From NCBI RefSeq assembly GCF_000150275.1, contig NW_002060968.1, forward strand, positions 43,797-107,796: 64,000 bases of DNA. The letters run 5' to 3'. A program made the position numbers and the translations under genes. The notes under the pieces were generated by a model. It was not told where the DNA came from. It was given only the letters and a program-made list of their open reading frames with translations, and did no database searches. Source of the stretch: Trichoplax adhaerens. Its lineage: Eukaryota; Animalia; Placozoa. Positions 1 to 64,000 of this stretch are shown in pieces; position 1 is the stretch's first letter, and every line of letters starts with the position of its first letter.

Positions 1-138
1 GAGAGTAATAACTGTTTTATATTAAATGTAAGTAAATTAGAAGGCAGTGTTACAATGTAAATAACTTATTGTACGTTCAGGTTCGAAATACGATTATCTT
101 ATGTAAGCTGCAAAGTGCATTGAAAACGTCTCCAGTTA
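1..138 (-). repeat. Inverted copy of 1560-1698 (and of 9433-9490 + 9681-9757); probably continues beyond the left window edge
   Basis: The reverse complement of 1-138 (taactggagacgttttcaatgcactttgcagcttacataagataatcgtatttcgaacctgaacgtacaataagttatttacattg...ttattactctc) aligns colinearly with 1560-1698 (taactgtagacattttcaatgcattttctagcttacataagataattgcacttcaaacctaaacgtacaataagttat...ttattactctc). Confidence 0.9.
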
Positions 139-2331
139 ATATCGACGCTAAGCCGCAATCTTTAGCATTTAAAATATTCGCAGGCAATGGCTTGTTCGTT
201 ACGTAAAATTTCTATAATTATAGGTTATACATCAAAAACGATATTTAGCACAAATTTATGCTAAATCGTAATAGTACTTTAATTCACGTGTAATGAATGT
301 TTTAAAGTGATTTTCTATTGTAATTTATAAGTTCGCAATCAATGCACATTAATATCTCAGTTTTTGTGTTTGTCTTCTGTTACAAATGTCTGTTTGCTTG
401 TAAATAGAACTTTTTTCAATCCATATTAAATTGTTTCAATTTTATTAATTCCTTCAAATATTTTAATCAACTAAATACGCATCCAATTTATTTTATGCGC
501 TTACGCTGTATTGTACAGTATAGTACAGTAACAGGCATATCTACGGGAAAGCCAGAATACAGATTGTAGCTGTGAATGCTGTGCTAACGCATTAAAGATC
601 AGTAATTACGCTCTACGGTTCGTAATATAGATAGCCAGATTATATAAATTGTGCTTATCTGTTTTATATAACAATAAATAGTAAAAGACTTCGAATTCAA
701 AGTGATAGCTACGATTTGATCACTCCTACACGACTGTAAATCCTGGTACTTACTATTTCGATAATGAGAAAATACGCTTATTTGAATTGGTATAGCGACT
801 ACATGTACAGTAAAGACTTTGAACTAGCTTATACTCAATGTTAAATATCAATCGCTGTTATGCTAATTCTTAAATACGATCCCCATAGGTCGGTACAGTC
901 AATGCAAATCGAATAAAATTAATAATTCTATTCGACAGATAATCTGATTTCCTAATCCTAACATTTATTATTTCTCTTGCCGCCCTAAAATAAATTTCTA
1001 ACATATAATAATAGTCTGTTATGATAGAATTCTTCAGTCGCTTTTTGACATTATCGCTTGCTGTTATGCCCATCACGGCTTGTAGTCCTTTTGTATCTTT
1101 GATAATTATAATCAATATTATCAAGTTTAGAAACGAATAAGAAGAAAGAAAACAATCTAAATACAATATGCAAATTTAGTCAATGGATCACATAATGTTA
1201 CTAAAATCTAGCCTACAGTTTTTAAGATCTCACCCTTTCGCTGGCTTGTAAAATCATGCCACTCCATGAAGATGATCAGTGAGCGAAGTAACGATCAGTT
1301 AGTATTTTAGAAGTAGACTGCTGCAATTATTCCTTTATGTCTATTTGGGAATCATGATAATAATAAATAGAGTAAATCTTGACTTCAAATGAGACACTGC
1401 TACAATTTCGACGAATCGTAGCTCTTTATTGCCGCACCTATAGAAACTGCTTGACTGTAGTATCATTGGTATGTTCTACGACCAAATAACAATTTTCAGC
1501 AGTTTATGAATCAATTTAGAAAGTAACTCGGAAATCAGACACGAAATAGGCTATAATAATAACTGTAGACATTTTCAATGCATTTTCTAGCTTACATAAG
1601 ATAATTGCACTTCAAACCTAAACGTACAATAAGTTATGCACATTGTGATACTGCCTTCTAATTTGCTTACTTTGAATATCAAACATTTATTACTCTCATA
1701 TTTATCTGATTTACCGTGGACTGCTACAATAAAATCTAAGTACTTTTAGATTTGATATCAATCTAATAATAAAAGCGAATCTATGCCAGTTTTACTCAGA
1801 ATTGAGACTCTTTTTATGTTGTTATCAACTTATTAGGTGATATATATTCTCATTCCATGCAAAAACTGTATTGCTGGCTATTTTAATAACGTATCTTTCA
1901 AAATATAATGCTTTAATGCTAATAAAATGTTTTTATAGCTTGCCATGACGCTATCATAAGTTTTATCAAGCTTTCATATTTAATAATAGCGAAGTTAGAT
2001 ATGAAAATCAGAATTAATAGTAATGTATCTTAATTCTACACAGCACCGATAGCAAACTATAGATTTCTCGTATATTTCAAAGCTGTAGTAGTAGCACTTG
2101 GCCCTGAAATGCTAGAAATTCGTAGTCTAGTAAGGCATAAGTACATTTTAAAATTATAAAATAATATAAATAGTTCTTCAAAACCGGCTTTACGAATTTG
2201 CTCGTTAGTAGATTGCCTATAGACTGTCATACAAAAACTTGTTCAGAGATGTGAATTACTAGAAGCTGCAATATGTCCTTTTCCAATTCAAGATCAAGCT
2301 TACTATAATTTTAACCTCTCATCTATTAAAT
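133..2331 (+). repeat. Segmental duplication, copy 1 (partner of ~8275-10900)
   Basis: Long colinear near-identical blocks, e.g. 'ctcagtttttgtgtttgtcttctgttacaaatgtctgtttgcttgtaaat' at ~356 and ~8655, and 'gtccttttccaattcaagatcaagcttactataattttaac' at ~2275 and ~10842. Copy 1 carries an extra ~870-1250 segment. Confidence 0.92.
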
Positions 2332-4264
2332 AGAAGTATAAAATCGTGTCTTTCATCTTATTATAGAAATTTCTGTAATAATTTAGCTTAATTTTGCTAA
2401 GATACACTAAGGTTGGTGACACTTTGAACCAAGATAGAGATTAGGGGAACAACACCAGTTTATTTAATATATTTTACTTTATAAATTAAAAAGCCATTTA
2501 AGTGAGTCTTGCAATAGGTATAACATTATACTGTCTGACACAATCCTTCCACTATCATCTGCACTAATTCGGATATTACTTGCAAGTCCTACGCTAAAAT
2601 CTTAAATCATCTTACAATACATTACTAAATAAAGAAATATTCTATGAAGGAGAATACTAAATATTAACCTTCATTACATTTCTAAAATGTCATACTGCAT
2701 CACAGCAAGAATTCAGACCTCTAGACCGCACCTCTGGTGCTTACATGCTTACTGAGTTGGAATTGGGCCTTTTTTTCAAATTATTATAACTCGTGCCATC
2801 GATAGTATTGTTCCGTATCATTATTATTGACTCGTATCGCTATTGAAGAGAATTCTATGAATAATCATCAATTCTCCAATTGAAATCAAGCCTAGCCAGG
2901 GTAAAGATAATTTGAAAATAATTTGTAAATTTGCATTAATTTAAGGCACATTGTGTTCATCCATCTACAAGAATCTATATTGTCTACTTAATAATTTATC
3001 ATTTGATTCAGTTATTCGTTGCTACTAAGCATTCTAAATTGTAATTGCAATTCAACCGATATATACAATTAACTTGATAACTGTCTACATCGGGATGAGA
3101 TCGATAGAAGACAGACACATATTAAGGATAGTAGTTGTACAAAATCTTCGATATTAGATATTGTTTATCAGAACTAAGATTTATTCATTATAAATATGAT
3201 CTAGTAAGCAGTAGTGATTAAATGTAGTCCTATTCGTGCATATCAATGACTCTTGAAGTACTATTGTTACATATGATAAATGAAAAAAATAATTGAACTC
3301 ATTTACTAATGTGGAATTTATCACGTCGTTTCACGATACTATTGATACCATAAATAGTATCCATGCTGGACAAGATGACTACATGCTGTGTCTATCACGG
3401 CAGGTAGCTATTTTCATAATGACTCTTGCCAAGTTTAAGAATGAATAAGAAGGGGGAAAAAAATCCGAATAAAATAAGTAAAGCTGAAGAAGAAACGATG
3501 CTACTCAAATGTAGCATATCCCACCCACGAGCAGCGCGGAGGTATTTATACTACAGTTAGATGACTCTGATTATGGGTTCATTTCAATAGGTCAGTATGA
3601 GATTCTTACAGTACCTGTTACCTCAAGATTTCTTCATGTAAAACGGATAGTTCTAAGGTAGTCATTTCTGCAGAGTACTGATTATTAAAATAGTATTCGT
3701 TATATCGCTAAGTGTGGCCACTGGGGCCTTTCAATTTCGATTTGATGTAATATTCTGATGAAAATTGAATAAACATAGAATCTTTATAGAGTTTTCTACA
3801 CAGCCATTTTGATTGTTCCATTTTCTTATAACGGTTGCTATCGACAGAACAAGCTTTGCTTGCATACTCAAGCGATCCTTAGACTCATTATCATGATTGG
3901 TATCGAATTGACTACAGTACAGTACTATAGACATTGTACCGCACTGTCGATATCTAAAGGTGCGTTCACACGATGAACTTTTTTACAGTACCTGCTAATC
4001 TTAACCGTCCATTAGTTATCATCATGTGCTTTGGACCATTAACTAATCTTAATATAGCATTTCATCCGTGAATGCATTATTAAAAAGTAGTATTCTACAA
4101 GCATAGCTGTGAATATAGTAGTGCCTGGCTATTACCGGGATATAAATAATGTCGAATGGTAATACTATCTGTTAATTATGAACAAATAAGTACATTATCG
4201 TAAACCGTCAGCAAAGCGACGTGAATTTGTACTAGTCGCTATTAAAATTCTTCGCCTCTTGACG

Positions 4265-4492
4265 AAATGTACTGTATGCTGTACACTACAGTACTTCAGC
4301 TTTGTGATTGCAAACATTTCCTCCCTAGCTACAGTATCAAGTACTGTGGATTTTCAGCAAGCTCTGTACTGTACTGTACAGTACAGAGGGTGTCTCATAA
4401 CTGTACTGTACAGTGTACAGTACAGTACACCTGTACTGTACAGTGTACAGTACAGTACACCTGTACTGTACAAGTGTACATTGTACAGTACA
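4265..4492. repeat. Low-complexity palindromic ACTGT/ACAGT repeat containing ~30-nt tandem units (ctgtactgtacagtgtacagtacagtacac)
   Basis: Directly visible tandem units at ~4401-4490. They generate the spurious VQYTCT/LYSVQY ORFs on both strands. Confidence 0.85.
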
Positions 4493-4493
4493 C

Positions 4494-4501
4494 CCGGAAG
4501 T
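4494..4501 (+). promoter_or_regulatory. ETS/GABP-type motif CCGGAAGT upstream of the FUT8-like start
   Basis: Exact CCGGAAGT about 120 nt before ATG 4621 in a CpG-poor background. The same motif recurs at the myotubularin promoter. Function is inferred. Confidence 0.45.
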
Positions 4502-4620
4502 TGATTCGTTAAAATAGCCAATAGAACGCATTTTCGAATTAATTATTCAAGAAAGCATTATTTTAGCTAATAAAAGATAATTTTCTGTTTTTGGCTAACT
4601 ATATCCTTTAACAGTCCACC

Positions 4621-7600
4621 ATGTTTGGCATGCAGAAAAAACGGTACTTGTATATCTGCTTGCTTGTGTTAGCCATAGGGACGCACTTACTCATTTTCTA
4701 TCGTGACCACATCTTTTCTTCTTACTTTCAACCTCGGCAAGTTGGCACAGTGAAGACATACACCATCAAACCTGTCGATGGCGGTAAGCAATACTATTAT
4801 TTCCATTCATCCATGGAGTTAGAAACTGTAGAGAAGTGCCGTGAAGTCGTATTAACCATCCTACCAAAGATGGAGCAAAATTGCAGAAATGAACGAGTAC
4901 ATTATGATTCGATCAACTACTGTAGTATCCTGGGCATAGATTGAAAGCCATCGACGTTGCTAATAACTGTTACCATGTGCAACTTTGTCTTGAATGACAG
5001 GAGTTTCCGAGCATACTTGAACTTGAGGTAATTTTGTAGTCCATGTGCTTATACGATCCCGGAAATAACATAAATTGAACCGATCATGAATTGCTCGTAT
5101 GTGCGTACATTGTCCTCATATAACGATCAGTAGTACTATCAGTGACGCTAGAACTATACCAGTGTATTCGGTGGTTGGAACTGAACTATTGGGTGATATA
5201 GCTCATTTCGTCTCTTTCAATCTGAAAGAGACGTTCTTCGTTAGCGTTTGAATGCAATTAATTACAGTTGATACCAAGCTATGAGCGATATCCCACTATC
5301 GTACTTATTAGTAATCCCTATCCTAATTCTACGATGACAACACGCAGTTATACCACGCTCACATTGATGGACTAGCTAAGACTCCAAAGTTATTCTCAAT
5401 TATTCTTATGCTGGATCTGTTGCTTATCAAGCCTCGATTAGGGTAAGAAGGATGAACCCCAATGATGAGGACTTCCAAGTGTGACAAAGGCTTGCTGTCG
5501 ATTCTACAATACACCCAACGGTATCATCCGCTGTCGAGTGTAGAAATAGTGCAGAGCCTACAATATGACTCCAAAATGGCTATGGTAGGATCATATAGAA
5601 GAATTACGAACGTTACGACTTCCAAATGTTGGCAAGGCTTACTGTAGATTCTGCAGATACCCTACTGGTAGAATCCGCCGTCGAAAGTAGAAAAGCCGCC
5701 GGTTGTTAAGGGAGGAAGGGTTGGGGATACTAGTCCATACAGTATGACAGAGAATAGCGATGTTAGGACCATAAGGAAGAACCACTGTGGTTAGGACTTC
5801 CAAGTGCTGTACAGTATTAGGAAAGGGTTCAATCGTACCCTTTGTTTTGCTGGGGTAAATTGATCCCCTATCGTTAATAATTTAATTCAGTATAGGCGCT
5901 ACCTGTTTGCCAACATCATTACGATAACACAATGACAACGTTGTAAACCAAAGCGTCTACTCAGTTATATTAAAATTTTTTATATCTATTCTTAGTAACC
6001 TAACTATATCAAATATAGCTATATAATCCTTATAATCATATATGGGGTGAATCACTACACCGCCATCATTGCAATAACTGAATGAAAACGTTGTAAATCA
6101 AAGTGTTTACTCAGTCATATCAAACTTCTTCTATATCTATGCCTCATTGATGGAGCCTCAAGAGCATATATTGTTAGATTGAATTTGTTGTTATGCAATA
6201 ACCTGTACTATAACTCAATAGCTGTATGGTATATACGGATGGTATAGTTTCTTTATAAGGCTAGATGCTTATGATCATTGCAATTTCAATGAGAAATTCA
6301 ACCAGAAATAGAGATAAACGACTACTACAGCTTTAGGAACTATTGAAGAAAATAGTGTAGCTTTACATAGCTGAAGTAAGAAATAAACTAGCTAAGTACC
6401 TTTACCATAACTAAAACATTTTAATTCGATTCTTTAGTGAATCCAACACCAACATTAAGAAGTCAACTGCCTTATTCTAAAGCAAAGTTAACCGAAAAGT
6501 CAACATCTACATCTATCCTAGCACATTCTACATTGAAATCAACATCGACATTAAAACCTGCTTCGAGATCCATTCCAAATACGTTGGAGCCGGATATATC
6601 AAAATCAATATTAAATGAAAATAACAATAATTCAACTCCAACATTAAAAAGTCAACTGCTTCATTCTGAAGCAACGGCGACCGAAAACCTAAAACCGAAT
6701 TCAAGATTCACTCCAGTTACATCGAAGCTGGATGTTTCGAAAACAATGGTCAACATATCAAATAATGTCAAATTAAATCAAACATCAAGTAAAATATATG
6801 TAAGAAAGTTATAGCCATACTTTAATCTTGAAAATTACGAATTAGTTGATATCCCCTCGTGGTGATTTGATTTATTAACTAAGTTCCATTACTATTGTTA
6901 CAGCAAAGAAAATGCCAAGATTTAACTGAAATTGTGCTAAATCGTCTCGATTATCTGCAGAATCCAGCTAATTGCTCCACAGCTAAAAAACTGATTTGTG
7001 ATGTTTGGGGCGCAGGCATGGGTTCAGTGGTTCATCACTGGGTCTGCTGCTTAATCTATGCATATTATACTAATCGTACGATGTTTATTGACCTAAGACA
7101 GTGGCCTTATTTGCAAGGCGTTACATCGAAGGATGGTGTAAAACAATTTGAAGACTTATTTCAAAGTATTTCCAAATGCAAGCTTACCGATTATGATAAC
7201 AAAACAGCAGTAACATGGCCGAAATCGAAAAGCCAAATAACTTATAACCATAATATATCTGTTATTCGAATACTGCCGATAGGAATAGTATTACGAGATA
7301 AATTAAAATTACCCAAAATTTTTCATTTTGCATTGCCTACAAAACTCTTTTATAGGACGATCGACTTTAAATATCAGCCAATAGCTTGGTGGATTGGTCT
7401 ATTAGCCAAACATATTATACGACCAAACCATAATTTACAACAATTTATTGATCAATCGAGAAAGAAATTCAAATTTCAATCACCTATAGTTGGTCTACAT
7501 ATCAGGCGTACGGACAAAAGAACTGAAGCCAAACTCTTTAATATTGATCAGTATATGGTAAAAGTGAAGGCATTCTTTAATCGGTTAGCTAAGCAAAGTA

Positions 7601-8250
7601 TCCAAATCGAAAAGCGGGTATTTGTAATTACCGATGAACCATGGCTTATTAATCAATTAATTAAAAAGTATCCCGATTATCATTATGTTCATCCTCCAAT
7701 AAAACAATTAACGGCTGGTACATTTACTTCAAGATACTCGGCAATCCACTTAAAATATTTTATTCGAGATTTATTTCTCTTAGCTGAATGCGATTACTTG
7801 GTAGTCACTATGTCATCTAATGTTGGTAGACTAGCATACGAATTACATGAAGTTATTTATAGCCAAACAAAAAGCAAGCATTATACCTCTCTCGACGATG
7901 ATTATTTCATACAGGGACTGTATAGGAACCTTCAAGCCCCCCAAATTATGCGAGCTAATCAAGATTGTCGTAGTAATATATCGAATGGAATTAGTATCGT
8001 TAAAGGCGATCTATTAGATTCCTGTATATCTTCTAACCATTCGAAAACCATGTACTATGGCTATTCTAAACGTTTAAAAAAATCAGGATATTTCCTTCGA
8101 TCTTGTGTAACTTACTTAGTCGATAACGAGGTGTATCCAGATTATAGTGAAGTAGATAAAACACTACATAGGGATGAAACAGATAGATATCAAGCAAATA
8201 GTGAGGATAATACTTGTACAAAATCTTCGATAATAGATAGAATTTATTAA
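4621..8250 (+). CDS. FUT8-like alpha-(1,6)-fucosyltransferase (GT23), type II membrane protein; join(4621..4783,6438..6799,6904..8250)
   Basis: Exon 1 has a short basic tail plus TM helix (KKRYLYICLLVLAIGTHLLIFY), donor gtaagc, phase 1. Exon 2 is a Ser/Thr-rich stem, phase 1 to 0. Exon 3 has the FUT8 hallmarks RLDYLQNPANCSTAKKLIC, PIVGLHIRRTDK, LAECDYLVVTMSSNVGRLAYEL and SLDDDY, plus a degenerate C-terminal SH3-like region. All splice phases agree. Confidence 0.9.
5469..6145 (+). repeat. Two small diverged direct duplications in FUT8-like intron 1 (~5470-5550 / ~5617-5695 and ~5912-5990 / ~6064-6140)
   Basis: 'gacttccaa.tgt..caaggctt.ctgt.gattct.ca' recurs about 147 nt apart. 'aacgttgtaaa.caaag.gt.tactcagt.atat' recurs about 150 nt apart. 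Confidence 0.7.
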
Positions 8251-8274
8251 TTATAAATAAGATAAATACTGTAT

Positions 8275-10900
8275 CAGTTAGTATCGACAGCACAATATTA
8301 GATAACAACGTTCAAAAATACTGAACTGAGCTGCAATCTTTAGCATTTATTTAACTGGAATACGGGGTTTAAGAAAGTATCTTACCACAGTATGTGTTTT
8401 TCACAGTAGTAAAATACCATGTAAGTGAATCACGTTGATAATTTTTAGAAACGTTCATTCATGTTTGACTTAATTTATTCGCAGGCAATAGTTTTTTACG
8501 TAAAATTTCTATAATTATAGGTTATACATCAAATAAGGAATATGTAGTACAAAATTATGCTATATCGTAATAGTACTTTAATTCATGTGTTATAAATGTT
8601 TTAATTCGATTTTTTATTATAACTTATATGTTCGCAATCGCTGCACTTTAATACCTCAGTTTTTGTGTTTGTCTTCTGTTACAAATGTCTGTTTGCTTGT
8701 AAATAAAACTTTTTTCAATCCATATTAAATTGCTTCAATTTTATTAATTCCTTCAAGTATTTCAATCAACTAAATACGTATCTAATTTATTTTATACGCT
8801 TATACTGTACTGTACTGTATAGTACAGTAGAAGACATATCTAAGGGAAAGCCAAAATACAGATTGTAGCTGTGAATGCTGTGCTAACGCATTAAAGATCA
8901 GTGATTACGCTCTACGGTTCGCAATATAGATTGCCAGATTATATAAATTGCGCTTATCTGTTTTATATAACGATAAATAGTAAAAGACTTCGAACTCAAA
9001 GTGATAGCTACGATTTGATAACTCTTGCACAACTGTAAGTATCGTTACCGCTAACAGTAGTAAAGACTTTGAATTAGCTTATACTTGATATCAACTATCA
9101 ATCGCTGCTACGTAAATTATAAAATTATGCTACACCATGAAGATGATCAGTGAGCGAAGTAAAGATCAATTAGTATTCTAGAAGTAGACAGCTGCAATTA
9201 TTCTCATGTGTCTATTTGGGAATCATCATGATAATAATAAAAAGAGTAAATCTTGACATCAAATGAGACACTGCTACAATTTCGACGAATCGTTGCTTTA
9301 TATTTTCACTCCTACAGAAGCTGTTTGACTTTAATATCATTGGTATGTTCTACGATTAAATAATAATTTTTAGCAGTTTATGAATCAATCTAGAAAGTAA
9401 CTCGGAAATCAAACACGAAATAAACTACAATAATAACTATAGACATTTTCAATGCATTTTCCAGCTTACAGAAGATAATTGTATTTCAAAGCATTGCCCT
9501 CAATTGCAAAAATATTAATATGCTTCAGTTACTGTATATCTATTTTTAGTTACTCTAATGAATATCTTTATGGCTAGTGATCCTTTCTATATCAATTAGG
9601 ATTAGGTTATGCTAAAAGTAAGCAGATGTTTGTAAAAAATTACTACAATTAATAGCATTGACGTCAATCGCAACCTACAGTAAACGTATAATAAGTTATT
9701 TACATTGTGATACTGCTTTCTGATTTACTTACATTTAATATGAAACATTATTATTCTAATATTTATCTAATGGACCGTGGACTACTAACTAAAACCTATG
9801 CACTTTCAGATTTGATATAAATCTAATAATAGAAGCGAACCTACGCCAGTTTTACTCGGAATTAAGACTCCTTATGTGCTGTTACCAGTTTATTAGGTGA
9901 TAGTAGTGAAGCAGATAGATAAGCTATTCTCGTCAACATCTTATGTAGAAGTGAATTAGATATAACTTAAAAATAAGACCAAAATCTAGGGTTCTTAACA
10001 ATAATAGATATATATAAGTAACGTTTTTGTGATGATTCAAGTATGTTGATTTGATCTTCTTAGAATTTGATAGTAATCATATAATTTTATTCTCATACTA
10101 AGTTCTGTAAGTGTTGAATTACGTTTTTCGCAATTATCATGTTGTAAACAAGTTAGATAGCATATTTAAGCTGCTACACTTTTCTGTCATTAATGTTCTT
10201 AGTCCTTCTTTTCTAAGATCGGCTGTCGTAGGAAGCTTTCTTTGTCTGTCAGAGCTTGTTGCACTATTATGTACGTAGTACCTCAATCGATAGAGAACTA
10301 GTAATAAAATCTGCTATTCTAAAATTACTTGTATGAACTACACTTTGACTACAGTTAGTAGAACAGGTTTTGTTACAGTGATGAAAAATTCTAATTTTGC
10401 TCATTACATTCTCATTCCATGCAAAAACTGTATTACTGGCTATTTTAATATAGTATCTTTTCAAAATTTTACGTTTAAATGCTAATAAAATGAATGTTTT
10501 TATAGCTTGTCTTAACTCTATCATGAGTTTTATTAAGTTTTTAGGTTTAATAATAGCGAAGTTAGATATGAGGATCAGAAGTAATAGTAATGTATCTTAA
10601 TTCTACACAGCACCGATAGCAAACTGTAAATTTCTTGTATATTTCAAAGCTGTAGTAGTGACATTTGGCTCTGAAATGCTAAAAGTTCGTAGGCTAGTAA
10701 GCCATAAATACATTTTAAAATTGTAAAATAATATAAGTATTTCTTCAAAGCCGGCTTTACGAATTTACTCGTTAGTAGATTGCCTATAGATTGTAATACA
10801 AAAGCTTGTTCAGAGATGCAAATTACTAGAAGCTACAATGTGTCCTTTTCCAATTCAAGATCAAGCTTACTATAATTTTAACTTCTTATTAATTAAACAG
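8275..10900 (+). repeat. Segmental duplication, copy 2 (partner of 133-2331), with extra segments at ~9491-9680 and ~9902-10405
   Basis: Colinear alignment by eye with copy 1. Similarity starts about 25 nt after the FUT8-like stop codon. Confidence 0.92.
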
Positions 10901-12754
10901 AAAGTAAACATAATTACTACTCTACAGCCATTACATAACTTACTTTGATATAGTGTCTTCTCAAACAGACAAAGAACTATAGTTTCTTGTAAACTTTACT
11001 ATATTACATAAGATTAGCTTCGTCTCAGAACTGCCAAGGACTAGCTAACTGCAATCAGACTATCTCTGGACTGTATCATTACAGCGAAAGCTCACGGTTT
11101 ATATATCCTTTGTACCGTAAACATCTTCCACAATTAGACACTTACGCAGTTTAACAACCTAGCGTACAATCTTTAATCGCAATCTAAGCTATATTTGGGG
11201 CTGCACTACACTTGCACATATCATTTTCGGTATGACTAGTGCAAACTCCCGTCGCTTTGCTAACGATTTACGATAATGTGCTCATTTAACAGAGAGTATT
11301 ATCATTTGATAGACCTGTCAGAGGTTCAGTAACTTTATACCGTGTACTAATTTAATATAAGGTCACAGAAAATTGTCTTGGCATCATTGCTCTAGACAAT
11401 CTATGTTAATAGCAAGCAAATGCCCATTTAAAGTAGTACCAATAAAAGTTTTATCTAGCAATTCATTATTGAAGACTACTGTATCGGCCATTATATCTGA
11501 AACCTTAATAAATAATGCTTTGTGCGTTAAAAACTGTATTAAAACATTTTGTTAGCAAACGGCTGTATAATTAGTCGCAAATGAAGAAAAATAGACAAGA
11601 GTCAATTTCATATCTTTTTATCGTTTACAGTTTCATGAATGAGTTTTTAATATCTTATCAACGATTCTATGTAGAATAATACTTTTTTTATATTATTATT
11701 ATACTTTCAAAGCACATTATTGCAGTACTTAGCTGCAATCACTGCACCTAATTTTTATCTAGGGTATATCTAGAATGGATTACTGGAATTACCGCCATCT
11801 TTACTATTTTTATGAGCGCAATAATCATTGGTGTCTTGTCTATGCTAATTATACTCGCAAAACAATAGGGCAACAAGTACTACTCAATAACGTTTGTGAA
11901 TATGTAAGTTTGCAGATGCAATCATCAACAGATTACTAATGACAATTTGCCGTCATAGTAAATTTTAATGACAAAAATTAATTCCAGACTCAAGAATGGG
12001 TAAAATAGATATCGTGTAAAAATAGGCAAAAGTCGTTACGATACGACGGACATCGCTTTATTTATTACAGACAATTTTTTTTTTCTGATTTACTTATCCT
12101 CTAGCAGTGATACTGTGATTGAATATGGACGTGTATACCATCATTGAAATTATAGAATGACTATGTCGTAAAATCATAATAACTCAGTCAAATTGAAAGT
12201 TTTTAAGCCATACTTCATTAATTAAGGTAGCTGTAAGATCGTATACTATTACGTTGAATTAATATAATATTCCCTTAGTATGTAATTACCTGTACATTAT
12301 TCAATCTATGTTTAGAATTAGTCAGTTTTTGATCAAATTCAATACGTAATACTTTGAACTGATTTAACCATCCTTACAAAATTCAAACAATAACGCTACC
12401 GAGTTTATTCAAAACTTCATTTTCTACTCAGGCAATGTTAAAATTATAAGACGCGACAATTTGTTCCTAGTTCTATCGATTCTCCAGTCTGTAAGCAGTT
12501 TATAGTCCATATAAATCTAAGCTATGCCAGCGAATGGATGGTAGACTAGCGAACTCCGCAACGGTAAAATTCATCGTGTTGAATATGGTATCAATAAGAT
12601 GAAGTTGTTAATCGCATGGAGTGTTTCATTCCATGTACAAATTGGAAACATTAGAATCAATAAAAGTACGATACTATTTAAGGTTGCAATTGAAATCTCC
12701 ACGTCTTTCCATTTAAAGAAATGATGGAATTACATCTCCTGCAGCTCCTTACAT

Positions 12755-14987
12755 TTACCAATAAGTAAATCATAGTATCATCCGCCATCCTAGTTACAGT
12801 AGTGCATCCGAAAAGTGGTTTAGCATCGTCAATTAGGGAGCTCTCTACGGTATAGACTAGACTAGTTTTTAAGATGGCGCGGTACTGTTTTACCATCTAA
12901 ATCATAAAATTACCGTCTATATTGGCGAATTGATATTTGACCAAGGACTTGCTAGGATTTGATCTGGTTCATTAGTTTCGCTTATACTGTAAATAAATCA
13001 TGGAATAGTGCGTCATTTTATTTATAGCAGTACATCGGAGGAGCTATTTAGCATCATCCAGTTGGGAAATCGTGGGCTAAGTATACGGTAGACTAGTCAG
13101 CGATTTTAAAGTTGGGCGGTTCTGTATTTTTATCCATCTCATAAAATTACAGTAGGATACATATCGGCGAATTGATGTCAGATAGGCTAGGACTTGATCT
13201 GGTCTATATTAGTATGGCTTATAAGTTTATCATGGTATAGTTTGCCATTGTAATGACAGTAGTACATCGGAGAAACTATTTAGCATCAACGCCCTATCAG
13301 CCATGGAAGGAATTGTAAGGCCTGTAGACTAGAAAGTGGTTTCAGGCTGTTCGGTATTTCTATCCCTATCGACGGATTGATGATGGAATATGGATATATT
13401 AAGATTAGATCTGAGCTATTCGTGTTGCCTATAAGTAAATTATGGCATAGCCTGGCACACTCATTTTAATTATAGAAGTACATTGTGTGCGCCATTTCTA
13501 ATCCTATGCACAACAGCAGATCAATCAACAGCTTACTACCATGAATTTACTGCCCATATCCGCGAAATGATTGTACTGTAGACTAGAGTAGACTAAGGAA
13601 AAATTAGGATTAGATCTGGTCCATCAAACTAGCCTATAAGTAGACCCATAGTAGAATCCGTCATTCTTTATAGTATACATTAGTACATAAGAAGAGCGAT
13701 TGAGCATTATCAATTGAAGTAATTATAAGTGAACGATTTCAGGTTTTATGATAATTCATACCCTATCATCAATCTACTACGCATAGCGATGAATTGATGA
13801 TAGGCTTGGGAAATGTGATGATTACATCCAGCCCATTCGTTTTGCCTATAAGTAAATCATAAAGTAGCATAATCCGCCACTCTAATGACTTTTAGTATAT
13901 CGGAAGTGAGCTATTTAATATCATCCATTGGAGAATTTGCAAACTGCCAGGAGTCCAAAGAGCGACTTTTGAACCGTGTAGTATTTCTATTCGTGCCTTC
14001 ATTAGTCCATCTAGCCTCTGCTGGCTACCATGAGTTTACTACGGATATCGGTGTACGGATAGCGGTTTGGCTGTATTTTAGCAATGCAATACTGCAAACA
14101 GCATTCATACATCCGTTGCATTCGTTTTGTCTCTAAGTAAATCATAATGTGTCATGATCGTAATACATTGGAAGATATAGTATCATCTATTGGAGAATGT
14201 GCAAGCTGGCAGTAATCCAAAAAGCGATCGTGCCCGTTGTGTTTCCACTCTTAGTCGTTAACGTTAACACGAGGAACTTTGATACACTCCTACTAGTAAG
14301 CTTACTGAAAAGTCTCCTTTTATTTAGGATTTACTGCATTTAAATAGTATAGCTGTAATGGCGTATTATACCCTTATCTTAGTAATTCATTACCTTATCT
14401 TATGCTAACACGTTAGGTGCAGTACAACAAGTCACTGTATTCTTACATACATAACAGTGCCTTCACTAGATAGTAGTTTGGTTACATTTTAGCAATACAA
14501 CACTGTAAACAATCTTGATGCATCCGGTCAATCGGTTTTAAGTCTAAGTAAATCATAAAGTGTCATGATCGTAGTACATCGGAAGAGAGCTATTGAGCAT
14601 CATCTATTGGAGAATTTGCTAGCTGGCAGTAATCCAAAGAGCGACTATGCCTTCACCAGATAGTAATTTGGCTACATTTTAGCAATACAACACAGTAAAC
14701 AACCTTGATACATCCTTTCCATTCGTTTTGTCTCTAAGTAAATCATAAAGTGTCATGATCGTAGTACATCGGAGAGCTATTGAACATCATCCATTGGAGA
14801 ATTTGCAAGCTGCTAGTGGTCGACAGATCGGTCTTCGCAGCGTGCAGTATACTGTATTCCTCCTATCCGTGTCAACACTAGTACAGTACAACAAACTACT
14901 GCTGCCGTTCATAAGTTTACTACGAATATATCGGTGTATGGATAGTACTTATGTTGCATTTTAGCAATGCAACACTGTCAACAACAT
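12755..14987 (+). repeat. Degenerate tandem array of about nine ~190-290-nt units
   Basis: The anchor 'taagtaaatcat...agtacatcggag..gctatt.agcatcatcca' recurs at ~12761, 12990, 13221, 13431, 13636, 13848, 14134, 14545 and 14735. The last three units are the most similar to each other. Confidence 0.8.
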
Positions 14988-16326
14988 CCACTTCCCCTGG
15001 ATATTTTTATTCCACCTTCAAGCCCTCAGGCCATGCTAGCCAGGGAGGCGAAATTATCAACATGCGCGCATCAACACGATACAACTGCGGTGAGAATACC
15101 ATATCGTATTCCATGGATTTTATTCTTGATTTACTCTTTCCTGCGATCATCCATAAAACAGGCAGGAAGTTGAAGTGTTGCAGGACTAAAGTAAGTAGTC
15201 TGATGTTTTGCAATGCCATGTTTTGCTCTATCATCATCATCATTTAGATGTTATTCTCGCAGTTGGCCCTTCGGCAAAACTCCCGCCAGGGGCTCGCACT
15301 TTTCTAGCCAACAGTATAGTGTTCACAACACCTTGTTGTGCTCCATAGTTTTTATTATCCCTGAACGCCCTTCGACGATTGGATATCGGAGAATCGGTAA
15401 TCTGTCCGGGAGTTTTTTTTACGAAATATGCTATCATAGGCAGTAATGTGTTTAAAACATGATGTTATACAAGTGGCTTTTCTATCAATGGCTGGTACCA
15501 GTAAAGCGCCAAGACTAATCCTATCCATTGGGTAGGCTTTTGGGTACCGCCCCTTCGAATATGCGCAGTTGCTTTCCATCATATTTAAATTAGATAACTA
15601 TCCATCGAACGGTTAACCGTTGGGCATCGTTCCGATTGATCATCTCTTCCAGCGAGAAAATGATCAAAATTGACCAAATTAGCTTCAGGAACAAGGACCG
15701 CCAGCTTCTGTTGGCATCATTCAAGCACAGTTAGGACCTTGGTTATACGATCGATCGTAAGTATCATGATGAATGATGAATTGATGATGGTGAAGTGGAT
15801 CGGTCAATCAACAATTTTCCTATCCATTTTCTGTTCATTCCTATTGAATTCCACTGTCTTGCTTATAGCATTGCATTAGCAACCAATAGGAAAGGATGGC
15901 TGATATTAGCCATCATGTATTCACGATCTATTCGAATGAAGGATTATGAAATCATTTGATCCCATGTATTGGGTATCTGGGATGTACTATGTCTCACTTA
16001 CAAGGGATTTGTTTTCAAATCGTCAATATTGCCAACGAGCAGTACTGATCCAATATCTTTTCTTGCCGCCTTATTAGGAAAAGCGGTTTGTATACCAGTG
16101 CGCAAAAAAGATCAACCCTATATCTACAGAGGCGTTGACGACAATCAAACAGCAGCTGGTAATAGAATTACTGATTGCTGATTAGAGTTCCATTGGGATT
16201 TCGATCAATGGGCTTCGATCGAGAGTGAACATTGACGTTGTACTCGATCGTTGTAGCTCGATCTTTCCTGGTTAACTTCTTCCAACATTGCAACAAGTAC
16301 TCGTAGAAATAGCGCTATCCAAGGAA

Positions 16327-19300
16327 ATGGTTGCCTTAGCGATGGAAGACATTCGAGCCCGTATTGAGACTTTAGACGATAACGAATTAAGGCGAGAATT
16401 GAAAAATTTGGGTCTAGATATAGGCCCCATTACTGCTACTACCAAAGCAACTTTTATCGGCTTATTGGCTAAAAAATTGCATCGATTAAATGGAGGTGAA
16501 GTTCCGCCCGACAACGATCAAGACACGGATGTTAAGGTAACATACTGTGCTATAATCTACCATATCCTATCATTCACTTGCTATCAGAACCATCTATTTT
16601 CGATACAGTCGTCCTACCATGTTATAATTTGATTATCATCGGTTCATGACCATGACAATTGATGTACGTTTACATTGAAACAACAATTGTTTTGATACCT
16701 TCAGGCCGTTTCAAATAACTCTATCAACAGCTCTGCCGTTTGCCGTAAGAGCAATTCTGATCAGAAGCCATCGATTTACTACGGAGTTTGGTTAGGTGAT
16801 GATCAGCAATCAACCGAGTCTGTACCCACGACTCCACTAGTTTTCGATCGAAAGAGCGATTTAGAAAAATACTTGAAAGGTCATAAAACTGCTCGGTTTA
16901 GAACTTTCAAGAGTAAAAACGACGCAGAATGTTATTCTTTATCGACATCGCAATATGTAGTCAACTCCTCGCTCAATGGCAGCAGTCTCGATACTGAACC
17001 CCCGCAACAGTACCATGGTCCATCTCGGACGATCATTAGTCACTTGCAACGTGCTGCTAGGTGTGGCTTGCTAGAACAGTATTCTGATCTAGTGGAGCAA
17101 AATCCTCGATGTTTACTTACTGCAGGTTAGAAAGGAATATTAATAGACATTTTAACTGTAAATTTTAAATTTTATCAAAGCCGTTCATAGTAATGTGTAT
17201 CATTTACTGATGAAAAAATTGATAACGAGTAATTACTTTATACGTGCAACTGACTATTCCATCAATCCCAACTCATACCATGGCTAGTAATACAGTACTT
17301 CTGCAGGGACACAATCGTTTCCTAGTCACTGAAATGATTCCCATCCATATTATAAAATTGTTACGTAAATTGTACTGCTTAGGAAAAATGGATGCATCCC
17401 TTACTGTGACTAGTGTCTGCAATTTTTGTCTATGTGAAATCCGAGTTCAATTATTTTTAAAGTTACTATTACGTGTCTTATGTTATGAAATGGATTCTTT
17501 TTATGGGCACTAGTACATATCTTGCTTATACTTATACTTGGTGTTTATTGATGGAATAGCAAAGTACATACAATTTGTTGATGGGATGAGTACATTATGT
17601 CAACATGTTATAGATTTGTCATTGTTTTTATTGAGATACAGCGATTGATATATAAAGGTTAACTAAAACTACAAGTTGTGATACCTATAGTATAATGTAC
17701 CATAATAGGTGATATGTTGGTAATAATGGCAGCTTCAGCATACTTGCAACTTAGCATTTGATCAATCCAAGCTCATACCATGGCTAGTAATATAGTGCTA
17801 CTGCAGCAACGCTCTAGTTTACTACTGACTGAAGAGATTCTCATGCGTATTATAAAATAGTTGGACAATGGTAGTACTTAGGAAAATGCATTGATCGTTT
17901 ATAGCCGCTGTATGCAATTTTATCCATATGTAAACCTAGTTGAAGTATTTTCAAAGTTATAACTAGCCCCTCAGGTTATAAATTGGATTCTTTTCAATAG
18001 GTAGTTAATGATGGACTACAAAGGTACAAACAGTAGATTGATGGATGAATACTTTACGTCAACACACTACAGATTTGTAATTGTGTATAGTAACTCCAAA
18101 TATGAGATACTGCGATTGATGACATGCTATTCTAAAGCTAGATTAGGTTAATGTTTACGAATGATCAGATGATATGATCGCGTGCGATTTTGTATGAGTA
18201 AACAATACGAGTTTTCTAAATAACTCGTTTTATTCATTTTTTGGTTAGTGTTTACGATGATCAGATGACACGGTAGCGTGCAGTTAGTATGAGTCAACAA
18301 AACCGAGCTAAATAACTCGATTTATTCGTTTTTTCTTGTAGTTGAAACCCCGGTTATTCTCCAAGAAGGCTTACGTTATAATGCAATGCACTTTGGATCA
18401 CATTATAATCAGCCTGAAATCTGCCAATATGTTATTGATAAATGTAAAGATTTGCAATTTTGGAAAAAGTTATATCCCAACGATGATTCTGAACAGCTGC
18501 GTCAAAATTGCATCAACATAGCTCTGGATCGTTACTTGAATACACCGGACAAAATGGTTATAAATCATACTATCTAATCTTTATAGCAGATGCTTTAAGG
18601 GTGCTTACTTTAATGACATTCGTTTTGCTTATTTAGTGTAGAATTCTAATAAAAAAATCTTATTACTATTCTCGGATTTAGCTGGCGGAGACACCGCTAC
18701 ATTTTGCTTGCAAGTTTGGTTTCACTGAGGTGGTTAAGAATCTACTCCATGAACCTGCAACCTTGAGAAATTGTAAAAATAAACACGGCAAGCTACCATT
18801 CGACGTAAGCCATTTTATAAAGTAAACTTTCAAACTTACTACACTAAGTGCACATCAAGTCCCTTCACTCTAAGAATTACGTATCGTGAAAAAAAGTACC
18901 ATTACCATAGGCATGGGTTCTCCAAGTAGAACGTGTTGTAGCGTATTATTTGCGCCCAACTGATGCCACTGCAATAGTCTCGTATTAATAATGTTATGAG
19001 TTCACTAATTAATTATAGTCTCTTTTTAAGTACACAAGCAGAAGTTGCATAAATCCTTATGGCTTATTCAGTACTTTCTTATTCAACTATTGTGTATGCC
19101 TATTTTTATGATTTGCTTTCCACGCATTTTGATATGGGTTCTGTATAGATTATCATTTGAGCAATCATATTCCTTTCTGATTTTTCTACACAGCTTATAT
19201 GTACCCGATACAACAATGAAGATAAACAAGAAGTTAAAGAATCGATAGAAAATTTATTTACAGGTTACATATTAAATTACTCCTTAAAACAATTCGATTT

Positions 19301-20929
19301 TGCACATGGCCTATTCGTGAGATAAGGTAGTTAATCTTCCTATGATCGTACACATTTATGTAGAACATTACTTTGTCCCAATTTACCGGGAAGATGATAA
19401 TGTTGTACCGCCAAAGCTTGGTACGCCGTGCAAGTCAGATCAAATTAATTTGAGCTTTGACGAAAGTCTGTTAGACAAAGCATTATCACCAATCGATCCC
19501 AAGCGAGTCCTAAGAGCCTACGCAGGTCCAACTTCTCCTGCTTTGGTAAGCTTCAATTAACCTATGGTATAGTTAATAGATGAGTTTATTATTTAAAATG
19601 AGATTAGAAATACTTCTGGATCGTACTGTACTGTACATAAGTACTGTATTCTTTTGGCGGATAAACATTGCATTTTATAATATTAAAAATCTCTTTTCCG
19701 TTATCTGTATTTATCAATAACATAAGGCAAAGGAATTTCATAAATTGCTGGTAACTCCATCGAGTATAGAAAAACGACGGGCTTACTCTGATATCAAGTG
19801 CCGAGATAGCGAGAAAGGAATCGAAAGAGTTGCCAGGTATGGCCGGGTATTCGATGATAGTTGGGACTTTAATGATGCCTATATATGTATTCTATTATCC
19901 AATGTTGTTACCCGTATGTACGTAGATTGGTTAGTCAACGTTCTGCCATTGATTCACCTCTGATTATTATATGCTATGATATTTCTCGATCTAGATCACT
20001 TGCACGAGATATGCAGGTTCCTTGGAAAGAATATTGGAAATTTATGGATGGTTATGCAGATTTTATGACTTCTGATGGATTAATGAAGCTAGAGAAATAT
20101 CTAAAAGAATCGAAAGCAAAGACATCAACCGCCAAAACAACGGGTTCGTAGCATGATTTTATATTTTACTTATCATCCATGTGCATTGTACGGTATAAAC
20201 ATCAGATAGATAGTTTGCAGATATTCGACATTATATATTTACGGTATGGGAAATATAGGTATTATTTTACTACTAGTAAAAGCTTGAACTGAAAATTACA
20301 CTATCTTTATTGCATTGGGCTGCATGCGTTTCCGTAGAATTAGATAATGTTACATCCAAGCTGGATACTATGAATTTAAGCGGTACTCCTGAAAGCAACA
20401 CAACACCTCGACGTGGTGAATCGGACATGGAGACGGAAACAGATGAAAATACAGATGGATTTCTTGTCGGGTAATTAAATTTCATTTTATTCTCAACCGG
20501 AGAATTTCATATCAAAACATAGCAATAGCCATATTAAATAAGTTAGTATTTCGATTTTGATGTGGTATTCAATTAACATGCCTGTATTCAAATGCATTGA
20601 AGATACAGTTGTATTTATTGTATGGATATCTGGCTTTTTAAGTAGAAAAATTGCTGGTATCGATTTGGATGTAATGCGAGCAATAAGGCCAGAAGATCTT
20701 GATAGCAATAAGTATCCACTTGTAACTGAGTGGTACAATAAAGTTTCTTCCAAAGCCAATGCAGATCAAAGTTACGATAGGTAAATGCATTGATGATAGT
20801 AGCATGCATGAAGTAAATGTAATTTAACTACGTGATCATTTCTCTGTTGACATTCTGACTGTTATGCCAATTTTGGATTACCACAGGTTGAGAAAGAAAC
20901 AGCTTGGTAAACGGATCTTATTCAAGTAA
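16327..20929 (+). CDS. ANKLE2: Ankyrin repeat and LEM domain-containing protein 2 (ANKLE2/LEM4), multi-exon; start could be 16342
   Basis: N-terminal LEM domain (IETLDDNELRRELKNLGLDIGPITATTK). Caulimovirus-viroplasmin-like segment (YYGVW...ARFRTFKSKNDAE). NPRCLLTA/ETPVILQEGLRYNAMH, RYLNTPDK, ankyrin ETPLHFACKFG, then YFVPIYR, AYAGPTSP, DSEKGIERVAR, VPWKEYWKF and the C-terminal DLDV...YPLVTEW. Canonical GT-AG junctions. Confidence 0.92.
17262..18341 (+). repeat. Intronic tandem duplications in ANKLE2 intron 2 (~490-nt diverged pair, then a ~98-nt pair next to the acceptor)
   Basis: 'ctcataccatggctagtaata' at ~17272 and ~17772, 'gagatac.gcgattgat' at ~17633 and ~18104, and 'tgtttacga.tgatcagatga' at ~18152 and ~18249. 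Confidence 0.75.
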
Positions 20930-21939
20930 CTTTAAAACGGAAAGGTTCTGCTAATAGAGCATATAATAATATACATAGTACAATATGGTATACCGTCATC
21001 TTATGCATGACATTCAATTCTCAGAGATCTGTATCCTTTGAATTTAAATTTCAAGCTATAGCACTTTTGCTAACTCATGTACAGGTGTATTGATCATGTT
21101 AGATCACCATCAACTTGCACTGTTTTCTATATCGTATGGTACTTTATTAGATTGTACAGTAATCATTTTCAGCGATAGTGAACCATAACGGGTAATTGGA
21201 CAGGGTAAATGTAAATTTAAAACTTAATCCTACAGGCATATTGTACTGTACTTTGGTGTCATGGATGTGATGTACCTAGCTGTACCATACCTATCAATGT
21301 CAAAATTTTTTCTCACTTTAATGTTTATTTTTCACCAAGCAATGGCTAATACACCAAACACGTTTGAATTCAATATTGCCTAACTTTGTTTATTCATTTC
21401 TGTCAAGAAATAGATGCATATACCATAATTTATGGTTGTTTATAAAATAGATACGTTCACAATATGTAAAATAGCACTAGCGATAAAGATTTATTCTACG
21501 TTCTAGATTGAACGCTTGCGAATAGTATGTGATTGTATTACTCTCTCGATTTATTGTGGAATGGTCAATTTAATTTAGAAATTCTGAACATATCCAAGTA
21601 TGAATTATATACCAAACACGTAAGTTGTCCTTTGATGAATAGCACTAGGATGACTTGGGTTAATCATTTCTGATGTAATCGCCATACCTTTTTAAAGTTC
21701 TAATGGTACTACTAACACCGTTTTAAAAAGTATTTTGAAATAAAATCTATTCTCAAAAATTGGTTAAACTTCGCTTATCGTGGTTTATGACGATGTTTGT
21801 ATGATGGTCAGCAACCATATCTGCTTGCACTATCTATTTATCCAAGGTTTCTAACATTTTATGACAATAAGCGTTTGGAGAATTTAACCAACTTGGCGTA
21901 AAACGCTAGAACTATAGCCAATGAAAAAGTATTAACATT

Positions 21940-23590
21940 TTAGTCAATGATCTTTGAGAGCATTTGCCAGTTTATTTCTTTCGCGGTCTCTGTCATTGAG
22001 AAAATTAGGCCCATCTTTTTTGAGTCCTTAGCTAAATTATATTCTATACTGGGTGATGAATACTGTAATACACATAAGTGCTCGATATTGACTATCAGTA
22101 TCATTGCAAAGTACTGCTGTAAAGCGATGACGGATTGGATGTGACTGATAAATTCGAGCAATTTCCTTCTACTTTTTCAATTGCCTGGTGTGTGTACGAT
22201 TTTAGCCTTATGTGTTAGACTTTCTTAACGCATTTAGCTCCTATCAGCTTGTGATTTTGTTTTGTTTTCTCGTGATGATTCCCTCAACTGTTCTGCTGCA
22301 TATCTATATGATTTTGATGTGCTAGACTGCACGTTTAGTATCTATCCTTGCACCAGGCTGCGGTCTTGTTTCTTTTGTATTGATGATGTTGTAGGTATTT
22401 CTTATTGATGATCACTGCATAGAATCAAGTCTTTCCTGCTTCCCGTATGCTTAGGGATATCGAAGCGGTATGCTTGTATAGTATAGAGACTGTATAATTT
22501 CTTCATTGACAAATCTATCGGATTGTTATCTTCCCGAGCGCGATGGATGGAGACGATATATTTTGTGAAATAAGGGACTCTGGTTAGCACGCCATTTATC
22601 CATTCTTGGATCGCATGATAGAATTGAGTTTAACTAGACTGTAATGTAGTAAACATAGAATTAAGCAATAGCTGGACACGAGAGTAACGAAATAGGAATA
22701 AAGAGCGTATTCAATTGCAGCCTGAGGAAGTGTCAAAGCTGCTTGAAACATATATAACGATACATTCAGAAAAAACTATATGGACGGAATAGATTGTTCA
22801 TTTCTGGCTAAGTTGGATAATCACTCGGAAAATACGTTATTCATTTTCGTCAAGGTTAAGAGGGTAATAGCTCACTTTGCGTAGCACCTCTCTACAAACG
22901 TACAAACGATCGCTATACTTGTTATGACTGAATACTCCTTTTGCATCTTGTCTAGCCTTGGCAACGATATGTTTGATCATGAGAGAAATGATACATTTTC
23001 CCTATTATTATAATTTTGTAATAGGAAGACCTTTACTTTGCCTATCTCATGCTATCGCAAAGTTGCTTATGACTGCAACTTTTGACAAGTGCTAGTAATA
23101 CTGTACTGGACTACTAGAAAAAAGCCTTTCTTCTATTCCATGGCTAATATCAAACCTCAAGCAAAGGGAAAGCAACTTTCTCTTTGATACGACTCTGATT
23201 GTGTGAGTAGGATTGACTTCAGCTGCAAGATTCCATGCACTTACAGTAGTATCTAGCGTTGGAAGCGGAAGGCTACCATGTGCGGCTGTGCCTTCCTAAC
23301 TATGCCTACTTTGCTTTACCCATATCTTCCGAAATCATGCTTAACATGGCATGTAATCTCCTGATATCAGGCTATATCCAGACATGCATAGACTTTGCTT
23401 TGCCGGCATTTTGCTCAAGCTTCAACTATTCAACATTGCAAACTCAAAGTATGACTTGACTTCAACTGGCAGATAGCATTCGCTCAAGATTAATTCGTCC
23501 ACTGTTTTGTGCGTCTAACAAAGACGATAATATTATTCTGGCAGTAATATAATGCTTTAGAGTAGTGCTAGACAACAACGGCTACTGAAA
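21940..23590 (-). pseudogene. Possible decayed coding sequence of unknown family
   Basis: One minus-strand frame runs from ~22990 to 21940 with only scattered stops and includes the 22402-22590 and 21940-22161 ORFs. Similar patches occur up to ~23590. No motif recognised. Confidence 0.25.
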
Positions 23591-23682
23591 TACGATCACA
23601 CAGGTAAAACATGGCCTGGATGAAAGGGTGTTCATAAAGTTTTAATGTTAGGCTAAAGAGAAAGTTGGGTTATCAAGGAACA

Positions 23683-24465
23683 GAAAGTCAAGACTGCACA
23701 TTGAAGGTATCTATTCTGTGGAACAGAAATGTGTGAAATAAATGTCGCCCCTTATAGTATAGTGTCAAGATTTTCTACGCCATCTCCTTTACATCTTCTG
23801 ATACACTGCGCGATGAGTGGGCTGCGCTTTCTTCGCAGAGGCTACAGTGTACAGTCACGAACTTCTACAGTGTACTGTACTGTACAGACACCAGACAAGT
23901 ACAAGATGTACTGTACACTGTACAGTATTAGTAAAGACCCGCAGAGTACTGAAATTGTGGTCTCCAGTCCACCGTCCGAACATCCTGACATCGAAAACAC
24001 TTCATTGACTGTTTGTGGTCATTTCAGTACCCCTTTTGTTATTGACGTGGTTGGACTGTCCAGTGACGGAAAGTCAAGACTGCACAGCGCACAGTGCACA
24101 TTGAAGGTATCTATTTTGTAGAACAGAAATGTGTGAAATAAATGTCGCCCTTATAGTAGAGTGTCAGGATTTTCTACGCCATTTACTTTACATCTTCGGA
24201 TACACTGCGCGATAACTGGTCTGCGCTTTCTTCGCACAGGCTACAGTGTACAGTGTACAGTCACGCACTTCTACAGTGTACTGTACACAAGACAAGTACA
24301 AGATGTACTGTACTGTGTACAGCATTGGTAAAGACCGGGAGAGTACTGAAATTGTGGTCTCCTGTCCACCGTCCGAACGTCCTAACATCGAAAACATTTC
24401 ATTGACTGATTGTGGTCGTTTCAATACCGCTTTTGTTATTGACGTGGTTGAACTGTCCAGTGACG
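23683..24465 (+). repeat. Tandem direct duplication of ~390 nt (23683-24068 / 24069-24465) upstream of CHIC
   Basis: Both units start 'gaaagtcaagactgcaca' and end 'actgtccagtgacg'. The ORF track shows the paired translations STEIVVSSPPSEHPDIEN and STEIVVSCPPSERPNIEN. Confidence 0.92.
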
Positions 24466-24851
24466 ATTGTCAGCCAACGAGCCTCATACAGGTCGTCTGC
24501 GATGTGTCACCTATCGGTGTAGTCACTCGCCCGTGGCATCGTAGTCCAAGACAACACTGCTTTCTTCTTGCTTCTCTTTGAATTCTTTCTCTCTTTGCCA
24601 TTTTACTCTATTCCGTTGATTGAAATTTCTTATTTTCGGCCTTCTTTCCCTTGGATTAGACACTTCTCTCGGCGTTATTGCGTCGATCTGGCCAGTGGTG
24701 ATCAAGGTAAGCAACAACGTCTTGAAAGATTGATTGTTTCCATTGGCAAGGAGCGAGAGAACATTACGTCAGCAAAGGCTTGCAACTTACATTCATTGAA
24801 TTACAAGCGTTGACAATTTCCTTGATTGGCGGTCCATGATTGCTCGCAATC

Positions 24852-29267
<4,416 letters not shown>

Positions 29268-31538
29268 GTCATATTTTGATGCAAGTACTTAATTTTCTAT
29301 TTATGGTATGTTTAATAACGGTAATATAATATTACTATAATACTTATCATGATTTTATCATCTCCAATCTTGGAAAATGTCATACTAAATCCTTCAAGAA
29401 GTTGCATTTATAGTATTTACAAAATTAGATAATTTCATATTATTGTTCGAAAACGTGGATCGTATCTTTAAGCCTAACTTCTAATTGTGTATCATATCTG
29501 TAACATAGAAATCAAATTTAAAACATCGCACCTATTACGTAACATATTTGATACAATTCTCGATTCTTGACAACATTTTAGAGCACAGTTTGCACTAAAA
29601 GTGCAAGTTAATTTAATTTATTATTGCCTACCCTATATTGAAATTCATCGCATATTATTTCGAGATTAAAACTGGGACTATTACAATACATAGGTAATCA
29701 GAAAATGCACGCTGTAAAATATCCCCTGAAATCTTTATACTATATTATCGTTATTTTCTTGACTATAATTTATCAGCACATCTAGTCTACTATCCTTAAT
29801 TACTGAAATGCCTTCGCACAATTGTGTCATGTCATATAAGTTACTTTATATAAGATTGATATTCTAACGCGGTTCAAATTTAACTATATCATGTAAAATA
29901 TTTTACTAAAAGGAATGAATTGTATCGTTTTGTCCCATAATTAGGAAAGTTTATAATCCAATTTATAGCCTGATTTAAAGACAGATTACCATAATCACAC
30001 TTTGCGTCATATCTGCGTTCTTATTGTCGTTGTGATTCTACTATTAGAACATTTCATCTACTCGTATATCTATGTATTATTTCTGATTTATTCATTGCCA
30101 TATTCTATGAAACTGTCTGAAAATTAATAAACATATTAGAAAGAGCGGTGATCAATTTTTATTCTGTATCGATGGATTCTATGTCTAGTTTCTGATGCAG
30201 TTACCTTTTTTCGCCATCTTTGCCTTCATCTAAAAATAAGCTACTATAATATTAATGAAAATAAACGTATATCACTGGAAAAGCTACCCATGCATTGCTT
30301 GTGACGAGGTAGATCAAAATCTTATGCTTTATGTACAACAATGGCCTAAATTTGAGCATATGCTCTAAAGGTGTTCGCTCCAATAAAATTAACTGACCAA
30401 ACCAATGTAGGTATTTCCGTTACCAGTTATAAAGATTCTATAAAGCTATTTTCTCGCATATATTTTGATGCAAGGGAAAACTATCAAGAGAAATACGTAC
30501 TTTATCGGTATCAGGAATAAGGAAATGATGATTTATATATTTGGAGTTAGGTAACGGTTAATAAATGCTCTATTAAAACAAAATTATACTTGCCTATAAA
30601 ATTAGCTGTACAGTAGTGTCAAGGCAGAATGTTCCTACATTTACAGACACTTACACGATTGATTTGTTCCCGTCAACTATTGAAAAATTCCTTTATTTAA
30701 TTGTTGCATATTTTAAATACCATAATAAAATTTGATGTATACGCGTATACAGAAAGAGTTTATTAATATCATCCCGCAATTAAGCTTTAATTTATTTAAA
30801 ATAAACTTGCTTTCATGTTATAATATCATTGCGGTATTCAAATTATTATCGCAAGTATTGCAAACTTCATGTAAAAGTTGGAAGACCACACAGAACACGA
30901 AATTACCAATGACAAATCGTTCAGGACGACAAATAGTATATAAACTTAATGCTCAGTCAATTTACAGCAGCCAGCGTTGTAATTATAATGTTCTAGGGTT
31001 AATGTGATATTTTACGGGATATTAAGTTTATAAATCAATTAATATCACTCTCAAGATAACAGAATGCTGTATTATCATATTAACTAATCCTGACACCAAA
31101 CAAAAATCAATCCTATAGAATACTATGTAAAGTATTTACTCAGTATAGTAGACTGACGTAAAAGTACTTTGTCTAAAAATTGGATGAATACATTTCATTT
31201 TCTGTCCGTAAATTATCACAACAACAAAACTATTAACTACGCGATCAGCCAGAAAAATCCAATCTTAATGTGTTCCTTTAATGAAAATATAATCATGTAA
31301 TAAAAATTCCTGACAGTCCAACAACTATACCAAAAATTGAATAATTAAATCCATATTGAGAAGTGGTTACATATAATTGTACTAACATAAAAAAGGGATT
31401 CAATGAATTTTTTAGTTAAAGATGCTTAACAGGAAAACTTTTACAAATACATGTGCATGAATCTCCGCCAAATCGAAAGTATTATTGAAATAAATATGAA
31501 ACTGGATTGTTACAGAACAAAGAATTTCCAATGGGCAA

Positions 31539-34500
31539 TTATACACGAGTTTGATTGAATAGCTTTGAATGATTCGAACGAACAGAGCCATCCATCTCCT
31601 GTTTTACAGCAGCAATCTTTTCCATAAGCTGGTTGTATTCACGTCCAATTGGAAATAATAACGGCAGATAGTTACAAATACAATACAAAAATAATCATTA
31701 CTATACGAAGGTATATAAAGCCATTCGATAAACTTAAGAATTGCATGATGTGTAAATACTTGCACATGATATAAACGTATACGAGTAGTTCTTTACCTTA
31801 TTGCAAGCATGTTCTACAGATTTGTAATGATTATGCTCAGATTCCTAAACATAGACAATTAATATCAACAATCGAAGAATGGCTTCATCATGATCAGATA
31901 GCATAATGCTACCGATCAAAAGCAACATTATACCTGTCGCCTTGTTCGCGGATTCCATCGTAGGTAATACGATGACCAAAGACTGATGTAACGAAGGCTA
32001 GCATTTGGATATATTACCTATTAATACGTAAAGACAAAATTAGTTTGGAGTCGTTTTATCCACATACCTAAAACCTTCACATCATTCTAATATATGCCAT
32101 AACTTACATGCTCATGTCTTGTATACTGAACATTTTTATAGTCTTCAACCTATAGGACGACAAAAAAATATAACTCATTTATTAATCAATAATATTACAA
32201 AAATTTAGTATCAAAATAGAATCTACGTACATTTAGATTAATATAATCCCATAGAGAAAATGTTTTAGTCTTCAAATTCTACAAAAGTAAACCATTACGT
32301 TTGACTTCTTAGTAACAACATACTATCAAAGTTAGAATCCCTGGACAATTTTAGCTTACATGCTCTTCTCTAACTCTTTCACAATCGTACAAGAAAGTGC
32401 CAAATAAGCAACTGCAAGTTATAATGAAAGTAGGATTAATAAGGATATTCAATATCGAATAATTAATTGCCTTATTAGTATTACAACCTATATAAATGGT
32501 CCAAAATAGCTATAAGAAGACGTTCATTGAATTCAAATGCGCACGGAAACTAAAATGTAGCATAACAATAACAGTCGAGGGTGAAAAACTAACGCATATA
32601 CCGTCATTGAAGCATAGCATAACTTAAAGTCAGACCAATTCATTGTAATGTCAATATCCTCAATTTCTAACCTGCTGTAACACCTGCCAAACACAGTCCA
32701 TAAATTGAAGAAAGACCGGTGAGCGTTCGCTATCGTTTGGCTTATTTTCACCGTGACCAATACGCTATTATAAATTAAATCGTATTTAAGTACGCATTAA
32801 CCTTGAAGCCATTACAGCATTAATGACGGTACCTGTGCAAATTTATGACCAAAACTTAGCCACTCTTTTTCAATTAGAACCTAGACATAAATTATTCATA
32901 ACAACCTGTGTGAGACAATTATACTTGTAATAATTATACTAACATCACTGCATCGTAGTAGCACATGTTATGGTCAATAAAGTGATGCAATAGGCATTAT
33001 TACTTTGAATCTATTACCTGAAAACCATTGATAGTTCTATATTCGGGGTCTAACAGTAGCATGCTAAGACCGGTCAACTGAAAGAAAGCATACGAAAGAT
33101 TTTATTAGAAAAATTGACTGCAATTTTGATTAAAAAAGTACTAGTAAGCATATTACTTATTTACCTGTGCCGTTCTATCCCAGCCATCACTACAGTGTAC
33201 GATTACAGAATGGTAACGTCTCTCGACCAAATCAACGATGAAAATAGCTCCAGCAAGAACCAACTAAAATGTTAACAGAGTGAATAATTACATACACCAC
33301 TGTTAATGTGAATGAACTTCAGTGCTAGAACATCCAAAACTATGTTGCAAATTATGCTGTATCTACCTTGATGTGTTCCAACCACTTTGTTGATTCTAAA
33401 TTAGCATACCAATGCACATCGTCAATTGCGTAGCATACATCGCGTAATTTATTCATACTAAATGGAAAATGCAAAAGTAATAATTTATAACTTTAGGTAA
33501 AACTCTCCGAGTCTCAGCCAGGCAGCATTTTAGACATTGAATAATAAATTGTTTTACCTATCTCTCATTACATGGATATTTTCTATATCTAAGAACTCCA
33601 ATTCCATATTTGTATATTTTTCATTAGCTTCAAAACCTCCACCTTTAAGCTAAATATTAATATTACCATTATTATCTAACCTAGTATTTAATAGCCCGTA
33701 CTAATTTGATGATGTAATACGCACATCTAATTTTTTGCATACCTTATTTGCGACAGCATTCTTCTTTGGTCTTGCATCGACTACGTAAATCTTTTGATCA
33801 CTATTAGCCTCCCAGATGAGCTGAAGAATAATACAAAAAAGGCAATTTTATGATACTGTTAATCCTGAACCATTTCAGTGTACCCGCTACGAACTTAAAA
33901 GAGGAAATTTCAATATATACCCTAAAATAATTCTTATCTTCCTCACTAGGCTTATCTATCAAACCACTTGTCGGTTGACTACATCTAAGAATTACTGGCG
34001 GATGTTCAGGATGCACCCATGTTAACACCTATATAGCCAAATATAGCAAAGATTAGCTCAATAGTCAATTTAATACGAAGCAAATTCGATAGAATAAGTA
34101 TAGTTTACAGGCAATCGATTCCTAGTACGGTGCTCCGCCACACTTTTAAGATTTTCTTCATTTGCCGCATCAGGAACTACAAGCTAAGGAAGATGAAATA
34201 ATTTATTGTCAAAACATCAAGTGGTTGCAAATTTGTTAGCCCTTTGTACATACTACAATATATTAGAACAAACTACAGTATACTACTTAGACCATCTAGA
34301 GCGAACAAACCAGAGAGGGATATGAAGAGCAGAATTTATAATCATTATTGATATCAGTGGTTTTCCATAAGCCACGACGAGTCTGTTAAAAGATTCAGAT
34401 ATCATGTTTATTCTATTTCAACATTTAAGGCTAAAGTATCACACTTGATTTAAACACGTACCATTCTTTTATATTCTACTTGTGGGTCGAATATTTTCCA

Positions 34501-37372
34501 TCCGGTACTTTCAAAATCGGGATAGTTTCCTTTAAATTTATAGGCAAAAAATTCCTAGGCGTGCCATGTGATGATCATTATAGTTTATTTTAGTTCAGTG
34601 GATAGAAAGGGTAGTAGGTCAATTGGGTACTTACATCTTTACGAGTCACGGGAAATGCATTAATCTATAAAGACCGTTTATTAAATAATACCAATATGCC
34701 CTTAGTTTGAGTAAACGGAATGCGTAGTAAAAGCAAGCTGTCGTTGTCAACATGCGGACAGCTATATCGAGAAAGTACTTCAATATACTAAAAGTAGACC
34801 AATCTGTCGATGTCAATACTAACCATAAGTGCGCTGTAGACAAGTCGACGTGAAGTAGCTTCTGCCTTGTGGGAAAATCGCAACACTCGCAAATCCTACA
34901 ATTAATATTATCGTTATCAATTGATAATACGGTATGATTCTTTGGAGGTCGTTATTACATTTTCCTGCCAGAATAATTATGTATTATTTATAATACATAC
35001 CTTACATACGATATCCAAATTATAAGAATTTTCGCGATTCTTTGTATAACTAACTTTCTTTACTTCTGCTATACAGCCCAAAGGAACTAAAAAATTGTGT
35101 TGAGCTAACGATGGTATAAATCTTGCCATCTATTATATATAGAATGGATAAGATGAAAAATTGGATGAATATTGGTGCCAATAATTCCGTAACATCATGC
35201 TTTATATTACACAAGTACAGTAAATTTATTAGAATTATCAATTACTACGTCTAAAATATGATTCTTTATAACAGAATGACTTGCATGAATGGCCATTTTT
35301 GCAAAATGATCCTTGATTCATTATATGTTACGAAGGAGTATCGATATCACTTGAAATATCGCAGAAAATGCAAACTAATACCCTGAGAACTAAGCGATAT
35401 AGCCACCTGATGTAAGAAAAATTTTAATACTATGCAAATGGTTTGCACGATAATCAAGCAGACTACAGTTTACAAGAAAACTAAAGCATGTACAGTAACT
35501 AATATTTATGAATAACAGTACTGCAAAATGACTAGAACTAATACTGTCCGTTATCTTGCCATGCGATCGTACTGTTAGATACAAATATTTAAGAATAACA
35601 GTATTGCAAAATGATTAGAACTAATACTGTCAGTTACCTTGCCATGCCCCAGCATACTGTTTGTTACAAATGTGGATAATTAACCCCGACGTCTAATTGC
35701 TTATAAAAGTAGCTAGAACGCTGTAATTACAATCACACTGATGATATACAAGGGAAACGAGTTGAAGTTATTGTCAAATTAATTCATTTTCTCTTTCAAT
35801 TTACTGACTACTTTTAATGATGATTTATGACGATAGAATGGGAATGACAGAATTTTAATAGGTACATCGACAGTAAAATTTGAAGCCCCTTTATTATCAT
35901 ATAGGACATGCTGAAATCGATGATATGTTGGAGTGAAATATTGTAGAACTTACCCCTTCATCTGCGCTGGTACATTTAAAGAATAATTTGTAGTTAGTAA
36001 CGATAACATCGCCTTTCAGCCGACCAGCATAAGGGCATAAATAAGTCACGTCGCTCACTATCGAAAAAGAAAGCATACCATGATTACAACTTGGATATCC
36101 ATAAATCACGATAAATATAAGTTAATACCTATATCTGGATGATACATCGATAGTATAATCTACAGCTCCTCATATAACTCCTTTATAACGTTATTACAAG
36201 GAGTTTTAGACTGTTATAGTACTAAGTAATGCTTAATTCTACCCTATTGCAACTCCAACTGCGTTCCTAGTACAGTATAGCTGTAGAGTCAATTAACGAT
36301 AGACTGTAGGTACATAAGCTTCGACTATGACTAAATCATGAAAACAGTATAATATGTAAAGCAGCGAATAGTATATTATCAAACCATGAGCTTTGACTTC
36401 TTCTCCTTTCAAAAGCCACATTGCATCCGTTTTATCGAGATCAATGTCCTTAAAATATTCCTACATTAGGAGTAAAAAAATTCAGTGACTGCAGTCGCGC
36501 ACTAGTCAGCAAGATCCTCATCATTGCAAATCATTTTATCATCATCTCTCTTTCTGGCTGTAATACGCCAATTTTAATATTTTAATATAGCGTTTTGAAT
36601 CTCTATTATATGCATACTATTCACTAAGAAGTTTATGTCAAGGTACCACGAGTAAACTATTATCATTGCATGAAAACAACAAAATCAATCGTCCCACTAC
36701 ATGATTTATGATCGGCCTTGTCGTCTAAGATAGGCGAGACGTTACCATGGGCGTTTTTATTTCATATGGAATCCGTTATTACGTTAAGAAAGAAGGTTAA
36801 TAACCCACATAGAATTGATTTTCAATCCATAATTAAAAACGGAATTAGACTGCAGGATAAGCGATCCCTACATTAACAAGCCTCGGATTAGAGAGCAGAG
36901 TGGACGATATTGTTTGATTGAAAATAGCTTGACTGCAGTAGTGCATGCCTCCATAACGTTGTCAAAACGTGCATGTCCAGAATAGTTCTATCTCAATATA
37001 CGATTGATTTGATGCTGTAATCAACCTATCGATGCTATATCGTTATGGTTGAAGAGTAATTTTGATCGAGTCAATCTTTCTTCTCCTTTCCCTCCCTCTC
37101 CACTAAAACAGAAAAGAAATCATAGGAATATTTACCATCACTGGAAATTTGGATATTTTACCACTACTTTCTCCTTCTCGAGTAGGCGATGATGTCATTT
37201 CCTTCTCATCACTTCTCTTACTAGAAGTACTATCACCATTGGTAGTAGTTTCCAAAGGTGCTGCAGAAGTTCCACTAGCACTAGCAGCCGCAGTAGCAAC
37301 AGTAACCGCTTGAACACTTGCCGTCACTTGATTGGCGATAATTTCACCAGCACTTGATCTTCTCGACGCCAT
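31539..37372 (-). CDS. MTMR2: Myotubularin-family phosphoinositide 3-phosphatase (MTM1/MTMR1/MTMR2 group), about 24 exons
   Basis: PH-GRAM segment ([26 protein letters not shown]), then [28 protein letters not shown], an intact catalytic loop [12 protein letters not shown] (~33165-33200), [30 protein letters not shown] and YYLRWNPR. The last exon ends ...NQTRV*, a PDZ-binding-type tail. Confidence 0.93.
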
Positions 37373-37808
37373 ATTTCTTTGTATCCGTTTTCGATGCCTC
37401 TAACTTGGATTCAATTTCTACCCTATCTAGTTTGAATATTATCCAAGACAATAACTCATTACAATGACAACATCATTCAGCCATAATTTGATCGCTCATG
37501 GACTAGATTAACTTACCAATAAAAGGAAAGAAGCCAAAAATAGTGGAAGAGAAATGGCGAGAAAAGATGGAGGTCGGCGATTCGATTTGGCCTAGCAAAT
37601 GTTTCGATTATGAAAATAAAGGGAATTGACCAGGAACTCCAGCAAGGACTAGTAGCTAGTGGTAGGTCTCGACGTCTTAGCCACAAGTTAATAAGATTAC
37701 TATAGGCTACACTTGAGTGTCTGAGACACAATACTCTCGTATGTTGACGACAACAAGCTTTTGATACAGCACGTCATTGTGCAGCTGCGCAGTGGGTACA
37801 GGTCTGAA

Positions 37809-37816
37809 CCGGAAGT
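37809..37816 (+). promoter_or_regulatory. ETS/GABP-type motif CCGGAAGT in the probable myotubularin promoter
   Basis: Exact motif upstream of a probable 5' UTR exon (minus-strand donor gtaagt near 37516). Confidence 0.4.
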
Positions 37817-37873
37817 TTTCTCTTATAGCTCGACAAGGAACTACAAATTAACCAAAAATGACGTGTACTCCTC

Positions 37874-39038
37874 TTGGCCATCCAATCAATACAGCACTAT
37901 AGAAATCATGGCAAGTCACATCCACTCAAATACAGTACTATAGAAATCACGGGAAGAACATGCAAGTTACTACGGTAATTTGCGAAATTCATCAAATACT
38001 GTCAAAATGCAATTATAAGTACAGTATGTATATTTATATATAGGTTAACATATATATATATATATATATATACTGTATATTTGGTCATCCACTCAATACA
38101 GTACTATAGACATCATGGGAAGAACATACAAGTCACATCCACTCAAATACAGTACTATAGAAATCACGGGAAGAACATGCAAGTTACTACGGTAATTTAC
38201 GAAATTCATCAAATACTGTCAAAATGCAATTATAAGTACAGTATGTATATATATATATATTTGGTCATCCACTCAATACAGTACTATAGAAATCATGGCA
38301 AGAACATGCAAGTTACTACGGTAATTTGCGAAATTCATCAAATACTGTCAAAATGCAATTATAAGTACAGTATGTATATTTATATACATATATATATATA
38401 TTTGGTCATCCACTCAATACAGTACTATAGAAATCATGGCAAGAACATGCAAGTCACATCCACTCAAATACAGTACTATAGAAATCACGGGAAGAACATG
38501 CAGTTACTACGGTAATTCGCGAAGTTCATCAAATACTGTCAAAATGCAATTATAAGTACAGTATGTATATTTATATACATTGTCATCCACTCAATACAGC
38601 ACTATAGTAATCATGGGAAGAACAGGCAAGTTACATCCACTCAAATGTAGTACTATAGAAATCACAGGAAGGACATGCAAGTTACTACCGTAATTAGCGA
38701 AATTCATCGAATAGTGTCAAAATGTAATTATAAGTACTGTACAAGTGGACTGTACAGTATATATATTTATACATATTATATATATATACTTGGTCATCCA
38801 CTCTTTACAGTCCTATAGAAATCACGGGAAGAACATGCAAGTTACCTCGGTAATTTGTGAAATCCATCAATTAGTATTAAAATGCAACCGTAAGTACAGT
38901 ATATATGTTATATATACTTGGCCATCCACTCAAATACAGTGCTATAGAAATCACGGGAAGAACATGCAAGTTATTACGGTAATTTGCGAAATTCATCAAA
39001 TACTGTCAAAATGCAATTATAAGTACAGTATGTGCATT

Positions 39039-39072
<34 letters not shown>

Positions 39073-39398
39073 CTTGGTCATTCACTCAATACAGTACTAT
39101 AGAAATCACGGGAAGAACATGCAAGTTACTACGGTAATTTGCGAAATCCATCAAATAGTCTTAAAATGCAACCGTAAGTACATCATATATATATTTATAT
39201 ATATATACCGTAACATATATATACTTGGCTATCCACTCAAATACAGTACTATAGAAATCACGGGAAGAACATACAAGTTACCACGGCAATTTGTGAAATT
39301 CATCAAACAGCGTCAAAATGCAATCATAATACAGTACTATAGAAATCATGGCCATCCACACAATACAGTACTATATAAATCACGTCAACAAGTTACAT
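37874..39398. repeat. Composite satellite: ~50-nt A unit (catccactcaaatacagtactatagaaatcacgggaagaacatgcaagt) + ~70-nt B unit (tactacggtaatttgcgaaattcatcaaatactgtcaaaatgcaattataagtacagtat) + (AT)n
   Basis: Directly visible, with about 8 B-containing monomers and additional A units. It explains the repetitive QYYRNHGKNMQV ORFs. Confidence 0.95.
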
Positions 39399-39814
39399 AA
39401 CGTATTTTGATATTTTAATTAATATAATATGAGATTAGTAAATAAGTGTTACGTAAATATCTGATATAGTATATTACAAAATAAGTTAAAATGCAGATCA
39501 TATTACACCTGATAGCCTTCATATTATATTCGAAACATTCTTTCAGGATATAGTAAGTACGCAACGGATTCAAATTGAACTCCGGTAATCGATTAAAAAT
39601 TAATAACTATTTATTCATAAGCGACTGAAAGCACTGATATTTTCTCTGCATTATTTTACCTCCAAAATCTTTATTTTCGTTTTCACGTTCAACAACGACT
39701 TTTCACGAAGCTCTGTTATATTAGTCAATTTAATACTTGCTAATATGATTCATGACTAATCTAAACTATAAATTTAGATATTGACCTTGTAAATTGTTGC
39801 GATATAATTAAATA

Positions 39815-40086
39815 ATACTGGATGTGACTAGTTTTTCATTAACATGTTTTTTCTGCTATTTCGCCCTTTTACAGATCGTATGGTCTAGTCATAAATATTG
39901 ATAGGTGACACCTGTGAAGGACTTCTCTCCTTCCAATAATTTAGCATGCTGGCAGATATGGGTAAATAAATATTTGAATTTTCATATTGTTGTCTAAGAT
40001 ATTCAATATCGCTATCAGAAAGATCTAAATCCTTTACTAATCGAATCCATTCATCTCCAATAGTCAATTATAACAACTAAGCATTT
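39815..40086 (-). pseudogene. Vestigial third Death domain downstream of the Roco stop codon
   Basis: After TAA at 40087-40089 the frame reads KCLVVIIDY. A frameshift then leads to IGDEWIRLVKDLDLSDSDIEYLRQQY...SMLNYWKER, followed by a stop and a shift to DL*KGEIAEKHV. This is a complete death-fold pattern broken by stops and frameshifts. Confidence 0.7.
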
Positions 40087-43000
40087 TTATAACCATATTT
40101 TTCGAATGCTCTTTAATTGAATTAAAATTTGAACAGATATATCACTTGAGGTTGAATTTTTCCTCTACAGGACATTCTTTGCAAGATTATTTTATTACAC
40201 TAATGGGTGCTAGAATCTTTGATAAGCTGAAACATCAATGTAGCTTGTGGCAACTTAGTATGCTACTTGTTAATAACACCCTTTATCAAAATAACTATAC
40301 AGCGTACGTATGTCATATATTATATATAGTCGGATGATATAGTTATCATTTGGTTATAAGATTTTCTAACTAAATAATTTTAGACAAAATTCATGTAATT
40401 AACTATGCATGGCTACTTGAGATCCCTCACTTGCATTTGCATAATCTTTTATTTTTGCTTCGATTTGATCTGCCAAAGTATTGATATTCATCTTGCGTAT
40501 TACCGAAACTACTTTAAAAATATCAGGTTTAGAACCAGCTTTTTCTTTCCACAACAATAGAGCTCGAATCGTCTTTTCGAAAGGAGTATGAAACTCAGGA
40601 TTCAATCTAATTTCATCTATTTCTTGGATCGTTAAGCCCAATAACATTTCCAAACGGAATAATCTATCTTGATTAAGTTCAGCAGCTATGATATTGAAGC
40701 ATAAGTCAAACATTCCTAAGTTAAAATAAAGTTGACAACATTAAGAAATTTTGCTCTTCAACGATTCAAGTTTGTAATATGATCTAAAATGAGTGAAACA
40801 TTAGCCATAATGTTTCAACAATTTCATTTCATGATGATTTTAACTTTAACTCACAAGGTAGACTGTAACGCAATGGTTATTTTTGTTGTAACTAATACTG
40901 TCTATTAGTATACATAGTTTCATAATTTAATGCAATAACTCGCTTTAAATATAGTTAAATCAAATGACTAGAAACAGTGTCTTTTTAGCCATCGTTTTTG
41001 GCTGGAAAATTATGACATATTATTTTACTTGTATATTGCAGTTACTATTAAAAGAAAAGGTAGTGTAATATATTCTCAGTTAATTTTTAAAAATGCCAGT
41101 GAATATATTACCTTGTCTGCTAGACGTTAGCGCCGTTTGATGCTCTTCTTGGAATTGTTGTGATTGATCTTGATTATGAAAAATATCATTAACTAAATGC
41201 TTTCAATATTCATGACAGTAATTTTGAATAAATAGAAGCTACGCGATCAAAATTTGATCTGACGTTCGCCAATAACTTATCTTTGTACAGTGAATTGTTT
41301 CAGTTAATCAATAATAGAATTATCATCTGCCATTTTGGGGCTAATTAGTCTTGTTCTAGCTTCATATATACATTATACATTATTTACTGTGGGATTTGCT
41401 TATTAAAACAACTAGAATTTAAGATATACGAATATACTGTGAAATAAAGAATGGGTATACCATACACATTGAATGGCTATTTATGATCGGAAACCCAAAG
41501 ATTTAATATAGATGCTATTTAACATAAGTTTACGTTGCTATGATTACATATTTTGTAAGTATGAAATCTTTTTAAAACCTAAATTTAAATCTTCATAGAC
41601 ATTTTATGTAATTAAAGTAATTTTATGAAAGAAATTCTTCTATTTGGACGCTTTTATATTATAAACTCGTTTGCAGTATAAAGAATTTAAAAATTAAGAT
41701 AAATAAAACGAATTAATTTTAACTCGAAACTTTATCCTACCTGGTAATTTCTCCTGCTCAAAAATCTGCCACTCACGTACTGATTTCGATTGAAAGTAGA
41801 TACAACACGCTGAACACTTGATAGCATCCGTCTTGCCGATTAAATGAGTAATCACTTTTGTTAACTTTTTACAAGCAGAGCACTTTACGTAAAATCGATA
41901 TTTAGAAGATTTCAACTTTGGCATCCTGTCACTGACCACCTCTTTTAGCTTTTTCTTTATCATTATATGCGGTTTAATGTCGTAAATAAAACGTTTAACA
42001 TTTTCCGCAACATCCTTGATTAAATCTTCCGCCGGGATCTTATAGCAAAATTGCAGGCCAATATAACAATCTATTTTCTTGATAATAATCTCACATGGAT
42101 AATCTACTAAGTGATATTTTGCACATCGATGATAAATTTCTACTTGCGGATTGCTCCATATTTTTAAACATGCGGATAAATGGCAATGAAATATTCCCAT
42201 CGGTATGTAAGACACTGAATCATATCCAATATATAACCAATCTGATTGGTAATAATCTGCCAGCTCTAGCTCAGTCGATGAACGTAGTAAATACGGTACA
42301 AAGTATTGACGTTCAGCCGTATTTCTATCATCGCAATTTTCACTCTCAATCTTACAGATGATGTGATAACTTTCCATTAATTGTAAAATAAACTCTTTCT
42401 CAGTTTTATTTAATTTAAATTCAGCTGTGGCGTAATTTAAACATAATTCTGGCATTTTACCAGTCTTATAAACCATTTCAAAGCAATCCTGTATTCCAGA
42501 ATTCATAAATTTGCTTGTTTTATCACCAATTTTAATAATTGATTGAAATATTCTGAGTAACCAGTCAAGATTGGTTACAATCATTCCATCTAATCCTTTC
42601 TTCTTACAAAATACGATTTCGCCTATATCACGTAAATAGAGTAGCATACTACGTAATGTTGCATCGTCTTCATACAATCCGCAGTCTGTAGCTAGCTGTT
42701 TGATTTCATCAAAGGTCATAATGTTACGTATCCTACGTGCAATATCACCGAAAGGAGATTCCGATATAGCTGCACCAGCTTTCCTAGATTTAAAGTCGGT
42801 GGATGTATGTAATATTGATGCTAGAATATACCATCGAATAGGAATCGATTGTCGCATAAATTTTCGATTGGTGGCAAATTGTTTGATTAGCTCATGGAGA
42901 TCTCGATTAGTGTTTTGACGTCGCTCAATGGCTGTTTGGGTATTATCTTCGCAATTGCAGTGAAATATGATGCCAGAACTGCATATATTATATTTATAGT

Positions 43001-46000
43001 CTGGCATAGCTTCGGTTAATGCTTTTGTAAATGTATGAAATTTTCGTTTGCGCTCCTCCTCATCTATTATCTGATCACCGTGTGATGCAATCAAAATCAC
43101 AACTGGTAAATTATATTCTATTTCTATTCCGTTATGAGTTACGTTAACTTTATCTTGACCGTCATAACTGCCAATAATCGATGTAAGCCATTCTTGCATG
43201 GCCTGTCGATAAGTCATATTAATGGGTTTGTTATCTCGATCGATAATAGCATCATCAATATCGCGTAAGATATTAAATACTAAGATATAAAGACTATTTC
43301 CAGATAGAAATGGACGATGAGCCACATAGTAGATAGCCTGACCTCCCAAATCGGTCAATTTTCCATAGCGATCATCGGTGTCGCCTTCAATTTTGCCCTT
43401 TAAACCGGTCAGTGTTCGCATAAATTCTTCATAGATTACAATCTTGTCACCTGGCTTTGGCATTGAATCTCTCGTTGGCTCTATATCATTATTGGGAATA
43501 GCTGTAGATGAATTTAGATTGATATTTTTCGACATGCGATTTTTAACTAATTCCATTTTTGGCTCTTTTGCCGTAAATGTAACCATGTGGCTTCCATCTT
43601 CCTCTATTTTCCGCATGCTTTGGCAATTAATGACGGTCTCTTCATTATCGATTAGAATATCTGTTTGGTCTAATAAATAAGTTGAATTTTCTTCATCTTG
43701 AACATTCGAGTTATTAATATTCATTGTATTTTTTAACTGTTCGATTACTATCAAGACCTTTTTATGTAATATCATTCGAAAATCAGCTTCTGTCTTATCA
43801 AACATATTAAATATGATCAGATTTGACAATTTCTTAACTTCGTCCGCAATAATAGTTTCGCTAGTAAAAGTGATATATCCATTATTTATGAATGCACTTA
43901 TAATAGATGTTTTACCAACATTTTCAGGACCAGCAATAACAATTTTGGTAAAATCATTGCGACACTTTCCGATTTTCAACGCCTTGTCATAAGCCGATAA
44001 ATATTCTTTATTATCTATAGCTAGCGATAAAAAGATGTTGGCAGAATTATGAATTAGATAAGCTTGAGAAATACTCTGCTATTAGCCAGTATCAATTAAC
44101 ATTGTAAATTTAATTCTTAAGCTATTTCTAGCGAGTTATTTTACATAACATTGCCAATATTGCAATACATTATCGTAGGATTAGTATATAATATCTTCAT
44201 TATCTTACTTTTAGAATCTTCATCATTTTCTCCATCAAAATTTGCAATGATGTTTTCAAGACTAAGATCTATTTTAATGAATCCATAATGAACAAGGTTA
44301 TTATTACGACTTATACGAATTAGAAATTAAAATATTTACCTAGTAGAATTTCCGCAACGTAATTGGATAATAGTGAATTTGATTGATTTTGAAGTAACAT
44401 TTCATATAGAATATCTGCTGTTTCTTTCCTTTTTAGACGGTAGAGACTGGCTATTAATGTTGAAAGGGAATACTGTGAAAGAATTCTCTCCTGCAAATAA
44501 TTTAGGTTTTGAACGGAAATAGCCAAAAGGGATTGATGACTTGAATTTTCGTCCTGTCGGTCAAGATTCCCAGTATCATCAACTGAAAGGCCTAAATACC
44601 TTGCTAATTGAAACCATCCATCTGCAATTTTATTTTTAATGACGGAATAACATTTGTCTAATGGATAAATAAAATTAGCTTCTAAATATTAGATAACGGC
44701 CAAATGAATAAACCTACATAGTTTATTGAATTAGGATTCCCTTAGCAAAATTGCTTATAAAAACCATTCATATACTTTTATAACTAGTCGCACTAATTTT
44801 TACGGTGTGAAGATAAAAAAAATTGACAGCAACAATAATGTATACTAATATTGAAAGGCTATTAACATTGTAAGTAGCCTAGTAGAACTAACCAACAAAT
44901 TCCTTTATTGCTTTATCTTCATTTTTCATGCTTACGGAACTTGCACCACTTGTTGCTCTATATTCGTTATATTCTGCGCCTACAGTATACGTACAATATT
45001 AGAACAAACTTAAGTAACATTTGCTTACTATAATAGTTTACTCTAATATTTTTTAACTAAAAATTAATGAAATTGTAGCATAATTATCAAAATTAGCAAA
45101 TACACTAGTGGATACCAATACGAAAGGATCATCCTATGGATGGGAAGGATTTTGATAACACAAAGTTACTGTAATATCACTCTTATTTGAATAAATGATT
45201 GTTTAATGTACTAATAATGCCTAATGCAACATTTTATATATGTACAGTATATGTTGAATTCTTTGCATAATAATTAAACTAAGAACCAACCAATAAAACC
45301 TATCGCTCTTTAATTACTGAAACACTTTGCCAATCAATTAATATGGATACTCTGCGCAATATTATTGTTATATTCATGTTATAGTGTTTACTGCTGATAT
45401 AATAACTAACATTAGTCTTAATTGTTAAGATTTAGATATGACTGCTTATTTAATGTAATTATCGATATTTAGTAACTTATAATAAATATGAGTACGTAAT
45501 AAAAAACAGTATTTAAGGCTGTGCAAGCTAAGCACGAGAGAGAGTTATTACGAAGAGTTGTAGATTAGATCGGATCTTGTTACTCGTTGGTAAGATATCG
45601 CTATTAATTTAGTTTTGTTCAATTACTCGTTGGTAACTTCTATTTTATAACTAATAAATTGTATATAGCCAAATGTAGATTCTGTTTTTATTATTTATTA
45701 CCAGATCCCAACAATTATAAAATGTAAAGAGCTCTTAAAACGATCGATCATGTTTTTATTTTTAAGCCTGCGTATATATAATTAAGTAAATAGATCTGGA
45801 TGGAAGATTATCTTGTTGACAACTAGAAAAGAAGTAGTGCAATCAATGCCATACTGGTACGCAATCTTACAATATATGTGGTTTTTGTTAATTCTTTTTT
45901 TGTCTTGCATACTGAGTTATATTTTTACATATTAAATCATTTTCGTTGTCTATGCACAAAAACACTTTATGAAGGTATTGGATAGCGGACAAATTACGAT

Positions 46001-47357
46001 TTTGCATACAAATACAGAAATTACCTTCTGATGTTGATGTAGAAAGATTGATAATGAGTGACTGATTGATTTTGTCATTTTGTATAGGAAGGTGAATCAT
46101 TTTTGATGTTTGTGGTATAGCAGCGGCCTTTCTGTTTTTTTGTTTTTGATTATTACATTGAGTAATTTTTTCTTTAGCCCTGGCAATTTGAGGGTGACTT
46201 TCTCCATAAAGATTGCTTAGGCTAGTGATAGATTTTTCATAGAATAAGATTGCTTGATCATAATTAGATTTTCGATAATGGACATGTGCTTGATTTCGAA
46301 AGGAAAGCGCTGTATTAGGATGATTGTTACCTAGGGTTTTCAAGTAGACTTGCGATGCCTTGTCATACATAGATAGCGCCTCATCGTATTTCTTTTGCTT
46401 ATCATAGACGAACCCAATATTGTTATACGTTGTAGCAATACTTGGATGATTTTCATCAAGCTGTGACTTTTTAATCTCTAGTGATTTGTTATACATTGAT
46501 AGAGCATCATCATACTTGCTTTGATTCAAATAGACACTTGCAATGTTGCCATATGTTGTAGCAATACTTGGATGACAGTCGCCAAGTTGTTTTAGTTCAA
46601 TCTCCAGCGATTTGTTATACATTGATATAGCATCATTATACTTGCCTTGATGATCATAGATTTGCCCAGTGTTACTATATGTTGTAGCAACACTTGGATG
46701 ATTATCACCAAGTTTTTCTAGTTGAACTTCTAGTGCTTTGCTATTCATTGATAGAGCATCATCATACTTGCCTTGCTTAATATAAATATTTGCAATGTTA
46801 CCATATAATGCAGCAGTATCTGGATGCTTGGCGTCAATTTTCCGGTTAATCTCCAACGATTTAAGATACATGTCCAAAGCCTTATCATATTTACCTTGGT
46901 CAAAGTAGGCTACGCCAATTTTACAATATGACTCGCTGACATTAACATGCTCTTTTTCTAGAAATTCTAATTTCATTTCAAGCGATTTGTTATAATCACT
47001 CAAAGCGCCAATCAGATCACCTTGTAATCGTTTAATATCCCCGTGGTTATCTAAGCATTGAGAAATTCTCTTTTGATCTTTTATTTCCTTGGCTAATTTC
47101 TCTGCTTTTCCTCTCCATTTGTTTGCTTCTATTAGTTCACTTTTTTCCCGAAAAGAATTAGCCATATCAAGATAAATATCACATTCAAGTCGAACATGAT
47201 CCTGGCTAATTTTCGGTATAGATTCAATTTGAATTGCAGCCTGTTGATAATAACTTAATGCGAGCTTATAACTGCCTTTCTTATGACATTTTCTACCACT
47301 TTCGTGTTTAAATTGAATTTCCTTGAAGCTAGTCGATTTGGAAGTCCAAATGCCCAT
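40087..47357 (-). CDS. Roco protein, TPR-Death-Roc-COR-Death, ~1509 aa; complement(join(46025..47357,44893..44979,44340..44657,44209..44268,41741..44014,41112..41192,40417..40715,40087..40164))
   Basis: Exon 1: 42-aa TPR repeats (LGDNHPSVATTYSNTGQIYDHQGKYNDAISMYNKSLEI). Exon 3: death domain (KIADGWFQLARYLGLS...LIASLYRLKRKETADIL). Exon 5: Roc motifs KIVIAGPENVGKTS, DLGGQAIYYVAHRPFL, LYILVFNI and VILIASHGD, and COR motifs IPIRW, LLYLRDIGEIVF, IVTNLDWL, YFVPYLL and IPMGIF. Exon 7: death domain (LLGLTIQEIDEI...ALLLWKEK...LADQI). All junctions are GT-AG and in phase; total 4530 nt. Joining is predicted, not transcript-verified. Confidence 0.82.
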
Positions 47358-48194
47358 ATTACACTTTTCAGCAACAACAAAGCAGGTAGTTTAAGAAAAT
47401 AGTTACAAATTCTTCGCTTGCTACTAGCTTCCAATTTTGATATTTGTACGAAAATTAATATTATAGAGATATTATACCATCTGAAATGGATATTTCTTCC
47501 GCATTCGATCAAGACTTCAACGTCTATTTCAGTTAATAACCTACACCAATCCTCAAAATTAGGTACGCCTTCGTTCGTTAACGGTCATTAATTATTCGTC
47601 AATTATTCGTCAACTATTCTTTTACAATTAATAGAGACAAAATAAACTAAATTGCCCAGACCCTCTTATCAACTCTTCTATTTATTCTCTTTTTTACTTT
47701 AATAATGTAAGGAATTAGTGATTATAATAATAATTGAAAATGATCATTACCATAATACTGGCACTGAAATAAATGAATCGCTTCGCATAAGATAAATAGA
47801 CGATCAACAAAGGTAAACAAAAGGAGATCGTTATCATATAATATAATATAATTCATTTCTTTCATGCAAATAATGGATAAATTAATTTGCATACTTGATA
47901 GACTTTCGTTGCAAATTACTACTGCGCTCTACTCAAATTTTATGGATCGCCAGCAGCTTTTAAGTACAGTATTTCCCATCGTTGCCTTGTAGCAATGCCA
48001 ATTAAGACTATTTCATTATTGATTTTCTTGATCGCTAGTCAACTTGTTTGATTCGAGTTCATGCTTCAGATTTGTAAAAGAATAAAGAAATAAAGTGTGT
48101 TAAAATAAACTTAGAGGATTATTTTCTCCATTACAGTAAGACTGAAATGTCTATTCGCATAGAAAATAACGGTATGAGTCTTGCAAAGTACTGT

Positions 48195-49223
48195 ATCTTA
48201 GGGTTAATGACTGATTGATTTATGGTATCTTGTTGTAAAGGGTGATGAATGATTTTGGAGGCTTGTGGTATAGCCGCAGCCTTCTCAATTTCTTATAGTT
48301 GATGGTGACATTGAACAATTTGTTTTTCATCTTTGACAATTTGAGGGTGATTTTCTCCATAGAGATGGCGAAGGCTATTGATGGACTTTTGATAGAACGA
48401 GATTGCTTGACGATAATTAGATTGCTGATAGTTGACTTGAGCTTGATTTCGAAAGGAAAGTGCCGTATCAGGATGATTTTCGCCTAGTGTTGCTAAGCGA
48501 ATTCGAACAGATTTCTTATACATGGATAGTGCATCGTTGAAGTTGTCTAGCTTATAATATGTAAGTCCAATGTTACATGTTGTAGCAATTCTTGGATGAT
48601 TATCACCAAGTTGCGCTTGTTCAACTTTCAGCGATTCCTTGTATACTGATAGTGCGTCATCATATTTGCCTAGATAATAATAAACTAGCCCAATTCCATT
48701 GTATACTGTTGCAATACTTGGATGATTATTGCCAAGATGGGCTAATTTAATTTTGAGTGATTTGTTATACATAGATAGGGCCTCATCATACTTGCCTTGC
48801 TTACTATAAACAAGTCCGATGTTGCCATATAATGTAGCAATTTCGAGATGATCATCACCAAGTTGTTCTAGTTTAATCTGCAATAATTTATTGTAACTAT
48901 TAGAGCGTCATCATATTTGCCTTGTTCCTCATAGCCACTTCGTCTAGCAGTTTCTTACTTAATATGTCAGCTATTTCTCTCCGAAGACTAGCTTTCATCA
49001 ATTCATTTTCTTTTAGATAACAGTTAGCCATGTCGAGATAAAGATCATATTCAAGATAAAGACGACTCTCGCTGCTCTCTTGTATCGATTGGATTTGAGT
49101 TGCAGCTTGTTGATAATAAAATAATGTGCGTTCATAATAGCTTTTCTTAGCAAATTTTACGCCCGTTTCGTATACAGATTTAATTTCGTCAAGGGTAGTC
49201 GATTTGATACTTTGATCGTCCAT
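48195..49223 (-). pseudogene. Disrupted duplicate of the Roco TPR exon
   Basis: Paralogous along its length (YYQQAATQIQSI vs YYQQAAIQIESI; HPDTALSFRNQAQV vs HPNTALSFRNQAHV; KAAAIPQASKII vs KAAAIPQTSKMI). It has an internal deletion, two frameshifts near 48895-48940 and a premature TAA at 48293-48295. Confidence 0.85.
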
Positions 49224-50698
49224 ATTTCACATTGGAGCTGTACTGAAGTGTCACGAAGCAGCCTTTGTGAACAGACCAAAACTTTACTATCTACTCTAAG
49301 TTGATCTTAGTTTAACTCTCAAAGACCCACAAAGGAGGAAACTAACCTATTGCAGTATTTACTGCTAGCAAAAGATAAATGGTAGCGTTTACAGGCAAGG
49401 TATTTATTGAGCCAGATAACGAAGTAGCGCAGTGTTCTTTACTACAACCTGATTGAGACTCTCTTTAAAAGTAAGATATCCAGCCTTTTATATAGTTCTA
49501 TGATTTTATACCGTGCACACTTGTGCCAATGATCACAGCACATGAAGCGAGCTCCGTAACATGAAGATATGTAGTTTCGGAAAAAGTAGTCATAAATTCT
49601 CGATTAGATATAGTTGGTAAAATTGATAGTTATCGGAATGTGTAATGAAATAGATGTATAGTATCATGAATGGATGTCTTATATTTTAGAGCAAGATTAT
49701 AAAAGTCAATCGGCGAGATTGGATAAGCTTGCATTAGTTAACCTTCATCAGTCTTTCGTAAATAATACTACTAAAATAAATAGAGGTGAAGTAAATTAAA
49801 CTGCACAAGTGTCCTTATCAAGACTTCTTTCTTTCTATCTGCTGACTAATATCAATAATTAATTGAAGTCATGCATGATCACAACTAAAAGTCAGATAAT
49901 AGCCTAATATTGCCATTCAAATGTTTTTGGTTTAGAATAAAATGAAGATTGGCGTTAACATAAGTAAAATATTATCGTTACAATGGCATCCATGCATATT
50001 AATAACAATGATAAACCAAATAGAGATCTCGCTCAATTTGTATACTGTAGCTATAAATTAGCACGGTGTTCGACTCAAATTGAGAAGGAGCACCTGTTGC
50101 TTTCGACTACTTGCCGTTGTCACCTTGTAAGAATAGTAAGCTAAACTATTTCATCAGTTGCTTTCATGGCGGATAGTCTACTTGATAAATTACATACTGC
50201 GTTGATCTATTGCTCATGTTTTCACACTTGTATAGGGTGAAGAGATACAGTAAAATGATTAAAGAGATTTAATAGATTTATAAAATTATTTTCTGCTTTA
50301 CATCAGGGTTGCAAAGTCTATATTCTAATTAGATAGGAATTACTTGAATTTTATTTTAATGATCCATGAAATTGCCAATAAAATTTTTTCAGCTTACAGG
50401 GAAGTAACGAAAAATTGTTTATATTAGAAAGAAATTCGTACATACATTTCACTGTTAACAAATACTTAAATAGTGTATTGAGGTCAATGGCTCTTGATTA
50501 AAAGAACACATCCCAAACTACTATCAAGTTATTTTTATTTATTACTTACTAATACTGCAAACCATAGCTAACCGAAAATCGTAATAAAACTACCGAAATC
50601 ACTCTAACAATAAAATGAATATATTCTATTCCACTAACTACCAATACTATCAAACATATAATATAGGTGTAATTTCACTTAAAATGATTTTATCGAAA

Positions 50699-53600
50699 TT
50701 ATAAATCAACAGTGTACACCAGATCTGTTCCAATGACAAGTTTTTGGCTACCCATAACTAAGACCAATTCGCCGCTTTCTCTATAGAAAGTAGCACCGTC
50801 AGCAATTAATATTTTGCCTTCTAGAGGACGTGATAAATTAGGCATCCTTCTAGAACCACCAACTGCATCGTTATAATAATACAGTTTAATTTTGTCCGTA
50901 GATTCTATTAATAGGGAAAACGGTAATGTACATCATCTTAGCATACGATCGCCGGTAAGGCATAATTCGATAGTATTATGATTAACAAGTGTACCTTTAG
51001 TTTCAGTAGATATACGACTGATAACATCATTTATAGACTCCTTATCACGAATATCGGCGTAAAATGAAAAATACGGTTTGCAGACTTGCGGATTAATAAA
51101 TTGCACAGTAACCTAGTATAAGATAGTCGTGGATTTAAGTATAGTAAGGATTACATGTTATATCATACGAGTGCCAATTATAAAAATTTTATATCTATAT
51201 ACCGCTTCAAAGAAAACAGAGTACGGCCTCCCAGGCACACTGGTGTCGCGCACTTTACTATCGCTGGCATCATTCACTAATTTTATTTCTAATCCCGTCA
51301 GCTGCATTGCAACAAATTTAACAACATCAGTTAAAATCAAAGGCCTTAACCCAACATTACTGCACGATAAGGCACTTATAACATTTCTATGCAAATGTCA
51401 TCAACTTGCCTCTAATGACTTTCTAAGGTAATTTATATTTTCCTTAAGTATAGCGACTTCATCAAAGGGCATCTTAGTATCTAACGCCTGGACTCCTTCT
51501 TTAGCAACACTTTCCTACAGCAGGCGTCGCAATTACAAAACAATCAGTTTTTGGATAACTTGACAAGCTATACTAGGAAACTATAATACCTTTAAGAATT
51601 GCACAAACGGCATCAATTTTTTCATATTTTTAGCAACAACTGGATCACCCTTAAATTTAGCTAAGACTGTTTTATTTTCTGGGAAGGTGTTTTCATTCTA
51701 TAATCATTAATGAGACATAATAAACAAAATTATTCTACAATTAGACTTTAAAATATTTTATCTATAACATAAAACCTACCTTCTCGTATTCTATCTTTAA
51801 AAATTTTAATATTAGTTCTTGCCAAGCAGGATATGTTTGTGCAACGAAAAGAGTTCCATGTGTTGGCTTAGCAGTTGCTTTAGCTGCCTGCTTACCTTTC
51901 TAATGATTACGTAATATCAGCATATAAGTAAGCTAATATCTATTGCACCTCCTAGAATTTAAACGAAACCAAAAATATTTAAATAACAATTTACCTTCAG
52001 TGCCAAAGCAGTTTGATTCTTGATTCGTAAACGGAAATCATGTGCACCGTTCATAAGATAGTCAGAAGCCCGCAATAAAATTTTATCTACAGGCCCAGCA
52101 GTAGGCCAAGCTGCGGACATAATACTACCCTTCTATATAAAATAAATACGTGATTTCAATTAGAAGTACTGTCTACCTTTGTTAAAGTAGCCAAAATTTT
52201 GACTTTTACGAAAAACTAATGGAAATCGAACTACAAACCTTCCCAATCAACGCCCAAACATGTTCACATAAGTGAGGGCATATAGGAGCCAATAAAAGAA
52301 TTTGCACCTTAATAAATAATAAGGAACAAAATGTCAATCAACTGGATACTTAGAATCATGGGTAATAGCGTTAATTTGGGTTGCTTGTTCTACTTCGACT
52401 ATATTTCATTAAAATATTCAAAATCCTCACCTCAATAAATCTAAATATCATATCTTTATGCATTCCTTCCACTGCAACTTCTCTGTATTTATCCCTAAAA
52501 GACTGTGAAGAAGAATAAATACTATAGTTTAACAGTCTACCGTAAAAAAATACGAATGACTGAAAAATTAATGCCTTATTTGAAAAAGATATACCTGCAA
52601 CTCGTAAAAGCCTGTCTTGAGAGCCTCTCGAAATTGCATTTGCTCATAATTGCGATCAGTCTGAATTATCGCGCTATTTATTTCACTATAATGGTGATAA
52701 ATGTGAACGCAATAGTATCAACTTTTCTATAAGTTTAGGTTAAAATCATTTTAAACGAATGTCCGATATAACCTTGCAAAGACTTTATCGTTAAAGGTAT
52801 CCATTGGCCCAGTCCTTAATTCATTCTGTTTTGCTAGTTCGAGCATATCCTAACAATATAAATCAGCACAAATGTAAGCACTACACTTTATATTATGTCA
52901 GCTAAAAAAAATCATACCTTTGTCCATTCTAGGAACGTATATAATCTCAAAATGCCACCATCGGCCATTTTTTCAACAAAATTTGCGTCTTCAACGCTAT
53001 CACCAGCATCTGCAAGAGCAAGTCTCATTCCTACAATTAATGAGATAGCATAAAATTTAACGAGAAAGCAATGGTACTAGATCTAAGAATAGCAATAAAT
53101 AAAATTATCTACTAAGCGCATACCATCGGCGGAAAATCTGTCAACGCTTTCAAATAAAGTTAAAAAATTCCCAGTTTGCTTCGACATCTGTAAGTAAAAT
53201 GAATAGGCTTAATATACAATGCGCATGTGGATATTATCAAAAAACACTGCATATATGTCTTAAGGAATTACCTTTTCCGAATTTAGCAATAAATGCCCAT
53301 TAATTCGTAGATTACCGGGCCAACTTTTAGATACCAAAAATGATACATTAGTATTACAAACAATGTTATTGATCAGAAAAGTAAAGAATCACTAATTAAT
53401 ATAATGAATTGCTAGTTTACCGATGAGGTTCATCAGGCCATATTGCCACGTGATTGAACAGTAAATATGTCAAATGATTGGGTAATAGGTCTTTACCGGA
53501 AGATCTTAAATCAAATCCGTACCAGTACTGAAATTCCTGCTTTAATTTCCTATGTAACAGCATTATCATTTTTGTGAATTAATCATCAGAAAAACTCCAG

Positions 53601-56600
53601 GGCCATTCATTCAAATAGTATTTTATACAGTTTCTTAACATAGACAGATAAAACAACATGTGTACATACTTCAAACTATCTAGAGGAATGTCGGTTTGCG
53701 GTACTTCCGCATTATCATGAAATATATAATCCCAGATCTCAGGAGTCATTTGATCAGCCCTATCACAAATTTTAATATATGGAATTACAACATCAAATCG
53801 TTCAAGTATACAGATTATTTAATATCAAGTTGATATAACATACTTTATATTTAGTGGGCTTTCACCGGATCCATCAAAGACACCGCCTTGCAGCAAATGA
53901 CAAACCGTATAAAATGCCATGTAAATAGTGGAATCAGATAATGATTCGATTAAATATTGCTGATCACACGGAAGTAAAGTTCCAAGGCCGTACGATCGCG
54001 AGCATGCATATTCATGTAATTCAGTAATGGTGCGTTCAAACCCCTTGCGAGAATTTTCGGGATAGCTATACATAAGTAAACGTATAGACAATTAATTTAA
54101 TATCGATAACTATACGTGCTACTTGAAAATATTTAATAAATTTAGATTAACTCTTACGTATTAACTCGCTCAAGGCATTTGCGAGCTAAAGCTTTCCAGG
54201 AATCATCGCCATAGTCTAAATACCTATTGTTGATAATTATTTCTTTAAGATATTCTCCATCATTGAAATAGTTGAAGTTGTTTAACTTACCATTGATCAC
54301 ATAACGCCATGACACATTCATCCCCTGATCGTGACATTACTTTCTTCTCCGTTTCCATGTATATTACTGCTCCATTCTGATATATTTAATTATAAGTATT
54401 AGCTAATGATACGCAAAGTTTAGGAAACCTTTTTCACAATACTGCCATTTCAATCAAAATTTATTAACCGTATCGACTAGTAATTTCTGTATCTTTTTCT
54501 TAATGTCTTGAACTTTTTGTCCTTTGAAATCACCAACTAACATTACCTAAGTATTAAGAGGAGTTAGGAATAAAGTATCTTCTATGAAAGAATATTCACC
54601 AATTACATTATCGTCCGTTCATCAGAGTAGATAATTAACCAAAATTAATTCCTTAATCTTATTTAGCATTTATGTTACTTTTTTACCCCATGATAAAATC
54701 CGCCAAGATATGTCATTTCCTTGGCCTTCGCTAACTTCTCCTTATCATTTTGGCTAGTAATTTTTAATTTTTCATACGCAGCAACAGCACTTAAATCACC
54801 GAACTCAGGGACGTTCATAATGGGAACCTAAAGTGTTATAATGGTTAACAAATAGTTTACAGTAATTGCCTAATAATAGTAATTGATAACCAATAAACAT
54901 CATCTCTTACGGGATCAAATGGGAGTACTTTATCATCCGATAAATTGAATTTAGCCCTAAGATCCTATATATTAATTCAAGAGTAAAATCTTTGTTGAAT
55001 ACACAGATGTATTCCTTTAAAAGCTATTTTTAATAGGGTGCATTAATCTGAATGCATTCGTTAAATGTGTATGCACACTGTATGTTATGGATATATATTC
55101 CATTCCTGAATACGGTAATAGTAAATAAAATCAAAATTAAGAATTTTAAACGACAATAGCATTGTTGTCTTACTTTTTTTCTCTTGATATCGCAAAGAGC
55201 AGCGTAATCATCAGTTGAATCTGACGGAACAGATGTTACAATTCCAGTACCTATACCAAAAGATATCCAAAGGCTGTTAAATTGCCTTACGAAATATGAT
55301 TACTAAAGATACCATTTCCGCTGACCTTTTCCTTCTAGAATGGTAAACATTGGCCAAGCATAAACTTTCTCATATGAAGACAACGGAGCCTTCAATCCAG
55401 CGCCGATAAGGTCCTATATGTTGACACAGAGTATTTATCTTAGGCTTTGTTTAGTCTACAACAGTAAATGTATAAGATTTTTATTAGCAGCACTTACCTC
55501 TCCAATTAATTTTTCAACAACATCAATTACTCCTTCTTCTGGGGTAAACCCTTGATAGGAAATGTTTCTGGCAGCGCGATGGGTGGATACGTAAATTTCG
55601 TCGTTATTAACACGGTAAGCTATATACTAGATAGATTAAAAGTATAAAAAGTTAGACTTAAAGAATGCAATATAAATACCTATCCACTGCTAATGTAGTA
55701 CATGTGCCAACTACACAGTGCTGCATACAAGCACGTAAATCAACATGTTACGCTACTTGTATCTATTGTATAAATCAATACATAGCATTGCCAATTCGTT
55801 TCATTAAGCAGTATCCAGAATTTTTAATCTTTGTCAACTTTTCAAGTGTTGCTTGCTTTATGGCAATCAATACTTACCTCCATATCTGGCCTAACCCAGC
55901 AATTTGTCTGGCCATACATTGTTTCCGGTCTCAAAGTTGCTGCGATAAAAAAAACTGGCTTGTCTATAAGTTTCCTATTGATTAAATTAAATTTATATTA
56001 CGACACCAATTGCATCAGTAAATACTATTCATAAATGTCTTTTGCGTACCTTAATTTTTCATTTTCACTGCTAACTACCTTCATCTTAATTAACGTATAT
56101 TCTTGTCCGCCAACATTCTATAGAAATTATATAATATCTGTAAATGAAATTATGCATAAACATGGCAATCGCTTGCAACCTGAGAATAAACTTTTAAGTA
56201 TGTAAACAGGATCGATCAATTATTTTGCTAAGATATTCTACAACAGTCAATCATAAAGAATTCGGTATTATTACCTCTCCACTAGCGCGATCATGATCCA
56301 TACAAGGTTGACCATCCTTGGGTGAATATACTGTGTATCTGTTTTTGTTAAAATAATAGTAGACTTAGCAAGGAATACCGAATAAATTTCATAATATATA
56401 TCTCGTTTCAAACTTTTTCATGTCAAGATCCTACTCAGCAATATAGACAAAGATCATTAAACCTCTTTCCAAATTTCACTTTTCCTTGCTCTTTCAGTCT
56501 TATAAATTGCCAACGAACAAACGAATTATAATATGGATTAGCATCAGTCGTTATAAAACTCCTTCTCCAGTCGACCTAAATTTTAAATTGCACGATCGTG

Positions 56601-59600
56601 TCTTAATTTAGTAACACTAGGCAACCAGTACCTCGAATTAACCGTTATCATTACCAACCTTTAAGCCCATATTTTTTAAATCTTTCTTGGCTAAAGGAGG
56701 GAAATAGCCTAGCCAATGTTTGGGATCAGCAAATCTATAAAGATACAGAGTTTCGATTAACGATCATGAAACAACTTTCACTTTACAGTAAATTAAAGTG
56801 AAGTACTTTTTAATCTCTTCATCCTTTAAACCTAAAGATCGCATAATTTCCCATTGGAATTTAGCCCCTCCAGTTTTGGCCAAGACTTTCGATTTACCCT
56901 ATGTAAGCAAATATAAATTCATCTTACACGATTGTCAAACGTAATCATGGAATTAATACAAGATCAATAGCTTGTATTTTACCTTTTTCTTGCGTTCTCC
57001 AACTTCAGCGGGATTAAATTCTTTCTTACTTTCTTCTTTATCGTTCGCAGAAGATTCGTTACGACCAGGGAATACAGGCGGATAGCCGAATGTTTCCATT
57101 TCGTATTTTAATTTATCAGCCGATGCCTTGAATAAGGTTTAAATGTAACGTCGTCAATTTATCAAGGATGCCGCAATATTTTAGAATAAGTTGTCATATA
57201 CCTTGATAGGCATTCCAGTACAATGTAGTCCAAACGGAAATAGACATCTTTTGCCTTTAAGACGTTGATAGCCAGAAATGAACTGTTATGAAATAAATTG
57301 ACACTTTTTAATTTTTTAAATACGCCTATTACACAGTACTGAATTTGCCAATACTGTTGGCATCATACCACTAAATTTAGCTACGAAAAGATGCACTGAC
57401 CTCATTCTAAAAGTATAGCCATCGTGTGACATAATTTTGGATTAAAATCGATGCCAAGGTAACGCATTTAATTCGAAATAAAAGTTAATAACTAGATTAG
57501 TTGTATATCATGTTTCGTAATTATTTATGAAGGAGTGATGATTCGCGAGAGGCTATGATAACGTAAATTAATTCATCATCACTATTATTATATTCTTTTT
57601 TTGTCTACCTTTGATATGGAGAAAGTATGGCCAAGATGTAATCTCCCATTCATGTAGGGGTATGGAAAGCAAGTGAAATATCGAGGTTGGCTATTTAATG
57701 AGGCATAGTAGGCGTTAATATACGTATGAAGAGCGTAAATGATTAATGATACAAAAGCAACTTTTCGATTAAAAAGGAAATAGTAAGCAAGAAATATCGA
57801 AATTTGATCGATACTGTCGTAAATACATATGAATAGATGCGTTTACAGCTAAATTATTATCATGAGTAGTAGTAAGCTTACTTCCAGTCTTCACTGTCGC
57901 GCTAGATAAAGAGAGAAAATGTTTAATTTTTTATTATGATGCTTTATATTGATTGAAAATACAGCTACTTATTTTTGCAATAATAGATATTTATCAAAAG
58001 TTTGATCTATATTATTTATCGCATAAAGAAAGACAAGAATGCCAATTATCATATTGCACTTACATCAGGCGCGTCTACTTCGAAGGTTTTTTCACGCTCC
58101 CATTTGGCCTGAATCTCAATTTCGATAGCACGTAAGGTATTGACTTTAGTCGTTCCTTTACGACTTTCTTGGATTGTTGTCTAACAGGGAAACATAAACC
58201 AGTCATTCTCTACCATCAAACAACATTTACAATATCATTCATCATGCACATAGCAAATTCCATGATAAAAATAGCAATGATAAAGCCAGTATCCACTGCT
58301 GCTAGCTAATGCATAATGTATTGCACGATTGTATCAATCATTCCGCCATTCGATCAGTATCTCTAGGAACTCTTAGAAGAGTTGCATCATCACGATTTTA
58401 ATTCAAATACCATTCACCCTTATGGCAACATCATCGATACCATTTCGGAAATCACTCTTAATTACCATAAATGAATTTTGAATAGCTACCGAACGTTGTT
58501 CTAATGACTGCATATGGAGTTAGTGATCAAACTAGTCAGCAAAAATACATGGCTATGGTAGGCTACAACTAAACAGAGAATCACTAAACGTTGTAGCATT
58601 GCAAAGCATAGCATATCATGTCGAAAAGAAATAGAATTGGCGAAACAGGAATGAATGGAGAATCAATCGTAAAGTAATTACAGTAACTTGGATGATATTT
58701 TGCATCCATTCCTTGACATGTTAATCATTGTTGTTATTATAAACATGACATCAGGCATAGACTAGCGAAATACTAGACGTGAGACATTAAGCACGTAGAA
58801 GAGAATTTACTGCACGATGGTAACCATGACGAAAGAGAATTCAGATTGGTAAAACAGAACCGATTGGCGAACCGATGTAAGACAATTACAGTCACTTGAA
58901 TGGCATTTTAGCATCCATTTCTCGATTAATAGTATGGTATAATCCTCTATTCATAAAACTTGTAAAAGAGCAGAACATGACATCGAGAAGAGTATTCAAT
59001 TGTGGATTATGTATGATAGATGAGAATGGAGATTGATGGACTGGAGATGAATAGACAATCGACACTTGCATGGAGGACTAGAATGATTTTGCATCATGTC
59101 CTTGATGTAGTCAGTCATAATGCTACGCTGTATAATTAATTTATAAAATATCCGATGAAAAAGAGCCTCCTTGGACTACACGTTTCATTGCTATATAACA
59201 CGCAGAAGAGTATTTATTTATTGTCAGCATGGTCATGGAGACATGGAATTACTAAAGCAGAACTTCATCAAATAACTAGAATGGTATCTTGGATCCATCC
59301 CTTGGTTTGTTCACCATTATCATAGTATGGTATAATCACGATATTGAATATCAAATGAAGAATAGGACTATTTGATGGCATGATAAAGTAATGATCCAAC
59401 AAAAGCAAGAGCAATTGCAAAGGAAAGAAGATTGATTGAGAAGGACTGATTGGAGAAATGGTGTTTAAGCAAAACTCAGGACGGTTACTTGGCTGTACTC
59501 TTGCAACCATTGCTTGACTTGTCCGCCATGATAATCGTGTAATAAGACATCCAATGAAGAGTAATAAAATGGAATAACATGATCCATGAGTGGTACAACA

Positions 59601-59677
59601 TATAGGTGAGTGTTGATGAAAAATAGAAGCGGAAAAATGAGATCAATTCGAGAAGATTAAGCATGGCTTACCGTCAT
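50699..59677 (-). CDS. LARS1: Cytoplasmic leucyl-tRNA synthetase, about 38 exons
   Basis: N-terminus MT|[31 protein letters not shown] region [14 protein letters not shown], then [30 protein letters not shown]1 editing domain [16 protein letters not shown] and [48 protein letters not shown] and [13 protein letters not shown]-terminus ...[13 protein letters not shown]. Confidence 0.96.
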
Positions 59678-59718
59678 GATGGATGGAGGAAAATGGAGTC
59701 CAGGCACATGGATACCAC

Positions 59719-59728
59719 TGCGCATGCG
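59719..59728. promoter_or_regulatory. NRF1-type palindromic motif TGCGCATGCG in the LARS1/NUDCD2 divergent promoter
   Basis: The motif lies about 42 nt from the LARS ATG (59677, minus strand) and 15 nt before a plus-strand donor-like cag|gtagtt (59744). Confidence 0.55.
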
Positions 59729-60728
59729 ACATGCATTTTCCAGGTAGTTAATTTCCGTGAAGCCAAAAAGAGAAAGTGTGCAAAATGAGCTGTCATGTTA
59801 CCTCAGCCCATATCCTAAACAGAGCGTCAATATTCATACATAATACTGTAGATAAAATCGGATTTGTTATCACTATACGAACTCGATATGGACACTATTC
59901 TGCACATTGTTTCTACTACCTATTGCGCAATACTGATTGTCTATAATCCATCGCTGTTGCGCCTAGTGTAGTTCCAACTTGAGCACTTTAATACAGGTTA
60001 CTGACTAGATTAAGCGGCATGTTTGCGTTGCTTATCGACGGATCAATCGCTCTATCCCTTTGCCAACTCGCAATTGCTATCATTGCAGTGTAATCCATTT
60101 ATGCTAAAGGAATGTTTGCTACAGTAGACTGAAAGCGTTCAACACTGTCCTTCTCTGTTCCTGAGCATAAACTATGGCCAAAATTCGAATATTTCTTCAT
60201 ATAGCCTACTAATGAAGCTAAACTCTATATTTGCATTAGTTTGGAGGACTTTCAGGTAGTTTTATAACAGCAATATTTTCATACAGCTTTTTGACTAGAC
60301 CAAATGATCTACTTGCGTTAGTGGGGTATGGTTATACCGCGATTGGCTAGCTCGATGGATAGCTTGCTCATCGATTGTTGTATGGAAGAGTCGTATTTCC
60401 TTATAGGTTACTGACTAGACTTGATGGCATGTTTGCGTTAGTAGAGTATATATACGAAACTGAGGAGCAACTAAGTTAATCCCTTGCACATCTAGATTGA
60501 CCTCCATGATTGCAGTATAAAGCACTGATTGCTATGGAGTGTTTGGTATAGTAGGTTAAAAGCATCCATCTTGCTTCTTCCCAGTTCCTCTCCGCCATGT
60601 TCCAGCTGACTGGATGCCATCGTTGATTCTGTGAAATTCGCTCTTTTACACGCTTTCTTTTTGCAATAATTAGTTTAGGAAGTATCTAAAAGGCTTGTTT
60701 CCAGTTCTTCTTGTTATGGTTAGTCAGG

Positions 60729-63057
60729 ATGAGCCATTTCGATGAGAAAACGCAAATTGTCAGCAGTAAAACCGAGTGGGGATTATGGTACCAAACCATC
60801 GATGAAGTTTTCATTGAAATCAATCTTCCACCAGGTACTAAAGGAAAAGATGTTGCCTGCAAATTGACCGCTACAGATATTCAAGTTGCAGTCCAAGATC
60901 AAGTTTATATCGAGGTATGGAATAGATTGATTTTATTGGTAGGCTGTAAGCTACATATTGGGTTGGATTAGAATTAAAATGGAGCTTCGAGACAGTCCAT
61001 GGAGTGCCAGTGTAGATTACATATGACTGCAAATCCAATTATGCTGATGACAGTGGGATAGCATAGTGCGATTGGATTAAAATGTAGGTCTCGCCTGAGG
61101 TATAGCGATACATGGTTTGGTCAATAAGATGCAATGGATTCGACGGCATGATACGATACAATAGTCTCGTAAAAGAACAAATGGAGAATATAGCTTACAG
61201 AGCATGATGGATGGGAGAACAATCAATAACATCCAGTGTTAATGCGAGTGTTAATCGAGGCTAGATTCTATCGTAGATTGCATAGTCAATGTTAGATTTC
61301 ATGTTACCGTAGAGGCAAAATTTAGCATCAACCTTGCACGAGATAGTTGGTTGTGGAAGAGCCAAAATTCAACCTCAATGGAGGTATTAAGATGTGCCTG
61401 ATACCTTGTTACAAAAGAGCCAAAATAGAGTGCCAGCTGAGATTGAAATCGAGTGTAGATTAGATAGCATGATGTACAATATATATAGGTTAATTAAGAA
61501 TCAACCTTGCACTAGATAGTTGGTTGTGGAAGAGCCAAAATTCAACCTCAATGGAGGTATTAAGATGTGCCTGATACCTTGTTACAAAAGAGCCAAAATT
61601 GAGTGCCAGCTAAGATTGAAATCGAGTGTAGATTAGATAGCATGATGTACAGTATGTATATATATAATATATACAATGAAAAACTCAAGTATCAGCAATA
61701 ATTAGAATAAGCTGTGGATTAGATATACGTACATTATATTGCATATAGTGCAAAATTGAGTCTCACAGGTTGCAATCAAGTATGCTGTCGATGACATATT
61801 ACATTGCAATAGAGTCTAATTGGGTATTGAAGTAGTTGCTATGCTACGTTGATGTTACTATGTACAATAATGAAACTACCACCACAATATTGGTATAAAA
61901 TTATGGATATTATGTTGTAAAAGTGAAGATTGAGTAGCTACAGAAGTTAGAATATCTTGTGAAATAGCTATCGTGTTGTAGTGAGATATCACAATTGTAG
62001 TACAGTCAATGATCGAAGTTGCGCAACATTAGCTCTGATCGAATAAGCACAGTCCTACGGGGAAAGAGATTGAAAATGACAAGCTTTTATAATTTTAACG
62101 ACTGTTACAGAGTGGCATACTAATATTATAATAAAATCGATATAGGGTAAATGGTTCAGTAATGTCGTCAGCGAGGATTGCGTATGGACAGTAGGTAAGG
62201 GAAAAGTAGGGATACACCGTATTTGAAATCTTGTATATAACTGCTATCCTGTGATACCTTCAAAATATCGTAAAAATCTTGACTTGGATATGCATATCTT
62301 TTGACTGTCCACTCCACGACTCCTAAAACAAAAAAATGGGCTCGTCAATGGCTATAGAGGATAGGAAGTTGTTAAGGATAATTTGCCAAAAATCCGTGCG
62401 AGATCCTGGTAAAGGATGGAAGTCTTTAACAAAGGATAAGTACCAAGCTGATGTTTGGACAATGACAGAAATGGAAAAGAAATTAACTTTAGAAAGATTT
62501 CAAAGAGAGGTTAACTTATAGTAAAAACAAAATTTTATTATTATGATAGCTGCTCTATAATACAACTTTCCTGACTTACTAATGAGGTAGATGGGTGCAT
62601 GGTCTAAGCTAGTCCTGTAATACGATCCATTTTACTGAAAGGATTTTAGAGTAAAGTTAATCTGTAGATGACCGCGAATAAGAATTAGTATAGAGCTTGC
62701 AACAAAGAAATCACGCTAAGGATGATTTACGTGTTGTAGCAGCAGTAATCTCAATAAGATTCATTAGAGATATCGAGTTGGAAATATCGTAGTGTAATTG
62801 AGACCATGACATTAGTGAAAATAGATATCATTGCTATCGTAGTAAAATAACTGTGCTACTGCCGCATTACTAGCAGTATAAAGTACAATGTTATTTAATT
62901 AGATACATAAACTTAACAATTCTTGCAAAGCTCTTTTATTTTATTGTCTTCTAATAGTGTGTTTTTGCCTATGGTATAGAATCCTGGCTTCGATTTTAGT
63001 GGAGCTGAAGTCACAGGAAATTTTGCAGATGGCGGACCTAAACTACCTGAACGATAA
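60729..63057 (+). CDS. NUDCD2: NudC domain-containing protein 2; join(60729..60914,62146..62194,62358..62509,62980..63057)
   Basis: MSHFDEK...TEWGLWYQTIDEVFIEINLPPGTK, GKWFSNVVSEDCVWTVEDRKLLRI and KKLTLERFQRENPGFDFSGAEVTGNFADGGP are colinear with vertebrate NUDCD2. Phases are consistent. Confidence 0.95.
61327..61650 (+). repeat. Near-identical tandem duplication, 173-nt period, in NUDCD2 intron 1
   Basis: 'atcaaccttgcac.agatagttggttgtggaagagccaaaattcaacctcaatggaggtattaagatgtgcctgataccttgttacaaaagagccaaaat...' occurs at 61327 and 61500 with only a few mismatches. Confidence 0.95.
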
Positions 63058-64000
63058 ACTCATAAAAAAATAGGATGTGTTTTATGTACACTAGTAGAAT
63101 TGCGTCTATGAAATATTATGGTAATATGATCAAACGTATTCGTCACATTACGGTACACAATTGACTTATTTAGTCTATCCAGGCAAAATATCGCTTTATT
63201 AAAACTACCTGTATACTAAAGATTGAAGTCAAATTCTACAGCGATACGGACATTCATAATTCATTTACTTAATCTACTTCTTACGGGTTGAAAATGGGTA
63301 ACTGAAGATTTAACGCCTAACGAATTTAAACTAAATATTTCAGGCATCTTTGACTAAGTTGTTCAAATTATATTATATTACATGCTATATAAAGCACAGT
63401 GTATTATACAGTAGATAGTAGTTCGGTAAATATATTCACAGCTACTTCAAGGTTGAATAAAGATTTACAAAAACCAATCACAACATTGGACTAAAATGTA
63501 GGATGAACTTTAAGCATAATGTAAATCATATTCGCGAAATAATTTACGCTAAATTGCTATGCATTATTTTAGACTATAGTAGGGCTAATATAAATTTTAG
63601 CAAATACCGAATTAATTGCATCTTAAACGATGCCAATTCAGTATTGTACTTAGAAATTATGCTAACTTTAATTATGTACTTTCAATTACCATAATATAAA
63701 CAACTCGACGTCAGGAATGCATTGATCAGGATATTGTCCATCTTTATTCTTTAGCTTGTAAATATTGGTTAACCTTATGAATAATTTGAAAGAAATTAAT
63801 TCTCTTAAACTACTGACCTGACCATATTGTATACGTACGTATATATCCACGTGCATTGTTATAAAAATTTTGTGTCGATCTGTTCTAAATTCCACTGTTA
63901 TTTGCAGCAAAGGTTTACTACCCTTCAAGTTATTACGTATCTTACCCTATAAACCCGACTTATTAGCAAATTAGATGAACTGTTTTTCTAATTAAATAGG

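What the first reader, a model, noticed from the sequence alone, without database searches (positions are those of the whole stretch)
40087..47357. One ~1509-aa TPR-Death-Roc-COR-Death protein: candidate NLR-like immune receptor built on a Roco GTPase switch
Seen: four ORF-track entries and four small exons join through GT-AG junctions with no phase conflict into TPR array, Death, Roc, COR, Death. Established: Roc-COR is the dimerisation-regulated GTPase module of LRRK2, DAPK1 and MFHAS1; death folds nucleate signalling complexes; repeat sensor + NTPase switch + death-fold effector is the layout of NLR/APAF-type receptors. Inference: this is a kinase-less, lineage-specific receptor in which Roc-COR replaces NACHT/NB-ARC and death domains flank the switch on both sides. 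It sits among conserved housekeeping genes. Placozoan Roco expansions have been noted in general terms, so novelty of this exact architecture needs checking.
Basis: partly seen in the sequence, partly recalled or inferred. Interest (0 to 1): 0.88.

Follow-up and report, generated by a model that had tools for sequence, protein, structure and literature searches.

The report
Placozoan TPR-Death-Roco-Death gene, transcript-confirmed
This is a real, expressed Trichoplax gene for a large kinase-less GTPase-switch protein with TPR repeats in front and a death domain on each side of the switch. It is one member of an already published placozoan gene family, and its immune role is still untested.

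Summary
Spliced transcript contigs from four studies join seven minus-strand exons, not eight. They give one 1483-aa reading frame with no internal stop: a 7-unit TPR array, a Death domain, Roc, COR, a zinc-ribbon-like CxxC...CxxC module and a second Death domain.

- **Junctions:** The 41741/41192 junction is wrong; the acceptor is 41168.
- **Domain calls:** these rest on Pfam, profile matches to solved Roco structures, and predicted folds. The Roc-COR model hits LRRK1, LRRK2 and C. tepidum Roco. The middle domain model hits FADD and RIPK1 death domains.
- **NLR comparison:** it is an analogy only, because there is no NACHT or NB-ARC domain.
- **Prior knowledge:** at least 17 Trichoplax ROCO genes with TPR, CARD and death domains were published in 2014. 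The Trichoplax sp. H2 ortholog is deposited as "Nephrocystin-3".
- **Family size:** this genome holds about 45 or more Roc-COR loci. At least three others have the same five-part order.
- **Other animals:** kinase-less Roc-COR-Death proteins also occur in amphioxus, echinoderms and molluscs.
- **Earlier in this scan:** the family was found several times on other DNA of this genome.
- **New details:** a corrected gene model, all introns in phase 1, a tail death domain whose history differs from the gene body, and pN/pS near 1 between H1 and H2.

The function is inferred, not shown.

The parts
46025..47357 (-). Exon 1 (CDS from the ATG at 47357). It holds an N-terminal helical region and seven 42-aa TPR units of the kinesin-light-chain/NPHP3 type (about aa 98-391, window about 47066..46185), then a low-complexity tail. 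The donor is at 46025.
   Evidence: The ORF is. Pfam gives TPR_12 at 259 bits in 6 stretches and TPR_NPHP3 at 127.7 bits. The donor is used in runs X4 and X6.
44893..44979 (-). Exon 2, an 87-nt linker (aa 445-474).
   Evidence: Joints 46025>44979 and 44893>44657 appear in X4 and X6. Phase is 1-1. Pfam finds nothing.
44340..44657 (-). Exon 3, the middle death domain (aa 474-580). It is divergent and has lost the family's near-invariant Trp.
   Evidence: Pfam Death scores 21.4 bits, below the 22.6 cutoff. The family DD profile gives i-E 2e-8. It is 32-42% identical to the same-position DD of paralog loci L001, L002, L005 and L006. The AF2 model has pLDDT 80.5. Its top ~30 Foldseek hits, bar one CARD complex, are death domains; the best is FADD 3ezq_B, TM 0.60, E 0.028.
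44209..44268 (-). Exon 4, a 60-nt acidic linker (aa 580-600).
   Evidence: Joints 44340>44268 and 44209>44020 appear in X4 and X6.
42969..44020 (-). Exon 5, first part: the Roc GTPase. G1 is GPENVGKT, G3 is DLGGQ and a G4-like motif is SHGD. Between strands 2 and 3 there is an inserted helical pair with a disordered stretch of about 80 aa.
   Evidence: Pfam Roc scores 31 bits against a cutoff of 27. The alignment of 18 paralogs is. The profile matches C. tepidum Roco 3dpu (E 5.5e-11), M. barkeri Roco2 4wnr (1.5e-9) and LRRK2 Roc. The AF2 model has low pLDDT at exon-5 residues 47-65 and 105-186.
41919..42938 (-). Exon 5, middle part: the COR domain (COR-A and COR-B).
   Evidence: Pfam COR-A scores 36 bits against a cutoff of 35.3. 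Foldseek hits on the exon-5 model are LRRK1 8e05 (5e-15), LRRK2, C. tepidum Roco 6hlu and 3dpu, and the COR-only entry 3dpt (1e-8).
41741..41906 (-). Exon 5, end: a zinc-ribbon-like module. CSAC...CSAC lies at exon-5 residues 713-716 and 735-738. The donor is at 41741.
   Evidence: The four Cys are conserved in 90% or more of 18 paralogs. The AF2 model shows four short strands at 707-743 with pLDDT near 90. Pfam zinc_ribbon_6 gives only E 0.15.
41112..41168 (-). Exon 6, a 57-nt Gln-rich linker (aa 1360-1379).
   Evidence: Joint 41741>41168 appears in all four runs. Joint 41112>40715 appears in X4, X10 and X11.
40399..40715 (-). Exon 7 coding part: the C-terminal (tail) death domain, with the stop codon at 40401-40399.
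   Evidence: Pfam Death scores 24.8 bits on the exon alone and 35.3 bits in the H2 ortholog. The family DD profile gives 6e-20. In the tree it sits with the tails of L007 and L012.
40082..40398 (-). 3' UTR. ATTAAA lies at 40117-40112.
   Evidence: X10 contig 1 runs 268 nt beyond 40350. Poly(A)-like signals are.
48293..49223 (-). Flanking relic: a broken duplicate of the TPR exon (107-aa and 196-aa open frames). It is not shown to belong to the transcript.
   Evidence: H2 annotates it as a separate 262-aa gene.
39885..40067 (-). Flanking relic: half a death domain of the 'middle' type, about 20 nt beyond the transcript's end.
   Evidence: Pfam Death scores 27.1 bits over profile positions 14-59. 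It falls in the middle-DD clade with support 95/92 and is 41% identical to exon 3.

Best explanation
**Shown.** One expressed, spliced Trichoplax gene encodes a 1483-aa cytosolic, kinase-less Roco protein. Its parts in order are:
- a TPR array of 7 units;
- a death domain;
- a Roc GTPase with intact G1, G3 and a G4-like motif;
- COR;
- a Cys4 zinc-ribbon-like module;
- a second death domain.

It belongs to a placozoan family of about 45 or more Roc-COR loci. These are assembled from phase-1 exon modules, and the tail death-domain exons have been exchanged between lineages.

**Inferred from what is established for Roco proteins and death folds.**
- Roc-COR acts as a nucleotide-controlled switch that changes the protein's dimer or monomer state, as in C. 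tepidum Roco and LRRK2.
- The TPR array binds a partner or ligand, or holds the protein closed.
- The two death domains then nucleate homotypic death-domain assemblies. These recruit adaptor or caspase-type partners for a cell-death or defence signal.

The layout parallels APAF-1/NLR proteins and the Roc-COR-Death half of DAPK1. No ligand, partner or output is known.
For: - **Gene model:** spliced contigs from four studies support it, one of them an on-record RNA library. The frame is open, with GT-AG junctions and phase-1 introns.
- **No retrocopy:** the genome holds only one copy of exon 5 at 100% identity, and the next best is 53%. The intron-less contigs therefore do not come from a retrocopy.
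- **Conservation in H2:** all splice sites are conserved in Trichoplax sp. H2.
- **Roco membership:** supported by Pfam Roc and COR-A, a profile search against solved structures, and Foldseek, where the top 35 hits are all Roco proteins.
- **Death folds:** supported.
- **GTPase motifs:** intact.
- **Family size and architectures:**
- **Modular history:** the Roc-COR tree puts the gene with L006, L003, L001/L002 and L004/L005 (support 100). Its tail DD groups with the tails of L007 and L012 (97/92). An AU test rejects one clade for the tails of that body clade (p 1.6e-9).
- **Literature:** Roc-COR is described as a switch equivalent to STAND NTPases, coupled to repeats and death folds (PMC8195603, PMC7159879). 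The Trichoplax ROCO expansion is in PMC4104024.
Against: - No experiment or expression response ties this gene to immunity or cell death.
- The Roc hit covers only the P-loop part of the Pfam profile, and a long insert splits the domain. GTP binding is untested.
- The middle death domain scores below Pfam's cutoff, has lost the conserved Trp, and its helix-3 region is poorly predicted. It may not be competent to assemble.
- Between H1 and H2 there are 22 nonsynonymous and 6 synonymous differences, giving pN/pS 0.92. This fits relaxed constraint as well as it fits diversifying selection.
- The full transcript rests on two overlapping contigs from different runs, not on one read-through molecule. 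Three of the four runs are RNA only by inference from their spliced contigs.
Confidence: 0.6

Rival explanations
1. The protein is the same, but it is not a sensor of microbes. It would act as a housekeeping regulator of stress-induced cell death, the cytoskeleton or vesicle traffic, as DAPK1, LRRK1/2 and MFHAS1 do. On this reading TPR and the death domains are plain scaffolding.
For: The closest characterised relatives by sequence and fold are LRRK1/2 and bacterial Roco proteins. DAPK1 carries Roc-COR-Death. The placozoan innate-immunity survey did not list ROCO genes among its receptors (PMC6321704).
Against: The family is large, clustered and prone to swapping domains. This gene evolves at pN/pS near 1. 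Both are unusual for core housekeeping regulators and typical of conflict-related families.
Confidence: 0.25
2. The gene is transcribed but drifting. It would be a redundant member of a birth-and-death family under relaxed constraint, on its way to becoming a pseudogene.
For: pN/pS is 0.92, and omega of 0.3 or less is rejected (p 0.007). The middle death domain is degenerate. Broken TPR and death-domain relics flank the gene. Several family loci carry stops.
Against: A 1483-codon frame stays open in both H1 and H2, and all 12 splice sites are kept. The GTPase motifs and four zinc-ribbon cysteines are intact. The gene is expressed in four studies.
Confidence: 0.12
3. The TPR reading frame (ending at the stop at 45888) is a separate gene, and the Death-Roc-COR-Death part is another.
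For: A 179-nt contig in X10 (45786-45964) covers the retained start of intron 1. Some transcripts could therefore yield a 489-aa TPR-only product.
Against: In X4 and X6 the 46025>44979 joint lies inside contigs that run on into the Death and Roc-COR exons. The retained-intron contig has depth 2.95, against 12.6 for the exons of the same run. The same TPR-DD-RocCOR order recurs at paralog loci.
Confidence: 0.03

Closest known systems
Trichoplax ROCO family (Civiero et al. 2014, PMC4104024; H2 ortholog RDD39303.1 'Nephrocystin-3')
   Same: It is the same family. Roc-COR is flanked by TPR repeats and by death or CARD domains. The H2 ortholog is about 98.5% identical, with 21 substitutions in the alignment. 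Loci L001, L002 and L006 share the TPR-DD-RocCOR-DD order.
   Different: The paper lists at least 17 genes; this genome holds about 45 or more loci. The public H2 model (1524 aa) reads 32 aa past the donor that the transcripts use and starts exon 3 eight codons early. The name 'Nephrocystin-3' reflects only the type of TPR.
DAPK1 (death-associated protein kinase 1)
   Same: It has repeats, then Roc-COR, then a C-terminal death domain, and it acts in cell death. This rests on general knowledge and on PMC8195603.
   Different: This gene has no kinase, no calmodulin-binding segment and no ankyrin repeats. It has TPR repeats instead, a second death domain in front of Roc, and a zinc-ribbon-like module.
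LRRK1/LRRK2, C. tepidum Roco, M. barkeri Roco2, MFHAS1
   Same: The Roc-COR core is the same by profile and by predicted fold. DxGGQ matches the bacterial Roco motif. MFHAS1 also lacks a kinase.
   Different: This gene has no LRR, kinase or WD40 domain. Roc carries a long insert between strands 2 and 3. Death domains flank the core.
APAF-1 / NLR (STAND NTPase receptors)
   Same: The logic of the layout is the same: a repeat array, a nucleotide switch and a death-fold adaptor. A paralog (TRIADDRAFT_62071, P0003) even fuses Death-NB-ARC-APAF1_C to Roc-COR.
   Different: The switch is a Ras-like GTPase with COR, not an AAA+ STAND module. The repeats are N-terminal. Roco proteins are known to form dimers, not wheel-shaped oligomers.
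Kinase-less Roc-COR-Death proteins of other invertebrates
   Same: Examples are amphioxus P0087 (TPR-Roc-COR-Death), sea urchin P0083 (Death-Roc-COR-Death), and oyster, scallop, brittle-star and Owenia Roc-COR-Death proteins.
   Different: They are only 22-30% identical in Roc-COR. None of those sampled has all five parts in this order. It was not tested whether the shared order is inherited or convergent.

Membership tests
Roco proteins | A Ras-like Roc GTPase domain with G1, G3 and G4 motifs | tested here: met
   Pfam Roc scores 31 bits against a cutoff of 27, covering only profile positions 1-39 because an insert splits the domain. The motifs are GPENVGKT, DLGGQ and SHGD. The profile matches 3dpu at 5.5e-11, with the G1 and G3 stretches aligned. 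The fold is supported.
Roco proteins | A COR domain directly behind Roc | tested here: met
   Pfam COR-A scores 36 bits against a cutoff of 35.3. Foldseek hits include the COR-only entry 3dpt (1e-8), LRRK1 and LRRK2.
Roco proteins | GTP binding and hydrolysis, with COR-mediated dimerisation | not testable with these tools
   This needs purified protein.
Death domain superfamily (tail domain, exon 7) | A match to the death-domain profile | tested here: met
   Pfam Death scores 24.8 bits against a cutoff of 22.6. The family profile gives 6e-20.
Death domain superfamily (middle domain, exon 3) | A match to the death-domain profile and a six-helix fold | tested here: inconclusive
   Pfam scores 21.4 bits, below the 22.6 cutoff. 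The family profile gives 2e-8. The same-position domains of paralogs score 1e-15 to 1e-21. The top ~30 Foldseek hits on the AF2 model, bar one CARD complex, are death domains, but the best E is only 0.028. Five helices are predicted, with the stretch 22-40 unstructured.
NLR / STAND NTPases (NACHT, NB-ARC) | A central STAND AAA+ NTPase domain | tested here: not met
   No exon, and not the H2 ortholog, has a NACHT or NB-ARC hit. The switch is Roc-COR.
DAPK1 orthologs | An N-terminal Ser/Thr kinase with a calmodulin-binding segment and ankyrin repeats | tested here: not met
   No kinase or ankyrin hit is found.
Nephrocystin-3 (the public name of the H2 ortholog) | Orthology to NPHP3 beyond the TPR array | tested here: not met
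   Only the TPR array matches (TPR_NPHP3, 127.7 bits). The rest is Death-Roc-COR-Death, so the name is an automatic label.

The most novel reading that the evidence does not exclude
The placozoan TPR-Roc-COR-death-fold family, this gene included, is a working intracellular surveillance repertoire built on a GTPase switch instead of a STAND ATPase. Specificity would lie in fast-evolving TPR arrays. Output would be rewired by swapping phase-1 death-fold exons between genes. It would be a second, independently expanded solution to NLR-type immunity in an early-branching animal.
Probability: 0.25. Interest if true: 0.6.

Novelty: new member of a known kind. Interest (0 to 1): 0.3.

Why it matters
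If the family acts in defence or controlled cell death, it would show that early animals built receptor-like repertoires around a Roco GTPase as well as around NB-ARC/NACHT modules. It would also offer a simple, kinase-free system for studying how Roc-COR, the module mutated in LRRK2 Parkinson's disease, couples nucleotide state to assembly.

For this locus the practical gains are smaller:
- a transcript-supported gene model that corrects the public H2 model;
- evidence that death-domain tails move between genes through phase-1 exons;
- a record that the automatic name "Nephrocystin-3" is misleading.

As a discovery it is modest. The family is published, and the scan has met it repeatedly in this genome.

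Tried and rejected
- **Single-sequence search of solved structures with exon 5:** only a weak hit, 4wnr at E 0.014. A profile of 18 paralogs was needed.
- **Pfam on the small exons (E2, E4, E6 regions):** nothing.
- **Word-index homolog search with the H2 protein, region 640-1400:** it returned only Trichoplax proteins. Distant relatives came from the exhaustive representative search.
- **Second batch of paralog loci:** The census therefore covers 27 of about 45 or more loci.
- **One Pfam call:** exceeded the residue limit and was resent with fewer proteins.
- **Papers on 'Trichoplax' plus 'nephrocystin-3':** none. No functional paper on placozoan ROCO genes was found.
- **N-terminal MGIWTSK as an N-myristoylation signal:** considered. 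It is shared only by the H2 ortholog, and the pattern is recalled from memory, so it remains a lead only.
- **Joined model:** the joined spliced protein was sent to no database tool. It was put together only inside the sandbox scripts, from window.fa, to check frame and length and for local profile scans. Database searches used exons by reference or the public protein P0001.
Full report
**What is in the sequence**

The minus strand between 47357 and 40399 carries four long open stretches and several short ones. Each was scanned by reference against Pfam:
- The 489-aa frame (47357..45888) is a TPR_12/TPR_10 array scoring 259 bits. It also passes the NPHP3-type TPR cutoff.
- The 761-aa frame (43979..41694) has Roc at 31 bits (cutoff 27), covering only profile positions 1-39, and COR-A at 36 bits (cutoff 35.3).
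- The 104-aa frame (40713..40399) has Death at 24.8 bits (cutoff 22.6).
- The open stretch 44688..44323 has Death at 21.4 bits, just under the cutoff.

The base composition is about 30% G+C. The closest public proteins are from Trichoplax. The window lies in a 105.6-Mb assembly of 1414 contigs, at C1389:43797-107796.

**Gene model from transcripts**

Logan contigs of four runs from four studies were laid on 40350-46300. They give these joints, all GT..AG on the minus strand:
- 46025>44979, 44893>44657, 44340>44268 and 44209>44020, each in X4 and X6;
- 41741>41168 in all four runs;
- 41112>40715 in X4, X10 and X11.

X11 is on record as an RNA library. The other three are RNA only by inference from their spliced contigs. 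The genome has only one copy of exon 5 at 100% identity and the next best at 53%, so the intron-less contigs cannot come from a retrocopy.

One X4 contig of 3522 nt runs E5-E4-E3-E2-E1. One X10 contig of 1996 nt, and one X11 contig, run E7-E6-E5. The seven exons add up to 4452 nt, or 1483 codons, with no internal stop. All six introns are in phase 1.

The joined protein was assembled only inside the sandbox, for this frame check and for local profile scans.

Its low end, 40087, matches the transcript's 3' end (contig to about 40082; ATTAAA at 40117-40112).

The public Trichoplax sp. H2 model RDD39303.1 (P0001, 1524 aa, named "Nephrocystin-3") differs from the transcripts in two ways. It reads 32 aa past the 46025 donor, and it starts exon 3 eight codons early.

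Minor forms exist:
- A low-depth X10 contig covers the retained start of intron 1.
- One X4 joint uses an acceptor at 41359. By my reading of the sequence this would end the protein after 18 more codons, without the tail death domain.

**Domains**

*TPR.* Seven 42-aa units span aa 98-391.

*Roc-COR.*
- An alignment of exon 5 with 18 paralogs shows G1 (GPxxVGK[ST]), a variable insert, D[FL]GGQ and SHGD.
- A profile of that alignment matches C. tepidum Roco (3dpu 5.5e-11; 6hlu; 8r4b), M. barkeri Roco2 (4wnr 1.5e-9) and, more weakly, LRRK2 Roc and COR.
- An AlphaFold2 model of exon 5 has pLDDT 74.9 and pTM 0.76. It is disordered at residues 47-65 and 105-186.
- Its 35 best matches in the PDB are all Roco proteins: LRRK1 8e05 at 5e-15, LRRK2, 6hlu, 3dpu and the COR-only entry 3dpt.

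*Zinc-ribbon-like module.* Behind COR lie two CxxC pairs that are conserved in 90% or more of the paralogs. They are modelled as four short strands with high confidence.

*Middle death domain.*
- A family death-domain profile built here hits it at 2e-8. The tail domain scores 6e-20.
- It is 32-42% identical to the domain at the same position in paralog loci.
- Its AlphaFold2 model (pLDDT 80.5) finds almost only death domains among its first ~30 matches: FADD, RIPK1, ankyrin, DR3, TRADD.
- The best E is 0.028, it lacks the family's conserved Trp, and the helix-3 region is not modelled. I call it a divergent death fold.

No exon has a NACHT, NB-ARC, kinase, LRR or ankyrin hit.

**The family**

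An exhaustive search with exon 5 found 369 cluster representatives at E of 0.001 or better, 45 of them below 1e-30. Those below 1e-30 whose source was looked up are all Trichoplax H1 or H2 proteins.

The window's own genome gives 78 matches at roughly 45-55 loci, several with stops. I fetched 26 of these loci and scanned six-frame translations with the same three probes. The layouts found, including this locus, were:

| Layout on one strand | Loci |
|---|---|
| TPR-DD-RocCOR-DD | 4 (this locus, the tandem pair L001/L002 on the same contig, and L006) |
| TPR-RocCOR-DD | 9 |
| Other (TPR-RocCOR, DD-RocCOR-DD, RocCOR-DD, or RocCOR alone) | remaining 14 |

The five-part order is therefore a small subfamily, not a unique gene. 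The public models of the close paralogs (P0002, P0156) simply miss their tail exon.

Outside Placozoa the Roc-COR core is 22-30% identical and sits in similar company:
- amphioxus: TPR-Roc-COR-Death (P0087) and DED-Death-Roc-COR (P0063);
- sea urchin: Death-Roc-COR-Death (P0083);
- oysters, scallops, a brittle star and the annelid Owenia: Roc-COR-Death;
- Owenia: a Bcl-2-Ras-Roc-COR-caspase protein (P0054).

**History of the parts**

- In a Roc-COR tree the window groups with L006, L003, L001/L002 and L004/L005 (support 100).
- In a death-domain tree its tail groups with the tails of L007 and L012 (97/92). Their Roc-COR bodies lie in another well-supported clade.
- The tails of L001 and L002 belong to a different death-domain type.
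- An AU test rejects a single clade for the tails of the body clade (p 1.6e-9). The group was named after I had seen the identities.
- L012 and L013 have nearly identical bodies but tails of different types.
- With every intron in phase 1, exon exchange is the simple explanation. An earlier follow-up in this scan reached the same conclusion on another cluster (s1-734983).
- The gene is flanked by relics. A broken copy of the TPR exon lies upstream (49223..48293). Half a death domain of the middle type lies just beyond the 3' end (40067..39885).

**Constraint**

Against the H2 locus (L027) all splice sites are conserved. The coding sequence differs at 28 sites, 6 synonymous and 22 nonsynonymous, giving pN/pS 0.92. 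Intron divergence is 0.84%. An omega of 0.3 or less is rejected (p 0.007), and 0.5-1 is not.

The differences are uneven. There are none from exon 2 to exon 4, but 21 in the 770 nt from exon 6 to the stop.

This fits either diversifying selection or relaxed constraint. The data cannot tell them apart.

**What it most likely does**

Shown: an expressed, intact, kinase-less Roco protein with two death folds, a TPR array and preserved GTPase motifs.

Inferred:
- Roc-COR is a nucleotide-driven dimer or monomer switch, as established for C. tepidum Roco and LRRK2.
- The TPR array binds a partner or keeps the protein closed.
- The death domains nucleate homotypic assemblies that recruit adaptors or caspases.

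The parallel between Roc-COR ("AP-GTPase") and STAND NTPases in apoptosis and immunity proteins is already published (PMC8195603, PMC7159879). So is the Trichoplax ROCO expansion with TPR, CARD and death domains (PMC4104024, cited again in PMC11378527). The placozoan innate-immunity survey did not consider these genes (PMC6321704). I found no functional work on them.

**Verdict**

The finding is real. Its coordinates and junctions are corrected here. It is a new, well-documented member of a known kind.

The scan has already reported this family on other DNA of the same genome, including the TPR-DD-Roc-COR-DD pair 156 kb away.

The immune-receptor reading remains an untested analogy.

Noticed in passing
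window 48293-49223 (-): A broken duplicate of the TPR exon lies 0.9 kb upstream of the start codon. It has a 107-aa N-terminal frame and then a 196-aa TPR frame. In Trichoplax sp. H2 it is annotated as a separate 262-aa gene (L027:2133-2982).
   Followed up: partly
window 39885-40067 (-): Half a death domain (Pfam 27.1 bits, profile 14-59) lies about 20 nt beyond the transcript's 3' end. It belongs to the 'middle' death-domain type and is 41% identical to exon 3, not to the tail type. It looks like a relic of a lost paralog or an exon duplication.
   Followed up: partly
L003 (G000:C1383:391500-401499); P0003 = TRIADDRAFT_62071: A close paralog of the Roc-COR body is fused to Death-NB-ARC-APAF1_C. 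That puts a STAND ATPase and a Roco GTPase switch in one protein.
   Followed up: no
P0054 (Owenia fusiformis CAH1786849.1): An annelid protein combines Bcl-2, Ras-like, Roc, COR and a caspase domain in one chain. It is a striking all-in-one cell-death architecture.
   Followed up: no
window 41359 and 41270-41511 (-): One run (X4) shows an alternative acceptor at 41359 after the 41741 donor, plus contigs inside intron 5. By my reading the frame would stop after 18 codons, giving a form without the tail death domain. The evidence is weak: depth 5 and 28 letters on the shorter side of the joint.
   Followed up: partly
window 45104-45508 and 45786-45964: There are contigs inside intron 1. One, in the on-record RNA run X11, has unknown meaning. 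One, in X10, covers the retained 5' part of the intron and would allow a 489-aa TPR-only product.
   Followed up: no
window 40399-41168 versus 44020-44979; sites 40655, 40672, 40680, 40682: Divergence between H1 and H2 is very uneven. It is zero across exons 2-4 and their introns, and 2.7% from exon 6 to the stop. Four sites in the first helices of the tail death domain differ from the assembly in three runs, including X10, which is otherwise near-identical to the window.
   Followed up: partly
L012 and L013 (G000:C1381:424330-434329; C1375:187629-197628): These two paralogs have nearly identical Roc-COR bodies but tail death domains of different types. It is a clean case of a recent tail swap.
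   Followed up: partly
window 47340-47357 (-): The protein starts MGIWTSK, which fits the N-myristoylation pattern as I recall it. The H2 ortholog keeps it, but most paralogs do not.
   Followed up: no
L027:4001-10962 (GCA_003344405.1, RDD39303.1): The public H2 gene model disagrees with the transcripts at two splice sites. It has a 32-aa read-through after exon 1 and an 8-aa extension of exon 3. Its product name, 'Nephrocystin-3', is an automatic label.
   Followed up: yes
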